Below are positions 1-57,912 of a stretch of 57,912 bases of DNA, piece after piece. The DNA is from Eubacteriales bacterium (GTDB lineage: Bacteria; Bacillota; Clostridia; Oscillospirales; CAG-272). Within the stretch, counting starts at the first letter, position 1, and each line of letters starts with the position of its first letter. The translations under genes were made by a program, and so were the position numbers. The notes beneath the pieces are model-generated. The model saw only the letters and a list, made by a program, of their open reading frames with translations. It had not been told where the DNA came from and did no database searches. The stretch covers positions 1-57,912 of the forward strand of contig JAZSMV010000008.1 in the NCBI GenBank assembly GCA_045536065.1. The letters run 5' to 3'.

Positions 1-1788
1 CTCCTTGTCAACGACTCTGTAAGGTGCCTTAAGGAATCCGTAATCGCTAACCTTTGCATAAGATGCAAGGTAAGAGATAAGACCGATGTTAGGACCTTCG
101 GGAGTCCCTACGGGACAGATTCTACCGTAGTGAGTATAGTGAACGTCACGAACCTCGAAGGATGCTCTGTCTCTGGAGAGACCGCCGGGACCAAGCGCAG
201 AAAGACGGCGCTTGTGAGTAAGCTCGGCAAGAGGGTTGTTCTGGTCCATGAACTGGGAAAGAGGCGAAGAGCCGAAGAACTCACGGATAGCGGTTGCTAC
301 GGGACGGGTGTTGATAAGCGCCTCGGGACGAAGGTCGTCCGCATCGTGTGTAGCCATACGCTCCTTGATGTTCTTGTCCATTCTGGACATACCGATTCTC
401 AGCTGGTTCTGAAGAAGCTCACCTACGCAGCGAAGTCTTCTGTTGCCGAGATGGTCGATGTCATCGGTAGAGCCGATGCCATGAGTAAGACAAAGAAGAT
501 AGTTGATCGAAGCAAAAATATCTTCCTTGGTGATGTGCTTGGGACAAAGCTCTGCAAATCTGTCCTTAACAAGCTTCTTGATATATCTCTCCTTCGCCTC
601 GCCCTCGAAGCCCTCGGACTCAGCGTCAGCGATGATCTCATTAAGAATACCGTATCTTACCTTCTCGCCTGCCTTTACGCCACAGTCGGTAAGGTCATAA
701 CCGAGAACGAGCTCGGGACGAACGGTATTGTTGCCGAATACCTTAACCTCACGCTCGGTCTCGGTCTTTACGGTAACCTCGTTTACAAGGCTGTCCTCAA
801 TTGCGATAGCGAGCTCACGGGTGATCTCCTCGCCTGCCTCGGCAACGATCTCACCGGTAAGGGGGTTAACCACGGTTTGTGCAAGGGTCTTACCCTCGAT
901 TCTTCTTGCAAGAGCAACCTTACGGTTATACTTGTAGCGGCCAACAGGCGCAAGGTCGTATCTCTTGGGATCGAAGAACATATTGTTGATAAGTATCTCG
1001 GCGGACTCAACGTGGGGAGGCTCGCCGGGACGGAGCTTCTTGTAGATCTCCTTAAGTGCTTCCTCACGGTAGGAGGTGCCGTTCTCCTCTGCAAGAGCAG
1101 CGCACTCGTCCTTAAGCATGGTAGCCTTAAGAGCTTCCTCGTTACCGAACATAGCGATAATGGCATCGTCATTGTCCTCACCGGGAGCGCAAAGCGCACG
1201 GATAAGAACGCTGATGGGGAGCTTACGGTTCTTGTCTATCTTAACGTAGAACAGGCCCGCAGCGTCGCTCTCGTACTCAAGCCAAGCTCCTCTGTAAGGA
1301 ATTACGGTAGCGGTGAAATTATGCTTACCCTGCTTGTCAACCTCGTCTGCATAGTACATTCCGGGAGAACGTACAAGCTGAGAAACGATAACTCTCTCTG
1401 CGCCGTTGATAACGAAGGTACCGTTGTCGGTCATAAGCGGGAAGTCGCCAAGGAAGATCTGAGCAGTCTTAAGCTCGCCGGTTGCCTTGTTAACAAGACG
1501 AACGCCAACCTTCATGTGGGCGTCGTAGGTAACCGATCTGTCCTTGCACTCCTCAACGGGATACCTGGGAGTAGGATCAATTGTGTAGTCGGTAAACTCA
1601 ATGGACAGATTTCCGGTGTAATCCACTATCGGAGAAACGTCACGGAGAACCTCGTTAAGTCCCTCTCTGAGGAACCACTCATACGAGTCCTTCTGCACCT
1701 CGATAAGATTAGGCATTTCCGTAGCCGCTTCGATCTTGGAAAAGCTCATTCTTACATTGGTGCCAAGTTTACGGGGTTTAAGCATCAT
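1..1788 (-). CDS. rpoB: DNA-directed RNA polymerase beta subunit, N-terminal 596 codons (gene continues past the left edge)
   Basis: Minus-strand translation from ATG 1788 gives [40 protein letters not shown]. Near the left edge it reads [76 protein letters not shown], the universally conserved RpoB block, in frame with the ATG. The gene is absent from the ORF track because the frame has no stop inside the window. Confidence 0.93.
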
Positions 1789-1986
1789 AAAAAGAATCAC
1801 TCCATTCTTCAAAATTTTACAAATTCGGGTCGCTAAAAGCGATTTTTAACTGCCACATCACGTTTTTTCACGGTCTTTGGGCAAAATGCGCATTTTTTAT
1901 GAGGAAAATTAGTCATTTTGACAGGATAAGCCTGAAAAAAGGGCAGAAATCCCCCATAGAAAAATACAATTATTACGCATTTTAAT

Positions 1987-2014
1987 ATTATAACATAATT
2001 TTTTTATTTGTCAA
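1987..2014 (-). promoter_or_regulatory. Sigma-A type promoter upstream of rpoB
   Basis: On the minus strand: TTGACA (2014..2009), a 16-nt spacer, then TATAAT (1992..1987). This lies about 200 nt upstream of the rpoB ATG. Confidence 0.45.
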
Positions 2015-2101
2015 GACTTTTTATAAATTTTTCCAAAACTTTTTTTGTTTTAGGACGATCTGCCCAACTTTTCGGAGGGGTTTTTCGTTAAAATTTGGCT
2101 T

Positions 2102-2140
2102 AAAAAACAAAAAGGCAACCCGAGACTTTGTCGGGCTGCC
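2102..2140 (-). terminator. Intrinsic terminator after the DUF554 gene
   Basis: The minus strand reads GGCAGCCCGACAAAGTCTCGGGTTGCC followed by TTTTTGTTTTTT. Confidence 0.65.
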
Positions 2141-2221
2141 GCTTATAATATTAATGTAGTTATTTGATCAATTTTTTGCTCAAAAAATATCACTTCTGAT
2201 TATTTCTGCCCGATTTTTTCC

Positions 2222-2971
2222 TTAAGAAAAAGCCGACATCAAAAGCTCAATAACGGGCCAGATTATTGCAGGTAAAAAGATCGCCAGAGTCAGATTTGCG
2301 GTCTTTACCTTGGTCGCTCCAAGCATATTTGTTCCAATAAGAATAATGATCAGCGAGCCTGTTGCAGACATATAAGAAATGCTTTCCGTCGGTAAAATGT
2401 CAACCACAAGCAGGCCGATAAGAGTAAGAAGTCCCTGATAAGCAAGCACGAAAACAGAGGATGCGGCACAGCCGATACCAAGAGTGGACGCCATTACAAG
2501 ACACATGATACCGTCGATCACCGACTTTGTAATGAGAATATCCGGGTTACCGAGAGCATCCTGGAATGCTCCTGTAACAGTCATTGCGCCGACGCAGAAA
2601 AGCATACTGCAGGATACAAATCCTTCCGCAAACTTACCCTTTTCGCTTTTTTTGACAAATCTCTTTTCAAGGCTGTCACCAAGTCGGTTTACCCACTTGT
2701 CAATATCGATAAGCTCACCAAGGAGAGCGCCAAGTCCCATAGAGATAACCATCACGAGTATCTTGATCAGTCCGTTAGAAAAATGGGGATCGTCAGACAC
2801 CTGTGGAGCCACCTCCAGCATACCGCTGATTCCTATGTAAACAACGCATATTGCCATGGCTGATTTCAGTGCATTGCTGATTTTTTCCGGCACACCTTTT
2901 TTAATCAGTACACCCAGCAATCCGCAGACTAAAACCGCCAAAAAGTTAACTATAGTTCCCAAAAATGGCAT
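2222..2971 (-). CDS. DUF554 family integral membrane protein (YdfK/YqgA-like)
   Basis: ORF 2222..2983. The ATG at 2971 has GGAGG 6 nt upstream, and the track start at 2983 overlaps that SD. The protein is polytopic and hydrophobic (MPFLGTIVNFLAVLVCGLLG...) with DUF554-like length and pattern. Confidence 0.6.
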   Translation of the reverse strand: MPFLGTIVNFLAVLVCGLLGVLIKKGVPEKISNALKSAMAICVVYIGISGMLEVAPQVSDDPHFSNGLIKILVMVISMGLGALLGELIDIDKWVNRLGDSLEKRFVKKSEKGKFAEGFVSCSMLFCVGAMTVTGAFQDALGNPDILITKSVIDGIMCLVMASTLGIGCAASSVFVLAYQGLLTLIGLLVVDILPTESISYMSATGSLIIILIGTNMLGATKVKTANLTLAIFLPAIIWPVIELLMSAFS

Positions 2972-3011
2972 ATTTACCTCCAAATTTTGAGTAATATCCA
3001 GAATTTCAAAA

Positions 3012-4418
3012 TCAAATTTCTACCGTGTCACAAAGCTGTCCTGCCACAATATAATGGTCTATCAGCTTGATGTCGCAATTGCCAAACAAAGTAGCGAAAT
3101 GCTTGGTCACGGCCATATCGTCGATAGATGCCCTTGTCACTCCAAAGGGGTGATTATGTGCTATGGAAACCGACTTGGCACGAAGGCTGTGAGAGACATC
3201 AAGAGCCTTTCTCGGCAGGATCTCCGAAGAGCTGACAGTTCCCTCTCCAAGCAACTCGCAGCCAAGGAATCTTCCCCTTGCATCAAAGCCTATGAGATAG
3301 GTTTTCTCCACCGAATCTCCAAGGAAAAGCGCCTTGAGATAATCGGCAAGTTGGGCTCTGGAATATTCACCGCCTATCTTATACATATCGGTCTTTCTTC
3401 TTGAGGTTATATAGGCAAGGAGCTTCAGGAAAAAGGCGCATTTTTCATCGGTCAAAGCCGACAGCTCCTTTGCTCCTGCGGTAAGCACGTTTTCAATAGT
3501 GTGATATTTGGAAAGAAGATGCTCTGCTCTCTTTTCCGCATCTGCTTCGGAAACGTAGCTTAAAAGCTTGACAAAATACTTTCTGTCGTAATGGTTGTAG
3601 CCGTTATCGACACTGTCCACAGCAGCTTTATCCTCGGGTAAGGGAGCGGATAGGTTAACGGAGGAACCAGGATTTTTACTCTCAATAAACCTGTCAAGAG
3701 CAGGCATCTGCGAGAGCTTTACAGAAAAGTTGTTTAGCAAGCCTATACCCGAATATTCCTTACCGCATACTATGTAGTGCTGTGCGTGAACAATTCCCGA
3801 TATTTCAAGAGCATCTGAAATAGCTTTATTGGTTGCTCTGTCACCCTGGGTGGGATAGAAGGGACCGTGAGGATGATTGTGTGCGGTGATAATTACAGGA
3901 GCACAGTTTCTCACCGCTCCGTCAATAAAGGACTTCGCCTTAACTCCCCCGGACTCATAATCCAGGTCGTAAACCTTCTCAAAGGAGATAAGTCGCATGC
4001 TACTGTCAAGATAAATTGCAACGACTTGATTTTCGTCAATATCCTTGAAATAATTTGCCAGATACATTCCAACCGAATCATAGCTTGAAAGGTCGGGGCC
4101 TGCATCAGTAAGGATCTCTGCACCGATAATATCCGAAAGGCGACCTACGGCTACAAGGAATTCGGAAGTGCGAGAGCCTATGCCGTTCTGAGTAACAAGC
4201 TGATCTGCGGTGGCGCTCATAACACTCTCAAGCGAGCCAAAGGCATAAAGAAGCCTTTTCGCTATAGGGTTGGTGTCCTTATATGGAATAACCTGATACA
4301 GCAGCATTTCAAGCAGCTCGTAGGTGTCGAAAATGCGCTGTCCGTGTGACAAAAGCTTTGCACGCATCCTGCCACGGTGACCCTCATGGATACGGCTGTC
4401 ATCTATGTACTTTTCCAT
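3012..4418 (-). CDS. radC: Tandem RadC-RadC fusion protein (two complete RadC/JAB modules)
   Basis: The N-terminal half has HEGHRGRMRAKL, a helix-hairpin-helix-like segment and a JAB motif AHNHPHG. The C-terminal half repeats the layout (ENVLTAGAKELSAL ... IAHNHPFG ... DHYIV). At 468 aa it is about twice the ~225 aa of a normal RadC. Confidence 0.8.
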   Translation of the reverse strand: MEKYIDDSRIHEGHRGRMRAKLLSHGQRIFDTYELLEMLLYQVIPYKDTNPIAKRLLYAFGSLESVMSATADQLVTQNGIGSRTSEFLVAVGRLSDIIGAEILTDAGPDLSSYDSVGMYLANYFKDIDENQVVAIYLDSSMRLISFEKVYDLDYESGGVKAKSFIDGAVRNCAPVIITAHNHPHGPFYPTQGDRATNKAISDALEISGIVHAQHYIVCGKEYSGIGLLNNFSVKLSQMPALDRFIESKNPGSSVNLSAPLPEDKAAVDSVDNGYNHYDRKYFVKLLSYVSEADAEKRAEHLLSKYHTIENVLTAGAKELSALTDEKCAFFLKLLAYITSRRKTDMYKIGGEYSRAQLADYLKALFLGDSVEKTYLIGFDARGRFLGCELLGEGTVSSSEILPRKALDVSHSLRAKSVSIAHNHPFGVTRASIDDMAVTKHFATLFGNCDIKLIDHYIVAGQLCDTVEI

Positions 4419-4462
4419 AAAGATCTCCTTTCAGTCTGCATTATTCAAGGCTTAGGTTAATA

Positions 4463-5170
4463 TCAGCCTCTGTACTGTCCTTTGGTAAGAAATTCGGGTG
4501 CGATCTCGGGATTAAATCCCTCGGGCTTTTTAATTTCAAGCATATTTATCTTCATACCCTGCTCCGAGAAGCTTGTCTCATACTCGGTCATAATATTCCC
4601 CTCGTTCCACTCCGAATTATGAAGATCACGGGTGAGAGCGGTGGGGGTAAGACCCACAGCCTCGATCTCCTCAAGGGAGAAATCAAAAAGTCCTACGTTG
4701 TCGGTCTTGAAGCGGAGAACTCCGCCGTCACGAAGAAGATTCATATACATCGCAAGATATCTGCGATGGGTAAGGCGGCGCTTTGCATAGCCCTTCTTCG
4801 ACCATGGGTCGGAAAAGTTAAGGAATATTGCGTCTACGCTGCCGGGCGCAAAAATGTGCATAAGATTATCTGCAGTTTCGATAAGGAAGCGAAGATTTTT
4901 AAGTTCACCGAACTCGCCCGACTTTGCCTTCTCAACGCAAAGCACAACGCAGTCGGTAACTCTCTCCATCGCAAAATATGCGGTGTCTCTATGACGTTCT
5001 GCCATAGCGCAGGCAAATCCGCCCTTGCCGGCCCCGATCTCAAGGTAAACCTTTCCGCCCGCCATACCAATAGCAGAAGCAGGATCGTTCATCACCTCAT
5101 TCGCTTCAAAAAGATACTCTCCGCAGGCCGCAAGGCGCTCCTCGGAGTGCTTTTTCTTTCTCATTCTCAT
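4463..5170 (-). CDS. trmB: tRNA (guanine46-N7)-methyltransferase
   Basis: Contains LEIGAGKGGF (SAM motif), FLNFSDPWSKKGYAKRRL and FKTDN, which are characteristic TrmB blocks. Confidence 0.85.
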   Translation of the reverse strand: MRMRKKKHSEERLAACGEYLFEANEVMNDPASAIGMAGGKVYLEIGAGKGGFACAMAERHRDTAYFAMERVTDCVVLCVEKAKSGEFGELKNLRFLIETADNLMHIFAPGSVDAIFLNFSDPWSKKGYAKRRLTHRRYLAMYMNLLRDGGVLRFKTDNVGLFDFSLEEIEAVGLTPTALTRDLHNSEWNEGNIMTEYETSFSEQGMKINMLEIKKPEGFNPEIAPEFLTKGQYRG

Positions 5171-5247
5171 ATCTGATCAACTCACTTTTTATGTCAAAAT
5201 GTGTGATATTTGCAAAGTTTGCTTTGCATTTATGCTATTTTATACTA

Positions 5248-6846
5248 TTAATCGTCGTTTTTGCTGAACTCAGCAAGACGAAGCTCGGGGTTGTCCTCAA
5301 GCACCCAACGAATTGCCCACTCGCTGGTGAAGATAAGCAGATTCTTACCTCTGAAGTCCTGCACCCACTTGGTGTCGTGGGAGAGTCTTAAGGTCTTGGG
5401 ATCAAGATTCTCGTTCTCGATCCATCTGATCTGGCTGTAACCCATATTGGTACGGCGAAGATCACAGCCGTACTCATTCTTAAGTCTGTATTCAAGCACC
5501 TCGAACTGAAGCACGCCTACAACGCCGACGATTACTCTCTCAAGACCTGAATTAGGCTCGAAGAATATCTGTATAGCACCCTCTTGGGCGATCTGGTTCA
5601 TGCCCTTGGCGAACTGCTTACGCTTCATGGAGTCAACCTGCTCTACCATAGCAAAATGCTCGGGAGCGAAGGTAGGAATACCCTCAAATTTAACCTTCTT
5701 ACCCTTCTCGCAAACGGTATCACCTATGGAGAAGATACCGGGATCGAATACGCCGATAATATCGCCGGCATAGGCCTCATCGATGACCTCACGCTCGGAT
5801 GCCATCATCTGCTGAGGCTGGGAAAGGCGGAATGCCTTATTGCCCTGTACGTGGAAGTAGTCCTTGCCACGCTCGAACTTACCCGAGCAGATACGCATAA
5901 ATGCGATACGGTCACGGTGTGCCTTATTCATATTCGCCTGGGTCTTGAATACGAACGCCGAGAAGTCGGGATCGAAGGGATCTATGATCTCACCCTCTGC
6001 CACTCTGGGGAGAGGAGAGGTGGTCATCTTAAGGAAATGCTCAAGGAAGGGCTCAATGCCGAAGTTGTTAAGCGCAGAGCCGAAGAATACGGGCGAGAGC
6101 TTTCCGTGTCGGACAGCATCAAGGTCAAAATCGCCGCCCGCACCCTCAAGAAGCTCTATCTGCTCGCAGAATTCAATGCGCTGATTCTCGCCTACAAGCT
6201 CGTCAAGGAGCGCAGTGTCGGTAATATCAAGGTCGATACCACGAATTCTGTCACGTCCTCTGTGAGAATCGCCAAAGGAGAGAAGCGTGCGCTTATCTCT
6301 GTCATAAACGCCCTTAAACTTCTGTCCGCAGCCGATAGGCCAGTTCATAGGATAGGTTCCGATGCCGAACTCTCTCTCAAGCTCGTCGAGAAGATCAAAG
6401 GGATCTCTCGCCTCACGGTCCATCTTGTTGATGAAGGTGAAGATGGGGATATCACGCATAGCGCATACCTTAAAGAGCTTTCTGGTCTGAGGCTCAATAC
6501 CCTTTGCGGCGTCGATAACCATTACCGCAGAGTCTGCCGCCATAAGAGTACGGTAGGTGTCCTCGGAGAAGTCCTGGTGTCCGGGAGTATCAAGAATATT
6601 GATGCAGTAGCCGTCATATTCAAACTGAAGCACCGAGGAGGTGATGGAAATACCTCTCTGCTTCTCGATCTCCATCCAGTCGGAGCCAGCATGCTTATCA
6701 TTCTGCTTACCCTTTACCGAACCGGCAGACTGGATAGCACCGCCGTAAAGCAGAAACTTCTCGGTCAGAGTAGTCTTACCTGCGTCGGGGTGAGAAATTA
6801 TCGCAAAGGTGCGTCGTCTTTTAATTTCATTTACAAAATCAGCCAT
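5248..6846 (-). CDS. prfC: Peptide chain release factor 3 (GTPase)
   Basis: Contains RRTFAIISHPDAGKTTLTEK (G1), DTPGHQDF (G3) and NKMD (G4), with RF3-typical length. I took the start at MADFVNEI (ATG 6846) rather than the track start at 6888. Confidence 0.9.
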   Translation of the reverse strand: MADFVNEIKRRRTFAIISHPDAGKTTLTEKFLLYGGAIQSAGSVKGKQNDKHAGSDWMEIEKQRGISITSSVLQFEYDGYCINILDTPGHQDFSEDTYRTLMAADSAVMVIDAAKGIEPQTRKLFKVCAMRDIPIFTFINKMDREARDPFDLLDELEREFGIGTYPMNWPIGCGQKFKGVYDRDKRTLLSFGDSHRGRDRIRGIDLDITDTALLDELVGENQRIEFCEQIELLEGAGGDFDLDAVRHGKLSPVFFGSALNNFGIEPFLEHFLKMTTSPLPRVAEGEIIDPFDPDFSAFVFKTQANMNKAHRDRIAFMRICSGKFERGKDYFHVQGNKAFRLSQPQQMMASEREVIDEAYAGDIIGVFDPGIFSIGDTVCEKGKKVKFEGIPTFAPEHFAMVEQVDSMKRKQFAKGMNQIAQEGAIQIFFEPNSGLERVIVGVVGVLQFEVLEYRLKNEYGCDLRRTNMGYSQIRWIENENLDPKTLRLSHDTKWVQDFRGKNLLIFTSEWAIRWVLEDNPELRLAEFSKNDD

Positions 6847-6923
6847 TTTATTCCTTTCATAGCGCATTTTGAGTATATTTTTCCTCAAAAACGCATATTT
6901 CCCATTTTAATTTTAACTAAAAT

Positions 6924-6952
6924 ATAATAACATATTAATATATTTTTGTCAA
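6924..6952 (-). promoter_or_regulatory. Promoter for prfC
   Basis: On the minus strand: TTGACA (6952..6947), a 17-nt spacer, then TATTAT (6929..6924). Confidence 0.45.
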
Positions 6953-7031
6953 GAGTCAAGTGTCCCAAAAGCTGTTGCAAGAAAATTGTTTCCGTCACTT
7001 GGCACAAGGAAAATTGTTTACAAAGCGAATA

Positions 7032-7060
7032 TTGACAACCGGTGTAAAATTTTATATAAT
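7032..7060 (+). promoter_or_regulatory. Promoter for the HAD hydrolase/lipoprotein pair
   Basis: TTGACA (7032..7037), a 17-nt spacer, then TATAAT (7055..7060). It is divergent from the prfC promoter. Confidence 0.55.
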
Positions 7061-7102
7061 GTTTTTATAAGATTAAAGTGCAAAGACGATTTGGAGCATA
7101 AA

Positions 7103-7819
7103 ATGAAAACTAAGGCTATATTTTTTGATCTTGACGGCACGCTGCTGCCTATGGATCAGGATATATTTGTAAACGCATATCTTAGCGGTCTTATTAAGGA
7201 GCTTGCGCCTAAGGGTTACGAGCCAGAGGCTATCGGCAAGGCTCTGTGGACCAGCACGAGAGCTATGATGAAGAACGACGGTAAGATAAGCAACGAGGAA
7301 ATGTTCTGGAACAGCTTCTGTTCCATTCTCGGTGAGGAATTAAGAGACCAAGAGGCAGATCTTAACAGATTCTACGAGACCGATTTCCAGAAGATCAAGA
7401 ACGTGTGCGGATATACTCCCCTCTCAAAGCAGCTTATCGACAGGCTTAACGCCACAGATCTGAGAGTAATTCTTGCCACAAGCCCGCTCTTCCCCAAGGT
7501 TGCGACAGACAGCAGGATACGTTGGGCAGGCCTTGAGCCCTCCGACTTTGAATATGTAACCACCTATGAAAACAGTAGGTTCTGTAAACCAAATCCCCTC
7601 TACTACACCGAGCTTTGCGAAAAGCTGGGCCTGGATCCCCGAGAGGTCCTAATGATCGGTAATGACGTGGGGGATGATATGGTGGCTGAGAGCGTTGGCA
7701 TGAGAGTTTTCCTCCTTACCGACTGCCTTATCAACCGCAAGGACGAGGATATAAGCAAATACAGACACGGAAGCTTTGAGGAGCTTTATCAGTATATTGA
7801 GGAGATAATCAATGAGTAA
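7103..7819 (+). CDS. HAD-superfamily hydrolase
   Basis: Starts MKTKAIFFDLDGTLL (DxDGT motif I) and has GNDVGDD (motif IV). GGAG lies 6 nt before ATG 7103. The 39-codon upstream extension in the track covers the promoter. Confidence 0.75.
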   Translation: MKTKAIFFDLDGTLLPMDQDIFVNAYLSGLIKELAPKGYEPEAIGKALWTSTRAMMKNDGKISNEEMFWNSFCSILGEELRDQEADLNRFYETDFQKIKNVCGYTPLSKQLIDRLNATDLRVILATSPLFPKVATDSRIRWAGLEPSDFEYVTTYENSRFCKPNPLYYTELCEKLGLDPREVLMIGNDVGDDMVAESVGMRVFLLTDCLINRKDEDISKYRHGSFEELYQYIEEIINE

Positions 7820-8204
7820 GAAGATTTTAGCTATTGCGCTTGCGATGATGATGTTATTTTTAGTGGGCTGCGGCTCGGATAATTCGGGCGGAGAAAACGG
7901 AGGCGATATGAATAATTCGGGCGGAGAAAACGGAAGTACCACCAGAGGAGATGAATTTGTCCTCAAGGCTGTCGTAAAGGCGGTTACAAACGGCACGGTT
8001 GAGGCCGAGGTTATCGAAAGCGATTACGCATTCGGCATCTATTGGGTACGCACAGGCGAAAATACGCAGTTCAGCTATTATGACGGCAGTGCGGCGACCA
8101 TTGACGATATATCGGCAGGAGATACCGTAGAGATAAGCTACAACGGTCAGGTGATGATGAGCTATCCCCCACAGATCGTGGCGCTAAGAATAGTTATTCA
8201 GTAA
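7812..8204 (+). CDS. Small secreted lipoprotein, function unknown
   Basis: Signal peptide with lipobox (MMLFLVGC|G), followed by a Gly/Asn-rich linker. The start overlaps the HAD stop by 8 nt. Confidence 0.6.
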   Translation: MSKKILAIALAMMMLFLVGCGSDNSGGENGGDMNNSGGENGSTTRGDEFVLKAVVKAVTNGTVEAEVIESDYAFGIYWVRTGENTQFSYYDGSAATIDDISAGDTVEISYNGQVMMSYPPQIVALRIVIQ

Positions 8205-8208
8205 ATAC

Positions 8209-8246
8209 AAAAAGAGCAGGAGATATGCACCCCTGCTCTTTTTTTG
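8209..8246. terminator. Bidirectional intrinsic terminator between convergent genes
   Basis: AAAAAGAGCAGG-agatatgcacc-CCTGCTCTTTTTTT. An A-run and a T-run flank the stem. Confidence 0.7.
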
Positions 8247-8254
8247 CCCCATTT

Positions 8255-9130
8255 TTAAGGGTTTATGTTTGTTTTATTATATATTTCTTCGGCTATTTTA
8301 GCAATTTTCTTTGCCTCGGAGCTGTCTGCGGTGTTCAACCTCTTCTTCATAGGATTTCCCCATATATCAAACAGCCAGGGGCCGATCCACTGCCCTGCTC
8401 TGCAATCGGTGAACAGACCTGCAAGCACCGAAAGGCAGGCCTTGTCGGGCTTCATAAAGATAATCTTCATAGGAAGCTTTATGAGAGCGAAAAGGGCCGG
8501 GGGATAGTGATTTGTAATACCCGTAAAGCTGATGCCGGGGTGGGTTACCGATATGGACTCGCCGTCGAGGGCAAAGAGCGAATAGGTGAGATAGCGCTTT
8601 GCATTGCCGTAAACAAGGCTGGCTTTGGTTCTGGTGGAGAAATCTACGTCCCTTACATCAATCTTCGAATAATTATGAGCAATGCTGCTGACGGCTACTA
8701 TTCTGCCGCCATTCTCCTTTATACCGGGCAGAAGCTTTCTTGCAAGGTAGTAGGGAGAGATGAAGTTTATCTGAAAAACATTATCGTATCCAGTATCGCA
8801 GGTGTGTCTTGGAATGCTGTATGCTCCTGCGTTGAGGATAAGGTAATCTATATCGTATTCCAGAAGCTCGTCTGCGGCACGGCGTACAGATCCCATATCC
8901 GACATATCAGCCGTTACGAGAGAAATGCTTATATCATCAAAAATCGCCTCAAGCTCCTCAGCGAGAGCGGTCGACTTCTCTCTGTTGCGGTCAAGCAGCA
9001 CAAGATCGGCGCCGAGAGTTGCCAGGTGATAGCAAAGCTCTCTGCCAAGCCCACCGGTAGAACCGCTGATAACCACCGTTTTACCCTCAAGGGATGCGGT
9101 GTTATTTTCAATCCATCTTTCAATACTCAT
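8255..9130 (-). CDS. Short-chain dehydrogenase/reductase (SDR) family oxidoreductase
   Basis: Contains GKTVVISGSTGGLGRE (TGxxxGxG), NAG, and S...YxxxK (SSIAHN ... YGNAKRY). Start taken at MSIERW (9130). Confidence 0.75.
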   Translation of the reverse strand: MSIERWIENNTASLEGKTVVISGSTGGLGRELCYHLATLGADLVLLDRNREKSTALAEELEAIFDDISISLVTADMSDMGSVRRAADELLEYDIDYLILNAGAYSIPRHTCDTGYDNVFQINFISPYYLARKLLPGIKENGGRIVAVSSIAHNYSKIDVRDVDFSTRTKASLVYGNAKRYLTYSLFALDGESISVTHPGISFTGITNHYPPALFALIKLPMKIIFMKPDKACLSVLAGLFTDCRAGQWIGPWLFDIWGNPMKKRLNTADSSEAKKIAKIAEEIYNKTNINP

Positions 9131-9282
9131 ATTAAGATACCTCTTTTCTTTTTTACAGTATATCACAAAGCAAGGATTAAATCAAGATATAAAAAATATC
9201 TAAATTTTTATGAAACCGTTGAAATGGTCTGTACTTTTATGATAAAATATCTTATATAGGAATTACTTGAAGGAGCAAGATA

Positions 9283-11679
9283 ATGAAAAAATTTATTTTA
9301 CTTGTTTTGACATTGATAATATCTATCTCGCTTATCACCTCCTGCGACGTAATCGACAGGTTCTTAGGCTCGTCGGACAACGGCGGAGTGGGTGACGGCG
9401 GTACAGGTGACGTTGACGGCTCGGGAGATGAGCAGGAGCCAGAAGATGATCCAACCGACACTCCCGATAATCCGGAAAATCCCGACGGTCCCTCAGAGGA
9501 AAAGCCCGAGGATAAGCCAAGTGACGAAGCAAAGTATACATATACCGACTTTACTCCCTCGGAGAAAAGCACAATAAAGAATATGCTGGGCGGTCTTATT
9601 CCCTTCGTTCCCAATAACGAATACTACGTTGAGACAAATTATGACGAGTATTATGAGAGCGACTGCATTTCCTACTACACCTTTGGAAACACAAGGGTCG
9701 ATTTTGAGGAATATCTGAAGCTATACTCCGACTTTAAGCTTACCGAGACCTTTGAGGACGATTACGGTGACACCTGGTATTGCTATGACAGTGAGCTTGT
9801 TTACGTCGAGCTGTCCTTCTACTATTATGAGGGGGATTACGTAATTGACGTTTACGCATATCCTAATACCGATAACGGCGGTAGCGGTGACGTTGGCGGC
9901 GGTGATATTGGCGGTGACACCGAGGACTACCTTTACACCGACTTTAGCGAGGGCGATAAAGAGTTGTTTTATGATACCGTCGGCTTCGTTATTCCCTTCC
10001 TTAAGACAAATGAATACTACCTCGAGGAATACTACTACGACTACGGCGACGGAACAGCCGAGGTGGGCTTAAACTTCTATACCTACGGCAACACAACGGC
10101 TGAATTTGCCGCATATCGCAGTCTGTTCTCCTCTTATACATACGAGGGCAGTGACGTGGATGATTACGGCGACAGCTGGTATTTCTACAACTACCTTGAC
10201 TACTACGTTGATATGTCCATATATCAGGACAACAACGGCGAGTGGGTTGCGGATATTTACGTTTACAGCCTTGAGGAAAGCTCGGGCGGTAACACGGGCA
10301 GTGGAGATATTGGCGGCGGTGACGTTGGCGGAGACACCGACGAAGGCTATGAAATAATCACCAACCAGGGCGCAGGTCTTCCCACAGGTCAGAATGGCAT
10401 ATATAACGTTGACTTTACGGATGCCACCTACGTTAAGGACGTTAGCGATCAGGGCTATTACCTTGACGGATGTCCCACGGTCGGATCACCTGCCGTGCTT
10501 GTTATTCCCGTTGAGTTCAGCGATTCCACAGCTGCAAGTAAAGGATGCAGCATCAATAACATTGTAACCGCATTCAGCGGTCCTGCGGGCAGTACCGACT
10601 ACTTCTCGGTAGATGAATACTACTATATTTCCAGCTACGGAAGGCTGGATCTTGATATCACCGTCATTGATCAGTGGTTCCGTCCTCAGTATAACAGCGA
10701 CTATTACAAGAATGCCACCGAGAGCTACGGCGGTCAGGTGGTAGAGATAGGCGATCAGCTTATTCTCGACGAGGCTCTTGCATATCTGTCTGGCATTATG
10801 GATCTTTCCAAGTTTGACTCCGACGGCAACGGAGTTATCGACGCCGTGGTTATGATAAATACCCTTGATATTGGCGATGAGGACTTTAACTGGGCATACA
10901 GATACTGGAACACCTACACCGACAGCGAGGGCTACTATTACGAATACGACGGTGTAAGCGCAAACGACTATCTCTGGGCATCCTATTTCTTCATGCACGA
11001 AAGCTATACCGAGTCGGGAGAGGTTATCTATACCGATAGCTCGGTTATGAACACCTACACCTTTATTCACGAGTTCGGACACATCCTCGGCGCTGACGAC
11101 TACTATGATACATCGTCTGCTGCCTACGATCCCCTTGACGGTTGTGATATTATGGACAGTATGCCGGGAGATCACAACCCCTATTCCAAGTTTAATTACG
11201 GCTGGATCACCTCGTCAAGACTTGTTACAGCCTCTGACAGCGTTACACTGACCCTTGAGAGCTTCTCTGAAAATGGCGACAGCATCATTATCGCTAACAA
11301 CTGGGATGAGAGCCTTGGAGCATATCAGGAGTATTACGTGCTGATCTATTACACATCCGACGGTCTGAACGGCGGTGACTTCGGTTACTTTGCCCGTGAC
11401 GGCGTTGTGGTTTATCACGTGAACGCAAGCCTCTGCCGTGAGGAATACGAGGGCGAGGTATACTACGACGTATATAACAATAACACATCTCCCTCCGATG
11501 AATACGGAAGCGAGAATAACCTTATTGAGTTTGTAAAATCGGCAAACGATACCTTTACCTACATAGAGGGCGACAGAATTCCCTCTGTGACCGACGATCT
11601 CGGCATCTCCCTCTCCTACACCTTTGTTATCGATTCGCTGACAGAGGATAGCGCAACAATTACATTTAGCAAGAACTGA
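9283..11679 (+). CDS. Lipoprotein with two N-terminal ~115-aa repeat modules and a C-terminal M6 (immune-inhibitor-A-like) metalloprotease domain
   Basis: Lipobox LITSC|D. Acidic and Gly-rich linkers. Two copies of a Y(T/L)YTDF..IPF..EYY...FGNT...DDYGD.WY module. Then GCPTVGSPAVLVIPVEFSD and a FIHEFGHILGADDYYD zinc motif. Confidence 0.65.
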   Translation: MKKFILLVLTLIISISLITSCDVIDRFLGSSDNGGVGDGGTGDVDGSGDEQEPEDDPTDTPDNPENPDGPSEEKPEDKPSDEAKYTYTDFTPSEKSTIKNMLGGLIPFVPNNEYYVETNYDEYYESDCISYYTFGNTRVDFEEYLKLYSDFKLTETFEDDYGDTWYCYDSELVYVELSFYYYEGDYVIDVYAYPNTDNGGSGDVGGGDIGGDTEDYLYTDFSEGDKELFYDTVGFVIPFLKTNEYYLEEYYYDYGDGTAEVGLNFYTYGNTTAEFAAYRSLFSSYTYEGSDVDDYGDSWYFYNYLDYYVDMSIYQDNNGEWVADIYVYSLEESSGGNTGSGDIGGGDVGGDTDEGYEIITNQGAGLPTGQNGIYNVDFTDATYVKDVSDQGYYLDGCPTVGSPAVLVIPVEFSDSTAASKGCSINNIVTAFSGPAGSTDYFSVDEYYYISSYGRLDLDITVIDQWFRPQYNSDYYKNATESYGGQVVEIGDQLILDEALAYLSGIMDLSKFDSDGNGVIDAVVMINTLDIGDEDFNWAYRYWNTYTDSEGYYYEYDGVSANDYLWASYFFMHESYTESGEVIYTDSSVMNTYTFIHEFGHILGADDYYDTSSAAYDPLDGCDIMDSMPGDHNPYSKFNYGWITSSRLVTASDSVTLTLESFSENGDSIIIANNWDESLGAYQEYYVLIYYTSDGLNGGDFGYFARDGVVVYHVNASLCREEYEGEVYYDVYNNNTSPSDEYGSENNLIEFVKSANDTFTYIEGDRIPSVTDDLGISLSYTFVIDSLTEDSATITFSKN

Positions 11680-11717
11680 TTTTAAATTTTTAATCAATCC
11701 GAGCGAAAGGAGATAAT

Positions 11718-13526
11718 ATGAAAAGATTAATAGCATTGATCCTGGTGCTTGTGCTGACCGTTTCAGCCTTAAGCTCCTGCATACTTTTAAACTTTAGCGA
11801 GATTATTAACGCCATAGGCGATCCTACACCCGGATATTTTACCCACGAGGACTTTTCCGAGCAGGAAAAGGCGCTGTTTATTAAGCACATCGGCGAGGTT
11901 ATTCCCTTTGCGCCTACCGATTATTATGACTTCGGCAGCTATTACGGTGACGGAGACTACGATGAGGGTATAAGATTTTCCACCTTTGATAATACAAAGC
12001 GGGATTTCGAAAAATACCGTGATAAATTCTCCGATTATACCCTTAAAGGCTCCGAGCCCGACGAATACGGCGACATCTGGTACACCTACCAGAAGGGCTA
12101 TATTGTCGTCCTGCTCTCCTTCTACCGTTATAACGGCAACAATATTATCGACGTATACTGCTACGTAGACGAAAACGAGCTGGTGGCAAGCGGTGTGCTT
12201 ACCAACCAGAACTGCGGTCTGCCCGAGGGGATTAACGGAGTACACAAGGTCGACTTTACCAAAGCCGATTATATCACCAACGTAACCGGACAGGATGATT
12301 ATCTTAACGGATGTCCCACCACCGGCTCACCGAAGGTGCTGGTTATTCCCGTTGATTTCAGCGACGCACGTGCCGAATCCAAGGGATATACTATCGAGAA
12401 CATCAAGCGTGCCTTTCTCGGCGGAGAGGGTGAGACCGACTACCACTCTGTTGACGAGTATTACAAGCAATCAAGCTACGGTCAACTCGACCTGGATATA
12501 ACGGTTATAGACGAATGGTTCAGACCCAAGGAGTCCAGCTTCTACTATAAGAATCAGAAGATGGATTACTACGGCGAGGAGGTGGTTATCGGCGATCAGT
12601 TGGTAATTCGTGAGGCGCTTACATACCTTGATACCATTATGGATCTGTCGGAGTTCGACTCGGACGGCAACGGCGTAATTGATGCGGTGGTTATTGTAAA
12701 CACCGTTAACATTAACGATTCCCACAACTTCCTTTGGGCTTACAGATATTGGAACATATACGAGCATAACGTAATGGGTCCCTACAAATATGACGGCGTA
12801 ACGGTCAACGACTATATGTGGGTGCCATACGGATTTCTGCACGAGGGAGAAGATATGTGGGGGGATATCACTTATACCGATACAAGCGTGATGAATACCT
12901 TCACATTTATCCACGAATTCGGCCATATTCTCGGCGCTGAGGACTACTATAATCGCTCACCAGGGGGCTTGCATCCTTTGTTTGGAAAGGACGTAATGGA
13001 TAGCACTCTCGGCGATCACAACCCCTTTACCAAGTTCAATTACGGCTGGGTGACGGAATCAAGGCTTGTTACCACCGACAGCAGTATCACCCTGTCGCTC
13101 AAGTCCTTTACCGAAACGGGTGACACTATAATTCTGGCTAACAACTGGGATGACCGTCTCGGCGCATATCAGGAATACTACATAGTTACATACTACACCG
13201 ACACCGGTCTTAACGGTGATGGCGGCGGATATTTCGACGAGAACTGTATTGTGGTATATCATGTCAACGCTTCTCTATACTATGAAACCTACGGAAGAAC
13301 CACCTATTACGATTTGCAGTTCAATAACACCGCCTCAAGCTATGAGGGAGGAACGACGGATAATCTGATAGAATTTGTTGCGAAAAAAGCAAGAGAGATT
13401 TTCCACTACACCGAGGGACAGTCGCTGACGGTACCAAGAGATGACTTTGATGAGCCTCTTAAATACACCTTCACGGTTGACTCTCTTACCGAGGATGAAG
13501 CCATTCTCACATTCACAAGACAGTAA
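11718..13526 (+). CDS. Paralogous M6-like metalloprotease lipoprotein (one N-terminal module)
   Basis: Lipobox LSSC|I, one copy of the module, GCPTTGSPKVLVIPVDFSD, and FIHEFGHILGAEDYYN. It aligns by eye with the upstream gene along its whole length. Confidence 0.65.
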   Translation: MKRLIALILVLVLTVSALSSCILLNFSEIINAIGDPTPGYFTHEDFSEQEKALFIKHIGEVIPFAPTDYYDFGSYYGDGDYDEGIRFSTFDNTKRDFEKYRDKFSDYTLKGSEPDEYGDIWYTYQKGYIVVLLSFYRYNGNNIIDVYCYVDENELVASGVLTNQNCGLPEGINGVHKVDFTKADYITNVTGQDDYLNGCPTTGSPKVLVIPVDFSDARAESKGYTIENIKRAFLGGEGETDYHSVDEYYKQSSYGQLDLDITVIDEWFRPKESSFYYKNQKMDYYGEEVVIGDQLVIREALTYLDTIMDLSEFDSDGNGVIDAVVIVNTVNINDSHNFLWAYRYWNIYEHNVMGPYKYDGVTVNDYMWVPYGFLHEGEDMWGDITYTDTSVMNTFTFIHEFGHILGAEDYYNRSPGGLHPLFGKDVMDSTLGDHNPFTKFNYGWVTESRLVTTDSSITLSLKSFTETGDTIILANNWDDRLGAYQEYYIVTYYTDTGLNGDGGGYFDENCIVVYHVNASLYYETYGRTTYYDLQFNNTASSYEGGTTDNLIEFVAKKAREIFHYTEGQSLTVPRDDFDEPLKYTFTVDSLTEDEAILTFTRQ

Positions 13527-13528
13527 AT

Positions 13529-13568
13529 AAAAAAACAGGCGCAGGAATTAATCCTGTGCCTGTTTTTG
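13529..13568. terminator. Bidirectional terminator between convergent genes
   Basis: AAAAAAACAGGCGCAGGA-ttaa-TCCTGTGCCTGTTTTT. Confidence 0.7.
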
Positions 13569-13595
13569 CGTTGTTTTGTCAACTATACATTACAA

Positions 13596-15092
13596 TTAAC
13601 CCGATATTTGAGCTATAAATCGCATGAACGCCGCCTTGCCCTCAGGTGTTCTCTTGAACACGCCTGCGTCAAGAAGAACCTGCTTAAACACCTTGCCGAT
13701 CTCATCCTTGATAATGGCTGATGCATTCTCGGCAGAGAATTCGGGGTGATCGGAAAGAAGTTTGTCCGCCCAATCGGCGTGGGGTGCTAGCTTTGCATCA
13801 GAGCGAAGATCGGCGCCCGAGAGAAGTGCGCTCTCAAGCAGTGTGATCTCCTCCGCCAGACGTGCAGGCAGAATTGCAAGACCCATAACCTCTATAAGTC
13901 CGATATTCTCCTTCTTGATGTGATGAAGCTCGGGAGCGGGATGATAAAGACCGATAGGACGGTCGGGTGTGGTGATGTTGTTACGAAGAACAAGATCACA
14001 GACGTAATTATCGCCGCTCTTTCTCGCAATGGGAGTAACGGTGCTGTGAGGCGTACCGTCGGTTTCGGCAAAGATATAAGCCTCGGGGTCGGTATATCCT
14101 CTCCAGGCGGTAAGAACAGCGTTACAGCACGAAGAAAGCGCCCTCTTATCCTCAGAGATAAGTCTGATTACCGACATAGGCCATTTAACTATGCCCGCCT
14201 TTACGGTGGGATAGTCCTTTATCTCAAAGCTCTCCTCTATGGGAGCCCTTTCCATAGCAAAGGTGTATCTTCCACCCTGGAAATGCTCGTGAGAAAGAAT
14301 GGATCCGCCAACGATGGGAAGATCTGCATTTGAGCCGATAAAGTAGTGAGGCAGATACTCGATAATATCAAAGAGCTTGCCGAATACGGCAGCGTCAATC
14401 TTCATTGGAACGTGGGAGTTATTAAATGCGATGCAATGCTCGTTATAGTAGCCGTAGGGTGAGTACTGAAGCGACCAATCCTCGCCTGCTACTTTGATCG
14501 GCACGGGAATAAGGTTCTGTCTTGCAGGGTGACTGAGATGTCCTGCAAAGCCTGTGTTCTCAAGGCAGAGCTGACACTTAGGATAGGAGGATGCGGTAGC
14601 ATTTCTTGCCGCAGCAATATCCCTCGGATCCTTTTCGGGCTTCGAACGGTTGATGCTGATGTCAAGAGTTCCGTACTCGCAGTCGTGCTGCCATTTAATG
14701 TCCCTCTCGATCCTGCCTGCTCTTACGTAATTAATATCACGGCTGAACATATAGTACCAGGAGGTAGCATCCTCGGGACTTATGTCATATCTCTCCTCAA
14801 ACTTAGCTATAACCTCTCTGGGCATAGGCATAAGCGGACCCATAATTCGTGTATCAAAGAGGTCACGGGAGGCTGTGGTGTCGGGAATAATCCCCTTCTC
14901 TGTTGCGTACTCCACAATAGGAGAAAGGATCTCCTCTATCGACATATTTCCCGCCTCTGCCGAGCATTCCTGCCAATCCGTAAGGCCAAGAGTGTCAATA
15001 AGCCTGTTGCGTACGTAAAGCGTGTCCTCTACGGTTATTATATTCCTTCTTACTCCATAGTCAAGGAGTCTTTCTATCGCCTCAAAAATCAT
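13596..15092 (-). CDS. galT: UDP-glucose--hexose-1-phosphate uridylyltransferase, class II (long Gram-positive form)
   Basis: About 500 aa with GalT class-II blocks (YSPYGYYNEHCI, GGSILSHEHFQGG). Start taken at MIFEAIERLLDYG (15092). Confidence 0.8.
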   Translation of the reverse strand: MIFEAIERLLDYGVRRNIITVEDTLYVRNRLIDTLGLTDWQECSAEAGNMSIEEILSPIVEYATEKGIIPDTTASRDLFDTRIMGPLMPMPREVIAKFEERYDISPEDATSWYYMFSRDINYVRAGRIERDIKWQHDCEYGTLDISINRSKPEKDPRDIAAARNATASSYPKCQLCLENTGFAGHLSHPARQNLIPVPIKVAGEDWSLQYSPYGYYNEHCIAFNNSHVPMKIDAAVFGKLFDIIEYLPHYFIGSNADLPIVGGSILSHEHFQGGRYTFAMERAPIEESFEIKDYPTVKAGIVKWPMSVIRLISEDKRALSSCCNAVLTAWRGYTDPEAYIFAETDGTPHSTVTPIARKSGDNYVCDLVLRNNITTPDRPIGLYHPAPELHHIKKENIGLIEVMGLAILPARLAEEITLLESALLSGADLRSDAKLAPHADWADKLLSDHPEFSAENASAIIKDEIGKVFKQVLLDAGVFKRTPEGKAAFMRFIAQISG

Positions 15093-15121
15093 AAATAATC
15101 TCACATTTAAATAAATTTAGC

Positions 15122-15145
15122 TGCCCGAGGGATCATCCCTCGGGC
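15122..15145 (-). terminator. Hairpin between the GT2 gene and galT (possible attenuator or weak terminator)
   Basis: GCCCGAGGGAT-ca-TCCCTCGGGC. It has no strong U-tract. Confidence 0.3.
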
Positions 15146-15153
15146 AAATTGCT

Positions 15154-16164
15154 TTAGTTAAATCTTACAACGTGGTTTGCAAGCCAGTTAATGAAGGAGC
15201 AGAAATGCTGACCGAATTTACCCGGTATGCAAATAAAGGTAAGGGGTGTCCAGTAGCGGAAATGCTTGCCCCACTTTTCATCGTGAGCAAAGCACTTTTT
15301 CCACATCTCACGAAGATCCCTGTCAACCTCCTTCGTCTTGTTCATTCTGGTATACAGAATTGCAATACCGAAGAGGACGAACATCTCGTGCTTAAGATAC
15401 TTCTTAAGTCTCTTATGGCTCAGGCTGTCAAAATGACATGCCGCAAAGCACTTCTCAACAACAAGAAGGTGGTGAGTGTAGCGCATCATCATAGTCTTCG
15501 CCTGCACAGACTGATCGGGTCTGCCGATCCAATAACGGTAAAGGTCGGCATCCATATAGTACAGCCTCTCAACGTGAGGAAGGGTTCTGAATACCATCAG
15601 GTTGTCCTCATAGAACACGTGCTTAGGCAGGGGCTCTGCAGCACGGCGCATAAGCTCGGTTCTGAAGGTGCAGGAGTGAATGGTAAGCAGCTGGTGCATT
15701 CTGAAGGGCTTTGTCTCTCCCCAGCCGAATATACGTCCTGCGGGAAAAACGCTCTTATAGCTGATGGATCTGTCACCAATACCGTCGGTATGAACGTAAT
15801 AATAGTTGGTTACGGCAAGGTCTGTACCGCCGTTTTTCTCACACTCCTCAAGCTTGTCAAGGAATGCGGGGAAATCCTCGCTCATAATGTCATCAGAGTC
15901 CACAACCTTAAAATATGTACCGGTTGCGTGGATAAGGCCCTGGTTAATGCCCTCGCCGTGTCCACCGTTTTCCTGGTGGATAACTCTTACAATATTAGGA
16001 TACTTTTCCGCATAGCGATCTGCGATCTCGCCGGTCTGATCCTTTGAGCCGTCATCGATAATGATGACCTCAACACGCTCACCGCCTACGAGAAGACTGT
16101 CTATGCACTTTTCCATATACTCTGCCGAATTGTAGCAGGGTACGGTTACTGTTAATAGCTTCAT
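15154..16164 (-). CDS. Family 2 glycosyltransferase (candidate galactofuranosyltransferase, by context)
   Basis: Contains TVTVPCYNSAEYMEKCIDSLL, IIIDDGSKD and VVDSDD (GT-A DxD). Its ATG directly abuts the glf stop (TAAATG). Confidence 0.75.
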   Translation of the reverse strand: MKLLTVTVPCYNSAEYMEKCIDSLLVGGERVEVIIIDDGSKDQTGEIADRYAEKYPNIVRVIHQENGGHGEGINQGLIHATGTYFKVVDSDDIMSEDFPAFLDKLEECEKNGGTDLAVTNYYYVHTDGIGDRSISYKSVFPAGRIFGWGETKPFRMHQLLTIHSCTFRTELMRRAAEPLPKHVFYEDNLMVFRTLPHVERLYYMDADLYRYWIGRPDQSVQAKTMMMRYTHHLLVVEKCFAACHFDSLSHKRLKKYLKHEMFVLFGIAILYTRMNKTKEVDRDLREMWKKCFAHDEKWGKHFRYWTPLTFICIPGKFGQHFCSFINWLANHVVRFN

Positions 16165-17265
16165 TTAGATAAGCTCTCTTTCTGCCACGTCGAGTGCGGA
16201 CGCAATAACCGCATCCATATCGAAGTAGCGATACTGTGCAAGTCTGCCGCCAAAGATGGTTTTTCCCTCTCTATCGGCAAGCTCCTTGTATTTTGCATAA
16301 AGCATGCCGTTTTCCTCATCATTGATGGGATAATAGGGCTCGATGCCCGGCTGCCATTCCTGGCTATACTCTCTGGAAATAACTGTCTTAGGCTGTGTGC
16401 CAAACTCAAAATGCTTATGCTCGATGATACGTGTAAACGGAGTTTCTCTGTCTGTGTAATTTACCACCGCATTGCCCTGATAGTTGTCGGTATCAAGTAT
16501 CTCGGTATCAAATCTTACACTTCTGTATCCGAGGTAACCGTGACAATAATTAAAGTAGCTGTCAATAGGACCGGTGTATACCACCTTATCTGCCAGAGCG
16601 TCAAGCTCCGCCTTGTTCTCAAGATAGTCTACGTTAAGCCTTATCTCGGCGCCCTCAAGCATCCTCTCAACCATAGCGGTATATCCGCCCATAGGAATAC
16701 CCTGGTAGAGTGCGTTGAAGTAATTATTATCAAAGGTAAAGCGCACGGGAAGGCGACGAATGATAAAGGAAGGAAGCGCTGTGCAGGGTCTGCCCCACTG
16801 CTTCTCGGTATAGCCCTTTACAAGTCGCTCGTAGATGTCTGTTCCTACGAGAGAGATCGCCTGCTCCTCTAAATTCTTAGGATCGGTGATGCCTGCCGCA
16901 GCACGCTGCTCCTCGATCTTTGCCCTCGCCTCGTCGGGAGTGATAACACCCCACATACGGTTAAAGGTATACATATTAAAGGGTAAGGAATAAAGCTCGC
17001 CGTGGTAATTCGCTACGGGAGAGTTGGTGTAGCGGTTGAACTCGGCAAAGCGGGTCACATACTCCCACACACGCTTATCGTTTGTGTGGAAGATGTGGGC
17101 GCCGTATTTATGAACCTGTATTCCTTCAATTTGTTCGGTATAGATATTACCGCCAACGTGATTGCGTTTGTCGATCACCAAAACCGATTTACCCGCAGCC
17201 ATCGCCCTCTCGGCAAAGACTGCGCCAAAAAGTCCGGCACCGACTATTAAATAATCGTATTTCAT
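16165..17265 (-). CDS. glf: UDP-galactopyranose mutase
   Basis: Starts MKYDYLIVGAGLFGAVFA (FAD GxGxxG), with HVGGNIYT and KYGAHIFHTN. The length of 366 aa is typical of Glf. Confidence 0.88.
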   Translation of the reverse strand: MKYDYLIVGAGLFGAVFAERAMAAGKSVLVIDKRNHVGGNIYTEQIEGIQVHKYGAHIFHTNDKRVWEYVTRFAEFNRYTNSPVANYHGELYSLPFNMYTFNRMWGVITPDEARAKIEEQRAAAGITDPKNLEEQAISLVGTDIYERLVKGYTEKQWGRPCTALPSFIIRRLPVRFTFDNNYFNALYQGIPMGGYTAMVERMLEGAEIRLNVDYLENKAELDALADKVVYTGPIDSYFNYCHGYLGYRSVRFDTEILDTDNYQGNAVVNYTDRETPFTRIIEHKHFEFGTQPKTVISREYSQEWQPGIEPYYPINDEENGMLYAKYKELADREGKTIFGGRLAQYRYFDMDAVIASALDVAERELI

Positions 17266-17298
17266 AAATTAAAGTTAAATGGTTTGTTGTGGTGAAAA

Positions 17299-19398
17299 TT
17301 ATGCGGTTACGCTGTCCTCTTTTACAACGGTCTCGTCGGTGATTGTAGCCATAGCCTCCTCCATAGACATACCGTTTGCAACAGCCTCCTTACGTGCTGC
17401 GTTAACAGCCTGAATGGTCTTAAGACGCTTGCCGTCAAGGGAGTAGCCCTTCATAGCAAAGAGAGTAAGTCCCCAGGCAAGCATAGGAACAAGGCAGAAG
17501 AGTGCGATTACTACCCAATTCATACCGTCAACGTAGGGAGTAGCTTTGGTAGGAAGATCTGCTACGCCAATGAAGAGAAGCGCAACAGAAACAACGGTTG
17601 CGGAAAGACTGGATACCAGCTTATCTACAAGGCTGAAGAGAGTACCCATAATGCCGGGGATGAACTTACCCGAACGATAGGTCTCGTAGTCTGCACAGTC
17701 GGCAACCATAGGTATAGGCATATCGGCAGTAGCATAGTATGCGCCATAGCCAACGCCGAAGAAGAGCACGAAGAGAATGCTGTAAAGGTTAACGGTGATA
17801 TTAAAGCCGGGCTTAAACAACTCGCCCTCAAATACCGTAAGGTTCCAAGCAGGATTGCCGAATCTCCAAAGCAGCATCATAATAAATACGCCGATATAGC
17901 AGGCAACTGCAACTGCAACGTAGGTCATAAGAGACTTCTTCTGACCGTGCTTCTGAGATGTACGTACGGTGAGGAGGAAGAAGGGTGCAGAGAATACGTA
18001 TCCCATAATCATCATAAGAAGATAGAGGGAGTCGTAACGGTTGCGGCTTGCAAGCTTTACTGTGTCATCAGCCTTAAGCCCTGCAAGATGACCGTTTTCA
18101 TCATATTCAAGCGAGAGAAGGTCATTCTTGCTGTTTATGATCTGTCCCTCATCATTTACAAGAAGACCGAGAACTCGTCCGGATTCCTTCTCGTTGAAGC
18201 CGATAATCTTACCGTCATCATTCTTTTTAAGTCCTACAGGCATACCGTCGTCATCAAGCTCTACCGATCCAACCTTACCCGAATCGTCTATGTAGAAGGC
18301 AATTACGTCCACGTCAGAGGATGCAACAAGCTTACCGTCACTGCCAACAGTGAGAGCGGCATCTGCGTTAGAAACCTTAAGAGTATTGATGCTTGCGGAG
18401 GAAAGCTTATATGCCTGCTCCTTTTCATCAAAGGTAAGAGAGTCGCCGTCAAGAGTGATCAGGAATACCTGATCCTCCTTATCAAACTCCATAGAGACGA
18501 TATGATTTGTCTCGTTGTTCTTCATCTCGGAGAGAAGCTGTCCCTGGGTGAAGCCCATACCGAACTGTGTCATACAGCCATAAAGCATACAGAGAACGGT
18601 TACGTTGGTAGCAATAGAGAGCGCAAGCTTACAACCACCGCCTGCAACCATAAGGCGCTGAAGGGGCTTGTTATTCTTAACGATCTGAACGTACTCCTTA
18701 ACCTTAACCTGCTCCTGCTTGCCGCCGATACCGAAGTACTTGGTCTGATCCTTTTCCCAAATACCAACAATAGCGAGAAGGGTAAGAACAACAGAGATAG
18801 CTACTCCGATAGGAGTCATAATAGCAAACCAGGTGGAGTTGTAGTCGCCTGCAATATTATCACCTGCGATAATGGGACCAACAAACTGCATAGCGCCCAT
18901 ACCAACAAGGGATGCAATTGTGTTAAATACTGTGAAGAGGGGGCGCTGCTTGGGGTCGTTTGTAAGAACGGGCTGCGCAGAACGTGTAACAGAGGTCTGG
19001 AAGGTGTAGCCTATAACCCAAACCGCATACAGAAGAATAAACAGCACATATCTTAACCACATTGCGCTGGTAGGTACGAGGGGGGTAAGTATGTAAAGAG
19101 CAATTACGGAAATCGCCATTACAACGTTGCCGATTACCATAAAGGGACGGAATTTACCGAATTTGCCATTGGTTTTGTCCATTATAGCACCGATTATGGG
19201 GTCGGTAATAGCATCAAATACACGCATGCCCGTAACCATAAAGGATGCAAATACCATCGCTATACCAAGCACCTTGTTACCGAAGGTGGCAATATAGCTT
19301 AAGATAAGTACAAAGTAAACGTTCGTTGCGCCGTTGTTCATTGGGAACAGGGCGAGCTGATATAGTTTGGCACGATTTACGCCATTCTTTTCGTTCAT
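17299..19398 (-). CDS. GPH-family (glycoside-pentoside-hexuronide:cation) MFS symporter with a ~175-aa insertion between TM7 and TM8
   Basis: GPH signature DAITDPIIGAIMDKTNGKFGKFRPF. About 12 hydrophobic segments. 699 aa, against about 450-500 for the family. Confidence 0.75.
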   Translation of the reverse strand: MNEKNGVNRAKLYQLALFPMNNGATNVYFVLILSYIATFGNKVLGIAMVFASFMVTGMRVFDAITDPIIGAIMDKTNGKFGKFRPFMVIGNVVMAISVIALYILTPLVPTSAMWLRYVLFILLYAVWVIGYTFQTSVTRSAQPVLTNDPKQRPLFTVFNTIASLVGMGAMQFVGPIIAGDNIAGDYNSTWFAIMTPIGVAISVVLTLLAIVGIWEKDQTKYFGIGGKQEQVKVKEYVQIVKNNKPLQRLMVAGGGCKLALSIATNVTVLCMLYGCMTQFGMGFTQGQLLSEMKNNETNHIVSMEFDKEDQVFLITLDGDSLTFDEKEQAYKLSSASINTLKVSNADAALTVGSDGKLVASSDVDVIAFYIDDSGKVGSVELDDDGMPVGLKKNDDGKIIGFNEKESGRVLGLLVNDEGQIINSKNDLLSLEYDENGHLAGLKADDTVKLASRNRYDSLYLLMMIMGYVFSAPFFLLTVRTSQKHGQKKSLMTYVAVAVACYIGVFIMMLLWRFGNPAWNLTVFEGELFKPGFNITVNLYSILFVLFFGVGYGAYYATADMPIPMVADCADYETYRSGKFIPGIMGTLFSLVDKLVSSLSATVVSVALLFIGVADLPTKATPYVDGMNWVVIALFCLVPMLAWGLTLFAMKGYSLDGKRLKTIQAVNAARKEAVANGMSMEEAMATITDETVVKEDSVTA

Positions 19399-19473
19399 TT
19401 TATTGAACTCCTTTCAATCAGAGGCATTATTAAAGGTAATGCCGAGACCTAAAATACAAATTAAAAGTAAACA

Positions 19474-19798
19474 AAGATTGAGGTTAGTTTCCGAGTGTGA
19501 CCCGAAGCAGTATATCCCCGATCGTTTTTAGGCGGTGAATTTGAGATAGTTTGCTTGTTTGGATCCCGAAAGCGTATTTTCATACGTCGAGTGGTGACAA
19601 ACGAGGAAAATATCCAAATTTCACGCATAAAAAGCAGAAATTGAGATTATTTTTTCGAATGCGAACCGAAGCTGTATATCTGCGATTATTTTTAGGCGGT
19701 GAAATTTGAGTTGGTTTATTCGTTTGGAGCCCGAAGCTGTAGAAATCTACTGCGAGTGGTGACAAACGGAGAAAATAACCAAATTTCACGCATAAAAA
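19474..19798. repeat. Two tandem ~164-bp imperfect direct repeats in the GH2-to-transporter intergenic region
   Basis: Unit 1 is about 19474..19635 and unit 2 about 19636..19798. Shared blocks are TTGAG, CCGAAGC.GTATATC, TTTTTAGGCGGTGAA(A)TTTGAG, CGAGTGGTGACAAACG and CCAAATTTCACGCATAAAAA. Each unit contains complementary segments GCGGTGAAATTTG and CAAATTTCACGC about 70 nt apart. Confidence 0.8.
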
Positions 19799-21718
19799 TT
19801 ATGTCCAGTTGCCGCCGTTGGCAATCTTTTTGCTTAACTTATATATAGCATTGGGCTTTTCAACGTAACGAATCTTTATTTCGTCACGGCACTTGCCGTG
19901 TACTGCTACAAGCTTTACCTTGCCGGTAAGGGGAATGCGGAAGGTGAAGATCTTATCACCCTGCTGAGTGCCTACCTTCTCGCCGTTGGCATAAAGGGTA
20001 ACCTCGGGACAGTTGGAGTAGATTTTTACGGTAGTCTTCTTCTCCGCACGGTCAACGTAACGTCTGCCGCAGATATGTACGAAGGGATCCTTCGACCACC
20101 ACGCCTTATAGAGATAGAAGCTGTCCTTCTTTGTCTGTCTGTCAAAGGTAACAAGACCCTTGTGGTTCATACCGGGCTCGCCACCCTGATTTCTCGCATC
20201 GGCAGCGAAGTCAAACATATTCCAGAGATGAGTCGCCCACATGAAAGGACGCTTATCAAAGAACTTAAGCATATACTCGTTATACTTGCACTGATATTCC
20301 TCGGTCTGATCTCCACGTCTGGGATGAGAGGAATGAAGATTAGGCATACACTCGCAGCCGTACTCGGAATAACCGAGACAGCGGTTGGGATAACGGTGGT
20401 GGAAGTAGTCAACCCAAACGTTGTTAAGCCACATAAAGGGAGTGTACCAGCCTAGATAAAGGTTCCAGCTTACCACGTCGGACAGATGTCCTACACTGTC
20501 GAAGGGTGCACACATAGCGTAGCAGGCAAGAGTCGTAGGACGGCTGGGATCCCATTCGTGAATAAGATCGTTCAGCACTCTGTGATTATCCATCATATCG
20601 CCGTGCTTCTTGGTAGAAATGGTGATCTCGTTGGAGATACCCCAAACGCAGATAGAGGGGTGGTTATAGCACTGAACAAGCAGCTCCTTCATCTGACTGA
20701 TGGTGTTCTCTCTGCCGTTAGGCATGTGCTCGGAAATGTAAGGAATTTCCGCCCAGACAACCATACCGTACTTGTCGCAGAGATCATAGAAATACTGATC
20801 GTGCTGATAGTGAGCAAGACGAATAGTGTTGGCGCCGATCTCACGGATCATAGCCATATCGGTATCGTGATGCTCCTTGGTGATTGCATTACCAATGCCC
20901 TTCCAGTCCTGGTGACGGCAAACGCCACGGAGAGGATAGGACTTGCCGTTAAGGAAAAAGCCCTTATCGGCATCTATGCGGAAGGAACGGCAACCAAAAT
21001 TACAGGAAACTCGGTCGACTGCCTTGCCGTTTACAAACAGCACAGCCTCGCAGGTGTAGAGGTAAGGATCCTCTATTCCGTGCCAGAGATGTACCTTGTC
21101 GATAACTATGGTCTCGTCATCGTCATCCCCTGTGCCGACAATATTGCCATAAGCATCACGAAGCGTGATCTCAACACGGCCACTATCAGCATTGTGCCAG
21201 GTTCTTACCCAAACTGCAGCGTCCTCGCCTGCAACCTCGGGTCTTACCGCAAGTCCACGGCCGCCGAAGAAGTCAAGGTCAAAATGATATTTATTTACCA
21301 CAATAAGCTTTACGTCACGGTAAATACCACCGTAGAAGGTGAAGTCGGCCTTCTGAGGATATACTCTGTCATTAACCGAGTTATCAACCTCAACGGTCAT
21401 GTGGTTGGTTTTCTTTATATGATCGGTGATGTCCGCACGGAAGGTAGAGTAGCCGCCGTCGTGAGTCATAATCTCCTTGCCGTTCAAAACTACTCTCGCA
21501 GATGCGTTTACACCGTTGAATTCAAGGTAAACTCGCTCCTCGTCTGTAAAGGTGGGAGCGCTGAAGGTTTTTTCATAAGTACAGGTGCCACGGTAATAAT
21601 CGTTACCGCCATCCTGTCCGTCAAGATTATTCCAGGTGTGAGGAATATTTACTCTGCTCTCTGTTCCGTCATGATAACGAAACAGCCAGTCGCTGTTAAT
21701 AAGTTGCTCTTTTCTCAT
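19799..21718 (-). CDS. Glycoside hydrolase family 2 (beta-galactosidase / beta-galactofuranosidase-like)
   Basis: GH2 sugar-binding N-domain (IPHTWNNLDG, YRGTCTYEKTF), then NTIRLAHYQHD, WGISNEI (acid/base NE) and YSEYGCE (nucleophile region). Confidence 0.8.
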   Translation of the reverse strand: MRKEQLINSDWLFRYHDGTESRVNIPHTWNNLDGQDGGNDYYRGTCTYEKTFSAPTFTDEERVYLEFNGVNASARVVLNGKEIMTHDGGYSTFRADITDHIKKTNHMTVEVDNSVNDRVYPQKADFTFYGGIYRDVKLIVVNKYHFDLDFFGGRGLAVRPEVAGEDAAVWVRTWHNADSGRVEITLRDAYGNIVGTGDDDDETIVIDKVHLWHGIEDPYLYTCEAVLFVNGKAVDRVSCNFGCRSFRIDADKGFFLNGKSYPLRGVCRHQDWKGIGNAITKEHHDTDMAMIREIGANTIRLAHYQHDQYFYDLCDKYGMVVWAEIPYISEHMPNGRENTISQMKELLVQCYNHPSICVWGISNEITISTKKHGDMMDNHRVLNDLIHEWDPSRPTTLACYAMCAPFDSVGHLSDVVSWNLYLGWYTPFMWLNNVWVDYFHHRYPNRCLGYSEYGCECMPNLHSSHPRRGDQTEEYQCKYNEYMLKFFDKRPFMWATHLWNMFDFAADARNQGGEPGMNHKGLVTFDRQTKKDSFYLYKAWWSKDPFVHICGRRYVDRAEKKTTVKIYSNCPEVTLYANGEKVGTQQGDKIFTFRIPLTGKVKLVAVHGKCRDEIKIRYVEKPNAIYKLSKKIANGGNWT

Positions 21719-21814
21719 AGCAATCTCCTATAAGGATTAATGTTCTCCATATCGAAAACGCATAAATAATGGGCCTTAATTAAGTCGGAAGAAAAAAGGC
21801 CAATCTTTAGGGTT

Positions 21815-21849
21815 ACCCTCCGGAGCTGAAGCTCCGGAGGGTCTTTTTT
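21815..21849. terminator. Perfect 12-bp hairpin downstream of the GH3 gene
   Basis: ACCCTCCGGAGC-tgaa-GCTCCGGAGGGT followed by TTTTTT on the plus strand. On the minus strand the T-run is 17 nt away. Confidence 0.5.
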
Positions 21850-21861
21850 GTCAAATGAATA

Positions 21862-24819
21862 TTAATGCTTCTTGCGGAAGATGATGCAGCCACCAATACC
21901 AAGAACACCAAGAATTACGGTAGCGTAAGTGATGATGTTGATGATGTTAGGAGTAACTGCCTTAACGGTGGTCTCGGGACCAACGCCGTTCATAGCCGCA
22001 GAATTGATGATGGTGTAAAGGTTGTGGTGCATTGCCTCTACAAGTGCGTTGATAACAACGGGATCACCCTTGCCTGCAGTTGCCTTGAGGTCGTCAAGAG
22101 CAGAGGACATCATAGCGTCGAAGCAGGTGATACCACCGGCTACGATAGCAGCAGATGCGTCGCAGTAATCGGTAATGATGTTATCGGTGATGTGCATGGA
22201 GTTGTTGCCCCACTCACCACGCATGATACCGGTCATAAGGTTCTGGTTATAACCGGACCAGGTGGTACCCCAACGGGTGTAAGCGGTCATAACGCCACCA
22301 CGGCCGCCGTTCTCCTCAAGAGCCTTCTGGAATGCCTTGAGATAGATCTCACGAGCGGTCTGCTCGGTGAGCCATGCAGCCTGACCAAGACGGGTCTGCT
22401 CGGTGTCGTTAAGTGCAAAGTGCTTAAGAACTACGTCAATACCGTGATCGAGGAGAGCCTTAACCTCGGTGTATGCCATCTCGCCTGCAAGGAAGCCGTC
22501 CTCAGAGTAGTACTCGAAGTTACGTCCGCCATAAGGAGTACGGTGAGTGTTAGCGCCGGGGCCATAGAGACAGGAAACGCTTGCATCAAGGCAGTCGTTT
22601 GCGATCATAGTACCAACCTGGTACATAAGCTCGGTATTGAAGGTAGCAGCCATAACGTCCTCGGAGGTGAATGCGGTTGCCTCTGCAGACTTACCGTCCA
22701 TAGTAACAAGACCGCCGCCGAAGAGGGATACGGTAAGGCCCTGAGGACCATTCTCGTCACGGGAACCGGGAGCGTTTACAGAAGGAACTGCGTGTCTCCA
22801 GTGGAAGCAGTCGCCAACGGTGATAAGCTCGTCAACGGTAAGGTTCTCAAGGAGCTTATCCCATGCGGGATCGTCATAATCCTCGTTTGCCATAATGCCG
22901 TCGCCGTCCTCATCCATCTCGAACATATCATAGAGAGTAAGACCGTTCTTTGCGTCAAGGATAGGCATCTCGTGCCACTCCTCAGGAACCTCATAGAAGT
23001 TCTCGCCAAGAGTGCCCCAACGCTCGATAGCAAGCTCGTCAACCATCTTCTGGATGATCTCAAGCTTTACAGACTCGGTGGGCCAAGTGCCTTCCCAGTC
23101 GCTTCTGGAAAGGAAGGTAACGGTACCCTCGCCGAAGTACTTGTTAGGATCTGCGTGGTCGAGCTGATTAGAGATAGTGGTGCCGTTGAGAGACTTGCCG
23201 TAATTGAGATCTACAGCCTTCTCAGTCCAACCGGAAACAAGATCTGCATTACCCTCTGCGTCCATACCGTCAGCAACGCCCTTGCCAAGCTTAGCAAGAA
23301 TGTTGTTAACTGCAGCGTGAGAGTCGGTAGCAGCGGTCAGATAGTAATCACCGGGCTCGATGATGTATGTGCCAAAGCCGTATGCATCGTAGGATGCAAG
23401 GTCACGTCTGTCAACCTCGATGGTGATGGTCTCGGACTCGCCCTTAGCAATGATGCCGGTCTTGCCGAAGCCTATAAGCTGAACTGCAGCCTTTTCAATG
23501 TTGTTTGCAACGTCATAAGCGGTGTAAGGAGACTGAGCGTAAACCTGAACGGTTTCCTTACCTGCGTAGTCACCGTCGTTGTGAACGGTAACGGTTACAA
23601 GGTACTTATCGCTTTCAGCATCATACACAACAGTCATATCGCTGTAGCTGAATTCGGTGTAGGAAAGACCGTAACCGAAGGGGAATGCTACCTCGTTCTT
23701 GTACTGTGCAGCATAGCCTGCGGTGTTGCCGTTGCCCATAACTGCATCAAAGTATCTGGTCTCGTAGTACTTGTAGCCTACGTAAATGCCTTCCTGGTAT
23801 ACCATGTAGGTACTTGCAGCATCGGGAACCTGACCGTTGAAGTTGGTGTAGGTCTGAGCGATGTAGTTCTGCATTGCAGGAGAGGTGAGGTTGTCGTAGC
23901 AGTAGGTGTCAACAAGGCTACCCGAGGGGTTAACCTTACCTGCGAGGATGTCAGTAACAGCCTCGGTACCTGCGATACCAAGACCACCTACCCAAAGGCA
24001 AGCGTCAATGTTATACTCGTTGAGGAAATCAACCTCAAGAGCGTTAGAGGTGTTGATAAGAACGATGATCTTTGCACCGGTAGTCTTCTTTACTTCCTGA
24101 GCGTAAGCGAGAAGCTCTCTCTCGTTAGCGTTGAGCTCAAGGTAGTTAGCAGCATCTTCAGCGCCCTCGTAACCGGGGAAGGAGCAGTCATAGCCCTCAC
24201 CGCCAACACGGGAGAAGGTAATAACAAATGCGCCGGAGTATTCGTTTATAGAAGCCTTAACGTCTGCGGGATAGTTTGCGGGGTCGATCTCAAGGATAGG
24301 AGCCTGACCGCCGAGAAGTGCGTTTTCACCGCCGCTCTCACCGGTAGAAACTGCCTCCATAAGTGCAGCAGCATCTGCGGAGCCGTACCAATCCCAAAGA
24401 GTGGGGTTAACAGCAAAGCCGCTCTGCTCAAGTGCCTGCTTAAGATTAAGCGCCTTGGAAGCGTCTACGTTACCCGAACCGGTACCACCGTATGTAAGGT
24501 CAACCGAATTAACGGAAAGTGTAGATACCTTAGTGCCGGCTGCAAGAGGAAGTGCGCCATTATTAAGCAGAAGAGCTGCGCCCTCTGCCTCTACCTGGTA
24601 GCAGAGTGCCTCGCCTGCAGCGAGTCTCTCCTCCTGGCTAGCGTAATCGCCCTTGAAATAAACGGCGTTAGGATCTTTGTTTTCGAGTTCCCAGAAGGTA
24701 TTGCCTGCGATCAGAAGCGAAATGGTGTTGTCGAACATTCTAACAACAACATTCACGGGAATCATGATCACGAACAAAACCACAAGGATAACCGAAACAA
24801 TTTTGCCAAGAATTCTCAT
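21862..24819 (-). CDS. Glycoside hydrolase family 3 with permuted domain order and hydrophobic anchors at both termini
   Basis: N-terminal TM (ILGKIVSVILVVLFVIMIPVNVVV). The GH3 C-type alpha/beta-sandwich block (ACLWVGGLGIAGTEAVTDILAGKVNPSGSLVDTY, FPFGYGLSYTEF) and an Fn3-like block (VTVHNDGDYAGKETVQVYAQ) come before the catalytic barrel blocks (KHFALNDTE, SMHITDN). C-terminal TM (IITYATVILGVLGIGGCIIF-RKKH). Confidence 0.75.
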   Translation of the reverse strand: MRILGKIVSVILVVLFVIMIPVNVVVRMFDNTISLLIAGNTFWELENKDPNAVYFKGDYASQEERLAAGEALCYQVEAEGAALLLNNGALPLAAGTKVSTLSVNSVDLTYGGTGSGNVDASKALNLKQALEQSGFAVNPTLWDWYGSADAAALMEAVSTGESGGENALLGGQAPILEIDPANYPADVKASINEYSGAFVITFSRVGGEGYDCSFPGYEGAEDAANYLELNANERELLAYAQEVKKTTGAKIIVLINTSNALEVDFLNEYNIDACLWVGGLGIAGTEAVTDILAGKVNPSGSLVDTYCYDNLTSPAMQNYIAQTYTNFNGQVPDAASTYMVYQEGIYVGYKYYETRYFDAVMGNGNTAGYAAQYKNEVAFPFGYGLSYTEFSYSDMTVVYDAESDKYLVTVTVHNDGDYAGKETVQVYAQSPYTAYDVANNIEKAAVQLIGFGKTGIIAKGESETITIEVDRRDLASYDAYGFGTYIIEPGDYYLTAATDSHAAVNNILAKLGKGVADGMDAEGNADLVSGWTEKAVDLNYGKSLNGTTISNQLDHADPNKYFGEGTVTFLSRSDWEGTWPTESVKLEIIQKMVDELAIERWGTLGENFYEVPEEWHEMPILDAKNGLTLYDMFEMDEDGDGIMANEDYDDPAWDKLLENLTVDELITVGDCFHWRHAVPSVNAPGSRDENGPQGLTVSLFGGGLVTMDGKSAEATAFTSEDVMAATFNTELMYQVGTMIANDCLDASVSCLYGPGANTHRTPYGGRNFEYYSEDGFLAGEMAYTEVKALLDHGIDVVLKHFALNDTEQTRLGQAAWLTEQTAREIYLKAFQKALEENGGRGGVMTAYTRWGTTWSGYNQNLMTGIMRGEWGNNSMHITDNIITDYCDASAAIVAGGITCFDAMMSSALDDLKATAGKGDPVVINALVEAMHHNLYTIINSAAMNGVGPETTVKAVTPNIINIITYATVILGVLGIGGCIIFRKKH

Positions 24820-24902
24820 GTTATTCTCCTTTTTATTCAGGCATTGCCTGTTATTAATGTATTATTGCCATAAAATTGCACAGCAACCTTAACAGCACTT
24901 AA

Positions 24903-24931
24903 ATTATAACACACAAATATTTTATTGTCAA
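24903..24931 (-). promoter_or_regulatory. Promoter for the GH3 gene
   Basis: On the minus strand: TTGACA (24931..24926), a 17-nt spacer, then TATAAT (24908..24903). This lies about 85 nt upstream of ATG 24819. Confidence 0.55.
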
Positions 24932-25167
24932 TGTTATATCAATCAATAAAATTTGAAAGTTAAATATTTGTCACAACTGCACAAGATGTTAACTGCTTTT
25001 TTGGTACAGGTGTGTCACACTTTGCTGTTTTTTGTGTCAGTCAATTCATTTTTGAAATTGCAGGATAGCTAAAATATTTTTTCAGAGTTTTAATCAGTCG
25101 AAAGACAAAGGAAAATGTATTTTATGGCATTTATGACAACTATTATTGTCATTTTTGAGCATTTTTA

Positions 25168-25200
25168 ATAAAAAATCAGTCCCATCTTGCGACGGGACTG
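25168..25200 (-). terminator. Intrinsic terminator ending the ABC-transporter operon
   Basis: The minus strand reads CAGTCCCGTCGCAAGATGGGACTG followed by ATTTTTTATT. Confidence 0.6.
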
Positions 25201-25253
25201 ATAAAAATTTGTGTTAATTTTTGTTTAGAAATGACCGGTTCGGATCGCTCGTA

Positions 25254-25637
25254 CTATCGGTATAAAAGATACATCACAAGAGATACTACAAGGAAAAATG
25301 CACCGCAAATAAGCATAAATCCGAATTCGAATTTCTTCTTATGATGATCCTCCTTATAGTCATAATAGCTGGAATATTTCTTGCTATTATTCCTTTTGAA
25401 GATGTTCATAAAGGAGCCTACGGCGAACGCTAGTCCGTCAAAAGCGCCTTCATTTGTGGTGAAAACTAACAGACCTATGCCTGTGATAACCACTCCGACA
25501 GCAAAGAAAGCATCGCACAAAATGTGGAAAATCTCTATCGACTCGGTCTTACTGAAAATGTCCTTTAATGCTATAATAAGCAGAACAGCAAGCAATCCGG
25601 CGCCTATAGTTATTAAATACTTTTTAAGCGATCTCAT
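25254..25637 (-). CDS. DUF3899-like small membrane protein
   Basis: Starts MRSLKKYLITIGAGLLAVLLIIAL. Three or four TM segments with a K/Y-rich loop. Its ATG overlaps the TGA of the upstream ATPase gene (ATGA), which implies translational coupling. Confidence 0.5.
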   Translation of the reverse strand: MRSLKKYLITIGAGLLAVLLIIALKDIFSKTESIEIFHILCDAFFAVGVVITGIGLLVFTTNEGAFDGLAFAVGSFMNIFKRNNSKKYSSYYDYKEDHHKKKFEFGFMLICGAFFLVVSLVMYLLYR

Positions 25638-26713
25638 TCTTCTGTTTCCTGGCACTCCTTAACGTATTTTTCAAACTCCTCACTGTTACAAAGAACAAAG
25701 TGACCGGGAGTAACCTCTCTCATAGTAGGTCCTTCCTTGGAGTAGTCGTGATCAAGCACGGGGTTATATACTATTCTGGTTCTGTTCTTCTCGGTAATAG
25801 GATCGGGAAGAGGAATAGCAGATAAAAGCGAACGGGTATAGGGATGAAGAGGATGAGCAAACAGATCATCACTTGTAGCAAGCTCAACGATCTTACCGAA
25901 ATACATAACGGCAATTCTGTTGGAGAAGTACTTAACGACAGCAAGGTCGTGTGCGATGAAGAGAATGGTAAGACCCATCTTCTCACTAAGGTCATTAAGA
26001 AGATTAATAACCTGCGCCTGAATAGAAACGTCAAGAGCGGAGATAGGCTCGTCGGCGATGATAAGCTCGGGGTTCATAATAACCGCTCTCGCAATACCGA
26101 TACGCTGACGCTGACCGCCGGAGAACTCGTGAGGATAACGTGTTGCGTGCTCACGAACAAGGCCAACAGTCTCAAGCATCTTATATACCTGCTCGTCGAT
26201 AAACGCCTTGTCCTTGATACCTCTGATGATAAGACCCTCAGCAATAATATCTCTAACCGTCATACGAGGGTCAAGAGAGGAGTCGGGATCCTGGAAGATC
26301 ATCTGGATCTCGTTTGTAAGAGCATTCTTACCGTTTGTACGGGACCATCTGCGGTGATCTGCATTGGCCTCCTTGATAAAAGCGGTGTTCTCGGCTACAA
26401 TGCTGTCAAGCTGTTCCTTAGAGATCCTGTTCTCCTTATAGCTCTTGCGTGCAGTCTTAATGGCGTCCTTATAGCTACGGGTACCTGCGCAGATACGCTG
26501 GCCCTTATAGTATACCGAACCGCCGGTGATGTCGTAGAGTCTAATGATGGATCGACCGGTAGTGGTCTTACCGCATCCGGACTCACCAACAAGACCGAAA
26601 ACCTCACCCTTGTAGATATCGAAGCTAACGTTATCTACCGCCTTGAGCTCAAACTTGCCCATCTTGAAATACTGCTGGAGATTCCGAACACTTAATAATA
26701 CTTCTTTTTCCAT
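25634..26713 (-). CDS. Opp/Dpp-type ABC transporter ATP-binding protein (OppF-like) with a ~55-aa insertion
   Basis: Contains GESGCGKTT (Walker A), FSGGQRQR (signature), IIADEPISALD (Walker B), and a C-terminal oligopeptide-type tail (HPYTRSLL). There is extra sequence between Walker A and the Q-loop (IQMIFQDP). Confidence 0.85.
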   Translation of the reverse strand: MEKEVLLSVRNLQQYFKMGKFELKAVDNVSFDIYKGEVFGLVGESGCGKTTTGRSIIRLYDITGGSVYYKGQRICAGTRSYKDAIKTARKSYKENRISKEQLDSIVAENTAFIKEANADHRRWSRTNGKNALTNEIQMIFQDPDSSLDPRMTVRDIIAEGLIIRGIKDKAFIDEQVYKMLETVGLVREHATRYPHEFSGGQRQRIGIARAVIMNPELIIADEPISALDVSIQAQVINLLNDLSEKMGLTILFIAHDLAVVKYFSNRIAVMYFGKIVELATSDDLFAHPLHPYTRSLLSAIPLPDPITEKNRTRIVYNPVLDHDYSKEGPTMREVTPGHFVLCNSEEFEKYVKECQETEE

Positions 26714-26714
26714 A

Positions 26715-28889
26715 TTATTCTTCTCTCTCCTTCTTCATACGTTCAATACGTGCCTTTATGATCTCAGGCATCTCAACCTTGGGTGCGTTGGGATGAAGCA
26801 GCCAGGTTGCTGCAGAGTGTGTGGGGGTAATTTCGAATAACGGAGGCTCCACCTCGAAGTCGATATCCATTGCGTACTTGTTTCTCGCCGCAAAGGCATC
26901 TCCCTTGGGAGGGAAATGAAGATCGGGAGGAGTTCCGGGGATAGAGTCCATCTTACCGGTGGTATGAAGGTCGGGCATAGAGGAAAGCAGAGCCCAGGTA
27001 TAAGGATGAGCGGGCTGATAGAAGATCTCCTCAGAGCTACCGTACTCAACGATCTTACCTGCGTACATAACTGCAATTCTGTCAGCCATATTCGCAACAA
27101 CACCCATGTTATGAGTGATGAATATTACCGAAAGATTTCTCTCTCTCTTGATCTTATTGATAAGCTCAAGAATCTGCGCCTGAATGGTAACGTCAAGCGC
27201 TGTTGTAGGCTCGTCACAGATGAGAATATCGGGGTCAGCGGCAAGAGCAATAGCAATAACTACTCTCTGTCTCATACCGCCCGAAAGCTCGAAGGGATAC
27301 TGATTGTATCTTGCTGCGGGCTCGGGAATACCAACCTCCTCAAGAAGCTTGATAGCCTTTGCCTTTGCGATTCTATTGTTCATCTCAACAACGAATCTGG
27401 AAGCCTGATCCTTGAGATAGTCAATGATCTCAATAACCTGTGCCTCGGCGTCGAAGGTCATATCCTTCTCGATATCATCAACATAATGCTTGTAAAGGTT
27501 TTCAACAACCTTACAAATATTAGCCTGCTGAAGCTCAAGGTCAACAACTATCTGGGGAGTGAGTACCCAGTCGGGCTGACCGCCCTTAGCGATAATGGCA
27601 TCATACTTTGCCTTGTTCTTAAGATACTTCTTCTCCTCGATGGGATTATTCTTAACACCTGCGAAGTAGCGGTTAACCGAGCTCTCAAAAGCAGAACGGA
27701 ATACGTACTCCGAGCTTGCCTTCTTAACAGCGAGACGGTCGATAGCCTCTGCTACCTTTTCGCTGAGGTGATGAATATATCCGTTACATCCATTGCGATC
27801 GATGCTTTCAGACTTGAAGTAGTTTATAGCATTATAAAGTTCAGGAAGAAGAGCCTTCTTACACTGAATGGATCTGTTGTGGGAGTAGCGTACACCCTTT
27901 GTCGCAGTTGCGATAAAGTCGTCCATGAAATTCTCATCAAGGAACTTACGGGTCATAGCATTCATATCGGATACCGACATAGTTGTAAGATCAACACCGG
28001 GATTCTCCATGATGTAGTAGCCCATGGTGAAGAAGTTAGGCTTCTCCTTAGCAAGAGCATCCTTAACGATTGCTACGAGATTATCAAGAAGACTAATAGC
28101 CTCCTCGGGCTTCAGCTCCTTACCCTGTGCAAGAAGGGCATCAACGCCACCCTTGTATGCAAGGTTGCTCTCGTTAGCTACGATAACGTACTCGTGGAAG
28201 GCAAGAGGAAGCTTCTTCTTGATTCTCTTAAGTCTTGCCTGAAAATCGATCTTCTTGTGATTTTTAAGCATAAGAAGGGTGTTATCGATGTCCATTTCAA
28301 GCTCGATAGCAGCTCCGTATGCCTTGTTGAACTCACGCTCGATCTCGGTTGCAGAGATGCAGAAGGAGTCAAACTTCTTGATCTTCGCAGCAACGGATGC
28401 CGATTCGTTAGCACCCTCGAGAGCGTAAGCCGCATTTATATTTCCGCCCAAAACCTTGAGCATATTGTTGAACGCACTCTTTGCGTTTCTTCTACCCGTC
28501 TTTGCCTTAAGGATCATTGCCTCGGTCATCTGCTGACCTATACGCATAATGGGGTTAAGGCTCGACAGGGGGTTCTGGAAGACCATTGCCACCTTGTCTC
28601 CACGGAGCTTGTGGAAGTCTTCCTCAGAAATTTTCAGTAAATCCTGTCCGTCATATAATATCTCGCCGCACTCAACGATAGAGTTGCCCGCCAGGATACC
28701 CATAATAGCCTTACTGGTTACGGATTTTCCCGAGCCGGACTCACCAACTATCGCCAGAGTCTCTCCCTCGTAAAGATCGAAGGAAATGTTACGAACGGCT
28801 TTTAAAATTCCACCTTGAGTACGGAATGATATTTGCAGATTTTTTACTTCTAATTTCTTATCCATAAATAGACCATTCCTTTCCGCCAT
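26715..28889 (-). CDS. Opp/Dpp-type ABC transporter ATP-binding protein (OppD-like) carrying a ~370-aa insertion
   Basis: Contains GESGSGKS (Walker A), VAMVFQNP (Q-loop), about 370 aa of non-ABC sequence, then LSGGMRQR, LICDEPTTALD and HPYTWALL. An alternative start at MDKKLEV (28865) has the better SD. Confidence 0.85.
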   Translation of the reverse strand: MAERNGLFMDKKLEVKNLQISFRTQGGILKAVRNISFDLYEGETLAIVGESGSGKSVTSKAIMGILAGNSIVECGEILYDGQDLLKISEEDFHKLRGDKVAMVFQNPLSSLNPIMRIGQQMTEAMILKAKTGRRNAKSAFNNMLKVLGGNINAAYALEGANESASVAAKIKKFDSFCISATEIEREFNKAYGAAIELEMDIDNTLLMLKNHKKIDFQARLKRIKKKLPLAFHEYVIVANESNLAYKGGVDALLAQGKELKPEEAISLLDNLVAIVKDALAKEKPNFFTMGYYIMENPGVDLTTMSVSDMNAMTRKFLDENFMDDFIATATKGVRYSHNRSIQCKKALLPELYNAINYFKSESIDRNGCNGYIHHLSEKVAEAIDRLAVKKASSEYVFRSAFESSVNRYFAGVKNNPIEEKKYLKNKAKYDAIIAKGGQPDWVLTPQIVVDLELQQANICKVVENLYKHYVDDIEKDMTFDAEAQVIEIIDYLKDQASRFVVEMNNRIAKAKAIKLLEEVGIPEPAARYNQYPFELSGGMRQRVVIAIALAADPDILICDEPTTALDVTIQAQILELINKIKRERNLSVIFITHNMGVVANMADRIAVMYAGKIVEYGSSEEIFYQPAHPYTWALLSSMPDLHTTGKMDSIPGTPPDLHFPPKGDAFAARNKYAMDIDFEVEPPLFEITPTHSAATWLLHPNAPKVEMPEIIKARIERMKKEREE

Positions 28890-28940
28890 AGAGATAGTTC
28901 CCTGCTCTACGGCAATTTTTTCAAATGTCTTTAATCTAAA

Positions 28941-30482
28941 TTATTCAGTTCCTCTCAAGGAGGGGTTAAATGCATCACGGAGACCGTTACCGAACAGGTT
29001 GAAGGAAAGCATCAGCAAGCTGATGAACACTGCGGGGAACAGAATCATGTGAGGATAAGTGAACAGATAGGTCTGTCCTGTAGCAAGAAGTGTACCTACG
29101 CTGGTAAGGTTACCGGACGTAAGGTTAATAATACCGAGGTAGCTAAGGCTTGTCTCCGAGAAGATAACGCCGGGGATTACAAGTACGCTACCGGTAATAA
29201 GTGTACCAACTGCGTTGGGGAAGATGTGCTTGAACATAATTCTACGGTCGTTAGCACCGAGGGTTCTTGAAACGAGAACGTACTCCTGATTCTTGAAGCG
29301 GTAGAACTGCATTCTGGTTCTGCCCGCCATACCCGTCCAACCGGTAAGGAAGAAGGATATAAACAGGATAATTACGTGAGATACGTTGAAGTGGTACTTA
29401 AGCAGTGTGATAACAATCATGAAGGGGATAGAACCGAGAATTTCAACGATTCTTTCCATGATGATATCGATCTTACCGCCGTAGTAACCCTCTACCGCAC
29501 CGTAAATAGCGCCAACAAAGAGGTTAACAATAGAAACAACGATAGCAAGGATGAAGGAGAATCTTGCACCGCTTGCAAGACAGGTAAAGATGTCCTTACC
29601 TGCGTCGTTGGTTCCGAAGAGGAAGCTGGGCTCGGTTATACCGTCGCCTGCAACGTGGTGAATATAGGTGTAATAAGCCTTGTAGTCAACACGAACGTTC
29701 CAGTTGGTGTTGTTATCCTTGGGCTCGGCGTAATTGTAGAGATATACGCCCTCGCCCTCATAACGCATCTTACTGGTGTAGAGGTCGTTGCCGTCATAGG
29801 TCTTATATGCAGGAGTAAGCTCACCGTCGGGAATTTCGGTCTTACCGCCCTTGCCCTTCTTGGTCTTGTACCAATAGTTAGCATCTGTCTGGTCCTGATC
29901 AGCCTCGGGACGAAGATTTCTGTCGGTTATAGGAAGAATAACCTGAACGTTATACTCATCCTGGTATGCCTGAAGCGCCTGATATTCTTTAGTGCTGAGA
30001 AGTACGAACTTAGCGCCTACCGAATTGTAGGTATCAAGTCTGAAGGTATACATCTTGGTCTGCTTACCAAGGTAATCCTTAATGGACTCAACAGGCTCGT
30101 TCATAATGATCTTAACGCCGAGTTCCTGCTCCATAGCACGGTAGTACTTATAGGTGTGCTCGTTTACGGTCTTCTCAACGCCACCGTCCCAGAAAGGAAT
30201 ACCAAGGTCATAGAACAGCTCGCTCTTAGGCTGAACGAAGGCATAGTACTTGTCCTCGTATGCAACGGTATAAGGTGTGAAGAGAGGTCCGATAATCGCA
30301 AAGATGACCAGCATACCGATAATTACGGTAGCAACGATAGAAGCCTTGTTTCTCGAGAAACGGTGAAGCGCATCCTGGAAATAGGTAACAGGCTTGGTCT
30401 CAAGCTTCTGGTCGTGAATGTTGCTTGCATCAGAGCGGAAGACGAATTTTTCTTTAGAAATTACATAATCTTGTGCTTTCAT
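28941..30482 (-). CDS. Opp/Dpp-type ABC permease (OppC-like) with a ~215-aa extracytoplasmic insertion after TM1
   Basis: TM1 is IVATVIIGMLVIFAIIGPLF. A long hydrophilic Tyr/Lys-rich segment follows, then LFGTNDAGKDIF and a BPD-transporter core (SRTLGANDRRIMFKHIFPN). 513 aa, against a typical length of about 300. Confidence 0.8.
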   Translation of the reverse strand: MKAQDYVISKEKFVFRSDASNIHDQKLETKPVTYFQDALHRFSRNKASIVATVIIGMLVIFAIIGPLFTPYTVAYEDKYYAFVQPKSELFYDLGIPFWDGGVEKTVNEHTYKYYRAMEQELGVKIIMNEPVESIKDYLGKQTKMYTFRLDTYNSVGAKFVLLSTKEYQALQAYQDEYNVQVILPITDRNLRPEADQDQTDANYWYKTKKGKGGKTEIPDGELTPAYKTYDGNDLYTSKMRYEGEGVYLYNYAEPKDNNTNWNVRVDYKAYYTYIHHVAGDGITEPSFLFGTNDAGKDIFTCLASGARFSFILAIVVSIVNLFVGAIYGAVEGYYGGKIDIIMERIVEILGSIPFMIVITLLKYHFNVSHVIILFISFFLTGWTGMAGRTRMQFYRFKNQEYVLVSRTLGANDRRIMFKHIFPNAVGTLITGSVLVIPGVIFSETSLSYLGIINLTSGNLTSVGTLLATGQTYLFTYPHMILFPAVFISLLMLSFNLFGNGLRDAFNPSLRGTE

Positions 30483-31507
30483 TACTTCGCCCCCATTCTG
30501 ATTCTCGGGTCAATGACACCGTAAGAAAGGTCGATAACAAGTCCTGCAACAAGACCTACCAACAGATAGAAGCCGGACAGCATCATAAAGAAGTCGTAGT
30601 CCTGAGTGTTGATAGCTGTAAGGTAAAGTCCACCTACGCCGGGGATCGTAAAGATATTCTCGATGATCAGCGAGCCCGAAAGAACGCTGATAAACTCACC
30701 GACGATGGAAGGGAAGATAGGCACCATCGCATTACGAAGTGCGTGTCTTACTGTTGCCTGAGATTTTGTAAGGCCCTTTGTTCTTGCAAGGAGCATAAAC
30801 TCGGAGGTAAGAACCTCGGTAAGCTCCGCACGGGTAAATCTAGCATAACCTGCAATAGAGCCGAACGACATTGCAAGTACCGCAGGCATCATTGACAGGA
30901 ACATTTTTCCATTAAAGTAGAAATCCCAGTTAAACGTGCCCTCGTGATACTCAAGTCCCAGCTCGGGATAAGCACTCTTAACGTCCTCAAAGGACATCAT
31001 TTTTAACGGGAACCATCCAAGCTTAAAGCAGATGGAATACAGAAGAAGTGATGCGTATACGAATGAAGGTACCGAAATAATAACCATTACTGCGGTACTG
31101 ATAAAGTGGTCCTGCCACTTGTTCTTTTTAAGAGCGGCAAAAATTCCGAGAGCAATGCCGATCGGAACCGCTAAAAGAGACGAATAAATGTTAATTAAAA
31201 TTGTGGGGGGAAGCTTTTCAATAAAGGCGTTCCAAACCGGCTTTCCACGGTAGCCGGGCATATTAACGCCTACACCGAAGTCACCTTCAGTTACGATTCG
31301 TTTGATATATCTGAAAAACTGCTCGGGAATGGGATCGAAATATCCTCTGTCCCTGAGCTGTGCCTCAATAATTTCTCTGTCCTGACCAATGGTAACGTTA
31401 ATCGGAATAGGAAGAAGCTTGATTAAAACGAAGCATATGCAGAAAATAATTGTAAAAGTCATTACCATAAGGCCAATTCTCTTACAAATATATTTGAACA
31501 TATACAT
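30482..31507 (-). CDS. Opp/Dpp-type ABC permease (OppB-like)
   Basis: Six TM segments with the EAA-like loop (ARTKGLTKSQATVRHALRNAM). Its stop overlaps the start of the next gene. Confidence 0.8.
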   Translation of the reverse strand: MYMFKYICKRIGLMVMTFTIIFCICFVLIKLLPIPINVTIGQDREIIEAQLRDRGYFDPIPEQFFRYIKRIVTEGDFGVGVNMPGYRGKPVWNAFIEKLPPTILINIYSSLLAVPIGIALGIFAALKKNKWQDHFISTAVMVIISVPSFVYASLLLYSICFKLGWFPLKMMSFEDVKSAYPELGLEYHEGTFNWDFYFNGKMFLSMMPAVLAMSFGSIAGYARFTRAELTEVLTSEFMLLARTKGLTKSQATVRHALRNAMVPIFPSIVGEFISVLSGSLIIENIFTIPGVGGLYLTAINTQDYDFFMMLSGFYLLVGLVAGLVIDLSYGVIDPRIRMGAK

Positions 31508-31597
31508 TTTTCTACTCTCCTTTCTTTATTCTTAAAGCCGACAATGAGGGATAGTTCGCACTATCCCTCAACGTCGTTAGAAATTAAGACGATTTAA

Positions 31598-34135
31598 TTA
31601 TTTGTAGTCAACGGTACCACCGAGTCTACCAACCTGAGCTGCCCATTCAGCGTCAGAGTAATTGTAGGTCATGTACTTGATTCCGCCGTAACCCATGAAG
31701 GTATTGTACTCATAGGTAACGTAATCGCACTGGTAAGAGATAAGGGATGCACTGTACTCGTTCTGAAGAGGAACAGTGTAGTAAACCTTAAGAACCTCTT
31801 TCTCAAGAGCTGCAATCAGCTGAAGTCTCTGAGCCTCAGGAATTGCGTTAGAGGACCAGTCATAAGCTGCGGAAGTGTCGCCGTTAAGACAAGCGTACCA
31901 ATCAAGAAGAGACATGGTGTGCTCAACGCCACCGCCAAGCTCCTCAGCAACGCCCTCCATGGTGAAGGTCATCATGGTATTAGCGGTATCCCAAGCTGCG
32001 GAATACATATAGCCAGCATCAAGGTAAGCAAGAAGGAAGTAACCGGGATCCCAAGCTGCGCCGGTCCAACCGCCCATACAGATATCGTATGCACCTGCAC
32101 GGAAGTCATCAGCCCAAGCGGTAGCGAAGTCCTTGATCTCGAGCTCAATTCTGCCCTCAAGAGGAGTGCCTACGCAAGCCTCGGTAATAGCAGCCTTGAG
32201 GTATTCGAATCTTCTGGTTACAACGTCGTTGATAGCACCGGAACCGAAGGTAAGAACAACCTTATCGGTAGCGCTGATATCGCCTGCTGCAAGAGCATCG
32301 TTGTATGCCTTAGTGATGAGCTCCTTAGCTACGGTAGGATTGTAACCGGAGATAGCTGCAACTGCATCATCAAGGTTGTCATACTTAGTGTAATCTACTG
32401 CGTAGATCTCGCAAAGAACCTTCTTTGCCTCATCGGTATTTCTGAATACGCCGCCGTTAGCAACGTCGTAGTAGTGCATGGAGTTGAAGAGACCGAAGCC
32501 TGCCTTAGAGGAGGTGGTGCACTTCGCATTGTAGTCAGCTCTGTCGATAGCGAGAGAGATAGCCTTTCTGAAGTCTACGTAGGAAAGGATGGTCTTGTTG
32601 GTGCCTTCCTCCTCACGAGCTGCAAGAGCCTCCTTAGAGGACTGAAGCTGGAGAGAACCTACGTAGTCAGTGGGAGTGAAGAATGCCTGGTCGGAATTCT
32701 TGTAGTCGTCTGCGATGGAAACGTCGATGCCGATACCGTCGATCTTACCTGCCTGGAAGAGAAGCCATGCAGAGTTCCAGTCCTTAACGATGTCGTATAC
32801 GATCTTATCGGTCTGATAGAGACCCTCGTTTTCCTCAAGACCGTAGCCGTACCAGTTCTCGTTTCTTTCAAGAGTGAACTGCATGTCGGTCTGGAAGCTG
32901 GTAAGCTTATAGGGACCCCAAGACATGGTGGTCTCTACGCTGGAGTTGTACTTAGAGGTCCAAAGAGTTTCTGCACCGGAGGGAGCAACCTTGTTTGCCT
33001 CGTAAGTAGCCTCGTGAACGAGAGGAAGAGAAGCCATGTTGTAAGCAGCCTTGTAATCAAGAGTGCCGTCGGGCTTAAGAAGGTCAAGGCCCTTCTCAAG
33101 AACGATAACGATATCATACTTGGTGTCGCCTACGAAGATACCAACGTTCTCGAAATCGAACGCAGGGAATTCGCCGTTTGCAACGAAGAAGTGAAGCTCC
33201 TCGTTGGGCTCGGTCTGCCACCAACCAATAAGATCGGTCCAAGCTGCTGCAAGAGTAGGATCAGCCTTGATCTCTGCAAGAGTCTTACCCTCCATCGCCT
33301 TAGCTGCATCAGCGGTGAAAGCGGGCATGCCTGCACCGTAGTTGCCGATAAGGTAAGCTGCGCAAGCCTCTGCGTTATAGGAAGAGGGGAAACCGAAAAT
33401 TGTTCTCATCGCACACTCTTCAAGGTAATTGCCACCTGCGGGAGCGAGAGTGAAGATAAGGCTAGCATCAAGATCGGTAGAATATGTGCTATAGGATGTA
33501 GTTGCTGCGAAGATACCCTTCTGGCCCTGCTTAGCGTAGCTCTTAGCGCCTACAAGAGACTGTGCGGAGTTGTAGTAAGAGTCTGCTCTGTAGTTCTGGA
33601 AGAGGGGGTTAAGCTGTTCCTTCATGGTGTATACGAAGTCCTTAGCCTCGATCTTGTCGCCGTTCTCCCACTCGAGATCCTCACGAAGAGTGATCTGCCA
33701 AGCGAAGCCGGTCTTCTCGGGATCAAGACCCCAAGCCTCTGCATACTTTGCAGTAACGTCGGTAAGCTTAGTAGCTGCATTGTAAACTACGTCGAACTCA
33801 CCGGGGATGATCTCGCCGTTCTCATCATACTTGAAATCGTATCCGAAGAAGGAGGAGCCGATCCAAGACATAACGTTAGTATCGTTGTTGTCCTGGTAGG
33901 TAAGCTCGTTCCAGTTGGAAGGAGAGATGGTGAGGTAGTCGTTGTAAGTGTAGGTCTTAGGAGCGTTAGGATCTACGAACCAGGGATCCTTATCGCCGCA
34001 CTCGCAAAGACCGGTAGCAGGATCGTATTCGTGGGTATGCGTACCGCCATTGTCGCCGAAGAGGCCACAAGAAGCGAGCATAGTGAAGCACATAACTGCT
34101 ACGATAATGAGTGCAAAAATCTTTGTACTTTTCAT
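31598..34135 (-). CDS. Large (845 aa) substrate-binding lipoprotein of the ABC transporter (family-5 SBP-like)
   Basis: Lipobox MLASC|G. First gene of the operon. The size and position fit an OppA-type SBP with N-terminal and internal extensions. The family call rests mainly on context. Confidence 0.6.
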   Translation of the reverse strand: MKSTKIFALIIVAVMCFTMLASCGLFGDNGGTHTHEYDPATGLCECGDKDPWFVDPNAPKTYTYNDYLTISPSNWNELTYQDNNDTNVMSWIGSSFFGYDFKYDENGEIIPGEFDVVYNAATKLTDVTAKYAEAWGLDPEKTGFAWQITLREDLEWENGDKIEAKDFVYTMKEQLNPLFQNYRADSYYNSAQSLVGAKSYAKQGQKGIFAATTSYSTYSTDLDASLIFTLAPAGGNYLEECAMRTIFGFPSSYNAEACAAYLIGNYGAGMPAFTADAAKAMEGKTLAEIKADPTLAAAWTDLIGWWQTEPNEELHFFVANGEFPAFDFENVGIFVGDTKYDIVIVLEKGLDLLKPDGTLDYKAAYNMASLPLVHEATYEANKVAPSGAETLWTSKYNSSVETTMSWGPYKLTSFQTDMQFTLERNENWYGYGLEENEGLYQTDKIVYDIVKDWNSAWLLFQAGKIDGIGIDVSIADDYKNSDQAFFTPTDYVGSLQLQSSKEALAAREEEGTNKTILSYVDFRKAISLAIDRADYNAKCTTSSKAGFGLFNSMHYYDVANGGVFRNTDEAKKVLCEIYAVDYTKYDNLDDAVAAISGYNPTVAKELITKAYNDALAAGDISATDKVVLTFGSGAINDVVTRRFEYLKAAITEACVGTPLEGRIELEIKDFATAWADDFRAGAYDICMGGWTGAAWDPGYFLLAYLDAGYMYSAAWDTANTMMTFTMEGVAEELGGGVEHTMSLLDWYACLNGDTSAAYDWSSNAIPEAQRLQLIAALEKEVLKVYYTVPLQNEYSASLISYQCDYVTYEYNTFMGYGGIKYMTYNYSDAEWAAQVGRLGGTVDYK

Positions 34136-34332
34136 GGTAAAAAAGTCCTTTCAAAAAATTTTTTATATTTATCTCTTGGTAAATATTCTCTATTTAACCT
34201 ATAGTAAATATACAATGTAAAATAAATAAATATTTTCTAAATTCATTTTGCACCGAGCAGAAGCACTGTGCCTCCATGCCGGGTGCAACGGGAATTGATC
34301 TTCTGTCCTGGAAAAATGAAATAGATGTTGCT

Positions 34333-34361
34333 ATTATACTACATCCGTTTTGATTTGTCAA
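34333..34361 (-). promoter_or_regulatory. Promoter of the ABC-transporter operon
   Basis: On the minus strand: TTGACA (34361..34356), a 17-nt spacer, then TATAAT (34338..34333). This leaves a leader of about 190 nt. Confidence 0.55.
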
Positions 34362-34379
34362 CCCCTTTTTGAATATTTT

Positions 34380-34560
34380 TTTCATTTTTTGACGATTTTT
34401 TGTTTTTTGGCTTCATTTTACATCGTTTTTGTGCCATTTTTTGCAAGAATTTGACAGTCTCTTGCATTTTTGACAGTTTTTGACGAATTTTTATGCATTG
34501 TTTATGCACTTTTTATGCATATTCTTTTTTACCCTGTTTTTTGTGCATTTTAACCACTGA
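34380..34560. promoter_or_regulatory. Array of helically phased T-tracts (predicted curved DNA or UP-like region) directly upstream of the -35 box
   Basis: About 15 T4-T6 tracts spaced 10-13 bp apart, mixed with repeated TTTTTGAC(A/G) and TTTATGCA(T/C) words (three TTATGCA within 34490..34520). Confidence 0.4.
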
Positions 34561-34851
34561 AAGCTCCGAAAAAAAGCCATTTTGCCCTTGTCAGACCTGA
34601 GTTTTTAGGCATTTTTAACAATACGAAAATGTGAACGATCAGAAAAGATTCTTGGTTTTATCTTGAATTTCCTTCTTTTTGTCTTGCAAATTGCAGTTTT
34701 TTGAATGATTTTATTGCAAAATCTTCTAAATAGTTATTTTAAAGTATTTTTACGGCTAATCTTTAATTAAATTATTATTTTTAGAATATATTATTGTCTA
34801 ATTGATTATTATTTATGTTAGACTATATAGATTTGATTTAAGGAGGGGAAC

Positions 34852-35697
34852 GTGAAGGAATTCAGTGCTTTCAAAAAGAAAAAAGAGCATCTGATCTGCT
34901 TTGACAGCGACGGATGTGTTATGGATACCATGAGAACCAAGCATACAAAGTGCTTTGGCCCTTGCCTAGTGGACGAGTGGGGACTTCACAGTCTGAGAGA
35001 GGAAATTTTTGCAAGATGGAACAAAATCAACCTTTATACTATATATAGGGGAATAAACAGATTCCGAGGTCTCGCCATGATACTTGACGAGATCAACGAA
35101 AGGCATCGGCCGATCGACGGCATTGATGCGCTGAAACTATGGGTAAAGACGGCGCCCGAGCTTTCAAACCGAGCTCTCAAGGATATGATAGATGAAAATC
35201 ATTTCGAGAGGATCTTCAAAAAGGCGCTTTCCTGGAGCGAAAGGGTAAATCGAATGGTCGCAGATCTTCCCCCGGAGGACAAGCTTCCCTTCCCCGATGC
35301 AAAAACCGCTTTAAAGCTTGCTCACGAAAAGGCAGACGTGGCAATCGTATCCAGCGCAAATCAGGAGGCAGTTATCGAAGAGTGGAGCCTGCACGGTCTT
35401 ATCTCTACGGTAGACGTCATTATGACGCAGAGCGACGGGAGTAAGGCATCCTGTATAGGTAGGCTGGCGGACTTAGGGTATGAGAAGGATAAGATATTAA
35501 TGTGTGGCGACTCACCAGGGGATCTTTCGGCTGCGGAAAGAGTTGGGGTTCTTTTCTATCCAATACTTGCAGATCGGGAGAACGTAAGCTGGAATGAATT
35601 CATTTCAGATGGACTTGACAGATTTATAGGCGGCGAATACGTCGGAGAGTATAGCGAAGGCAAAAAGAGTGATTTTTACAGTAATTTGGGCAAATAA
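34852..35697 (+). CDS. HAD-superfamily hydrolase/phosphatase-like protein
   Basis: GTG start 6 nt after AGGAGG. Contains ICFDSDGCVMDT (DxDG motif I), VSSAN (motif II-like) and CGDSPGD (motif IV). Confidence 0.55.
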   Translation: MKEFSAFKKKKEHLICFDSDGCVMDTMRTKHTKCFGPCLVDEWGLHSLREEIFARWNKINLYTIYRGINRFRGLAMILDEINERHRPIDGIDALKLWVKTAPELSNRALKDMIDENHFERIFKKALSWSERVNRMVADLPPEDKLPFPDAKTALKLAHEKADVAIVSSANQEAVIEEWSLHGLISTVDVIMTQSDGSKASCIGRLADLGYEKDKILMCGDSPGDLSAAERVGVLFYPILADRENVSWNEFISDGLDRFIGGEYVGEYSEGKKSDFYSNLGK

Positions 35698-35725
35698 CAA
35701 ATAAATGTAAATAGGAGTTTACAAA

Positions 35726-37495
35726 ATGGTAGATTTGAAAGCAAAACCCTATTATCTCTTGGAAGAGGATATTGATTGGGTAAAAAGGACTATCAAGGAA
35801 ATGACTCCCGAGGAAAAGGTAGGACAGCTGTTCTTTCAGCTTACGGAAAATCAGGACGAGGAGTATCTGCGAGAGCTTGTTGAGAAGTACCACGTGGGCG
35901 GATGCAGATACAACGGAATGAGTGGCGATAAGGTTTTAAAGCAGAATCAAATGCTTCAAAAGTATTCAAAAATTCCCCTCTTTATCGCCTGTAACCCCGA
36001 GCGTGGAGGCGACGGAGTATGCACCGACGGAGCTACCGTAGGATCGGGTATCAAGGTGGGCGCAACCGGAAAGACAGAGTACGCCGAGGCTATGGGTTAC
36101 GTTTCGGGTAAAACAATGGAGGCTGTTGGCTGTAATATGGCATTTGCGCCGGTGGTGGATATTCTATATAACCACGAGTGCGAGGAGGTACTTCTGCGCT
36201 CGTTCGGTAATGATCCAAAGCGAGTTGCCGCTATGGGAAAGGCATATATGGATGGACTTCACAAAACCGAGGGTCTTGCTGCCACCGCAAAGCACTTTCC
36301 CGGCAACGGTCAGGATTACCGTGATGCTCATATTTCTAACAATGTAAACTACTTCGGTCACGACAAATGGATGTCGACCTACGGGTATGTATATAAAGAA
36401 CTGATTGAGAACGGTCTTGAGGCAATTATGGGCGGTCATATACTTATGCCTGAGCTGATAAGGAATCTGAGGCCCGACATCTCTTATGATGATATGCTGC
36501 CCGCTACTCTGTGTTACGAAATAATGACTTCCCTGCTCCGCCACGAGCTTGGCTTTAACGGTGTTGTTGTTACCGACGCCAGTCACATGGTCGCTATGAC
36601 CAATCGTATGCCAAGGCAAGAGATGCTACCACTGTCCATAAACGCAGGATGCGATATGTTCCTTTTCTTCAACGATCCCGACGAGGATTTTGGGACTATG
36701 CTGGACGCATATAAGACGGGAATAATCGGCGAGAAGCGAATGACCGAGGCGCTTACAAGAATTCTCGGACTCAAAGCCAAAATGGGGCTTCACAAAAAGA
36801 AAAAGGGCAAATTATGCCCCGATTATAGTAATTTGCAAAGTATAGTTTACGATAATGATTGCAAATCAATTGCGACAAGGGTAAGCCGTGATGCTGTTAC
36901 TTTAGTTAAGAATATGCAGGATGATATACTTCCCTTATCTCCTCATAAGACAAAAAGGATAATGATCGTGCCTATAAAAGGAGCGAGTAATCCTCTTATG
37001 ACGCTTTTGGCTATGGCAATGGGCGACGGAGAGCAAAGGAAAACTCCTGCCGAAAAGCTGAAAGAGAGACTGGAGAAGGCGGAATTTGAAGCCTTTATCT
37101 ACGAGAGTCCTATCGAAAGGATGAAGGAGATGATTAAGGCAGGCGAAAAGCCAAGCCTTAATCTGTATTTTGCAGGCAAGCACGCCATATCGGACTTCGT
37201 TAAGAATCAGGATCTTGTAATTTCGCTCTTTGACGTTGCAAACGGTCATCCATCCTTTGGTCTTTCAAAGGGTGGTGGAGAGATTCCCTGGTACGTCCAC
37301 GAGCTGCCCGTAATCGGCATCAGCGTAAACAAGCCCACCATACTTGCAGACTGCCCTATGCTCCGCACCTATATCAATGCCTACGACTCTGCCGATCACA
37401 CAATGGATGCCCTTGTGGATGCACTCCTGACCGGCGACTTCCGTGGAAGTGATCCTATCGACTCCTTCTGCGGCATGTGGGATACGAAAATATAA
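35726..37495 (+). CDS. Glycoside hydrolase family 3, NagZ/beta-hexosaminidase-like, cytoplasmic
   Basis: Contains KVGQLFF, KHFPGNGQDYRDAH and VVVTDASHM (nucleophile region). No signal peptide. Confidence 0.7.
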   Translation: MVDLKAKPYYLLEEDIDWVKRTIKEMTPEEKVGQLFFQLTENQDEEYLRELVEKYHVGGCRYNGMSGDKVLKQNQMLQKYSKIPLFIACNPERGGDGVCTDGATVGSGIKVGATGKTEYAEAMGYVSGKTMEAVGCNMAFAPVVDILYNHECEEVLLRSFGNDPKRVAAMGKAYMDGLHKTEGLAATAKHFPGNGQDYRDAHISNNVNYFGHDKWMSTYGYVYKELIENGLEAIMGGHILMPELIRNLRPDISYDDMLPATLCYEIMTSLLRHELGFNGVVVTDASHMVAMTNRMPRQEMLPLSINAGCDMFLFFNDPDEDFGTMLDAYKTGIIGEKRMTEALTRILGLKAKMGLHKKKKGKLCPDYSNLQSIVYDNDCKSIATRVSRDAVTLVKNMQDDILPLSPHKTKRIMIVPIKGASNPLMTLLAMAMGDGEQRKTPAEKLKERLEKAEFEAFIYESPIERMKEMIKAGEKPSLNLYFAGKHAISDFVKNQDLVISLFDVANGHPSFGLSKGGGEIPWYVHELPVIGISVNKPTILADCPMLRTYINAYDSADHTMDALVDALLTGDFRGSDPIDSFCGMWDTKI

Positions 37496-37504
37496 TAAAA
37501 CAAA

Positions 37505-37543
37505 GAAAAAAACAACCGTGTCACGTGACACGGTTGTTTTTTT
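37505..37543. terminator. Bidirectional terminator (perfect 14-bp palindrome)
   Basis: AAAAAAAACAACCGTGTCAC|GTGACACGGTTGTTTTTTT, between convergent genes. Confidence 0.75.
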
Positions 37544-37555
37544 ACAGTAGAACGA

Positions 37556-39454
37556 TTACCAAATAACAATACGCTTGTCGGGAGCGATGTACATTCCGTC
37601 GCTCTCCTTAACGTCGAAGGCGGTGTACCACTCGGAGAAGTTTCTGGGAGGCATATTCGCACGGAGGATGGAGGGGCCGTGAACGTCAACTGCAAGAAGC
37701 ATCTGTGCATACTCGGGTCTTGCCTTCTGGCACCATACTCTAGCCCAGTTGTAGAAGTACTCCTCGTAGGATGCGCCCTCGGTTCTGGACATAATATCAA
37801 GAGTTACAGACATACCGCCGTTGTCGGCCATGTTCTCGCTAACGATAAATGCGCCGTTTACCTTACCCCAGGGAAGCTCGATGCCGTCAAACTGCTCGAT
37901 CATCTGATTAACCTTCGCCTCAAATCTCTTGAAGTCATCCTCGGTCCACCAGTCGTTAATGTTACCGTTTTCATCGCACTTTGCACCGTTGGAGTCGAAT
38001 GCGTGAGAGATCTCGTGACCGATAACCGCACCGATACCGCCAAGATTCTCGCTTCTGGTCTGCTTTAAGGAGTAGAAGGGAGGCTGAAGAATAGCCGCAG
38101 GGAATGTAATGTCATTTACGAAGGGATCGTAGCAGGCATTAACAAGATGGCCCGGCATAGCCCAATTCTCGGGGTTGGTGGGCTGATCAAGCTTTGAAAG
38201 CGCATCAAGCTCCTGGGTAGCTCTGAGAGAAATCATAATATCAAGGAGTGAATCATTGGGATTAAAGGTGAGCTTATCGTAAAGTGCTCTTACCTTATCG
38301 GGATAACCCATCTTTACACCCATGGTAGAGAGCTTAAGGATAGCCTTCTCCTTAGTTGCCTCGCCAAGAATCTCGTTAGTTTTAATACGTGACTTGTAGG
38401 TATCAATAATCTGATATACTATCTCGGTAATATCTCGCTTTGCTTCCTCACCGAAATACTTTTCACCGTAGTAAATGCCCACGGGCTCGGAATACATACC
38501 TGCAGCAAGGTTGTATGCAAACTTATCTATGGACTGCATCTTCGCAACGCCTGTAAGAGCACGCATATACATACCGCCCATGTCACGAAGCTCCTCGGAA
38601 AGATAAGGACAAGCCTTCAAAAGGCCGGTAACGTATGCCCAGTGCTTATAAAGCTCAAGATTTTCTGCATTAAATACCTTAGCAAAATCACCGAAGAATC
38701 TGGACTCGGTAACTACCACAGTCTCGGGAACACGACCGAAGAGATCGCCGAGAATAGCAGCAAAATCAAGAGTTGAGAGCATCTCTGCAACCTTGTTTTC
38801 ATCCATAGGATTATACATTTCGATATATCTGGACCACTCCTCGCTGGTCTTAACGAGTCCGCCAAGGATCTCGTCAAAGGCAAGGGTATCGGCAATATAT
38901 CTCTCCTGATCCTCTGCGGAAAGGTCGGTCTTTGCCATAACCATTTTCGCTACGCCCTGCCACATACCGAGTATCTGCTCCTTCTGAGCGGCCATCTCGG
39001 GCTTGTAATAGGATGCGTCGGGAAGAATAACGCTCGGGCCCTGAATGTATGTAAGGCGCTGCTTTGTATTCTTCATATCGGTATCTGCGCCAATGTTAAT
39101 AGGCAGCGAAATGCCTCTGAGAGTAAGGCTCTTATACAAGCGACTAAAGTCCTCTACCGACTTGATTTCGTCAAGAATAGCAAGGTTTTTAAGTGCGGGA
39201 GCAATACCGTATTTTTCCTTTCTGTCGGCATCCTTTGCGATAGCATAAAGCTGGCAGGCTCTTTCCATATGCTCGTTGGGATAAGCCTTGCTCTCGGCCA
39301 TAGCCTCGAACTCGCTCATCATAATCTTCTCTACGCTGTCCGCAAGCTCGATAAATCCGCCTGCGCAGGGCTTGTCATCGGGAATTACAAGCTCATCAAG
39401 CTTTTTCTGATTGACGAAGGTATAAAGATCGTCCTGAATTCTGATGTTTTCCAT
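37556..39454 (-). CDS. pepO: M13-family zinc metalloendopeptidase (PepO / neprilysin-like)
   Basis: Contains VIGHEISHAFD (HExxH), ENMADNGG and a C-terminal ...IVIW. I took the start at MENIRIQDDLY (ATG 39454, AAGGAG upstream) rather than the track start at 39517. Confidence 0.8.
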   Translation of the reverse strand: MENIRIQDDLYTFVNQKKLDELVIPDDKPCAGGFIELADSVEKIMMSEFEAMAESKAYPNEHMERACQLYAIAKDADRKEKYGIAPALKNLAILDEIKSVEDFSRLYKSLTLRGISLPINIGADTDMKNTKQRLTYIQGPSVILPDASYYKPEMAAQKEQILGMWQGVAKMVMAKTDLSAEDQERYIADTLAFDEILGGLVKTSEEWSRYIEMYNPMDENKVAEMLSTLDFAAILGDLFGRVPETVVVTESRFFGDFAKVFNAENLELYKHWAYVTGLLKACPYLSEELRDMGGMYMRALTGVAKMQSIDKFAYNLAAGMYSEPVGIYYGEKYFGEEAKRDITEIVYQIIDTYKSRIKTNEILGEATKEKAILKLSTMGVKMGYPDKVRALYDKLTFNPNDSLLDIMISLRATQELDALSKLDQPTNPENWAMPGHLVNACYDPFVNDITFPAAILQPPFYSLKQTRSENLGGIGAVIGHEISHAFDSNGAKCDENGNINDWWTEDDFKRFEAKVNQMIEQFDGIELPWGKVNGAFIVSENMADNGGMSVTLDIMSRTEGASYEEYFYNWARVWCQKARPEYAQMLLAVDVHGPSILRANMPPRNFSEWYTAFDVKESDGMYIAPDKRIVIW

Positions 39455-39505
39455 AAGTGTCTCCTTTTTACACAATCTCGGCATAGCCGAACTTGCTTTT
39501 GCTCT

Positions 39506-39534
39506 ATTGTAGCACAAAATTTTCTAAAATACAA
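39506..39534 (-). promoter_or_regulatory. Promoter for pepO
   Basis: On the minus strand: TTGTAT (39534..39529), a 17-nt spacer ending in TGC, then TACAAT (39511..39506). Confidence 0.45.
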
Positions 39535-39615
39535 TATGAAATCGCCCTGAACTCAAAATTTGTTTAAATTTTAAAGATTTTTCACATTTTTTTTGAAAGC
39601 ACGAGGCCGAGCGCC

Positions 39616-39666
39616 CTTCGGACAAATTGCTGAAGCAATTTTCTCCCTATTTCAAATCCCACCGCC
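39616..39666 (+). repeat. Copy A of a 51-bp conserved intergenic element
   Basis: CTTCGGACAAATTGCTGAAGCAATTTTCTCCCTATTTCAAATCCCACCGCC. It is identical, apart from one base in copy B, to 41006..41056 and 41172..41222, and contains the AATTGC-tgaa-GCAATT hairpin. Confidence 0.85.
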
Positions 39667-39671
39667 CATAC

Positions 39672-39703
39672 AAAAAAGCAGACCGCAAAGGGTCTGCTTT
39701 TTT
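39672..39703. terminator. Bidirectional terminator after the lipoprotein gene
   Basis: AAAAAAGCAGACC-gcaaa-GGGTCTGCTTTTTT. Confidence 0.7.
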
Positions 39704-39721
39704 ATGCTTTTAGTTATTATT

Positions 39722-40798
39722 TTATTTTTCGTACCCGGCGGACATGCTGTAGAAATATGTTCCATCCTCAAAATACGCACTCGCTCCGCCTTCGGTGCAA
39801 ATAATATATATCATAATGCCGTTAAAATCGTATACAAAGAACCGATCGGAATACTTTTCAAAGAAAATGCTTAACTGCGAAGGATAGCTACCCTGCAACT
39901 TACTGCGATTATAGGTCATCGCTTTTTCTCTACTTGTAGCCCTGAATACCATTGAGCGTATAGGGTTCTGGGGGCTGGTACAACAGGGGTCAATTACGCC
40001 GTAACCGATAGAAAAGCGACTCATAGTCTCTCTACCCGTTCCCTCGTCAAGAGAAGCAGATATAGGCATTTCCATTATAACGTCAATAGATGAAATAGGA
40101 TTATCTGGCACGGAGCTGAATTTTGCGGGATAATAAACCGAATCCTTGAGATAGCTTAGATAATCGGTGCTTATATAATCGGGATTTTCTTCATTTTCAG
40201 CAAAATAATAATTCCAACACTTTACCTGCTCATCATAGCTGTTGATTCGGGTATTAACATCAAACTCACCTACTCCTATGTACGGCTCTGTAAATTCATA
40301 GCGCTGTATTGAAAGAAGCATTTCTCGGAACTCCGGGAATTGGGCCAGGTCGTCAACAGAATCAATGGTAACGTATCCGTTGCGCTCAAAGTCAAAATCA
40401 ACGACGTTGTAATTCACCTTGGTCGTCTTACCGTTATAGGTGATAGAAAGCTCGTTGTCCTGTCCTAACTCATACAAGTAAATATAATAGAAAACTTGAC
40501 CTTTTATCTTAGAATAGTTGGTGTAATATACGGCGGCGTTTTCCTCGTTATATTCAATCTGAACGTCCTTATAGGTTTCCTCATTGACCTCTGCGTCTTC
40601 TCCCAGGTCAACAGTAATTAGGTGACTTTGAGAAATCTCAAAATCAACGCTATTAAAGCCGATAACGTCCTCAATAGTTACCTTAAACTCGTCGTTAAAA
40701 CCAATCCACTGCGGCTCAAAAATACCGCAGCTTACCAATGGTAAAAACAGCATCAGTAGCATAACTGCTAAAAGCAAAATACCTGTCGTTCGTTTCAT
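39722..40798 (-). CDS. Lipoprotein of unknown function (358 aa)
   Basis: Starts MKRTTGILLLAVMLLMLFLPLVSC|G (lipobox) at ATG 40798. I recognise no family. The gene is bounded by copies of the 51-bp element. Confidence 0.6.
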   Translation of the reverse strand: MKRTTGILLLAVMLLMLFLPLVSCGIFEPQWIGFNDEFKVTIEDVIGFNSVDFEISQSHLITVDLGEDAEVNEETYKDVQIEYNEENAAVYYTNYSKIKGQVFYYIYLYELGQDNELSITYNGKTTKVNYNVVDFDFERNGYVTIDSVDDLAQFPEFREMLLSIQRYEFTEPYIGVGEFDVNTRINSYDEQVKCWNYYFAENEENPDYISTDYLSYLKDSVYYPAKFSSVPDNPISSIDVIMEMPISASLDEGTGRETMSRFSIGYGVIDPCCTSPQNPIRSMVFRATSREKAMTYNRSKLQGSYPSQLSIFFEKYSDRFFVYDFNGIMIYIICTEGGASAYFEDGTYFYSMSAGYEK

Positions 40799-41000
40799 CT
40801 GTAACACCTCCTTGTTTAGTAAGCCGATAGCTTGTAATTTAATTTTACAACATATTTCTAAGCTTGTCAAGTTTTTTCATAAGTTCCGTCAAAAAAGCCA
40901 TACGTCGAAAAAGTGTGAATGATGTTGCTCGTTTAGAAAACGATTGATAATCGTTTTAACACGAAGTTAGAAGGCTAGCCTGAAAACGGTCCACAGGACC

Positions 41001-41121
41001 GGTCCTTTGGACAAATTGCTGAAGCAATTTTCTCCCTATTTCAAATCCCACCGCCTTTATAAAGCAAAAAAGCAGAGCCCCAAGGACTCTACCTTTTTGC
41101 TTGGTGCAGGTGACGGGATTT
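41001..41121 (+). repeat. Copy B of a 121-bp unit (51-bp core, a terminator-like hairpin, and a 20-nt fragment identical to the tRNA-Leu 3' end)
   Basis: 41001..41121 matches 41167..41287 with a single mismatch seen (TTTGG versus TTCGG). The period is 166 bp. 41102..41121 (TGGTGCAGGTGACGGGATTT) equals the 3' end of tRNA-Leu. Confidence 0.85.
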
Positions 41122-41166
41122 CCGCCCGTGGCGGCCTTAGCCGACAAACAGTCCACTGGACTGTTT

Positions 41167-41287
41167 GGTCCTTCGGACAAATTGCTGAAGCAATTTTCTC
41201 CCTATTTCAAATCCCACCGCCTTTATAAAGCAAAAAAGCAGAGCCCCAAGGACTCTACCTTTTTGCTTGGTGCAGGTGACGGGATTT
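41167..41287 (+). repeat. Copy C of the 121-bp unit, running into the intact tRNA-Leu
   Basis: See copy B. Its last 20 nt are the genuine tRNA-Leu 3' end, including CCA. Confidence 0.85.
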
Positions 41288-41351
41288 GAACCCACACGTC
41301 TCTCAACACTGGAACCTGAAACCAGCGCGTCTGCCGTTCCGCCACACCTGC
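41268..41351 (-). tRNA. tRNA-Leu (anticodon CAG), class II with a long variable arm, CCA encoded
   Basis: The minus strand reads GCAGGTG-TG-GCGG-AACGGCAGA-CGCG-CTGGT-TTCAGGT-TCCAG-TGTTGAGAGACGTGT-GGG TTCAAAT CCC GT-CACCTGC-A-CCA. The acceptor stem pairs 7/7. Confidence 0.85.
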
Positions 41352-41428
41352 ATTAAGTTTTCGAGGCTTCATTTTCTGAAGCCTCGATTATTATATCATA
41401 TCGCTTTTGAATTGTCAAGCGAAATTTG

Positions 41429-43231
41429 TTATTTTGCCTGGGAGTTGTAAATTTCTCTGAACTTGGCAATGCAGGAGGCAAAGTCCTCGATCGCTCCGTC
41501 AACTACCTTGGGATCGGTCATATCGATTCCTGCAATGAGAAGCGAGTCAAGAGGAGACTTGGAGCCGCCGCACTTAAGGAATTCGATATACTTGCCAACG
41601 TATGCCTCGCCCTCGGTCTCGATACGCTTAACGATGGCGCTGGCCGCGGAGATGCAGGTAGCGTACTTATAAACGTAGAAGCCCGAATAGAAGTGAGGAA
41701 TACGCATCCACTCGTAAGCGATCTGCTTATCCTTCCAAACCTTAGGACCGAAGTAAGCCTTGATAAGCTTCATATAGGTCTTGTTAAGAACGTCGGCAGT
41801 AAGGGGCTCACCCTTTGCGCAGAGGGCGTGAGCATTCTTCTCAAACTCGGCAAACATAGTCTGACGGTAAAGAGTTCCCTTGTAGGTCTCCATAAGGCCG
41901 TCAAGGATAGACAGCTTCTCTGCATCGCTGCTGGATTCCTCAAGCTTTCTGTGAGCTAAAAGAAGCTCGTTTACGGTAGAGGCAACCTCTGCTACGAAGA
42001 TGGTATAATTGGAGTTGTGAGGCTCGTTATACTCTCTCGAGAAGTAGGAGTGCATAGAGTGTCCTGCCTCGTGAGCGAGGGTGGAAACGTCATCAAAGGT
42101 CTCGGTGTAGTTAAGAAGAATGTAAGGCTCGGTGCCGGGACAGCCTGCGCTGAACGCACCGCCACGCTTACCCTTTGAGGGATAAACGTCTACCCAACCC
42201 TTTTCCTTGAGGCCTGCGGTAAGGGTGGTGTGATATTCCTCGCCGAAGATCTTTACGGTCTCGAGAACCTCCTCAACAGCCTCCTCATAGCTGTACTTGC
42301 TCTCGCACTCACCGATAAGGGGTGCGTAAACGTCGTACATGTGAAGTCTATCAAGACCGAGAACCTCACGCTTCAGCTCATAGTAATCGTGGATAACAGG
42401 CAGAGACTTACGAACAGACTTGATAAGGCTGTTGTAGATAACAGGGGTTACCTCGTCACGGAAGGTGGACGCCTCAAGAGAGCTGCCGTAATTATGGAGC
42501 TTTGAGAGTGTGCGTCTTTCCTTAACGTAGCCCTCGTACATGGTAGCGAAGGTGTTGCCGAACTGACCGTAGGTCTTGTAAAGGCAGTTGAATGCGGCAC
42601 GTCTTACATTGCGCTCAGGCTTCATAAGAGTAGGCACGTAATTGGTGTCGGTAAGCTGCATATATTTGCCGTTTTCGTCACGAATCTTGCCAAATTGTAA
42701 ATCAGCGTTTGCAAAAATGCCACGAATACCACCGTGAGAGCCAAGAGCATCACCCATATTTGCAACAAGCTTTTCGCATTCATCACTAAGAGTATGAGGC
42801 TTTGTGCGCATAACGAGAGAAAGGTTGCGGCGGAAGGTTTCAAGACCGGGCTCCTCCTTGTACCACTCCTCAAGAGTTGCCTCGGGGACGCGGAGAATAT
42901 AGGGTCTTACGAACCAGCCGGCAGCAGAGGCAGAAACTGCGAGAGAACGAACTCTGCCCACTCTTGCCTGGTGAAGATTGTTGGCATTATCGGTGGAAAA
43001 ATGAAGCTCGGCGTATGTCCAGAGCTTGCTGATAATGTAATCAAGTCTTGCATCGTCAAGAAGAACTGCAAGCAGATCCTTAGCGCTCTGTGTCATTGTC
43101 TTCTCGTGCTTGGGGAATGCCTTTACGATCTGTTCAACCTCCTCAAAATCAGCCTTAAATGCCTCCTCTGTAGGATATATTTTGCTAAGATCCCATTTAT
43201 ACTTGGGGTCTATGTCTTTTCTGTCAAGCAT
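41429..43231 (-). CDS. pepF: Oligoendopeptidase F (M3B family)
   Basis: The 600-aa length, an N-terminal KYKWDLSKIY, and HEAGHSMH (HExxH) fit PepF. Confidence 0.85.
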   Translation of the reverse strand: MLDRKDIDPKYKWDLSKIYPTEEAFKADFEEVEQIVKAFPKHEKTMTQSAKDLLAVLLDDARLDYIISKLWTYAELHFSTDNANNLHQARVGRVRSLAVSASAAGWFVRPYILRVPEATLEEWYKEEPGLETFRRNLSLVMRTKPHTLSDECEKLVANMGDALGSHGGIRGIFANADLQFGKIRDENGKYMQLTDTNYVPTLMKPERNVRRAAFNCLYKTYGQFGNTFATMYEGYVKERRTLSKLHNYGSSLEASTFRDEVTPVIYNSLIKSVRKSLPVIHDYYELKREVLGLDRLHMYDVYAPLIGECESKYSYEEAVEEVLETVKIFGEEYHTTLTAGLKEKGWVDVYPSKGKRGGAFSAGCPGTEPYILLNYTETFDDVSTLAHEAGHSMHSYFSREYNEPHNSNYTIFVAEVASTVNELLLAHRKLEESSSDAEKLSILDGLMETYKGTLYRQTMFAEFEKNAHALCAKGEPLTADVLNKTYMKLIKAYFGPKVWKDKQIAYEWMRIPHFYSGFYVYKYATCISAASAIVKRIETEGEAYVGKYIEFLKCGGSKSPLDSLLIAGIDMTDPKVVDGAIEDFASCIAKFREIYNSQAK

Positions 43232-43264
43232 TTTTTGTTAGTTCCTTTCTGAAATATTACCTTT

Positions 43265-43293
43265 ATAGTATCATAAAGAAAAGCAAAAATCAA
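43265..43293 (-). promoter_or_regulatory. Promoter for pepF
   Basis: On the minus strand: TTGATT (43293..43288), a 17-nt spacer, then TACTAT (43270..43265). Confidence 0.4.
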
Positions 43294-43297
43294 TAGA

Positions 43298-43323
43298 AAA
43301 GAGAGGTTTTTAGGCCTCTCTTT
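43298..43323 (-). terminator. Terminator ending the pilus operon (after the 905-aa gene)
   Basis: The minus strand reads AGAGAGG-cctaaaa-CCTCTCT followed by TTTCTATTGATTTTTG. Confidence 0.5.
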
Positions 43324-43336
43324 GTAAATTTTCATA

Positions 43337-46054
43337 TTATTTCCTGCGAAGGATAAGATCCACCGCATCTCCCACAGAGCTGATGGAAGCATTGCGCTCA
43401 GCAATCAGATCCTCTGCCATGCTCTCAATGGAGTAATGGGCATCGGCGGTGCATTTCTTGAGAACCTGGCCTGCGCCAAGTCCGTAAAGAGAAATGAAAT
43501 CGGATATAGCACGCTTGAGTCCGGAGTCATCCTGCTTCACAAATACTACAAGACTGTCGGAAGCACTGCAGATATCGGAGGCACAGGAGATGATAAGCTC
43601 AATAGCCTTTGCGGCTGCCTTGCGGTCGGCATTAAGACCTCCGATCAGACCGCCCTCCTCCTTTATCTCCTCCTCAAACTGCTCAAGGTATGCGGAATAG
43701 ATACGATCCATACCAAGCTTGCCTGCGGTAAGGAGATTGATTACAAGCTGATAGATGCAGGCAGTCTCCTCGTCCTGCTCGTCGGGATCGTAAACGTAAT
43801 TCTTGATATATCTACCGATATTAGCCTTTATCTCGGGGGAGTCGGGCAGGTTTGCAATAATCTTAAACACTGCCTCGGTGTCACCAAGATCGCTCTTGTG
43901 GACAATAGCAAGATAATCAACTATCAGTCCGTACTGAGGAAGTGCGGTAATGGCAGGATTGCTCTCTGCGTACTGTATCAGCTCTGCAAGTCCCTCTTTA
44001 CCGTACTCAGCCTTGAATACGTCGGCAAATACGTAGCCGATTACAGGATAGATCACTCGCTCACGGAAGGCGCTGATTATATCGGCAGGAAGCGCCAGCG
44101 CCGCCATCTTATCAAGATGGAGAATATCCTTAAGGCTTGTGGGCGCAACGGCAACCACTACCTGTGTGAAGCGAAGGATAAAGTCAAGATACCTTCCTGT
44201 ATTAAGCTGATTTGTCACCTTATATGCCCTTACCAGCTTATCGCCTCGCTTGTGAGCAGGCATAGCGGCAAGGATAGCAACCATGATCTCGCTACCCACT
44301 CCGCTCTCAAGAACAAAGCGAAGTGCAAGCTCCTCGCAGAATCCGCTGTTCTGAACGAAAATAGACGCAAGACGGCCGTCACCACGGGACAGGCTCTGAT
44401 TCAGCAGCTCGGTAAGCTTAATTGCCATCAGAGAGGCGATATCTCCACCCTCTCTGCCAATACGGCGGTTAATAAGACTTACGAACAGCTCGGAGAGTAT
44501 ATCACACTCAGAAAGCATCTCAAGACAGGTGTTGCATATCTTCATCTTCTGAGTTGAATTGAAGGCAGGATAATGCCTGTCAAGGAAAATAAGTATCTGT
44601 CTCTGAATCTCGGGTGTGCGAACCGAGAGCAGAAGCTTGTCGAGAATAATATCTCTGGTCTGCACAGGCTCGGCTCTGAAATGAGCATCAAAGAAGGCAA
44701 GGATCTGCTGCTGCAGGAATCCGCCGTAGAATACACGGCTAAGGTTTGCGTTTATGATAGCCTTTACGCTGTCGATCTCGCTGTCGTAATATCTGCTGAT
44801 AAAGCAGAACAGACTGTCACGCATAAGATCAACGTGAATAAGCTTAAGAAGCACGTCAAGGGCAACCGCCTTCGCCTCCACGCAATCGGTGGGATAGAGG
44901 GCGGAAAGACGTGAGAACACGCCGTCGGGGATAGCCGTGTGAGTCGAGGAATACTTGGAAAGAGGTCTATACATACGTACTCTGTGCTCGGTGATAAGTC
45001 CGTCACGGTACTTGCCGTACACATCCATAAGATTGCAGAGCGCATCATCACCTGTAACAACGGTTTCCTCAACGTAGAAGCCACTGCACTGCCAGAACAG
45101 GAACACAATATCACGAAGCGTGTCAATATCGAGAGTACAGGACTTATATTTATCGGTAATTCTCTCCACGAAGGGCAGGAATTCATTTCTTATTCTGGGA
45201 TATTCAAAGAGCGAATAGAAGAAGGATGCAAGCAGCATATTCTTATCATATCCCGAAGGCATACCGCTGACGGTACCCTCGGCAAAATCATAGAATACGC
45301 CTACCTCGGGAGAAACCTCCTTATAGCCTTCACTAAGACACTTGATCTTAAAGCCCTGATAATGCTCGGGGTGGCTTACGAAGGTTACAAAGGACATCCT
45401 CTCACGCAGACCGTAAGGAAGAACGCTCATTATAGCGTTGATCAGCGAAAGCGCCTCGCAAGAAGCAGAACGGTCGTCTGTGGGCAGATGGAAGATTACT
45501 TCCCTGCCGTCCTCACATATCGCACAAAGAACAGAATAAATAAAGCTCTTTACCATTTCGGGATCATACTGCTTTATAGTTGCCTTGTGATCCGAAAGGG
45601 GCTTTACGGTATAATTCAGCTCAGGACAGGCGGAGTTAGGTGCGGCGGTGGGCAGAGTGAGATTGAATCTCTTTATATCCTTATAGAACACGTCGGGATT
45701 AAAGCAATCTGCATTAGGGTTGTTCAACACGGAAGCCCTCTCCGCATCAGAAAGTATCAGCGTGTGCGCAAAATATGCACTGCGCTCTCCCGTAAAATCA
45801 ACGGGATCGTAGCTGATAGCGGTCTGTGCCACTACTCCCGCAGGGAGAAGCTTCTGACTGTAAACGGTAGAGATCTCTCCACGTCTTATCTTCAGCGGAT
45901 CGTGAAGCTCAAGCTTGCCAGAATAAACGCATGACAGCTCGCCGAGAACAAATTCCCTCGCAAGTCCGGAGTGAGCAAAGGTGTCAAAGCCATCTCTTTT
46001 ATTATAAATGCTTACACGTGCGGGCACACGGGAATATAAATGCTGGTACGACAT
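43337..46054 (-). CDS. Large (905 aa) soluble, mostly helical protein of unknown function; last gene of the pilus operon
   Basis: GAAGGAG SD. Starts 26 nt after the pilB stop. No TM segments or NTPase motifs seen. The N-terminus (QHLYSRVP...GFDTFAHSGL...ERSAYFAHTLIL) faintly resembles what I remember of GAP1-N2-type domains. That resemblance is unverified. Confidence 0.7.
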   Translation of the reverse strand: MSYQHLYSRVPARVSIYNKRDGFDTFAHSGLAREFVLGELSCVYSGKLELHDPLKIRRGEISTVYSQKLLPAGVVAQTAISYDPVDFTGERSAYFAHTLILSDAERASVLNNPNADCFNPDVFYKDIKRFNLTLPTAAPNSACPELNYTVKPLSDHKATIKQYDPEMVKSFIYSVLCAICEDGREVIFHLPTDDRSASCEALSLINAIMSVLPYGLRERMSFVTFVSHPEHYQGFKIKCLSEGYKEVSPEVGVFYDFAEGTVSGMPSGYDKNMLLASFFYSLFEYPRIRNEFLPFVERITDKYKSCTLDIDTLRDIVFLFWQCSGFYVEETVVTGDDALCNLMDVYGKYRDGLITEHRVRMYRPLSKYSSTHTAIPDGVFSRLSALYPTDCVEAKAVALDVLLKLIHVDLMRDSLFCFISRYYDSEIDSVKAIINANLSRVFYGGFLQQQILAFFDAHFRAEPVQTRDIILDKLLLSVRTPEIQRQILIFLDRHYPAFNSTQKMKICNTCLEMLSECDILSELFVSLINRRIGREGGDIASLMAIKLTELLNQSLSRGDGRLASIFVQNSGFCEELALRFVLESGVGSEIMVAILAAMPAHKRGDKLVRAYKVTNQLNTGRYLDFILRFTQVVVAVAPTSLKDILHLDKMAALALPADIISAFRERVIYPVIGYVFADVFKAEYGKEGLAELIQYAESNPAITALPQYGLIVDYLAIVHKSDLGDTEAVFKIIANLPDSPEIKANIGRYIKNYVYDPDEQDEETACIYQLVINLLTAGKLGMDRIYSAYLEQFEEEIKEEGGLIGGLNADRKAAAKAIELIISCASDICSASDSLVVFVKQDDSGLKRAISDFISLYGLGAGQVLKKCTADAHYSIESMAEDLIAERNASISSVGDAVDLILRRK

Positions 46055-46080
46055 GGCGACTCCTTCAATGGTTTTTCTTA

Positions 46081-47766
46081 TTATTCAACGTTAAGGCTCA
46101 TAAGCTCGTGAATACTTGTAACGCCCTTATAAACCAGCTCACGACAGCTGGTCCAAAGAGGTGTCATACCGTTCTCGGCTGCAACCTTACGAAGACTTTC
46201 AATATTCTTTTCCGTGAGAATAGCATTTCTCATCTTATCGTTAACGTACATAAGCTCGTGAACCGCAATTCTGCCCTTATAACCGGTGTTGTTACAGAAC
46301 TGACAGCCCTGAGGTCTGGAAATAACGATCGGCTCGTCAATGCCGAGAAGCTCCATCTCACGTGCATTTGTCTTACCACGCTTACGGCAGGCAGGACAAA
46401 TTCTCTTAACAAGACGCTGTGCAATTACGCCTACAAGTGCGTCGGCAACCAGGTAATCCTTAACCTTCATATCCTCAAGACGGGTGATAGCACCGGGAGC
46501 GTCGTTGGTATGGAGGGTGCTGAACACGATATGGCCCGTGATAGCAGAACGAACTGCGATCTCTGCGGTCTCCTCATCTCGAATCTCACCGATCATGATA
46601 ATATCAGGGTCCTGACGGAGAATAGAACGAAGCGCAGCTGCGAAGGTCATGTTCGCCTTAGCATTTACCTGGGTCTGGTTAATACCTGCCATCGAGTACT
46701 CTACGGGGTCCTCAACGGTTACGATATTAACGTCGGGATGGTTTACTTCCATAAGGAAGGAGTAAAGGGTTGTGGACTTACCGCATCCTGTAGGACCGGT
46801 AAGAAGGATAATTCCGTGAGGACGTGCAAGCATCTTATCAACCAGCTTGTTCTCCTCGGGAGTAAATCCAAGGTCTGCACGTGTAAACTGGAAGGAGGTC
46901 TTGTCGAGAATTCTTATAACGAACTTCTCGCCGAAAACGGTAGGAAGGGTGGATACACGGAAGTCATATTCCTTGCCACCTATGTTCATATTAATACGTC
47001 CGTCCTGAGGCACACGGCGCTCTGCAATGTTAAGGCCGGACATGATCTTAAGTCTTGCACAAATTGCGGAATAAGCCTCTATTGGGAACTCTGCACGCTC
47101 CTGAAGGTCGCCGTCTACACGGTATCTAACCTTAACCATGTGCTCGAAGGGCTCAATGTGAATATCCGATGCACGGAAAGGAATTGCCTCCTTGATGATG
47201 GAGTCAACAAGTCGAACGGCAGGGTTATTGATAACCTCGTTATCGCTGGAGATAGCTGCCTCACCGCCGAGGGACTGAATAACCTTATCGGTCTTCTCGG
47301 AGTTAAGGTCATAGATCGCACTCTTAGTGCTCTCCATAGCGGAGATAGAGTCGATATATCTGTCGATCTGCACAGGGGGAACGAGGATAAAGTCGAACTT
47401 ACCCGTAAGCTGAGTGGACAGCGCAGAAAGCGCATGGCAGTTAAGGGGCTTGCCCGTAGCTACCATAATAACACCGTTCTTATCCTCGCATACCGGAATG
47501 ATCTTATGCTTTTTCATAAAATCATAGGTAAACTTTTCAAAGAGGTGATCGTCAATATCAAGCATATCGATCTCAACGCAGGGCATGCAATAGTATGCTG
47601 CACGTGCCTCGAGCTCGTTTGTTTCGGTTATCATTTCCTTAGCGAGAAGGTAATCTCTTACGTTGCTCTTTCTCGCCTTGCACTCCGAGAGAATCTCGGG
47701 TGCCTTTTTTCTTTTAATCAGCTTTTTGTAGGTATAAAACTGCAAAAGCTCTCTATTTATATTCAT
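46081..47766 (-). CDS. pilB: Type IV pilus assembly ATPase (PilB/GspE family)
   Basis: N-terminal GspE-N-like region, LLTGPTGCGKSTT (Walker A), IMIGEIRD (Asp box/Walker B region), a tetracysteine CPAC...CQFC, and a length of 561 aa. Confidence 0.88.
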   Translation of the reverse strand: MNINRELLQFYTYKKLIKRKKAPEILSECKARKSNVRDYLLAKEMITETNELEARAAYYCMPCVEIDMLDIDDHLFEKFTYDFMKKHKIIPVCEDKNGVIMVATGKPLNCHALSALSTQLTGKFDFILVPPVQIDRYIDSISAMESTKSAIYDLNSEKTDKVIQSLGGEAAISSDNEVINNPAVRLVDSIIKEAIPFRASDIHIEPFEHMVKVRYRVDGDLQERAEFPIEAYSAICARLKIMSGLNIAERRVPQDGRINMNIGGKEYDFRVSTLPTVFGEKFVIRILDKTSFQFTRADLGFTPEENKLVDKMLARPHGIILLTGPTGCGKSTTLYSFLMEVNHPDVNIVTVEDPVEYSMAGINQTQVNAKANMTFAAALRSILRQDPDIIMIGEIRDEETAEIAVRSAITGHIVFSTLHTNDAPGAITRLEDMKVKDYLVADALVGVIAQRLVKRICPACRKRGKTNAREMELLGIDEPIVISRPQGCQFCNNTGYKGRIAVHELMYVNDKMRNAILTEKNIESLRKVAAENGMTPLWTSCRELVYKGVTSIHELMSLNVE

Positions 47767-47796
47767 GCGATGATCCCTTTCTTTTTATTTCGGGGT

Positions 47797-49008
47797 TTAT
47801 GAAAGGCTGGTCATAATGGACAGCATAGGCGAGTAAACGCCGATGAACATTGTACCAACAACGAGAGCCATTATAACAAGCATAATGGGCTGGATCTTCG
47901 AGGAGAAGGATGTAAAGGATGCGTCCAGCTGCATATCAAAGTATGAGCAGGAACGGGTAAGTACGTCGTTTAAGGAGTTGGTTCTCTCACCGATAGCCAC
48001 CATCTTGGTAAGCATGGTGGGGAAAATACCGATGCTCTCGAAGGCGTTGGTAAGCGACATACCGTGACGAACGTACTCTGTTGCGGTGAGGAAGTGCTTT
48101 CTCATATATCTGTTGGTAAGCACCACAGCAACCGCATCCATAGCCTCGGTAAGATCCATACCACTGGTAAGCAGAAGCGCAAAGGCTCTTGCAAATCTGG
48201 TGGTCTGCGAGGGTATCTGAATGGTTTTGAGCAGAGGCATTTTTACCATAATAACGTCAAGGGTATACTTTCCCTTTTCGGTACGAAGATACATAAAGAG
48301 AGCGAATCCAACAGCAATAATCAGGACAAGGATAACACGCCACCACATCAGAACGAAGTCTGACATATCGTAAATAACCTTTGTAATACCTGCGATCTCA
48401 ACGTCAAGGTCTGCAAGAGCATCCTTGAAGATAGGGATAATGAACACAAGCATTGCGATAGCGATACCTACGGTCATAACGAGAAGCATAATGGGATAAG
48501 AGAGTGCGCTCTTAAGCTTCTGCTTATTCGCCTGGTCCTTTTCATAGAAGTCTGCAAGAGCGTTGCAGACAATATCAAGCTTACCTGACATCTCACCTAC
48601 GTAGATCATACTGCGGAAGAAGTCGGGGAAAACCTTTTTATGCTTTTCAAGAGCCTCGCTCATAAGCATACCACCCTTAACGTCATCATAGATAACGTCA
48701 AGAATGCTCTTGAAATAGCTGGTAAAGGGCTGGTTTCTGAGTACGTCGATACTCTCAAGGAGAGGTACGTTGGTATTAAGCATTATGGCGAACTGACGGC
48801 AGAAGTTGGAAAGCTCGTCGAGAGTAACCTTACCTGTACCGAGAGTCCAGAATGCAGAGGGAGTTTCGCCGGAATATACCTGACAGGATGTGAGATAGAG
48901 GCTCTGCTTCGCAAGCTGCTCGGCAAGATCTCTCTCATCCTTTGCGATGAAGGTACCCTTGATCTTCTTATTTTCAATATTTACGGCTGTATATTTATAT
49001 TTTTGCAA
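47797..49008 (-). CDS. pilC: Type IV pilus platform protein (PilC/GspF family)
   Basis: Two GspF repeats, three TM segments, and a length of 403 aa. Lies adjacent to pilB. Confidence 0.85.
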   Translation of the reverse strand: MQKYKYTAVNIENKKIKGTFIAKDERDLAEQLAKQSLYLTSCQVYSGETPSAFWTLGTGKVTLDELSNFCRQFAIMLNTNVPLLESIDVLRNQPFTSYFKSILDVIYDDVKGGMLMSEALEKHKKVFPDFFRSMIYVGEMSGKLDIVCNALADFYEKDQANKQKLKSALSYPIMLLVMTVGIAIAMLVFIIPIFKDALADLDVEIAGITKVIYDMSDFVLMWWRVILVLIIAVGFALFMYLRTEKGKYTLDVIMVKMPLLKTIQIPSQTTRFARAFALLLTSGMDLTEAMDAVAVVLTNRYMRKHFLTATEYVRHGMSLTNAFESIGIFPTMLTKMVAIGERTNSLNDVLTRSCSYFDMQLDASFTSFSSKIQPIMLVIMALVVGTMFIGVYSPMLSIMTSLS

Positions 49009-49053
49009 GGAACGTTTGCCCCCTTTCGAAAATTTTCAAAATTAGTTATCGGA

Positions 49054-49851
49054 TCAGAGTCCGAGCAGAGATGCGTACCAGCTGACAATGGGCCAGCCGA
49101 AGAGCAATGCAAATGCAACGCCTACGGAAATGAAGGGTCCGAAGGGATATTCTCTATCCTTTTCGTCGCCTCTGGCTCTTCTCACGATAAGGAGAATTAT
49201 GCTGGCGCTAACGGATGCGATAAGCATAGCAAAGAGCATTCTCTGCCAACCGAGAAGAAGTCCTGCGACAAAGGCGAACTTTACGTCGCCGAAGCCAAGT
49301 CCCTCTCGCTTAAGGATCAGTATTGCTCCGTAGTAGATGAGCAGGAAGAACAGGCCGAATGCCGCCGCACCGATAAGGTGGTCGTACCATCTGATATTCT
49401 TGTCGAAGAAGATCGCAACTACGCCCGCAATACCGATAAGGATAACGAATCGGTTGTAGATGAGCAGATGCTCAAGATCAATGAAGAAAATACAGATAAG
49501 AACGGATAAAACGATAGCGGAAATTACTGCGTAAACAGGGTTTTTCTCCCAGAAGAGAAAGACCGAAAGGATCCACAGCGCCGCATTGAGTATCTCAACC
49601 GCTATGTATCTCGGAGAGATAGGCTCCTTACACTTTCTGCACTTTCCGCCAAGCATAATGTAGGACAGAACGGGAATGTTGTCATACCACTTAAGCGTGT
49701 AGTCGCATTTTGTGCAATGAGATGCGGGCTTTGACATATTCATATTGTTCGGCAGGCGGTAGATAACCACGTTCAGAAAGCTACCGACACACAGACCGAT
49801 AAGGCCTGCGAGAATATATACGCACATCAGAATAAACTGTTCGCTGGACAT
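49054..49851 (-). CDS. pilD: Prepilin peptidase (A24 family; PilD/ComC-like)
   Basis: Contains GSFLNVVIYRLP, Cys pairs CTKC...CRKC, and GFGDVKF (catalytic Asp). The protein is polytopic. Confidence 0.88.
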   Translation of the reverse strand: MSSEQFILMCVYILAGLIGLCVGSFLNVVIYRLPNNMNMSKPASHCTKCDYTLKWYDNIPVLSYIMLGGKCRKCKEPISPRYIAVEILNAALWILSVFLFWEKNPVYAVISAIVLSVLICIFFIDLEHLLIYNRFVILIGIAGVVAIFFDKNIRWYDHLIGAAAFGLFFLLIYYGAILILKREGLGFGDVKFAFVAGLLLGWQRMLFAMLIASVSASIILLIVRRARGDEKDREYPFGPFISVGVAFALLFGWPIVSWYASLLGL

Positions 49852-49864
49852 AGGCTACCTCCGA

Positions 49865-51328
49865 TTACTTTTTGCCGCCGATCTCGGTGGTGGCAATCTT
49901 CTTGATAACCTCAAGGATCTTCTGAAGCTTGCTCTCACCCTGGGGCTCTGCCTTTGCCTCGCCCTCCTTCTTTGCCGCATCGGGCTTTTCAGCCTGAGGC
50001 TTTGCTACGTGGGCAATTGCGGGGAAGTTGTTGAAGCCGTTGTATGCGTCGGTGAAGAAACCGCCGTAAAGCTCAAGATTCTTCTTAACTACCTCGTTCT
50101 CCTCTGCGGTGAAGAGAGGAAGGAAACGAACGCCGTTTTCCTCTTCCTCAAGGTTAACGAGATCGTAGAGGAAGTTGTACTCCTCGGGCATATTAACGTA
50201 AACCGCCTCGGGATAGCCGATAGAGGAAAGTGCGGGGTTGGATGCAATAAACTCGAGAGTCCACTTCATAAACAGACGGAAGTTCTCGAACATATAGCCC
50301 TCACGGTTGGTGGGAGTGGGACGAAGCATAAACTTAGGAAGCTTACGTGCGGTCTTCTTCGCCTTGCGTGCAAGGAAGTCGCTCTCGCTCTCGTCACCGT
50401 TTTCAGCCTCAACCTCGGCGAGCTCACGCTCAAGCTCCTCGTCATCCTCGTCGTCCTCATCCTCGATCTTACGTCTGCCGGGGAACTCAAGCTCGTCATC
50501 ATCCTCAGACTCGGGGGGAGCTTCCTCGATAACGGTGTTATCGTCGTCCTCCTCAAGAGCCATGTGCTTTGCCTTTGCCTTAGCCTTTGCGTTAAGGATA
50601 AGAAGCTCTGCAGGGCTGTGGTCGAAGATAAGGTCCTCGGGCATTACTCTGGTCTTGTAGAGTGTCTTGTAGCCGAAGGGGAGTGTATAGAAGCCAAAGG
50701 TTCTGCCTCTGACGATAAAGATAATTCTTGCATACTCCTCCTTGATGTCGAGGAGAATAAAGGATGCTCCCTTCAGCTTCTGGTTAAGAGCCATAGCCGA
50801 GTTGGATGCAGCCGATGCGGCGTAGGTGATAGCGCCGATTCCGATCTGATGATCTGCGCAGATCTTCTGCAGATTGAAAAGAATATCCTTTCTTACGGCA
50901 GAAATAGCATAAGTAGACATCTGCTTTGTCTGGTTTGCAAGAACACGGTTGAACTTAAGCTCGGAGCTGTTGCCGTAAATGTTGGACAGCGAAGCTGCGA
51001 GAGAGGAGTCAAGCGCCTTCTTGTTAATGGGGGGCAGATTTACCATATCGGTAAGAACTGCCGAGTCGGGCAGAACTACTGTAACCTGCTGCATATCAAG
51101 ATTGGGATGATCCTCACGGAACTGTCCGAGAACCGCTCCAATCTTGTCGTAAAATTCAGGGGAGAAAGGCTTTGCCTTATAGCCGCTCATCAAGTAGTTG
51201 ATAGAGGACTTGTCCGAGCCAGTCATCGAATAGAGTGAGATTATTTCTCTGTCGGTATCAATGCCGATAACCGACTGTATGTTACTTTTTTTCTTAGCCA
51301 CTTTTTTCGTCCTTTCCGTTAGTTCCAA
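49865..51328 (-). CDS. PilM-like (actin-fold) pilus assembly protein with an internal hyper-acidic insertion and a Lys/Glu-rich tail
   Basis: Contains VIGIDTDREIISL plus the later ILLDIKEEYARIIFI pattern, which fits the PilM/FtsA-like fold. Residues ~257-318 are about 60% Asp/Glu. The call rests on position in the operon and motif resemblance only. Confidence 0.5.
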   Translation of the reverse strand: MELTERTKKVAKKKSNIQSVIGIDTDREIISLYSMTGSDKSSINYLMSGYKAKPFSPEFYDKIGAVLGQFREDHPNLDMQQVTVVLPDSAVLTDMVNLPPINKKALDSSLAASLSNIYGNSSELKFNRVLANQTKQMSTYAISAVRKDILFNLQKICADHQIGIGAITYAASAASNSAMALNQKLKGASFILLDIKEEYARIIFIVRGRTFGFYTLPFGYKTLYKTRVMPEDLIFDHSPAELLILNAKAKAKAKHMALEEDDDNTVIEEAPPESEDDDELEFPGRRKIEDEDDEDDEELERELAEVEAENGDESESDFLARKAKKTARKLPKFMLRPTPTNREGYMFENFRLFMKWTLEFIASNPALSSIGYPEAVYVNMPEEYNFLYDLVNLEEEENGVRFLPLFTAEENEVVKKNLELYGGFFTDAYNGFNNFPAIAHVAKPQAEKPDAAKKEGEAKAEPQGESKLQKILEVIKKIATTEIGGKK

Positions 51329-51699
51329 GAGGTGATTTTGCCGTTATTGTTTAACTTAATTGTTAAAACAAGCTCCAAATTGGAAGTATCAGTAAAATCA
51401 TTTCCCTTGTAAATTTCATATTTCATTTCAGCTTCTGAGTATTTCACTGAATAATTATTATCAATTTCAATTATTACATAATTGCCGGTTTTATAGGTGT
51501 TATCCTGTTTTCCCAGCACGTGCTCACCAATATTATTCACCTCGACCATTTCGTTGAAGTCTTCATAGTCATCGACTCTGAGGGAATTTTGCAGACCCGA
51601 GGTTGACAAAAGCATAATCGTAAACGCCATCATAAGGAACATTACACCGATTGCAAGCTCCATTGCTGCGCCCTTGCGTGATTTTATTAATTTTTTCAA
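51319..51699 (-). CDS. Small pilus-associated protein with a pseudopilin-like N-terminus
   Basis: TTG start 7 nt after AAGGAGGG. Begins MKKLIKSRKG|AAMELAIGVMFLMMAFTIMLL, a hydrophobic helix with the Glu shifted to +4. Overlaps the pilM-like start by 10 nt. Confidence 0.45.
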   Translation of the reverse strand: MKKLIKSRKGAAMELAIGVMFLMMAFTIMLLSTSGLQNSLRVDDYEDFNEMVEVNNIGEHVLGKQDNTYKTGNYVIIEIDNNYSVKYSEAEMKYEIYKGNDFTDTSNLELVLTIKLNNNGKITSWN

Positions 51700-51726
51700 A
51701 TTGTTCCCTCCTTTGTGTGTTTCAAA

Positions 51727-52128
51727 TTAAGCCTTCCCTGTTGGGGAAGGGGGACCGCCCGAGGCGGTGGATGAGGTTCGTTCTATATTCTTTATTATAT
51801 TAGAACAAACGCCATCAAAATTTGTTTTTATATCGTAATTTGTATACCGCAACACAGTATACCCCTGACTGCGAAGAAAACTATCTCTTTGCTTATCGTA
51901 CAATTTGCTGTCGGGTTCATAATGCTGTGATCCGTCGAGCTCAATAATCAATCTTGCAGACGGTATGCAAAAATCCACGATGTAATTGTCAATTACTTTC
52001 TGACGATTTACAACAACATCAAGTTTCTTAAGAAAATCATACCAAAGATGCTTTTCTTCCTTGGTCATATTTTTGCGCAAGGATTGTGCGTATTCTTTTA
52101 GCTCCGGATTGTTGTTGAATGTGCTCAT
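51727..52128 (-). CDS. DUF559 domain protein (Vsr-like / PD-(D/E)xK endonuclease fold)
   Basis: Contains LRKNMTKEEKHLWYDFL, VDFCIPSARLIIELDGSQH and VLRYTNYDI, the DUF559 pattern. The SD (GAGGTG) lies inside the inner TIR box. The last ~15 codons (SSTASGGPPSPTGKA) are read-through into the left arm. Confidence 0.8.
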   Translation of the reverse strand: MSTFNNNPELKEYAQSLRKNMTKEEKHLWYDFLKKLDVVVNRQKVIDNYIVDFCIPSARLIIELDGSQHYEPDSKLYDKQRDSFLRSQGYTVLRYTNYDIKTNFDGVCSNIIKNIERTSSTASGGPPSPTGKA

Positions 52129-52183
52129 TATCTCACCTCATCCGTCGGCTACGCCGCCACCTTCCCCAACAGGGAAGGCTGAA
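51729..52183 (-). mobile_element. DUF559 cassette 1: nuclease gene bounded by ~48-bp hairpin-containing terminal inverted repeats (family A arms)
   Basis: The left arm (51729..51777) is AAGCCTTCCCTGTTGGGGAAGG-GGGACCGCCCGAGGCGGT-GGATGAGGT. The reverse complement of the right arm (52134..52183) is TTCAGCCTTCCCTGTTGGGGAAGG-TGGCGGCGTAGCCGAC-GGATGAGGTG. The outer 21 nt and inner 9 nt are identical, and the middle hairpin differs. Confidence 0.65.
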
Positions 52184-52184
52184 T

Positions 52185-52793
52185 CTATCTCACCGTGTAG
52201 GTGGTTTTTTCAATAAGGAAATCGTTTGTTCCGTCGTTTGTAGCGGTGATTGTGATGGAATTGTCACCAAAATCAACATCGAGAGTAACTTTTACTCGTC
52301 CATCGGTGATGGTATAGGTGTAAACGGAGGTACCCTCAGCAGGATCAGAGATAGAAAACGGAGGGGTATCACCATTCTTATATTCAAGATTTATACTTTT
52401 CGCAAAGCAATTCTCAAAAGTCGTCTTTTTAGTTTCGTTGTTATTGCCACTGGTATTCACCGCATATCTAAAGCATTCGATGGCGTTTTCGGCAATGTTG
52501 GTGGCTTCGATCATATCGATCGTTTCGCCGTGGGTTTTGCTGTCTACGGCAACAACGCCGATAGATACCGCTGTTACGATTACGATAATCGCAAGCGCCA
52601 TGGCAAGCTCTACAATAGTAAAGCCTCGGCGGGAGCCTTTTTCATCAAGCCTTCCCCTTGAGGGGAAGGTGGCGGACGAAGTCCGACGAATGAGGTGTTT
52701 TTCATTAATAGTGTTTTCCACCTCATCAGTCACCTTTGGTGACAGCTTCCCCTCAAGGGGAAGCCTGAATATATCTTTAAAATTCATTTTCAT
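52185..52793 (-). CDS. Minor (pseudo)pilin with an abnormally long ~55-60-aa leader
   Basis: Prepilin motif RRG|FTIVELAMALAIIVIVTAV (Glu+5). Possible in-frame starts are GTG 52811, ATG 52793 (TGAGGT SD) and ATG 52787. The leader-coding part contains the gene-less inverted-repeat element. Confidence 0.6.
   Translation of the reverse strand: MKMNFKDIFRLPLEGKLSPKVTDEVENTINEKHLIRRTSSATFPSRGRLDEKGSRRGFTIVELAMALAIIVIVTAVSIGVVAVDSKTHGETIDMIEATNIAENAIECFRYAVNTSGNNNETKKTTFENCFAKSINLEYKNGDTPPFSISDPAEGTSVYTYTITDGRVKVTLDVDFGDNSITITATNDGTNDFLIEKTTYTVR
52647..52769. mobile_element. Gene-less (MITE/REPIN-like) doublet of family A arms
   Basis: The left arm (52647..52697) is CAAGCCTTCCCCTTGAGGGGAAGG-TGGCGGACGAAGTCCGAC-GAATGAGGTG. 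A 21-bp core follows (TTTTTCATTAATAGTGTTTTC). The reverse complement of the right arm (52719..52769) is TTCAGGCTTCCCCTTGAGGGGAAGC-TGTCACCAAAGGTGAC-TGATGAGGTG. Confidence 0.65.
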
Positions 52794-52803
52794 ATCAGTT
52801 ACC

Positions 52804-53343
52804 TCATTCACCTGCGTAGGGGTTTACACAGAAGGTGTAGGTGTAATTCGTTTTATCAACAGAGTAGTTAATGGTGCAATAGTAAACTGCATCTAGATCT
52901 TGACGAACAGTATCAATCAATTCTCCATTTGCAAGATCAAGATTGGAATGATATGTTTCGTTGGTAATGGGGCTATAAAATGCAAAAGCAAATGTAATGG
53001 ATTCTATATGTTCCAATTCCATGGTGACTTTACTATCTTCGCCATTATATGCAACAATAAATCCGTTATTAAACATTACAAATTTATCACCAAAGGAAAG
53101 TTTACTTACACTTTCAAGATAGGCATCTGTAAGTCCGGAATTACTCTCAACAAATCCCTCGATGATTGATTCGGCGGCGGTGACGTCCTGCATGGCTTCA
53201 AATCTTTCGTTGCTGATTCCCTGTGCGCCGTGCATCATTGAGCTGAATGATACGACCATCGTTGCCGCAATGACAAGGACTGCGAGAACTATAATAAGCT
53301 CGGCAAGGGTTGCGCCCTTTCTGCTATTATTCTTTTTGTTCAT
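52804..53343 (-). CDS. Minor (pseudo)pilin
   Basis: Starts MNKKNNSRKG|ATLAELIIVLAVLVIAATMVV (Glu+5). ATG 53343 has GGAGG upstream. The track extension to 53535 runs through a REP-like hairpin and is rejected. Confidence 0.7.
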   Translation of the reverse strand: MNKKNNSRKGATLAELIIVLAVLVIAATMVVSFSSMMHGAQGISNERFEAMQDVTAAESIIEGFVESNSGLTDAYLESVSKLSFGDKFVMFNNGFIVAYNGEDSKVTMELEHIESITFAFAFYSPITNETYHSNLDLANGELIDTVRQDLDAVYYCTINYSVDKTNYTYTFCVNPYAGE

Positions 53344-53444
53344 AGGCTGCCTCCTTTTTAAAAAATGGGATTTTTTAAGATCTTTTAGAGCTTTAAAATA
53401 TTTTAATAAAAAATTTTCGCACATGTAAAATAAGGAAAAGGATT

Positions 53445-53468
53445 CGTAGGGGCGAGGGTTGCTCGTCC
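53445..53468 (+). repeat. REP-like hairpin CGTAGGGGCGAG-ggtt-GCTCGTCC, followed by T7
   Basis: Shares CGTAGGGGCGA...TCGTCC with 55377..55400. On the plus strand it looks like an intrinsic terminator facing against the operon. Confidence 0.5.
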
Positions 53469-53633
53469 TTTTTTTAATCATTCTCTTTGTTTTACATTTG
53501 CGTTTTTTGTCGGTTTTGGGCGGCTTTTCTACCAAAAATGTAAATTAATGTGTGCATTATCACACAAAAGGCCCGATTGATGCCTGATTTTTCGGAAAAC
53601 GGGCAGCATCATTTTCGGGTCAATAATTGGCAA

Positions 53634-53669
53634 ACAGCACAGCATTCCGTCGTCAGAATGCTGTGCTGT
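53634..53669 (-). terminator. Strong hairpin just after the major pilin gene (probable partial terminator or attenuator)
   Basis: A 14-bp stem ACAGCACAGCATTC / GAATGCTGTGCTGT with an 8-nt loop. The U-tract on the minus strand is weak (TTTGCC). Confidence 0.45.
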
Positions 53670-53708
53670 CAAAAACCTTTCCGAGTGGTTTTTAGAGTAT
53701 GTTAGATA

Positions 53709-54050
53709 TTAGTTGCTTGCAGCGGGATTAAGAACTGTGTAATTCTCAGGAGTAGTAGGCTGAGTGGTGGGCTGGTCTTCATCAATATCAACGATATTAT
53801 TACCAGTTACAGTGTAGTAGTGACCATCAACAACAATGAAACCATTAAGGCCGGTACCAAGTGTAGAAGGATCTGCATCAATCATAAGTTCGGTGAGAAT
53901 GTTTCTAGCTTCCTGGTCACGAGAGGACTCGTTAGCCTGTTCGATAATGGAACCAAAGGTAGGAATAAGAACTGCGGAAAGAATTGCAATAACTGCGATA
54001 ACGATTACGAGCTCAACGATAGTAAAGCCCTTCTTGTTGTTTCTCTTCAT
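53709..54050 (-). CDS. Major type IV pilin (prepilin with N-terminal cleavage/methylation motif)
   Basis: Starts MKRNNKKG|FTIVELVIVIAVIAILSAVLIP (Glu+5). At 113 aa it is the first gene of the operon. Confidence 0.85.
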   Translation of the reverse strand: MKRNNKKGFTIVELVIVIAVIAILSAVLIPTFGSIIEQANESSRDQEARNILTELMIDADPSTLGTGLNGFIVVDGHYYTVTGNNIVDIDEDQPTTQPTTPENYTVLNPAASN

Positions 54051-54222
54051 TGTGAAATTCTCCTAAAATTTGTTTTTTGTTTTTATTTTTGACACAGGCT
54101 CAAAATTATGTAGGCGACAGTGCATCCACTCGGAAGGTGCGCCGTCGTCGTTCTGTTTTGATTCCTGCAGTATCAAAATCTGCGCTAGCAATATGCACTT
54201 TTTCAGTGCTTACTGCCCTTTT

Positions 54223-54251
54223 AGTATACAGTTTTTCGCCGTTTTTGTCAA
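54223..54251 (-). promoter_or_regulatory. Promoter of the pilus operon
   Basis: On the minus strand: TTGACA (54251..54246), a 17-nt spacer, then TATACT (54228..54223). The leader is about 165 nt. Confidence 0.5.
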
Positions 54252-54333
54252 TATATATTAAATATTTTATTTCTTAAAAAATATTAACTCGATTTTAATT
54301 AACAGGACTGTTAATTAAAAATGGAGTAAGAGT

Positions 54334-54848
54334 AAGGCTCCCTTGTGTAAAGGGAGCTCCCGCATAGCGGGTGAGGGATTGTCAATCCTCCTTGTTTAAA
54401 TTAATTCTTGATTTTGTTATCTTGTCAATATAACAACAAACACCGTCAAAATTTTTATTCAATTCATAATTCAATATTCTAATCACTTCAATACCAAACT
54501 TCTCAAGATATTCAGTTCTTTCAGCGTCGTACTGCTTTCCTTCCGGTGTATAATGCTCCGATCCGTCAAGCTCTATAACCAGCTTTGCCTCTGAAGAATA
54601 AAAATCAGCAATGTATCTTCCAAGAACCTTTTGCCGTGAAAAGCGAATTGGATATGAACGCAGAAAATCATACCAAAGGTGCTTTTCTTCTTTGGTCATG
54701 TTTTTTCTCAATTCTTTTGCAAAAGGAACCAAATTCTTATTGTGTTTTCTTTCCATACAATCCACCTTTCGATTCGCTGCTTAACACAAGGGAGCCAACA
54801 ATCCCTCAGTCGCCTTTGGCGCCAGCTCCCTTTACACAAGGGAGCCTA
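54334..54848 (-). mobile_element. DUF559 cassette 2: nuclease gene bounded by ~48-bp hairpin-containing terminal inverted repeats (family B arms)
   Basis: The left arm (54334..54381) is AAGGCTCCCTTGTGTAAAGGGAGC-TCCCGCATAGCGGGT-GAGGGATTG. The reverse complement of the right arm (54799..54848) is TAGGCTCCCTTGTGTAAAGGGAGC-TGGCGCCAAAGGCGACT-GAGGGATTG. An extra half-site ACACAAGGGAGCC lies at 54785..54797. Confidence 0.65.
54382..54756 (-). CDS. DUF559 domain protein (Vsr-like endonuclease fold), paralog of 51727..52128
   Basis: Contains the same LRKNMTKEEKHLWYDFL block, then ADFYSSEAKLVIELDGSEH and VIRILNYEL. I prefer ATG 54756 over the GTG at 54765. Confidence 0.8.
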   Translation of the reverse strand: MERKHNKNLVPFAKELRKNMTKEEKHLWYDFLRSYPIRFSRQKVLGRYIADFYSSEAKLVIELDGSEHYTPEGKQYDAERTEYLEKFGIEVIRILNYELNKNFDGVCCYIDKITKSRINLNKED

Positions 54849-55349
54849 GAAGCCGCTGATCGGCAGATCCTCGTTATCCTCGCCTTTGGTGATTTTACGA
54901 ATCTCGACGTAGTAGGACATATTCTCGTTTACGGTGACGAGGGCTCGGTCGCCAACACGCTTGCCCATAAGGGCGCTACCCAGGGGGGATTCCTTGCTGA
55001 TGAAGCCCTTCAGGGCGTTCTGACGAAGGGTGGTGACTATCTGTATCTCCTTCTCTGTCTTCATACGCTCGTTATAGATCAGTACACGGTCAAAGAGGGC
55101 TACCGCATCGGGTGAGTCCTTGATGTCGATAACCTTGGCTGTGCGGATCATTGCCTCAAGGTAACGGATGCGGCTCTCGTTTTTGCGCTTTAAGTACTTC
55201 GCCTCCTTGTATTCGGCATTTTCCGACAGGTCGCCAAGCTCTCTGGTGCGCTTCAGCTCAGCGCCAAGCTCGGGCGCTAAGATGACCTTGCGATAGCGGA
55301 TCTCCTCCTCCATCTTTTTTATATCTACTTCTGTAAGCTCATCGTACAT
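54846..55349 (-). CDS. greA: Transcription elongation factor GreA
   Basis: Contains MYDELTEVDIKKMEEEIRYRK...GDLSENAEYKEAK...SPLGSALMGKRVGD. ATG 55349 has GAGGT upstream. The track start at 55391 runs into a REP hairpin. Confidence 0.88.
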   Translation of the reverse strand: MYDELTEVDIKKMEEEIRYRKVILAPELGAELKRTRELGDLSENAEYKEAKYLKRKNESRIRYLEAMIRTAKVIDIKDSPDAVALFDRVLIYNERMKTEKEIQIVTTLRQNALKGFISKESPLGSALMGKRVGDRALVTVNENMSYYVEIRKITKGEDNEDLPISGF

Positions 55350-55376
55350 AGTTTTACCTCGGTGTGAAATAAAAAT

Positions 55377-55400
55377 CGTAGGGGCGACCATTGGTCGTCC
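55377..55400 (+). repeat. REP-like hairpin CGTAGGGGCGACC-att-GGTCGTCC
   Basis: Second copy of the CGTAGGGGCGA...TCGTCC hairpin, located between the ackA terminator and the greA start. Confidence 0.5.
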
Positions 55401-55404
55401 GTAT

Positions 55405-55431
55405 TCAAAAGGGCTGTCAAGGTGACAGCCC
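55405..55431 (-). terminator. Terminator after ackA
   Basis: The minus strand reads GGGCTGTCACCTTGACAGCCC followed by TTTTG. Confidence 0.55.
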
Positions 55432-55470
55432 TTTGCTTATATATATTATATAAGGAAGTTTTTTGTCGAA

Positions 55471-56664
55471 TTAGCCATTTACAATAGCAAGAGTATCTCT
55501 TGCGATAACAAGCTCCTCGTTGGTGGGAATTACAAATACCTTGATGGGAGAGTCGGGAGTAGAGATCTCTACCTCTTCGCCACGGATCTTGTTCTTCTCT
55601 GCGTCGATCTTAACGCCGAGGAATGCAAGCTTCTCACCGAGCTTTGCTCTGTAATGGCCTGCGTTCTCACCGATACCGCCGGTGAATACGATCGCATCAG
55701 CGCCGCCCATTGCTACTATGTAGGAGCCAACGTTCTTTGCGATCTGGTGAGAGTACATATCCTCACAGAGAATCGCCCTCTTGTCGCCTGCCTCTGCAAG
55801 ATGACCGATCTCCTGGTTATCAGAGGTCTTGCCGGAGATACCAAGCATACCGGACTTCTTGTTCATCATCTTATCAATATCGTCTGCGGTGGTAAGCTCG
55901 CCCTTACGCATAAGGTAAGGAATGATAGCGGGGTCGATGTTACCCGAACGGGTACCCATCATAATACCCTCAAGAGGAGTTACACCCATAGAGGTATCGA
56001 AGCACTTGCCGCCCTTAACCGCTGCGAAGGATGCGCCGTTACCAAGGTGACAGGTAACTACGTTGCACTGATCAGCGGGCTTGCCGAGCATAGCGATCGC
56101 TCTCTCGCTTACGTAACGGTGAGACGTACCGTGGAAGCCGTAACGACGGATCTTATACTTCTCATAGTACTCATAGGGGAGTGCGTACATATAAGACGCC
56201 TCGGGCATGGTCTGGTGGAAGGATGTATCGAATACTGCAACCTGGGGAACGCCCATAAGCTTCTCGCAAACAACGATACCGTTAAGGTTTGCGGGATTGT
56301 GGAGAGGCGCAAGGTCAGCGCACTCTGCGATGATCTCCTTAACCTCGTCGGTTACAAGAACGGAAGAAGCAAACTTCTCGCCGCCGTGAACAACTCTGTG
56401 ACCTACTGCGCCGATCTCGGAAACCGACTTGATAACGCCCATATTCTCGTCAACAAGGGTGTTGAGAACAAGTCCCAGTGCCTCTGCGTGAGTAGGCATT
56501 GCGATAGCTGCCTTATAATCCTCTCTGCCGGGAACCTTGAACTTGAAGCCGGACTTACCGCCGATCTCCTCACAGATACCCTTTGCAATTACCTGCTCGT
56601 TGTCCATATCAATAAGCTGGAACTTGAGCGAGGAAGAGCCTGCATTGATAACTAAAACCTTCAT
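55471..56664 (-). CDS. ackA: Acetate kinase
   Basis: Starts MKVLVINAGSSSLKFQL. Also has RRYGFHGTSH and FTGGIGEN, with a length of 397 aa. Confidence 0.92.
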   Translation of the reverse strand: MKVLVINAGSSSLKFQLIDMDNEQVIAKGICEEIGGKSGFKFKVPGREDYKAAIAMPTHAEALGLVLNTLVDENMGVIKSVSEIGAVGHRVVHGGEKFASSVLVTDEVKEIIAECADLAPLHNPANLNGIVVCEKLMGVPQVAVFDTSFHQTMPEASYMYALPYEYYEKYKIRRYGFHGTSHRYVSERAIAMLGKPADQCNVVTCHLGNGASFAAVKGGKCFDTSMGVTPLEGIMMGTRSGNIDPAIIPYLMRKGELTTADDIDKMMNKKSGMLGISGKTSDNQEIGHLAEAGDKRAILCEDMYSHQIAKNVGSYIVAMGGADAIVFTGGIGENAGHYRAKLGEKLAFLGVKIDAEKNKIRGEEVEISTPDSPIKVFVIPTNEELVIARDTLAIVNG

Positions 56665-56689
56665 TGTGATTTTCCTCCGAATATATTAA

Positions 56690-57169
56690 TTATTTATTAA
56701 AAACGAAAATAAAGTAGTAGATGAGCGAGATTGCTATACCGAGAGCCGATCCGCACACTACCTGCCAGGGTGTGTGACCAACAAGCACCTTGAGCTTGTC
56801 CGTCTTGATCTCCTCGTCGTGCTCGGAGAGGTAGTCGTTAAGCACCTCTGCCATTTTAATAATAGATACCGCCTGCTTGCCTGTTTCACGTCTTACACCA
56901 AGAGCATCGTGCATTACAACAATGGCAAAAATGGTCGCTATGCCAAACTGGGCACTGTCAAAGCCTGCCATAAGTCCGCTCATAACCGCAAGCGAGGTTA
57001 CGGTAGCCGAGTGACCGCTGGGCATTCCGCCATCTCCGACAAGTCGGTCAAGCGAAAGCTTTTTGTTCATTATCGCATTGATTATAGTCTTAAGTATCTG
57101 GGCGATTATCCAGGATATTGCGGGAATAAAGAGAACGGGGTTTGTTATTATTTGCAAGAATACATTCAT
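56690..57169 (-). CDS. Divergent PAP2 family membrane protein (DUF212 / acid-phosphatase-vanadium-haloperoxidase related)
   Basis: Contains GGMPSGHSATVTSLA and HDALGVRRETGKQA. ATG 57169 has GAGGGAG upstream. The predicted promoter puts the transcription start next to the track start at 57196. Confidence 0.7.
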   Translation of the reverse strand: MNVFLQIITNPVLFIPAISWIIAQILKTIINAIMNKKLSLDRLVGDGGMPSGHSATVTSLAVMSGLMAGFDSAQFGIATIFAIVVMHDALGVRRETGKQAVSIIKMAEVLNDYLSEHDEEIKTDKLKVLVGHTPWQVVCGSALGIAISLIYYFIFVFNK

Positions 57170-57204
57170 ATTGTTAAACTCCCTCTTTTTTGTCATACAT
57201 AATT

Positions 57205-57233
57205 ATTTTAACACTTTTTAAAATGTTTTTCAA
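57205..57233 (-). promoter_or_regulatory. Promoter for the PAP2-like/ackA unit
   Basis: On the minus strand: TTGAAA (57233..57228), a 17-nt spacer, then TAAAAT (57210..57205). Confidence 0.45.
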
Positions 57234-57302
57234 TAGGTTTTTATGTTTTTATTAAAATATGACATAAGTAAACAAAATACTAGGAAAAGGGTGGAATTTC
57301 AC

Positions 57303-57370
57303 TCCGTCAAAAAACAAAAAACAGACCACGAGGGTCTACAAAAACAGATTTTGAATGGAGCGGTATTACG
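57303..57370. repeat. Decayed duplicate of the tRNA-Gly 3' end plus its terminator
   Basis: TCCGTCAAAAAACAAAAAACAGACCACGAGGGTCTAC...TGGAGCGGTATTACG parallels 57575..57634, TCCGTCCAAAACAAAAAGCAGACCACAAGGGTCTGC...TGGAGCGGATTACGG. Confidence 0.6.
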
Positions 57371-57585
57371 CTTTGTTTTTCAATTTAGTTAATTGGTTAA
57401 CATATTCGGATTACGGGGTGAGCAGATAAAAACAGTTGATAACTGTTTTTATCGTAGCGAAAGCGCAGAAACAAGGAGTAGATCAAATGAGGCTTGCCTC
57501 ATGTAGATATACGACTATGTTTCAAGAGGAAGAAGCCGCAGAACCCATAGGGTTCTTGGTGGGTGGACGCCCCTTCCGTCCAAAA

Positions 57586-57616
57586 CAAAAAGCAGACCAC
57601 AAGGGTCTGCTTTTTG
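57586..57616 (-). terminator. Terminator of the tRNA-Val/Asp/Gly cluster
   Basis: GCAGACC-acaa-GGGTCTGC, flanked by an A-run and a T-run. Confidence 0.65.
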
Positions 57617-57619
57617 TTT

Positions 57620-57695
57620 TGGAGCGGATTACGGGGCTCGAACCCGCCACCTCCACCTTGGCAAGGTGGCGCTCTACCAAATGAGCTAAATCCGC
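57620..57695 (-). tRNA. tRNA-Gly (anticodon GCC), CCA encoded
   Basis: The minus strand reads GCGGATT-TA-GCTC-ATTTGGTA-GAGC-G-CCACC-TTGCCAA-GGTGG-AGGTG-GCGGG-TTCGAGC-CCCGT-AATCCGC-T-CCA. Confidence 0.9.
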
Positions 57696-57710
57696 AGGTA
57701 TAAATTAAAA

Positions 57711-57787
57711 TGGCGACTCGGATGGGGCTCGAACCCACGACCTCTAGCGTGACAGGCTAGCGCTCTAACCAACTGAGCTACCAAGCC
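57711..57787 (-). tRNA. tRNA-Asp (anticodon GTC), CCA encoded
   Basis: The minus strand reads GGCTTGG-TA-GCTC-AGTTGGTTA-GAGC-G-CTAGC-CTGTCAC-GCTAG-AGGTC-GTGGG-TTCGAGC-CCCAT-CCGAGTC-G-CCA. Confidence 0.9.
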
Positions 57788-57825
57788 GAGTAGTTTGAGG
57801 CTCGGAGTCTTGCGACTCCAAGCCT

Positions 57826-57901
57826 TGGTGGAAAGTACAGGGCTCGAACCTGTGACCCTCTGCTTGTAAGGCAGATGCTCTCCCAACTGAGCTAACCTTC
57901 C
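57826..57901 (-). tRNA. tRNA-Val (anticodon TAC), CCA encoded
   Basis: The minus strand reads GGAAGGT-TA-GCTC-AGTTGGGA-GAGC-A-TCTGC-CTTACAA-GCAGA-GGGTC-ACAGG-TTCGAGC-CCTGT-ACTTTCC-A-CCA. Confidence 0.9.
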
Positions 57902-57912
57902 GTCAAATGCTA

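Follow-up and report, generated by a model that had tools for sequence, protein, structure and literature searches.

The BoxC/PIT/TMECO repeats have been familiar from E. coli since the 1990s; in vitro they fold into stable triplexes, and the loci that they occupy are unstable (PMC4666352). No associated protein or mobility gene has ever been found for TMECO; Holder et al. detected no in vivo triplex footprint in duplex E. coli DNA and report that purine-motif triplexes cannot form in RNA, and earlier work cited by these authors found PIT elements to be without promoter or terminator activity (PMC4666352). A second point of reference is the homing endonuclease I-Bth0305I, which resides in a group I intron of phage recA and cuts the intron-less allele, and which is related to genes standing free between split inteins (PMC3239194, PMC2677866). 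Here we describe, in a 57,912-nt stretch of Clostridial DNA (the window), a gene for a DUF559 nuclease that is boxed in by inverted arms resembling BoxC/PIT/TMECO repeats. DUF559 denotes a very large protein family, the structure of which has been solved (3HRL) and for which we know of no assigned function; among nucleases of similar fold, Vsr is a small monomeric nickase that reads DNA distortion, namely a T:G mismatch. We consider it reasonably probable that the unit in the window is a compact selfish cassette, composed of a DUF559 nuclease and inverted triplex-forming arms and lodged in a former spacer of about 8 nt, and that it belongs to a widespread pairing of such genes with BoxC/PIT/TMECO-type repeats.

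Element 1 is a 455-bp unit in which inverted arms of 46-48 nt box DUF559 gene 1, a Vsr-like PD-(D/E)xK nuclease ORF of 133 aa (51727..52128, minus strand) with a PF04480 match. Its neighbours belong to a pilus operon: upstream lies a minor pilin cistron (52185..52640, minus strand, start approximate) with the N-terminal methylation motif G|FTIVEL, and downstream a cistron of 126 aa (51319..51699, minus strand) with orthologs in the related loci L001, L002 and L081. The placement between pilus cistrons, claimed in an earlier note made from the sequence, is confirmed: the right arm ends 4 nt past the minor pilin stop codon (52185), and the left arm stops 30 nt short of the TTG start (51699) of the next gene. 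The left, or downstream, arm (51730..51777, plus strand) reads AG, a Y segment CCTTCCCT (51732-51739), a loop, an R segment GGGGAAGG (51743-51750), GGG, a connector hairpin (51754-51768), an R' segment GGATGAGG (51769-51776) and T. The right, or upstream, arm (52135..52180, minus strand) repeats this order as AG, Y, loop, R GGGGAAGG, TG, connector GGCGGC gta GCCGAC, R' GGATGAGG and TG. Shared parts had been noticed before and are borne out by exact counts: the window contains two copies, and no more, of the outer 21-nt palindrome AGCCTTCCCTGTTGGGGAAGG, one at 51730-51750 (+) and one at 52160-52180 (-), where none would be expected by chance, and the identical inner box GGATGAGGT is found solely at 51769-51777 (+) and 52135-52143 (-). 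The middle hairpin, as had also been seen, differs in sequence between the arms and keeps its pairing (ACCGCC-cga-GGCGGT versus GGC-gta-GCC plus flanking pairs). Folded as single-stranded DNA, each arm yields two hairpins with z-scores of -3.4 to -5.2 (ViennaRNA; hairpins only, R' left unpaired).

The gene and its arms overlap in their reading. The conserved DUF559 domain of gene 1 extends to about 51781 and the arm supplies the last 15 codons, so the readout through the left arm is as the earlier note had it. More generally, the recurrent peptide tails and N-terminal extensions 'PSPxGEG', 'LPLEGK...TDEV' and 'HLIRR...' in Clostridial gene calls are translated arms, the ORF 52185..52811 being one example. 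At the other end, the GAGGTG of the right-arm R' lies 5 nt before the ATG of DUF559 gene 1 and can act as a ribosome-binding site. The inner box had been assigned this role; the GAGGTG is indeed present in the upstream arm of element 1, but element 2 uses a different ribosome-binding site, and ribosome binding by the box is a secondary use that concerns the upstream arm alone.

The protein itself is a clear family member. Gene 1 matches Pfam DUF559 (PF04480) with E=5.2e-32 over profile positions 3-108 of 109, and gene 2, described below, with E=5.6e-29; the only Pfam matches are DUF559, MTES_1575 and DUF2726, with no HUH/Y1 transposase among them. With the YcjD-like model PRK09767 (NCBIfam) the gene 1 protein scores 80 bits against an equivalog cut-off of 218 bits, and is thus a member of the family rather than a YcjD ortholog. 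An alignment spanning five phyla has D52, E63, D65, G66, H69, D78 and R81 as invariant residues, and 3HRL is matched in sequence with E=8e-13. The predicted structure (pLDDT 85.8) finds its best Foldseek match in the homing endonuclease I-Bth0305I (3R3P; E=6e-5; TM 0.64/0.75, with 0.75 on the target), followed by 3HRL and Vsr (1CW0, 1VSR) and, weakly, by TnsA of Tn7. Profile match, invariant acidic and His residues and these structural matches together uphold the Vsr-like PD-(D/E)xK fold proposed earlier. A role in anti-phage defence was considered and rejected, PADLOC yielding merely weak partial matches to nuclease domains. A search for carriage by phages gave three hits only, all distant, one of them a fecal contig in which a doublet precedes the gene.

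Two further units are present in the window. DUF559 gene 2, a nuclease ORF of 127 aa (54382..54765, minus strand), lies 2.6 kb from gene 1 and encodes a protein 53% identical to that of gene 1. Its arms follow the design of element 1 with a different sequence, referred to as family F2. The downstream arm (54335..54382, plus strand) is composed of Y GCTCCCTT, R AAGGGAGC, connector CCCGC ata GCGGG and R' TGAGGGAT; the upstream arm occupies 54797-54847 (minus strand), and an additional partial copy of the outer hairpin (54780-54796, minus strand) is situated between that arm and gene 2. The third unit carries no gene. It is a doublet (52648..52766) of two facing arms of the element 1 kind, a type-a arm at 52648-52697 (+) and a type-b arm at 52719-52766 (-), separated by a 21-nt spacer and located between both DUF559 genes, which bears out the earlier report of gene-less doublets nearby. 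Situated immediately upstream of where the minor pilin truly begins, it artificially lengthens the mechanical ORF 52185..52811. These six arms are the only ones in the whole window; none lies outside the three units.

What, then, is the design of an arm? The earlier note had described three parts, two hairpins and a Shine-Dalgarno box. The parts are as described, but the box is better read as the third strand of a triplex motif: it mirrors the purine strand in the outer hairpin. Read from its sequence, each arm is a putative intrastrand purine-motif triplex motif in the order Y, loop, R, connector hairpin, R', in which R' is predicted to lie antiparallel on R via G*G.C, A*A.T, T*A.T and T*C.G triplets. 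When R' is defined by structure alone, as the 8 nt directly after the connector hairpin, at least 7 of 8 triplets are compatible in 176 of 251 arms (70%), and in no more than 1% at registers shifted by 1-3 nt. At this register the downstream arm of gene 1 has 7 of 8 compatible triplets and that of gene 2 has 8 of 8, including T*C.G; the window arms score 7-8 of 8, except for the left arm of the doublet (R' GAATGAGG), which reaches 6 of 8, less than the scan requires. Across families R and R' covary, as in the R/R' pairs GGAGAAGG/GGATGAGG, AAGGGAGG/GGAGGGAT, AAGGGAGC/TGAGGGAT, GGGGAGGG/GGGTGAGG and AAGGGGGC/TGGGGGAT. Of the closing triplets, 108 are C.G*G and 33 are G.C*T, and recombinants are absent (141 of 141 arms fit the switch); the lone apparent exception is a parsing artefact. 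This covariation, including the three-way switch from C.G*G to G.C*T, supports the predicted triplex design of the arms. Their outer boundary is sharp, with A-G before Y and A/T-rich flanks.

At which level would such a structure form? Reading every arm in its own direction, we counted 23 G.T against 7 A.C in the variable part of the connector hairpin, with the same bias in upstream and downstream arms; this fits folding of each arm at the DNA level on its own strand rather than in a single transcript. Type-a arms also have a conserved T.G at the base of the connector hairpin. We rejected an RNA-level function, since both arms carry G.T wobbles in their own direction and purine-motif triplexes are reported not to form in RNA, and a coding function, since the connector hairpin changes length in steps that are not multiples of three. 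A hammerhead ribozyme, suggested by the motif CTGATGAG, was dismissed likewise: no GAAA follows a stem II and Rfam offers no match. With Rfam covariance models, only tRNAs reach the gathering score, and no match with an E of up to 10 touches the arms.

Conceivably, the arms could be ordinary expression signals of the nuclease gene, such as a terminator, an mRNA stabiliser, an operator or a ribosome-binding site, and be unrelated to mobility. The GAGGTG 5 nt before the ATG would suit this reading, as would a scan for intrinsic terminators, in which only the two downstream arms score, their outer hairpins resembling weak terminators in the sense direction and being followed by poor tails, CTTAATTTGA and CTTACTCTTA; neither the upstream arms nor the doublet has a tail. 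Against it, arms also exist as gene-less doublets, their own-strand wobble bias would leave one arm mispaired in any single transcript, and R' covaries with R as a third strand and not as a ribosome-binding site. Element 2 has a different ribosome-binding site, the elements are polymorphic in presence and absence, and the triplex and promoter/terminator results on RNA and PIT (PMC4666352) point the same way. We thus regard expression signalling as a highly improbable account of the arms.

Beyond the window, gene and arms keep company. Our Clostridia sample comprised 80 related loci with 70 evaluable DUF559 genes, 69 of which have cognate arms within about 330 nt, as does gene 2 here. By arrangement, 41 genes are boxed and 15 lie beside a doublet; another 13 are accompanied by single arms, and one gene is without arms. 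The inverted-repeat score between DUF559 flanks has a median of 42.5, as compared with 17 in shifted controls (99th percentile 24), and 200 of the 250 arm hits in the Clostridia set fall within 200 nt of a DUF559 gene. Some arms are located far from any DUF559 gene. Scanning metagenomes with the 21-nt palindrome gave 11 matches, 10 of which are unrelated hairpins in other organisms; the lone true arm, at locus L100, is in a gene-less doublet. Proteins with F2 arms stand further apart from the others (54% identity, as against 58-60%), and a permutation test of co-phylogeny between protein and arm family was not significant (p=0.19); a possible co-divergence of DUF559 protein and arm family is weakly supported.

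A similar pairing was found in other phyla. We scanned 13 loci, from E. coli, Neisseria, Sinorhizobium, Azospirillum, Photobacterium, two Deinococcus, Synechocystis, Sphingomonas, Picosynechococcus, Methylobacterium, Novosphingobium and Thermoactinomyces, and counted 29 triplex motifs within 250 nt of the DUF559 genes where dinucleotide shuffles predict 0.2. Depending on the scan, 10 or 11 of the 13 loci have a motif, and two (Picosynechococcus and Thermoactinomyces) have none; the Novosphingobium motif is missed by the stricter scan and is detected only when a longer loop 1 is allowed. The Novosphingobium arms have the polarity and the connector base (GGTGGCA...TGACGGAGG) of the Clostridial arms. 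Polarity varies by lineage, R' pointing toward the gene in Clostridia and Novosphingobium and Y pointing toward it in Deinococcus. In E. coli, TMECO no. 9 of Holder et al. is 167 nt from ycjD, the sole DUF559 gene of this species, an adjacency to one of 23 TMECOs that we estimate to have a chance of about 0.004. It is against these counts that a coincidental association must be weighed, in which arms and gene are independent and merely share A/T-rich intergenic spots, or the gene was trapped by chance between abundant repeats. The A/T-rich flanks and the arms remote from any DUF559 gene would be expected under such a scenario, which nevertheless strikes us as barely tenable: no arm of the window lies outside the three units, arms are near 69 of 70 Clostridial genes, the excess in other phyla is more than 100-fold over shuffles, and the only DUF559 gene of E. 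coli adjoins a TMECO at the chance just given.

Related pilus operons differ in the units that they carry. Where the window carries element 1, the operon of L002 has an 8-nt spacer, as anticipated from the view that the element was inserted into a short intercistronic spacer, and three sites of this one operon are variously filled, empty or marked by a solo arm. At a second site, where the window has no element, L001 has an extra one and L081 a solo degenerate arm; the doublet site is also occupied by a doublet at the equivalent place in L001 and is without one in L002. Two copies lie within 3 kb in the window and three within 6.4 kb in L001. The observations named in the earlier note as speaking for ordinary repeats, namely a lack of arms at other DUF559 genes, arms confined to one locus and a lack of polymorphism, were thus none of them encountered. 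Gene conversion between copies has taken place; two L001 copies are identical over about 390 nt of the ORF and differ in their arms and 3' ends. Within genomes, arms are 84-100% identical and genes 72-78% identical in nucleotides, so that the paralogs are old and recent whole-cassette transposition is not seen.

Alternatively, DUF559 might be a true transposase that excises and reinserts the arm-bounded unit, by cut-and-paste or by an IS200/IS605-type single-strand route. The terminal inverted arms with their sharp outer boundary would be in keeping with this, the gene-less doublets resemble non-autonomous derivatives, and TnsA of Tn7, a weak fold match of our model, is a PD-(D/E)xK nuclease active in transposition. 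No consistent target-site duplication was seen, however, at six aligned ends of filled, empty and solo-arm sites, although the exact ends and the empty-site junction are not definable because the empty sites are too diverged (78-80% identical); looking up the neighbouring 126-aa protein for closer empty sites returned no record. Furthermore, near-identical copies in different contexts within one genome were not found, the 455-bp unit has no second gene for strand transfer, its end hairpins are on opposite strands, unlike those of IS200/IS605, and the characterised proteins closest to its nuclease are a homing endonuclease and a repair nickase. Transposition proper is, in our estimate, improbable.

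The pairing of nuclease and repeats is also in keeping with the distribution of ycjD in E. coli, where it is found in 3378 of 5426 complete genomes. It is carried by phylogroups A, B1 and C, and in two or more independent lineages it is located where the eef operon would otherwise lie (PMC12817139). TMECOs number 19-30 per genome in phylogroups A, B1 and C versus 1-2 in B2 (Holder supplement, PMC4666352), a correlation between ycjD and TMECOs that follows phylogroups and is therefore not a set of independent events. We can also envision a domesticated partnership of the REPIN-RAYT kind, in which a host-maintained DUF559 protein processes or propagates triplex repeats (for example by clearing fork blocks), descends mainly vertically and yields the pilus cassette as a by-product. 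The single ycjD at one fixed E. coli locus and the TMECO counts of ycjD-positive phylogroups compared with B2 fit well here, as do the Clostridial paralogs, which are old while their arms are homogenised, and the 15 of 70 genes that lie beside a doublet and not between arms. The clustering of copies in the window and in L001, and the three sites of one operon that are filled, empty or scarred among relatives, fit poorly, and ycjD is itself polymorphic in presence and absence (PMC12817139). On balance we deem domestication unlikely as the primary explanation, and return to the selfish cassette.

How might such a cassette be copied? On its own, a hydrolytic PD-(D/E)xK nuclease as small as this (about 115 aa) is incapable of strand transfer. 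We infer that the nuclease is active, that it recognises the arms and that the cassette is copied by a route of the following kind. In single-stranded or negatively supercoiled DNA, each arm would fold on its own strand; the nuclease would then recognise the folded or duplex arm and nick or cut at or beside it, and the break would be repaired by recombination with another copy, the arms serving as homology. Such repair could copy the gene into gene-less doublets, homogenise arms within a genome and generate new arm copies. More broadly, and with slightly less than even confidence, we suggest that DUF559 nucleases may be the missing protein partner of BoxC/PIT/TM triplex repeats bacteria-wide, a mobile or semi-domesticated class in which the nuclease would recognise the three-stranded fold at the element ends, as opposed to a sequence or a plain hairpin, and YcjD of E. 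coli would maintain TMECOs. Two orphans, the DUF559 family and the BoxC/PIT/TMECO repeats, may thus explain each other. If the nuclease does act on the arms, this would be the first case in bacteria of a repeat and an enzyme partnered through a three-stranded DNA fold, the triplet covariation would constitute natural evidence of selection on intramolecular triplexes, and ycjD with the 23 TMECOs of E. coli K-12 would offer a tractable test system.

How does the unit relate to the systems described so far? The earlier note knew of no description of this element type. This holds in part, given that the arm class is known as the orphan BoxC/PIT/TMECO repeats and a DUF559 partnership was not found described: in the literature on DUF559/COG2852/YcjD/PF04480, REPIN/RAYT in Clostridia, MITEs of Oscillospiraceae, Vsr-like homing endonucleases and triplex repeats, no report joins the protein to the repeats. 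With Vsr, the protein shares the fold and the metal-binding Asp/His arrangement, and the conserved T.G of type-a connector hairpins resembles the T:G mismatch that Vsr reads; unlike the case of Vsr, no cytosine methyltransferase gene adjoins the window genes, which belong to PF04480 and not to PF03852, and association with repeats is not a Vsr feature. I-Bth0305I, the best structural match, has a catalytic core of the same family and exemplifies a selfish nuclease gene spread by break repair; in sequence it barely resembles the window protein (E=0.11), and the window gene has neither intron nor intein, standing free between pilus cistrons. None of the Vsr-like homing endonucleases is reported to have terminal inverted structure-forming arms or gene-less derivatives such as those seen here. 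As to insertion sequences and MITEs, no DDE, HUH, Ser or Tyr transposase gene is present within or beside the unit.

The parallel with REPIN-RAYT, drawn in the earlier note, applies to the architecture and fails for the enzyme class. Both systems have structured repeats arranged as inverted doublets and a presumed cognate enzyme gene flanked by inverted repeats, and in both the repeat families are genome-specific and homogenised within a genome. Unlike the HUH/Y1 transposase of RAYTs, the enzyme here is a Vsr-like PD-(D/E)xK hydrolytic nuclease, and the repeat is a predicted triplex motif instead of a simple hairpin with a GTAG-type head. The Clostridial DUF559 gene is multi-copy and polymorphic, whereas RAYTs are, according to a part of the literature on them, typically single-copy and vertically inherited.

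The closest likeness is to BoxC/PIT/TMECO of E. coli and other Proteobacteria. There, too, the order is Y, loop, R, loop, R', with R' mirroring R; the triplex is of the G-rich purine type, often with one mismatched triplet; and the repeats are intergenic, present in dozens of copies and unstable between strains. Inverted pairs of BoxC/PIT/TMECO always join two subtypes, as the window doublet joins type a and type b, and R' of the E. coli TMECO, GGGTGAGGG, differs little from that of the Clostridial arms, which is GGATGAGG or, in a part of them, GGGTGAGG. The differences concern the loops and stems. Loop 2, of 3 nt in TMECO, is here a hairpin of 14-40 nt with the conserved base TGGCA/TGTCA...TGAC, too long for the ITxF search, which allows loops of 1-6 nt, and the stems are 8 nt long, CCTTCCCC or GCTCCCTT, unlike CCCTCNCCC of TMECO. 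Since the arms do not follow the TMECO consensus CCCTCNCCC N3-6 GGGNGAGGG N3 GGGNGAGGG, they appear, by sequence comparison, to be a structural analogue or variant of TMECO and not a TMECO copy. Unlike the described TMECOs, they have a DUF559 nuclease gene between or beside them, as does, likewise at its side, one TMECO of E. coli.

The minus-strand gene at 51727..52128 matches Pfam DUF559 (E=5e-32), as expected for the 133-aa ORF that an earlier note, working from the sequence alone, had placed between inverted arms. Most of its anatomy is borne out. The outer 21-nt palindrome (AGCCTTCCCTGTTGGGGAAGG) is identical in both arms, at 51730-51750 on the plus strand and 52160-52180 on the minus strand; these are its only two copies in the window, where none is expected by chance. 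The identical inner box (GGATGAGGT) is found at two gene-proximal positions only, and the second hairpin, unlike in sequence between the arms, is placed between palindrome and box. When folded as single-stranded DNA, each arm forms two hairpins and leaves the box unpaired (z-scores -3.4 to -5.2). The unit does occupy an intercistronic spacer, starting 4 nt past the minor-pilin stop codon and ending 30 nt ahead of the start of the next cistron, and the ORF does read out through the left arm, which supplies its final 15 codons. Of the proposed three-part arm design, the layout holds; the inner box, which had been taken to supply the SD, is the mirror image (R') of the purine strand (R) of the outer hairpin, whose other side we denote Y.

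Each arm can thus be read as a triplex motif composed of Y, a loop, R, the connector hairpin and R'. We scored as compatible the antiparallel purine-motif triplets G*G.C, A*A.T, T*A.T and T*C.G, the last of which is reportedly, from the work of Beal and Dervan in 1992 and of Dittrich et al. in 1994, the accepted natural triplet for a C.G inversion. R' GGATGAGG gives 8/8 compatible triplets with R GGAGAAGG (mirror GGAAGAGG) and 7/8 with R GGGGAAGG (mirror GGAAGGGG); in a second element of the window, R AAGGGAGC (mirror CGAGGGAA) and R' TGAGGGAT reach 8/8. With R' set by structure alone, as the 8 nt after the connector hairpin, 176/251 arms have at least 7/8 compatible triplets at the structural register, and a register shift of 1-3 nt leaves at most 1% that do. 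Covariation of R with R' extends over many variants, such as GGGGAGGC with TGGTGAGG, GGGGAGGG with GGGTGAGG, AAGGGGGC with TGGGGGAT, GAGGGAGC with TGAGGGAG and AGGGAAGG with GGATGAGT. The closing triplet switches as a unit in all three places: 108 distinct arms carry C.G*G, 33 carry G.C*T and none carries a mixture (one apparent exception is a parsing artefact). The same switch is found in the second arm family.

On which strand, and in which nucleic acid, might this structure form? The base of the connector hairpin is conserved (TGTCA or TGGCA ... TGAC, or GGACC ... GGT), and its apex varies in sequence and length and keeps its pairing, with 634 Watson-Crick pairs, 23 G.T and 7 A.C. The excess of G.T holds in each arm's own reading direction, for upstream and downstream arms alike, which implies that each arm folds on its own strand. 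Given that purine-motif triplexes have been stated not to form in RNA (Holder et al., PMC4666352), this points to a structure at the DNA level rather than in the transcript. The alternative that the arms are expression signals is poorly supported; the sequence comparisons show that each arm is under selection for folding its own strand into a three-stranded form.

The window holds three units of the gene/arm type, not one. Element 2 contains a second DUF559 gene (54382..54765, minus strand; protein 53% identical to the first) and is boxed by arms at 54335-54382 and 54797-54847 that share the element-1 layout and differ from it in sequence (AGGCTCCCTTGTGTAAAGGGAGC, followed by a hairpin and TGAGGGATTGT). 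These arms represent a separate sequence family with the same triplex layout; a partial extra copy of the outer hairpin lies at 54780-54796, between arm and gene, and the element (54335-54847) is located upstream of a likely pilin promoter (TTGACA-17-TATACT, 54251-54223). The third unit is a gene-less doublet at 52648-52766, comprising two facing arms 21 nt apart ahead of the minor pilin. Neither an arm-built profile nor an independent structural scan found further arms in the 57.9 kb. At 52640-52811 the mechanical minor-pilin ORF (208 aa) runs upstream through the doublet, giving the peptides 'PLEGKLSPKVTDEV' and 'HLIRRTSSATFPSRGRL'; the true start is probably just ahead of RRGFTIVEL, and peptides of this kind in Clostridial gene calls are translated arms. 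Unrelated to the arms is a short terminator-like repeat (TCGTAGGGGCGA...TCGTCC, a hairpin then a T-run) at 53444-53473 and 55376-55405, which is also present at the orthologous place in the related Clostridial locus L001 (1120-1150). A 487-aa pilus-operon protein (49865-51328) carries a long acidic low-complexity stretch (EEDDDNTVIEEAPPESEDDDELEF...DEDDEDDEELERELAEVEAENGDESESD) and has no Pfam match except a spurious hit. Three tRNA genes stand in a row at the window end (57623-57901), and a fourth at 41271-41351.

The pairing of gene and arms extends well beyond this window. Scanning one genome per species yielded 80 loci, all in Clostridia MAGs (Oscillospirales, 'Ruminococcus', Acutalibacteraceae) and, for the most part, from the guts of ruminants and other animals. 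When the upstream flank of DUF559 genes was locally aligned with the reverse complement of the downstream flank, the inverted-repeat score had a median of 42.5; shifted control positions scored 17 at the median and 24 at the 99th percentile. All Clostridia arms share the three-part layout, and 200/250 arm hits in these loci have a DUF559 gene no more than 200 nt away. Among the 70 genes with an evaluable flank, 41 are boxed and 15 stand beside a doublet; single arms are detectable at 13, and one has none. At loci without flanking arms, a complete doublet directly adjoins the gene. Coincidence is poorly supported as an account of this association, and these comparisons show the linkage to be near-universal. 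Many of the DUF559 hits fall at the end of a contig or close to it, or on a contig that is very short (e.g. L005, L009, L024, L044, L059, L060, L074), as expected if arms or cassettes break short-read assemblies.

Orthologous pilus operons agree with the proposed insertion into a short spacer. In L002 (~78% nucleotide identity), only 8 nt separate the minor pilin from the next gene, with neither element nor doublet at the site of element 1; its greA/major-pilin interval, occupied in the window by element 2, contains an element-1-type cassette. L001 (94.6% identity across the conserved part) carries the element at the same place as the window and an extra second copy between the major and second pilins, a position filled in the window by ~30 nt of spacer and in L081 by only a degenerate solo arm. 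Homologs of 89% identity occupy the window's site in L081 and L082 and the greA site in L083-L085. The two L001 copies are identical over ~390 nt of ORF and differ in arms and 3' ends, a signature of gene conversion. Within one genome, DUF559 paralogs are 72-78% and arms 84-100% identical at the nucleotide level, implying that arms are homogenised faster than genes diverge. The outer boundary of the arm is sharp (A in 71% and G in 94% just before Y, with A/T-rich flanks outside), and no target-site duplication could be defined from aligned element ends. The alignments show filled, empty and scarred sites, conversion between copies and arm homogenisation within genomes; the element is an insertion, and the pilus operon a hot spot for it.

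How might a DUF559 protein promote such copying? Clostridia, E. coli, Neisseria, Deinococcus, Synechocystis and Sinorhizobium all share D52, E63, D65, G66, H69, D78 and R81 as invariant residues. Among solved structures, the closest in sequence is that of the N. gonorrhoeae DUF559 protein NGO0050 (3HRL, E=8e-13), and a structure model (pLDDT 85.8) finds its best match in the I-Bth0305I homing endonuclease catalytic domain, followed by 3HRL and, after it, Vsr. For a hydrolytic nuclease of ~115 aa acting alone, a homing-type role is plausible and that of a transposase implausible, and we therefore prefer break-induced copying over cut-and-paste. We envision that the protein is an active nuclease recognising the arm, either folded or as duplex, that its cut would be repaired by recombination with another copy, and that this repair might copy the gene into doublets and spread or homogenise arms.

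Other phyla provide related arrangements. Searching plasmid and secondary-replicon records by tblastn found DUF559 genes in many taxa, of which twelve loci were fetched and joined by the E. coli locus. Y-R-R' motifs within 250 nt of DUF559 genes numbered 29 against 0.2 expected from dinucleotide-preserving shuffles, with 10/13 loci positive; 17 of 20 sites farther away belong to tandem arrays in Neisseria and Photobacterium that start beside the gene. These arrays begin 50-180 nt downstream of it and comprise three units of ~281 nt in N. gonorrhoeae (L087, 2006-2706) and about ten of ~145 nt, with motifs on both strands, in Photobacterium (L090, 1885-3325). Novosphingobium, missed by a stricter scan because its loop 1 is 11 nt, has its gene flanked on either side by arms with Clostridial polarity; their R' mirrors R exactly over 11 nt, and their connector base is GGTGGCA...TGACGGAGG, as in Clostridial arms. 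Sinorhizobium arms also have a hairpin in loop 2, two Deinococcus loci hold the gene between arms of opposite polarity to the Clostridial ones, and the DUF559 gene of a phage-like fecal contig is preceded, 30 nt upstream, by a doublet. Plasmids L091 and L094, from two Deinococcus species, carry gene and arms between hpaB and hpaE, inside the hpa cluster for 4-hydroxyphenylacetate catabolism. ORF tails of the PSPxGEG type recur in several phyla because the ORFs run into the Y-loop-R hairpin.

The arms follow the layout of the BoxC/PIT/TMECO repeats of E. coli, 5'-CCCTCNCCC N3-6 GGGNGAGGG N3 GGGNGAGGG (PMC4666352). K-12 has 23 TMECO copies, including five inverted pairs that always combine two subtypes; the triplex is stable in vitro and leaves no footprint in duplex DNA in vivo, the loci show raised between-strain variability, and a transposase or integrase nearby was explicitly never found (PMC4666352). 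The published search limited loops to 1-6 nt (PMC4666352) and was thus blind to arms with a hairpin as second loop. The only DUF559 gene of K-12, ycjD, has a type-A TMECO ~170 nt downstream on the same strand, listed without comment as no. 9, between fabI and ycjD and 167 nt from the latter (PMC4666352 supplement); we estimate the chance of such a neighbour at ~0.004. The ycjD ORF ends inside a degenerate Y-R pair (...RSPSP*), and its annotated GTG start is covered by a perfect 17-bp inverted repeat, TCACCTCATTCTGACAA-11 nt-TTGTCAGAATGAGGTGA (L086, NC_000913.3, 4258-4302), containing the Clostridial box variant GAATGAGGTG beside TGTCA. About 45 nt of the 3' end (GGAGACGGTGCTGGAGAATATTC...CTGAACCG) is duplicated ~115 nt downstream, flanking a degenerate Y-R hairpin (L086, 3800-3990), which looks like an old insertion or rearrangement. 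The gene is carried by 3378/5426 complete E. coli genomes. A 2026 study places it in phylogroups A, B1 and C and in two sequence types of D and E, at the position taken by the eef operon in B2 and others (PMC12817139). TMECO counts are 19-30 in A/B1/C strains, 1-2 in B2, 11 in O157:H7 and 6-15 in D and F (PMC4666352 supplement), a correlation with ycjD that tracks phylogroups and is suggestive only. The main rival to break-induced copying, a domesticated REPIN-RAYT-like relationship between DUF559 and repeats, is a better fit to E. coli than to the window. Our literature search, thin on subscription journals, found no papers tying DUF559, YcjD or COG2852 to repeats or giving BoxC/PIT/TM elements a protein. 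Separately, the protein family, the repeat class and the broad concept of repeat-enzyme partnerships are all known already; as far as can be told, novelty lies in the DUF559-repeat partnership, in the hairpin-interrupted triplex arm and in the triplet covariation, through which two long-standing unknowns become open to direct experiment in E. coli K-12.

Follow-up and report, generated by a model that had tools for sequence, protein, structure and literature searches.

A gene-less doublet of inverted-repeat arms, related to the arms of DUF559 cassettes, in the leader-coding region of a clostridial minor pilin

What becomes of a minor pilin gene when a palindromic element of about 120 bp lies in the part that encodes its leader, and where might such an element come from? 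We examined the window, that is, the whole stretch of 57,912 nucleotides; all features located below are on its minus strand. The leader-coding region comprises 57 codons, from the ATG at 52793 to the codon of Gly−1 at 52623–52625 (52623..52793). It is followed by the mature minor pilin, FTIVEL... to the stop (52185..52622), with an N_methyl / class III signal motif. The element (52647..52769) is observed between the conserved Shine–Dalgarno sequence and ATG on one side and the RRG|FTIVEL cleavage site on the other, in frame and free of stop codons. We consider it likely that it is a non-autonomous, internally deleted DUF559 cassette, translated in frame within the leader and removed by the prepilin peptidase PilD; the translation, the processing and the movement are inferred.

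Anatomy of the doublet and of the long leader

The element is a gene-less pair of family-A arms, two stretches of about 50 nt that face each other across 21 nt, with the sequences and at the positions first given for them in an earlier note on this DNA. Each arm combines two hairpins, outer and inner, with a GATGAGGTG/CACCTCATC box. In the orientation of the pilin gene the 5′ arm (52719..52769), which encodes RLPLEGKLSPKVTDEV, is composed of the outer hairpin GCTTCCCC-TTGA-GGGGAAGC (52745–52764), the inner hairpin GTCACC-AAA-GGTGAC (52729–52743) and the box TGATGAGGTG (52719–52728). The A/T-rich spacer of 21 nt, GAAAACACTATTAATGAAAAA (52698..52718), encodes ENTINEK. The 3′ arm (52647..52697), encoding HLIRRTSSATFPSRGRL, presents the same parts in reverse: the box CACCTCATTC (52688–52697), the inner hairpin CGGAC-TTC-GTCCG (52673–52685) and the outer hairpin CCTTCCCC-TCAA-GGGGAAGG (52650–52669). 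Translated in the pilin frame, the doublet supplies residues F9 to L49 of the prepilin, without a stop and exactly as earlier quoted.

Are the two arms truly copies of one another? Once inverted, they are identical at 38 of 53 aligned positions (z = 7.6), a score that none of 500 shuffles equalled. They match the corresponding arms of the nearby DUF559 cassette 1 at 37 of 52 (z 7.4) and 37 of 56 positions (z 5.4), and the outer-hairpin pattern occurs four times in the window against 0.17 occurrences expected by chance. Hairpins were extracted arm by arm and assessed by shuffling; MAFFT alignment put them out of register. Among 35 arms the inner hairpins have 19 different stem sequences, which is true compensatory variation, and one orthologous outer stem, CCTTCTC...GAGAAGG of the L030 cassette, is compensatory as well. 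The paired changes that the earlier note saw between the outer hairpins of the doublet and cassette 1 are not there; instead the two differ by one extra base pair and another loop (8 bp + TTGA versus 7 bp + TGTTG).

The doublet as a whole folds into a four-way junction, with a ΔG of −68 kcal/mol as RNA (z −8.8) and −37.8 kcal/mol as DNA (z −8.3). It is short, has no coding capacity of its own and carries terminal inverted repeats, the features of a MITE. The Rfam 15 covariance models gave no relevant match between 51000 and 55500 at E ≤ 1. A hammerhead ribozyme, suggested by CUGAUGAG in the 5′ arm, was rejected, since a GAAA core is missing, the cassette arms do not keep the motif and no Rfam match was found.

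The gene around the doublet has the signals expected of a prepilin. Its Shine–Dalgarno sequence GAGGT (52801..52805) lies 7 nt 5′ of the ATG and shares bases with the codon (52804–52806) that terminates the upstream pilin gene; a promoter-like TTGACA-17-TATACT (54223..54251, 11/12 matches) stands upstream of the first pilin gene and recurs in the orthologous loci L028–L031. Gly at −1, Phe at +1, Glu at +5 and some 20 hydrophobic residues (RRG|FTIVELAMALAIIVIVTAVSIGVV) are all present, as are N_methyl / TIGR02532 matches. The same operon encodes PilD (A24_N_bact + Peptidase_A24; 49054..49851), the enzyme expected to remove the leader. On either side of the doublet, MKMNFKDIF and DEKGSRRG are what is left of an ordinary leader, about 17–21 aa long (compare MKKIFGKIFRLPIDEKSSRGG|F of L033). 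A leader of roughly 55–60 aa had been proposed. Counted from the conserved ATG at 52793 it is 57 aa; the GTG at 52811 is inside the upstream pilin gene. Published class III leaders have 6–26 aa, or about 15–30 aa in type IVb (PMC4471445), a range that 57 aa exceeds; in relatives that bear the insertion the leaders have 28–84 aa.

How, then, might the pilin accommodate its insert? The doublet would have landed after the first nine or so codons of an ordinary leader of about 17–21 aa, before ...GSRRG|F. With no start signal except the one upstream of the element, ribosomes would have to read through it, and insertions and indels would be expected to survive only where the single open frame is kept. 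Prepilin leaders stay in the cytoplasm and are cut off after the Gly (PMC4471445). The 57-aa leader, hydrophilic and of net positive charge, would likewise remain there, and the operon's PilD should cut after Gly57, so that the mature pilin would be unchanged.

The reading frame among related pilins

If the doublet is an insertion, what does the uninterrupted gene look like? Comparison with orthologs, which had been proposed as a check, supplies the answer. The empty-site ortholog L030 reads ATG GCA AAG AAA AAT AAG AAC AAG TCG CGC CGC GGC TTT, or MAKKNKNKSRRG|F, a leader of 12 aa. In a census of 99 homologs 28 have both arms, two the 5′ arm only, nine the 3′ arm only and two a different REP family; leader peptides derived from arms or other repeats are thus carried by 41 of the 99, with leaders of 28–84 aa. 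The leader is shorter than 20 aa in 51 of the 57 homologs without a repeat peptide and 20–34 aa, with no recognisable repeat, in the other six. An equally long leader in orthologs lacking the inverted repeat would have refuted the insertion; L030 and the 51 short leaders rule this out. Orthologs were gathered by way of called proteins, which biases the sample towards intact frames; disrupted genes should nonetheless appear as N-truncated calls, and there is one such pilin call among the 99.

A Shine–Dalgarno sequence and ATG directly after the stop of the upstream pilin gene are found in the window and in L001, L028, L029, L030, L031, L033, L034 and L035, the former conserved as GGAGGTAA-N6-7-ATG in L001, L028–L031 and L033–L035. 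One of the three frames of the 5′ arm is open. All orthologs use it, and each of the 30 homologs with this arm reads it in that sole open frame. The pilin frame is open in five of five doublets in leaders, whereas three of four intergenic doublets have stops in all six frames. The 3′ outer hairpin is read in different frames in the window (TFPSRGRL) and in L029 (TPSPRGEG), the offset being balanced by a difference of 1 nt in the inner hairpin and one of 14 nt after the element. A second insertion, nested in the leader of L034, is also in frame. In insertion-bearing lineages the first 58 codons of the mature pilin have a dN/dS of 0.07–0.2, around 0.1 with dS up to 1.6. The behaviour known from Rickettsia RPEs is thereby met: an element inside an open reading frame, in frame and stop-free, in a host gene under selection. 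The conserved start signal, the absence of a start downstream, the compensating indels, the in-frame nested insertions and the purifying selection on the mature part together support in-frame translation. We conclude, without expression or N-terminal data, that translation of the leader almost certainly includes the element.

Could translation begin elsewhere? Were it to start within or downstream of the element, the doublet would be wholly or partly 5′ UTR or intergenic and the open frame upstream of the start fortuitous, and we regard this as quite improbable. An in-frame GTG does occur in the 5′ box, with AAGGTGA 8 nt upstream, and could be an internal start; the gene caller chose the equivalent GTG in L036 (P0013), where the upstream part is missing. 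Initiation there would mean that only the 3′ half of the element is translated. The GTG and its Shine–Dalgarno sequence are, however, buried in stems, and arms of the L028/L035 type have no equivalent of the latter. No in-frame ATG, GTG or TTG was found between the element and the G|F junction; the constancy of the 5′ arm's frame in its 30 carriers and the use of the upstream signal by the empty-site ortholog L030 also oppose an internal start. An out-of-frame ATG (cTTGATGAAAAAGG) would, with six bases in the A-run, yield the canonical leader MKKGSRRG|F, and a frameshift or sequencing error was considered on that account. In two independent metagenome assemblies the run of five A and the whole leader are identical, the four substitutions relative to the window all being synonymous. 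With the run thus the same in three independent assemblies, and with DEKGS matched by IDEKSS in L033 (DEK(G/S)S), the error was rejected and the out-of-frame ATG is a coincidence.

The length of the leader, far beyond the known range, might alternatively mark the gene as a decaying pseudogene whose open frame is a leftover. With a dN/dS near 0.1 at dS values up to 1.6 in insertion-bearing lineages, a frame kept through many independent indels, and cleavage motif and Glu+5 intact, we hold this to be very improbable indeed.

One observation does count against translation of the whole leader. The −68 kcal/mol structure begins 27 nt after the start codon, where it could hinder translation or attract RNase III. 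Might the structure itself, then, be what is selected? The doublet could have acquired a cis-acting role as an RNA (or DNA) structure that selection keeps at this locus, its translation a side-effect; it might throttle translation of the minor pilin, offer a site for RNase III or for stabilisation, or adjust subunit stoichiometry. This is compatible with the preferred reading of a translated cassette remnant. Third-codon positions diverge less in the element than in the mature N-terminus, itself under strong constraint, at 5/27 versus 28/58 (p = 0.0095) and 7/30 versus 35/58 (p = 0.0015), and three other informative comparisons point in the same direction (p 0.08–0.12). Between the window, L029 and L034 the stems of the 5′ arm have no substitution, at dS values of 0.9–1.6; changes are confined to loops. 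Substitution is slower in the arm nucleotides than at synonymous sites. The element is therefore not merely decaying, and the suggestion that an insertion at this coding position could be harmless may be too weakly worded. The great stability of the fold and the compensatory pair in the outer stem of the L030 cassette agree with selection on structure. Several lineages have nevertheless lost one arm or most of the element and kept the pilin (L031, L033 and the P0033/P0042 types). Gene conversion between copies in one genome could also conserve the arms, and L029 does have a near-identical arm 3 kb away; with loop positions coinciding with third-codon positions the coding and structural constraints are inseparable. 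A selected cis-acting role thus remains possible, and on balance we doubt it.

DUF559 cassettes with the same arms

What is the source of the doublet? About 500 bp away stands a DUF559 gene with matching arms. This cassette 1 (51726..52184) holds the gene at 51727–52128 between family-A arms at 52134–52184 and 51726–51778; its 5′ box is the Shine–Dalgarno sequence of the gene, whose reading frame runs on through the 3′ arm (tail TSSTASGGPPSPTGKA). Cassette 2 (54335..54849) holds a second DUF559 gene (54382–54765) between family-B arms, which have the same architecture and another sequence (GGCTCCCTTGTGTAAAGGGAGC, box TGAGGGATTG / CAATCCCTCA). The order in a full cassette is outer hairpin, inner hairpin, GATGAGGTG box as Shine–Dalgarno sequence, DUF559 reading frame, CACCTCATC box, inner hairpin and outer hairpin. 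Both genes match PF04480, with 110 and 101 bits against a cut-off of 20.6 bits; PDB 3HRL was matched at E = 8e-13. Within the 58-kb window family-A arms are restricted to this operon, as one doublet and one cassette.

In all of the 14 or more cassettes examined the arms flank DUF559. Their architecture surrounds DUF559 genes twice in the window and in L001–L003, L028–L030, L034, L036 and L037, the last in an unrelated Tex–EamA context. Failure of the arms to recur would have told against a mobile family; they surround DUF559 in the window and at least ten other loci, and gene-less doublets occur in other genomes. Of the top 120 DUF559 homologs, 43 have arm-encoded C-terminal tails according to a crude motif, and inspection added further variants. 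The cassettes also spread by duplication. L028 has an extra cassette, absent from the window, between flanks that are 93% identical; this copy is 96.4% identical to the other L028 copy and 88% to that of the window. L029 contains two doublets and one cassette in 8.5 kb, the metagenome-assembled genome RGIG4006 three doublets and one cassette in 15 kb. The contig scan with the pilin alignment yielded, among the matches listed, distant pilins only; as a by-product, cassettes or doublets were found in L003, L007 and L024. The DUF559 protein P0180 occurs on 24 contigs in a single conserved context throughout; mobility is therefore low.

The doublet thus looks like an internally deleted DUF559 cassette, judging from its sequence: the spacer resembles the last codons of the DUF559 reading frame before the 3′ box, as fits an internal deletion of the gene. 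The full cassette has a stop codon and would sever the pilin from its start, so the doublet probably moved as a doublet; the route of that movement is inferred. At the flanks of 14 elements no consistent target-site duplication was found; all that the 5′ side shows is a weak A/T-rich preference, ...TTNA|. Neither a precise empty/filled pair nor a target-site duplication that would define the ends of the element was found. The doublet L007:329 lies between two similar 22-nt stretches.

Is the doublet instead a REPIN, mobilised by a RAYT (Y1) transposase, with DUF559 a mere passenger between REPs? The inverted doublet of REP-like hairpins fits the REPIN architecture, and the want of a visible target-site duplication is as in IS200/IS605-type elements. 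These genomes do contain RAYT genes, one of which fills the slot of the window's cassette 1 in both L031 and L035. That RAYT, however, carries a different REP (GTAGGGGCGACCATTGGTCGTCC) at its flanks and within itself, and this REP is a dispersed family of its own. No RAYT flanked by the REPs of the doublet was seen: the 14 or more cassettes examined have DUF559, which family-A or family-B arms flank in every case, with the box as its Shine–Dalgarno sequence and its frame running through the 3′ arm. Arm and gene sequences, moreover, vary together between families A and B. We judge mobilisation by RAYT improbable. The ‘REPIN-like’ of the earlier label holds for the architecture alone; the partner gene is a DUF559 nuclease and no RAYT.

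Known systems and wider reading

The likeness to REPIN/RAYT systems is considerable: two inverted hairpin-containing repeats combine into a longer hairpin, copies of them flank a gene, and stems co-vary. Here, however, the gene is a Vsr-like PD-(D/E)XK nuclease (DUF559) in place of a Y1 transposase, and the RAYT of relatives uses another REP; each arm has two hairpins and a box that doubles as the ribosome-binding site of the gene, and copy number appears low. The double-hairpin elements and GC clusters of fungal mitochondria are mobile modules with two hairpins; coding regions can harbour them, and they are found near mobile endonuclease ORFs. They differ in being organellar, of unrelated sequence and without DUF559.

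In-frame palindromic insertions are already known. In Rickettsia a short palindromic repeat, the RPE, lies in frame in protein-coding genes and is translated as an extra peptide (PMC10969869). With RPEs and other intragenic MITEs (ERIC, BOX, Correia) the doublet shares a gene-less palindrome that is in frame and, here by inference, translated, in a host protein still under selection. It differs in sequence family and host (Clostridia), in lying in a segment that is expected to be cleaved off and not in the mature protein, in having a gene-carrying version with the same ends (DUF559) and in showing no target-site duplication. What is new is the location in a leader and the DUF559-linked element family; on the latter no literature was found. 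Homing endonuclease genes, including the Vsr-like I-Bth0305I (PMC3239194), resemble the cassettes as small selfish genes for Vsr/PD-(D/E)XK-fold nucleases, co-oriented in host operons, whose ribosome-binding site can be sequestered by RNA pairing and which duplicate to nearby sites. The cassettes involve neither intron nor intein, and no target site has been recognised and no cleavage demonstrated for them; the structured inverted-repeat arms and gene-less doublets are absent from known homing endonucleases. Long class III leaders (type IVb, Flp) share a hydrophilic positive leader ending in Gly, then F-T-x-x-E and a hydrophobic helix, with the peptidase in the operon. Those published have 6–26 aa, or about 15–30 aa in type IVb (PMC4471445), against 57 aa here and up to 84 aa in relatives, the excess being derived from repeats.

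That repeat-built leaders of 57–84 aa have stayed in frame through deep divergence implies that membrane targeting and cleavage by PilD, itself inferred, can cope with leaders two to three times as long as any yet described. In a tightly packed operon the leader is a safe harbour for selfish DNA, and these genes offer a natural experiment on leader load.

What of DUF559 itself? It has no known transposase activity; a gene-bearing version of the element that encodes it has the same arms and duplicates within a genome. A gene regularly placed between conserved, co-varying arms, duplicating within a genome and leaving gene-less doublets, bears the marks of a cassette that is mobile or selfish. 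The DUF559 family has no known function and is very large, with 7381 homologs of a single query at E ≤ 1e-10; the arms give a testable lead on it. Literature on DUF559 with repeats or mobility yielded nothing relevant. We advance one broader idea only tentatively and think it less likely than not. DUF559 nucleases and their two-hairpin-plus-box arms may form an unrecognised class of selfish elements in Clostridia, REPIN-like, with a Vsr-fold PD-(D/E)XK nuclease in place of the Y1 transposase. The arms would be the substrate of the nuclease, for example as a four-way junction or cruciform, pairing of the 5′ and 3′ boxes would gate its translation, doublets would be non-autonomous offspring and the arms would be built to be translatable. 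Were this so, translatable arms would persist inside coding regions such as a prepilin leader, and selection would then preserve their structure.

How far does the element reach beyond these pilins? A word-indexed search with the 42-aa element peptide returned one spurious ORF and did not recover the pilins, and metagenome contigs scanned with the conserved mature segment gave one irrelevant locus. The exhaustive search of representatives with a 41-aa peptide gave ten matches: two pilins, one false positive among repeat proteins and, for the rest, short ORFs that overlie doublets, or arrays of them, in other genomes. Apart from the pilins, none of the ten represents a genuine protein family that carries the insert. 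A pattern scan of viral contigs found 120 loci, one of them with the full architecture. Annotation pipelines can be expected to accept the long reading frame unremarked or to misplace its start; the arm-encoded peptides LPLEGKLSPKVTDEV, HLIRQ..PSPRGEG and TSSTASGPPSPQGEG are useful as flags.

The doublet and its kinship to DUF559 cassettes

The doublet (52647-52769) lies on the minus strand in a type IV pilus operon, which reads on that strand GreA, promoter-like site, three pilin genes, pilin-like gene, PilM-like gene, PilD (the prepilin peptidase), PilC and PilB. In the pilin orientation the 5' arm (52769..52719) is TTCAGGCTTCCCC-TTGA-GGGGAAGC TGTCACC-AAA-GGTGAC TGATGAGGTG, the 21-nt spacer is GAAAACACTATTAATGAAAAA, and the 3' arm (52697..52647) is CACCTCATTC GTCGGAC-TTC-GTCCGCC ACCTTCCCC-TCAA-GGGGAAGGCTT. 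Either arm is an inverted copy of the other, identical at 38 of 53 positions (z 7.6), and both match their counterparts in the DUF559 cassette that lies 500 bp downstream (z 7.4 and 5.4). The hairpin pattern occurs four times in the window, against 0.17 expected. Single-stranded, the doublet folds as a four-way junction of outer stem, two inner hairpins and box-box stem (RNA dG -68 kcal/mol, z -8.8; DNA z -8.3); Rfam gave no match. Identity, kinship and fold bear out, with three corrections, the earlier note's claim of two arms facing each other.

How are such arms arranged around a gene? The cassette order is outer hairpin, inner hairpin, G(G/T)ATGAGGTG box, about 5 nt, ATG...DUF559...(C)ACCTCATCC box, inner hairpin, outer hairpin and stop. 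It is found twice in the window, as family A (cassette 1, 51726-52184) and, with a different sequence, as family B (cassette 2, 54335-54849). It recurs in loci from other genomes (L001-L003, L028-L030, L034, L036) and, in an unrelated context, Tex-DUF559-ORF-EamA, in L037. The 5' box is the DUF559 Shine-Dalgarno. The DUF559 ORF continues through the 3' arm, and in the 120 best DUF559 homologs arm-encoded tails (for example TSSTASGPPSPQGEG or TSSVTYGATFPNREG) are a frequent ending, a crude motif finding 43 of them and inspection adding further variants. Since the doublet spacer resembles the final DUF559 codons ahead of the 3' box (AAYGAA-A|CCTCATCC), the doublet appears to have arisen from the DUF559 gene by internal deletion.

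In cassette 1 the 5' box (52134-52143, GGATGAGGTG) is complementary to the 3' box (51769-51778, AACCTCATCC), which falls in the last codons of the same ORF; judged from sequence, such long-range pairing could sequester the ribosome-binding site of the nuclease. At L037:2930-3580, behind the cassette, a 189-aa ORF without a Pfam hit is followed by another 5' arm identical to the first and runs into it (...HNKPSP*); DUF559 may not be the only cargo of these arms.

Start, leader and reading frame of the pilin

Where does the interrupted pilin begin? Its frame is open from GTG 52811, and ATG 52793 sits 7 nt after a GAGGT that overlaps the upstream pilin's stop; GGAGGTAA-N6-7-ATG lies directly behind the upstream gene's stop in every syntenic locus. 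There is no in-frame ATG, GTG or TTG between the element and RRG|FTIVEL (the bar marks the expected PilD cleavage site). Biologically, the start that matters is ATG 52793. At first an ATG lying out of frame behind the element was plausible as a frameshifted native start. It was ruled out by an A5 run that two independent metagenome assemblies share with the window, and by the L033 counterpart, IDEKSS in place of the window's LDEKGS; DEKGSRRG thus belongs to the ancestral leader and does not represent a displaced start. Over this stretch the two assemblies differ from the window by four substitutions, none of which changes an amino acid in the pilin frame.

We retrieved 99 pilin homologs and took syntenic DNA for eight. 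The site is empty in L030, whose leader has 12 aa, MAKKNKNKSRRG|F. Doublets of the LPLEGKLSPKVTDEV...HLIR type are present in the window, L001, L029 and L034; the doublets of L028 and L035 have different hairpins (SLPCPGRWHGRAVTDEV and SLPYWGRWHGKAVTDEV, respectively). Only the 3' arm remains in L031 and only about nine nucleotides (RLP) in L033, and in L034 a second element nested within the 3' outer hairpin yields an 81-aa leader. Peptides of both arms were recognized in 28 of the 99 proteins, of the 5' arm only in 2, of the 3' arm only in 9 and of another REP family in 2, with leaders of 28-84 aa. Among the 57 proteins lacking them, 51 leaders are under 20 aa and 6 are of 20-34 aa without a recognisable repeat; one of the 99 looks N-truncated. 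Published leaders measure 6-26 aa, or about 15-30 aa in type IVb (PMC4471445). In two distant homologs (P0085, P0098) the leader is 34 aa long (MKKFVIAKLKGAFKKSADRSTRSTRKHISNPRRG|VSIVEL), and neither an arm nor a REP peptide can be recognised in it.

Several observations, together with the dN/dS given below, indicate that selection maintains the frame. The 5' arm has a single open frame, and all 30 carriers use it. The 3' outer hairpin is read as TFPSRGRL in the window versus TPSPRGEG in L029, an offset compensated by a 1-nt inner-hairpin difference and 14 nt after the element. No nested insertion or partial deletion breaks the frame. In five of five leader doublets the pilin frame is open; of four intergenic doublets at other loci, three are closed by stops in every one of the six frames. 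That orthologs were gathered via called proteins is a caveat, yet disrupted leaders should have surfaced as N-truncated calls, which only P0089 and P0013 resemble. In P0013 (L036) unrelated arg genes abut the element's left end exactly, which suggests that recombination, or the joining of assembly pieces, took place at a repeated copy.

At that junction (L036:3952-4001) argG-argH-argC, not the pilus operon, stands upstream of the leader doublet, with the breakpoint at A|GGCTTCCCC. Whether doublets recombined ectopically or the metagenome assembly was joined there, more copies in that genome are implied.

Selection, origin and mobility

In insertion-bearing lineages dN/dS over the first 58 mature codons is 0.07-0.2 (dS up to about 1.6), from which we conclude that the pilin gene is functional. 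The inner hairpin has 19 different stem sequences in 35 distinct arms, nearly all perfectly paired, and in an orthologous outer stem of L030 a C>T change is compensated by G>A; selection thus acts on the hairpins as structures. Third-codon divergence is lower in the element than in the mature N-terminus, itself constrained (p = 0.0095 and 0.0015 for the two strongest comparisons, 0.08-0.12 for three others), and the element's changes are located in loops. On these comparisons the element is not simply decaying; the slow divergence points to structural selection or to gene conversion with sister copies. Co-option in a cis-regulatory role would be compatible with being translated, but we regard it as unlikely.

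We hold with considerable confidence that the doublet is an internally deleted DUF559 cassette inside the pilin leader, read through in frame, the leader being removable by PilD. Prepilin leaders stay in the cytoplasm and are cut after Gly by PilD, an established topology (PMC4471445). Prepilin signal features and a PilD gene are both present in the window; cleavage of this particular leader is inferred. We infer that the element most likely arrived as a doublet, because a full cassette's stop would part the pilin from its only start. It was most likely kept because it fell in the single open frame of a cytoplasmic, PilD-cleaved segment.

Rickettsia palindromic elements and other intragenic MITEs, which make in-frame fusions (PMC10969869), are nearest to the doublet in behaviour, and REPINs in architecture. 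However, it fails the defining REPIN/RAYT test because its partner gene is DUF559, and a genuine RAYT (REP-associated Y1 transposase) in the neighbouring slot of L031 and L035 carries a REP, GTAGGGGCGACCATTGGTCGTCC, different from the doublet arms. A literature search found nothing linking DUF559 to repeats or mobility. In-frame palindromic insertion is already known; what is new is that the insertion sits in a prepilin leader, giving record leader lengths, and that its element family is associated with DUF559. That DUF559 and its arms form a new nuclease-driven, REPIN-like selfish element, with arms built to be translatable, can be offered only tentatively.

Does the family move? Between pilins 1 and 2, L028 has a cassette absent from the window (flanks 93% identical); its identity is 96.4% to the cassette further downstream in L028 itself and 88% to the window's ortholog. 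Between ackA and greA, an additional arm in L028 and an additional complete doublet in L029 have no counterpart in the window; MAG RGIG4006 also has doublets. One DUF559 protein occurs on 24 contigs, always in the same context, so mobility is low. No target-site duplication was evident at the element and cassette flanks examined, and at the loci examined all DUF559 cassettes are co-oriented with the host operon.

Elsewhere, an intergenic doublet (L007:290-500) is flanked by two similar 22-nt stretches (TATTGCTCAGGATTATAGATT / TATTGCTCGGGATGACAGATT), seen at no other element; they could be a long target duplication, or the doublet may have inserted into a sequence that was locally repeated. In other genomes, related doublets or arms form tandem arrays that are gene-called as repetitive pseudo-proteins (P0222, P0224, P0227, P0228), one example being FPLWGKLSPQVTDEG...LIRRARAPPSPKGGRL, three times over.

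Other elements in and around these slots, and a promoter-like site

The RAYT/IS200-like gene (GAYFVTICT...PDHVHLL...YIYENP) occupies the cassette 1 slot in L031 (4539-5117) and L035 (1391-1876). It is flanked by the GTAGGGGCGACCATTGGTCGTCC hairpin, which also lies twice in frame inside it (VGATIGRP, NGRPMVAPT), occurs in the window at 53444-53473 and 55376-55405, and is translated as TTNGRPY / GRPKNKRAK in the pilin leaders of P0029, P0038 and P0052. In L029 (1700-2270) the slot of cassette 2 holds a PF05635 (23S rRNA intervening-sequence protein) gene with CTCTGCA/TGCAGAG-type short tandem repeats on both sides, repeats that also follow the DUF559 cassette in L003 (downstream of 3297); in appearance it is a small selfish cassette of a third kind, using the same intergenic slots. 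In L030 the GreA-to-promoter spacer (1905-2860), about 950 bp of uncalled DNA, is crowded with several hairpin repeat families (REP, CCTTCCC-type, GGCTCCC-type) and looks like a collection of decayed elements.

A near-consensus sigma-70-type promoter, TTGACA-17-TATACT (54223-54251, minus strand), stands upstream of the first pilin gene, and its sequence recurs in L028-L031. Cassette 2 lies upstream of it, outside the pilus transcript; the doublet and cassette 1 lie inside.

Follow-up and report, generated by a model that had tools for sequence, protein, structure and literature searches.

Here we report that a compact cassette abuts the 3′ end of greA in a 57.9-kb stretch of Clostridia DNA, the whole of which we call the window, and that it carries a gene for a DUF559 nuclease between inverted copies of a structured repeat arm. 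Comparison of related loci shows, at the level of sequence, that such cassettes are mobile and that nuclease and arms are coupled, no transposition having been observed. We lean towards the view that the cassette at greA (cassette 2; another, cassette 1, lies close by) is one copy of a selfish nuclease-plus-arms family, an analogue of the REP/RAYT systems built on a Vsr-fold enzyme, for which the mechanism of cleavage and copying is inferred. Our survey suggests that these cassettes form a widespread family in gut and rumen Clostridia that is apparently undescribed; the literature searched contained no paper connecting DUF559 with inverted repeats, MITEs or REPs. To our knowledge, DUF559 is among the largest bacterial protein families and has no assigned function.

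Organisation of the cassette at greA

Each arm follows a three-part plan of conserved hairpin, variable hairpin and box, 48-50 nt long in cassette 2. A covariance model of this unit recovered both cassette-2 arms at 65-69 bits (E ~1e-19), with match ends that coincide exactly with the limits of 54334-54848 assigned in a preliminary description of the sequence; that description had proposed architecturally paired inverted arms, and every feature it listed for them was found in its place. In the upstream arm hairpin 1 reads GCTCCCTT-gtgta-AAGGGAGC, hairpin 2 GGCGCC-aaa-GGCGAC and the box TGAGGGATTG. The window contains exactly two copies of the outer-hairpin sequence GGCTCCCTTGTGTAAAGGGAGC, one at 54336-54357 (+) and the other at 54825-54846 (-), against an expectation of none from 100 shuffles of the window. 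An inverted-repeat search returned arms of 29 nt that are 93% complementary (54335-54363 / 54819-54847) and an inner box pair (54367-54382 / 54798-54813).

The outer end of the right arm overlaps the greA stop codon, as had been proposed, with the TAG at 54846-54848 lying inside the arm. The additional half-site noted just inside this arm is also real, being the 5′ half of a truncated second tandem unit. In the decayed sequence before the cassette-2 ATG, half a hairpin and GGTGGATTGT are all that remains, and this box remnant (54757-54766) is, judging from its sequence and position, the Shine-Dalgarno-like region of the nuclease gene. At the other end of the cassette a terminator-like site at 54357-54337 is hairpin 1 of the downstream arm, read on the gene strand; the adjoining host flank carries a pilin promoter-like site, TTGACA-17-TATACT, at 54251-54223 (Table 1).

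The suggestion that cassette 1 is built on the same three-part plan holds, and a single covariance model detects both cassettes together with a third, arm-only pair. In cassette 1 the Shine-Dalgarno region is again the box of the upstream arm, here GGATGAGGTG, and the C-terminus of the nuclease is encoded within the downstream arm. The arm-only pair comprises units at 52647-52697 (+) and 52719-52767 (-) separated by a spacer of 21 nt, and sits in frame in the leader of a prepilin-like ORF (52185-52811, -).

Table 1. Features of the two cassettes and their surroundings in the window.
Feature	Position	Strand	Evidence
greA, 167 aa	54846..55349	-	Pfam GreA_GreB_N + GreA_GreB
Complete arm unit upstream of cassette-2 nuclease gene	54799..54848	-	Covariance model 69.2 bits, E 2e-20; inverted repeat
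Truncated second tandem unit (half-site 54785-54797), then decayed unit	54757..54798	-	Repeat search, sequence inspection
DUF559 / Vsr-fold nuclease gene, cassette 2, 124 aa from ATG	54382..54756	-	PF04480, E 5.6e-29
Complete arm unit downstream of nuclease gene, inverted relative to upstream unit	54334..54381	+	Covariance model 64.9 bits
Host flank common to all alleles: palindrome TTTTAATTAACAG-tc-CTGTTAATTAAAA (54293-54320) and pilin promoter-like site	54223..54320	-	
Arm-only inverted pair, MITE-like, cassette-1 arm family	52647..52767	.	Covariance model 48.8 + 46.5 bits
Cassette-1 upstream arm, TTCCCC family, box GGATGAGGTG	52134..52181	-	Covariance model 47.8 bits
Cassette-1 DUF559 nuclease gene, 133 aa	51727..52128	-	PF04480, E 5e-32
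Cassette-1 downstream arm	51729..51778	+	Covariance model 35.5 bits

Structure of the arm unit

The arms end in AAGSC...GSCTT, and terminal inverted repeats are present. Covariation across the hairpins is pronounced: 92% of cells are paired, double changes occur at 10/15 pairs, and none of 500 shuffles scored as high. Double changes were seen at all 6 pairs of hairpin 2, and the variable hairpin is, to judge from the alignment, maintained by compensatory changes. A G.T pair closing hairpin 1 is conserved in 39/45 units. Among arm-only units the non-Watson-Crick pairs, counted in unit orientation on either strand, comprise 18 G.T and no A.C; the stems are almost wholly Watson-Crick, so that these counts are sparse. 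An Rfam search of the window at the gathering threshold returned tRNAs only and no family for the arms, and a search of five loci at E <= 0.1 gave no match for the arms or conserved flanks.

The nuclease

The cassette-2 protein matches Pfam PF04480 (DUF559) at 100.6 bits, with a cut-off of 20.6, and profile matches extend to PDB 3HRL (E 1e-17) and to the homing endonuclease I-Bth0305I (E 0.026). An AF2 model (pLDDT 89.7) resembles 3HRL and the I-Bth0305I catalytic domain, with Foldseek TM scores of 0.82 to 3HRL and 0.78-0.82 to 3R3P; the neighbours also include mitoribosome RAP-domain RNA-binding proteins (TMq 0.66-0.72) and, more distantly, 1VSR (E 0.28, TM 0.44). Residues D51, E62, D64, H68 and D77 are invariant in the nuclease alignment and form a D..ExDG..H..D pattern, and the ExDGxxH and DF motifs are kept in 165/167 proteins. 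Values of dN/dS lie between 0.06 and 0.16, by which measure the nuclease is under purifying selection. The preliminary description had put identity to the cassette-1 protein at about 45% by eye; the alignment gives 46%, and the identical block it had noticed in both proteins, LRKNMTKEEKHLWYDFL, is indeed shared.

A Pfam scan at E <= 0.01 yielded only DUF559, MTES_1575 and DUF2726, with no match to the Vsr family (PF03852). No cytosine-5 methyltransferase (dcm) neighbour was found in the window, where greA and pilin genes adjoin the cassette, or in the gene tables of related loci. Within the 124 residues there is no other Pfam domain that could represent an N-terminal NUMOD/HTH region, and in the AF2 model only two short N-terminal helices precede the core. 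PADLOC reported no defence system and only weak partial matches (DpdF, homing endonuclease, methyl-directed REase). The search for relatives gave at least 8,000 candidates; of the 8,000 scored, 7,997 had E <= 1e-5, and all 120 matches listed have at least 66% identity. One source labels a relative as a "very-short-patch-repair endonuclease".

Coupling of nuclease and arms across Clostridia

The survey was based on DUF559-related loci from Clostridia MAGs, that is, on loci and not on whole genomes. Around 89 related DUF559 genes in 82 such loci, arms were found upstream of 65 and downstream of 70, with both present in 60/89. In most relatives the box GGAGGGATTGT directly precedes the ATG, and in most loci the nuclease stop codon falls within the downstream arm; this fusion of gene and arm at both ends, with the RBS in the box and the C-terminus and stop in the arm, persists down to ~60% protein identity.

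It had been predicted that arm families would co-vary with nuclease clades, and across 167 loci they do: cassette-2-like nucleases are accompanied by 74 arms of the CTCCCTT/GAGGGATT family and 5 of the TTCCCC family, cassette-1-like nucleases by 0 and 46 respectively (Fisher p = 6e-29). This test makes no correction for relatedness, and shared ancestry may contribute to the association. Of the arm-only units, 62% belong to the same family as the arms of the cassette residing in their locus, compared with 43% after permutation of loci. Identity between paralogues of a single MAG is 47-90%, and there is consequently no sign in these sequences of recent within-genome bursts. The data offer little to suggest a phage origin, as relatives are encoded in only 2/50,697 phage records.

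Turnover at the greA site

At the position of the half-site, related strains carry full tandem units, two in L093, three in L001 and four in L099, and the tandem-unit copy number among strains is 1, 2, 3 or 4. Identical GreA proteins (P0122, P0134) accompany different occupants at the one site; among these are a PF05635 gene accompanied by repeats of its own and a DUF559 cassette whose arms belong to the other family. This PF05635 gene (L094) and a GIY-YIG gene (L194) occupy a similar type of site, each with its own repeats. The greA stop is TAA in strains holding other cassettes. An exact match to the GreA protein of the window itself is not on record. The prepilin-leader arm-only pair is likewise present, absent or replaced depending on the strain, as judged by orthologue comparison. 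As to the repeats of the other small genes, those of PF05635 genes are of the GAGTGCAGAG type and those of GIY-YIG genes of the GTCATCCCGAGCG type.

Synonymous divergence between the window and two related loci (L005 and L099) is 2.8-2.9 for the nuclease, 0.7-0.9 for greA and 0.45-0.5 for ackA; between L005 and L099 themselves the disparity runs in the opposite direction (nuclease 0.2 versus 0.63). By this comparison the nuclease has diverged at synonymous sites out of step with its greA and ackA flanks. Together with the different occupants beside identical GreA, it upholds the earlier view that the cassettes behave as mobile elements and not as housekeeping genes.

The preliminary description allowed that it would be refuted if the arms proved to be a greA terminator or a pilus-promoter operator existing independently of DUF559 genes. 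This is not the case in the sense intended: among the loci searched, greA relatives at 87% identity with a different downstream gene contained no unit detectable by the covariance model. Arms do exist apart from DUF559 genes, scattered as single units, tandem units and pairs, just not as terminator or operator. One locus (L191; greA 88%, pilin synteny kept) has its own greA terminator and a solo hairpin-1 relic without a cassette; it is the nearest we found to a clean empty site, none of which was identified, and L103-L108 lack the pilin synteny. No target-site duplication was seen at the greA site, the ackA-greA spacer, the prepilin leader or 60 cassette borders. The gene tables listed no transposase beside the cassettes examined, and no integrase in the window or related loci. 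A relative with a 75%-identical nuclease keeps the gene order greA-DUF559-pilins-DUF559.

Arms without a nuclease gene

Nuclease-less arms occur singly, in tandem and as inverted pairs, and arms were found at more than 100 unrelated places. Even in nuclease-centred loci, 133/269 units are without a nuclease gene. A further 95 full units come from 40 contigs predicted to be viral, and no DUF559 gene was present in 816 kb of viral loci; arms can therefore persist, and perhaps also move, where no nuclease is linked to them. The dispersed copies look as non-autonomous derivatives would, and some arm pairs enclose 260-320 nt of unrelated DNA. We rejected the idea that arm-only pairs are internal-deletion derivatives of cassettes: a tblastn search with 167 nucleases against 31 pair spacers matched arm-encoded peptides only.

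Insertion context and expression

Insertion exactly at a gene end, remarked upon for greA, fits a wider tendency, with 50/54 cassettes lying downstream of a co-oriented ORF. The interval from greA to the nuclease gene contains no promoter-like site, and every downstream arm in the promoter/terminator scan has a terminator-like hairpin 1. The cassette lacks its own promoter and closely follows a host gene of the same orientation, greA in the present case; read-through from that gene is probably how it is expressed, and it may take the place of the host terminator.

Proposed mechanism and alternative explanations

In the mechanism that we propose, the nuclease would recognise arms of its own family through their conserved hairpin 1 and their box, a specificity inferred from linkage in the absence of binding data. 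Recognition would probably take place on hairpins extruded in single-stranded or cruciform DNA, in which the conserved G.T pair closing hairpin 1 would present the type of lesion nicked by Vsr. The enzyme might then cut at an arm hairpin, or at some other sequence resembling a hairpin (a terminator, for instance), for which there are no cleavage data. If the break is repaired with an existing element as the template to be copied, much as in homing or gene conversion, whole cassettes could be moved or replaced. The same copying could also spread nuclease-less arms (solo, tandem or as inverted pairs) in trans, as is thought for REP/REPIN elements that depend on RAYTs. Action of the nuclease on the arms is inferred solely from their linkage, with no cleavage, binding or transposition observed. 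Several counterpoints to the selfish cassette should be set down here: a PD-(D/E)XK nuclease alone cannot join strands; the cassette protein consists of the catalytic domain and ~30 residues only; and there is no target-site duplication, no clean empty site, no recent within-genome burst and no nuclease remnant in arm-only spacers.

The arms might instead be independent REP- or MITE-like repeats, moved by some other enzyme encoded elsewhere or by recombination alone, with DUF559 as long-term cargo or hitch-hiker, serving for instance in addiction, defence or repair. The units without a nuclease gene, which outnumber those with one and lie both in nuclease-centred loci (133/269) and in viral contigs (95 in 40), would fit such a scheme, as would the arm pairs around unrelated 260-320 nt DNA and the other small genes with their own repeats at the same type of site (PF05635 in L094, GIY-YIG in L194). 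We nevertheless think it unlikely: gene and arms are fused at both ends down to ~60% identity, arm family follows nuclease clade, no transposase gene lies beside the cassettes examined, and purifying selection on the nuclease requires a function that travels with the arms. An ordinary resident repair nuclease of the Vsr type, inherited vertically with the greA-pilus locus and flanked by local regulatory or terminator signals, is scarcely credible. The conserved order greA-DUF559-pilins-DUF559 in the relative with the 75%-identical nuclease, and the name given to a relative by one source, are what can be said for it; the protein has no PF03852 match and no cytosine methyltransferase neighbour was seen. 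A resident housekeeping gene is contradicted outright by the unrelated occupants of the site in strains with identical GreA, by a nuclease dS 3-6 times that of the flanks and by the same arms at more than 100 unrelated places.

It is also conceivable, if rather improbable in our judgement, that the module works at the RNA level, the arms being transcript hairpins that stabilise or terminate 3′ ends, or that pair 5′ with 3′ to control translation, and the DUF559 protein binding or cutting RNA hairpins and not DNA; the repeats would then have spread as useful or neutral transcript punctuation, as has been proposed for REPs. The Shine-Dalgarno region is supplied by the box, whose complement closely follows the stop codon, so 5′-3′ pairing could hide the box; hairpin 1 of the downstream arm is terminator-like, co-orientation with the upstream gene is strong, and Foldseek places the protein near RAP-domain proteins (TMq 0.66-0.72). 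By its title, at least, one publication presents the Vsr-like protein FASTKD4 as an RNA regulator (PMC11879112). An RNA module leaves unexplained, however, the exchange of whole cassettes between near-identical strains and the decoupled dS, and the catalytic residues of DNA nucleases are conserved. The units moreover run from outside to inside in both arms, on opposite strands, so that only one copy is in the sense orientation, and the excess of G.T over A.C pairs in arm-only units (18 to 0), whatever the strand, hints weakly at DNA hairpins, with counts too small to decide.

Comparison with known systems

Under the selfish-cassette reading, the natural comparison is with REP/REPIN elements and their RAYT transposases (Bertels and Rainey 2011, PMC3116915; PMC3337134). 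In both, the small gene of a DNA-cutting enzyme lies between inverted copies of a short hairpin repeat; the repeat is also dispersed without the gene as singlets, clusters and inverted doublets, and favours gene 3′ ends; and a genome holds one diverged enzyme copy per repeat family in place of many identical copies. The enzymes differ, RAYTs being HUH (Y1) tyrosine transposases and the cassette enzyme a DUF559 protein of the Vsr-fold PD-(D/E)XK type. The cassette unit is also longer (~50 nt, with two hairpins and a box), lacks the GTAG/CGTC tag, is fused to the RBS and C-terminus of its gene, and is hosted by Clostridia. Cassettes pass from one lineage to another, whereas a preprint describes the inheritance of RAYT systems as mostly vertical (10.1101/2022.05.22.493013).

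Homing endonucleases with the Vsr fold (EDxHD) exist, the prototype being I-Bth0305I (Taylor et al. 2011, PMC3239194), which possesses an N-terminal NUMOD/HTH DNA-binding region (PMC3239194). The cassette nuclease resembles it in catalytic fold (profile E 0.026; TM 0.78-0.82), and in both cases selfishness is inferred from site-specific presence, absence and replacement and from a history decoupled from that of the flanking genes. I-Bth0305I, however, is housed within a phage gene, in a group I intron or intein, while the cassette is free-standing and intergenic, and encodes a protein of only 124 residues without NUMOD/HTH, accompanied by inverted arms and arm-only derivatives. No Rfam intron family was detected in the window or related loci.

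With IS200/IS605 elements and MITEs the cassettes share an enzyme gene of ~120-150 aa, subterminal hairpins, short non-autonomous derivatives and the lack of an evident target duplication. IS200/IS605 elements use the HUH enzyme TnpA and have hairpins on one strand, not inverted ends, and classical MITEs are associated with DDE transposases and with target duplications; TnpA, a DDE partner and target duplication are all unseen at the cassettes. The 48-50 nt terminal inverted repeats are reminiscent of a TIR transposon or MITE. An integron attC cassette differs, as the repeats here lie on both sides and are inverted, with no single 3′ attC and no integrase in the gene tables.

E. coli Vsr has a distantly related fold (Foldseek to 1VSR, E 0.28), and if hairpin 1 extrudes, its G.T closing pair would resemble the T:G substrate of Vsr. 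The cassette nuclease differs in having no PF03852 match and no dcm partner seen, and in its polymorphic site and repeat arms.

Implications

More tentatively, DUF559 proteins could create and maintain a class of GC-rich two-hairpin palindromic repeats, as a second, independently evolved partnership of the REP/RAYT kind in which a Vsr-fold nuclease acts on extruded G.T hairpins. This might extend to the orphan GC-rich repeats adjacent to ycjD, and more generally to a category of "small gene plus cognate repeat" parasites residing at gene ends, including those with PF05635 and GIY-YIG genes; we regard this broader proposal as speculative. Were it true, DUF559 would gain a testable role through its cognate structured repeat, a second natural nuclease-repeat partnership would stand beside REP/RAYT, and many repeat-derived tails and inserts in predicted Clostridia proteins (for example ...QSLSQLR, PLHKGA, RLPLEGKLSPKVTDEV) would be explained. 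On a practical level, the cassettes make strains differ at the ends of genes, and even within the leader peptide of a prepilin, which is relevant to strain typing, to breaks in metagenome assemblies and to the annotation of gut Firmicutes.

E. coli YcjD (DUF559; NCBIfam NF007294) is another member of the family, its match (E 1e-17 to 1e-23) not reaching the equivalog cut-off; its relation to Vsr has been noted (PMC1189080), and ycjD replaces the eefRABCD operon in some phylogroups (PMC12817139). The flanks of ycjD differ from those of the cassettes in not being a clean inverted pair of two-hairpin units, and the link to a repeat rests on adjacency alone. We presume the GC-rich dispersed repeat beside ycjD to be boxC. 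The ycjD start lies within GAATGAGGTG, which is identical to the box of the arm-only pair in the window and forms one arm of a perfect 17-bp hairpin. The last codons of the gene run into a GC-rich palindrome, of which a related copy lies ~180 nt downstream, and the repeat to which this downstream copy belongs has a median copy number of 16 per E. coli genome.

Anatomy of cassette 2 and its protein

The layout proposed in the preliminary description, in which three-part arms enclose the nuclease gene, a half-site lies just inside the right arm and the greA TAG overlaps the outer end of that arm, is present on reading the sequence. The outer hairpin of cassette 2 occurs exactly twice in the window, where chance predicts no copy; both arm segments were recovered by a repeat search of the window, and a covariance model of the unit placed them at their tabulated positions with E about 1e-19. 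Depending on the strain, 1, 2, 3 or 4 complete tandem units lie 5' of the cassette.

The cassette 2 protein is matched by PF04480 (E 5.6e-29) and is 46% identical to the cassette 1 protein, with the LRKNMTKEEKHLWYDFL block common to both, in line with the roughly 45% identity and identical block estimated previously. A profile of the family finds 3HRL, a DUF559 protein of solved structure (E 1e-17), and gives a weaker match to the catalytic domain of I-Bth0305I, a homing endonuclease. An AlphaFold model (pLDDT 89.7) superposes on both with a TM of about 0.8, and also on mitoribosome RAP-domain proteins; superposition on Vsr is weak. The E-x-D-G-x-x-H and D-F motifs are kept in 165/167 proteins. 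I-Bth0305I, located in a phage group I intron, carries NUMOD/HTH DNA-binding modules (PMC3239194), whereas the cassette protein is essentially a bare catalytic domain without them.

Features of cassette 2, the greA site and associated elements. L-numbers denote related loci or strains; positions without one refer to the window.
Feature	Position or locus	Sequence or content
greA 3' end	minus strand	...GGC TTC TAG; TAG overlaps start of 50-nt unit
Upstream unit, hairpin 1	54799-54848 (-)	GCTCCCTT-gtgta-AAGGGAGC
Upstream unit, hairpin 2	54799-54848 (-)	GGCGCC-aaa-GGCGAC
Upstream unit, box	54799-54848 (-)	TGAGGGATTG
Truncated second unit copy, after complete upstream unit	minus strand	GGCTCCCTTGTGT (the half-site)
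Decayed stretch, truncated copy to nuclease ATG	minus strand	ends in GGTGGATTGT
DUF559 gene of cassette 2	54382-54756 (-)	124 residues from ATG
Downstream arm, directly 3' of DUF559 stop, inverted	54334-54381	CAATCCCTC, CCCGC-tat-GCGGG, GCTCCCTT-tacac-AAGGGAGC
greA 3' site	window, L093, L095	cassette 2; greA stop TAG
greA 3' site	L091, L092, L096	DUF559 cassette of TTCCCC / GATGAGGTG family; greA stop TAA
greA 3' site	L094	PF05635 gene within own GAGTGCAGAG... / ...CTCTGCAC repeats; greA stop TAA
PF05635 gene	L094 2835-3560 (gene and its repeats)	
PF05635-type element	L005 5025-5372	
PF05635-type element, repeat remnants	L192 2005-2130	
Arm-only pair	52647-52767	
Prepilin-like ORF	52185-52811 (-)	
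First pilin gene	53709-54050 (-); L001 3240-3578	
Second hairpin repeat	53444-53468; 55376-55400	tcGTAGGGGCGAnnnnnnnTCGTCC
Insert in hairpin 1	L001 about 5100-5190; L005 about 6990-7060; L091 3018-3092; L099 about 2330-2420; L192 about 680-830	TAGCGAAGCGGC...GCAGCGAG
~125-nt segment after downstream arm	L011, L014, L019, L020, L025, L027, L028, L036	CTTTTTTATGTTCATCTATGCCTTGTCAATTTTCCTGACAAGCACTGC...AAAACTGTCCTTTAGAG
Motif about 25-45 nt before upstream arm	L013, L016, L020, L025, L028, L036, L038	AAATTCCAATTTATCGAGAAA
GIY-YIG gene	L194 280-1230 (gene and flanking elements)	95 residues
ycjD locus (L109)	NC_000913.3 1351040-1351830	

A conserved gene-plus-arms plan

A protein search for relatives gave at least 8,000 scored candidates, at least 7,997 of them at E <= 1e-5; the 120 relatives listed are each at least 66% identical, and the named sources among them are Clostridia or Ruminococcaceae MAGs. 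The 80 loci sampled by scanning one genome per species came from Clostridia, Oscillospiraceae, Acutalibacteraceae and similar MAGs, with a few binned as Anaerolineaceae. Reading their flanks revealed a recurrent AAGCCTCCCTTGTGTAAAGGGAGG-TGGCAC...GTGAC-GGAGGGATTGTaATG 5' of the DUF559 genes and CAATCCCTCAGTCAGC...GCTGACAGCTCCCTTTACACAAGGGAGCCTT 3' of them, so that the Shine-Dalgarno sequence is the box of the upstream unit. The downstream unit usually encodes the last nuclease residues (...KQSLSQLR*) and the stop codon.

In an alignment of 45 units, 92% of cells are paired and two-sided changes occur in 10/15 hairpin pairs, including 6/6 pairs of hairpin 2, a value approached by none of 500 shuffles and by no slid register. 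The covariance model built from this alignment, applied to the loci at E < 1e-5, found both arms in 60 of 89 DUF559 genes (upstream arm in 65, downstream arm in 70). The analysis establishes that gene and arms form one coherent unit, with selection acting on both the nuclease protein and the hairpins.

Scanning metagenomes with cassette-1-type proteins as seeds added 80 loci. Their hairpins are of the TTCCCC or TTCTCC type and their boxes of the GATGAGG type, and in each cassette the left arm agrees with the right. Across 167 distinct genes, cassette-2-like nucleases had 74 CTCCCTT/GAGGGATT arms against 5 TTCCCC arms, and cassette-1-like nucleases 0 against 46 (Fisher's test, p = 6e-29); clade assignment is borderline in the 5 exceptions. 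The co-variation of arm families with nuclease clades that had been suggested earlier is thus observed, relatedness being ignored. Of the arm-only units, 62% match the arm family of the cassette at their locus (locus permutation, 43 +/- 6%). Coupling between nuclease and arms is established as family-specific.

Nuclease-free arm units

These model searches also yielded 133 units without an adjoining DUF559 gene, including tandem arrays and 38 convergent pairs with spacers of 0-320 nt; no nuclease-gene remnants were found in the spacers of arm-only pairs. The window contains only 6 units, all within 3.2 kb, belonging to the two cassettes and an arm-only pair. Hairpin 1 was present in 90 predicted viral contigs; a search of 40 of these found 95 full units, and the viral loci, 816 kb in all, contain no DUF559 ORF. 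Dispersal of nuclease-less arm copies is therefore established.

The window's arm-only pair sits in frame in a prepilin-like leader, which reads MKMNFKDIF[RLPLEGKLSPKVTDEVENTINEKHLIRRTSSATFPSRGRL]DEKGSRRG|FTIVEL. The pair is kept in L001, L005, L091 and L094; in L093, whose cassette 2 nuclease is identical, an in-frame 27-nt GTAG-type hairpin replaces it, and in L099 the leader is short and normal. The cleaved prepilin leader seems to tolerate repeat insertions.

Position and turnover

In 50 of the 54 cassettes with a left neighbour, the nearest ORF (at least 100 residues, not a curated gene) is co-oriented and ends 5' of the cassette, which agrees with the preference for gene 3' ends earlier put forward for testing; for 14 cassettes the distance is no more than 20 nt. 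On the right, about half of the neighbours are co-oriented. No sigma-70-like site was found between greA and the nuclease gene, and hairpin 1 of each downstream arm has a terminator-like score. In relatives' ackA-greA spacers, units lie a few bases 3' of the ackA terminator, one point hosting units of different families. No target duplication was seen at any site compared.

Strains sharing the identical GreA allele P0122, 99% identical to that of the window, differ directly after the greA stop; the window and all of these strains then rejoin a common host flank, AATTAAAATCGAGTTAATA..., beyond which lies the pilin promoter. Strains with GreA allele P0134 add further states: other DUF559 cassettes, an element of ~250 nt that has TGTCATCCCGAGCG ends, and an ackA-greA spacer occupied by DUF559 or GIY-YIG genes. 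In L191 the site is nearly empty, with the terminator of greA itself and a solo hairpin. Between the window and L005 and L099, dS is 2.8-2.9 for the nuclease, 0.7-0.9 for greA and 0.45-0.5 for ackA; between L005 and L099 it is 0.2 for the nuclease and 0.63 for greA. Nuclease divergence is decoupled from that of the flanking genes. The nuclease dN/dS is 0.06-0.16, and it is therefore a maintained gene. These comparisons establish that fixed sites turn over between near-identical strains.

At the first pilin gene, the window and L001 share only 55% identity (dN/dS about 0.55), against 98-99% for their GreA, AckA and DUF559 proteins; this suggests allelic replacement of, or diversifying selection on, the major pilin.

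Interpretation

We favour a selfish nuclease in partnership with a repeat, the mechanism of which has not been shown. The closest analogy is the REP/REPIN-RAYT partnership (PMC3116915, PMC3337134), although RAYT is an HUH transposase and the cassette enzyme a Vsr-fold nuclease; the site-specific replacement by cassettes is also reminiscent of free-standing homing endonuclease genes. A conserved G.T pair closes hairpin 1 in 39/45 units. We infer that the nuclease, whose action has not been demonstrated, could recognise extruded hairpins, perhaps at this pair, and that break-induced copying might follow.

Other explanations remain open at lower probability. The arms and protein may have a role at the RNA level, or another agent may move the arms and carry the nuclease along as cargo. 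The third, a static housekeeping gene, rejected in the preliminary description in favour of a mobile element, is contradicted by the site polymorphism among identical-GreA strains. Full-text literature searches found no paper linking DUF559 to inverted repeats, MITEs or REPs; DUF559 is named only in passing alongside the EDxHD family (PMC9403480).

Related and neighbouring elements

In E. coli K-12, the start of the DUF559 gene ycjD falls within a perfect 17-bp hairpin; the arm of this hairpin, GAATGAGGTG, is identical to the box of the arm-only pair in the window. The 3' end of ycjD enters a GC-rich palindrome, and a related copy ~180 nt downstream belongs to a repeat of which E. coli genomes have a median of 16 copies. 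Part of the ycjD 3' end is also duplicated downstream. In several phylogroups ycjD takes the place of the eefRABCD operon (PMC12817139).

A subset of species shares a ~125-nt segment 3' of the cassette, with differing outer flanks. These conserved flanks, for which Rfam gave no match to either the segment or the upstream motif, either belong to a larger mobile unit or mark a target element that the cassettes prefer.

The window also carries a second hairpin repeat, unrelated to the arms, which resembles a classical GTAG-tagged REP. The ackA-greA spacer contains one of its copies; in L092, L096 and L097 a TTCCCC-type unit is found there instead. An insert of ~72-90 nt with an internal long hairpin is located inside hairpin 1 of several independent arms of both families. 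The window and L001 differ in it, and it is a second-tier element that seems to target arms. The L094 gene for PF05635 ('23S rRNA intervening sequence protein') is enclosed by inverted arrays of heptamer-like repeats of its own, GAGTGCAGAG / CTCTGCACTC; in L192, remnants of these repeats are found 5' of a DUF559 cassette. In L194, the ackA-greA spacer contains the GIY-YIG nuclease gene, which is flanked on both sides by ~250-nt elements with ends TGTCATCCCGAGCG...CGCTCGGGATGACA. The element also occurs alone downstream of greA in L194 and L196. With its own repeats, the GIY-YIG gene is a third type of small gene plus repeats at these sites.
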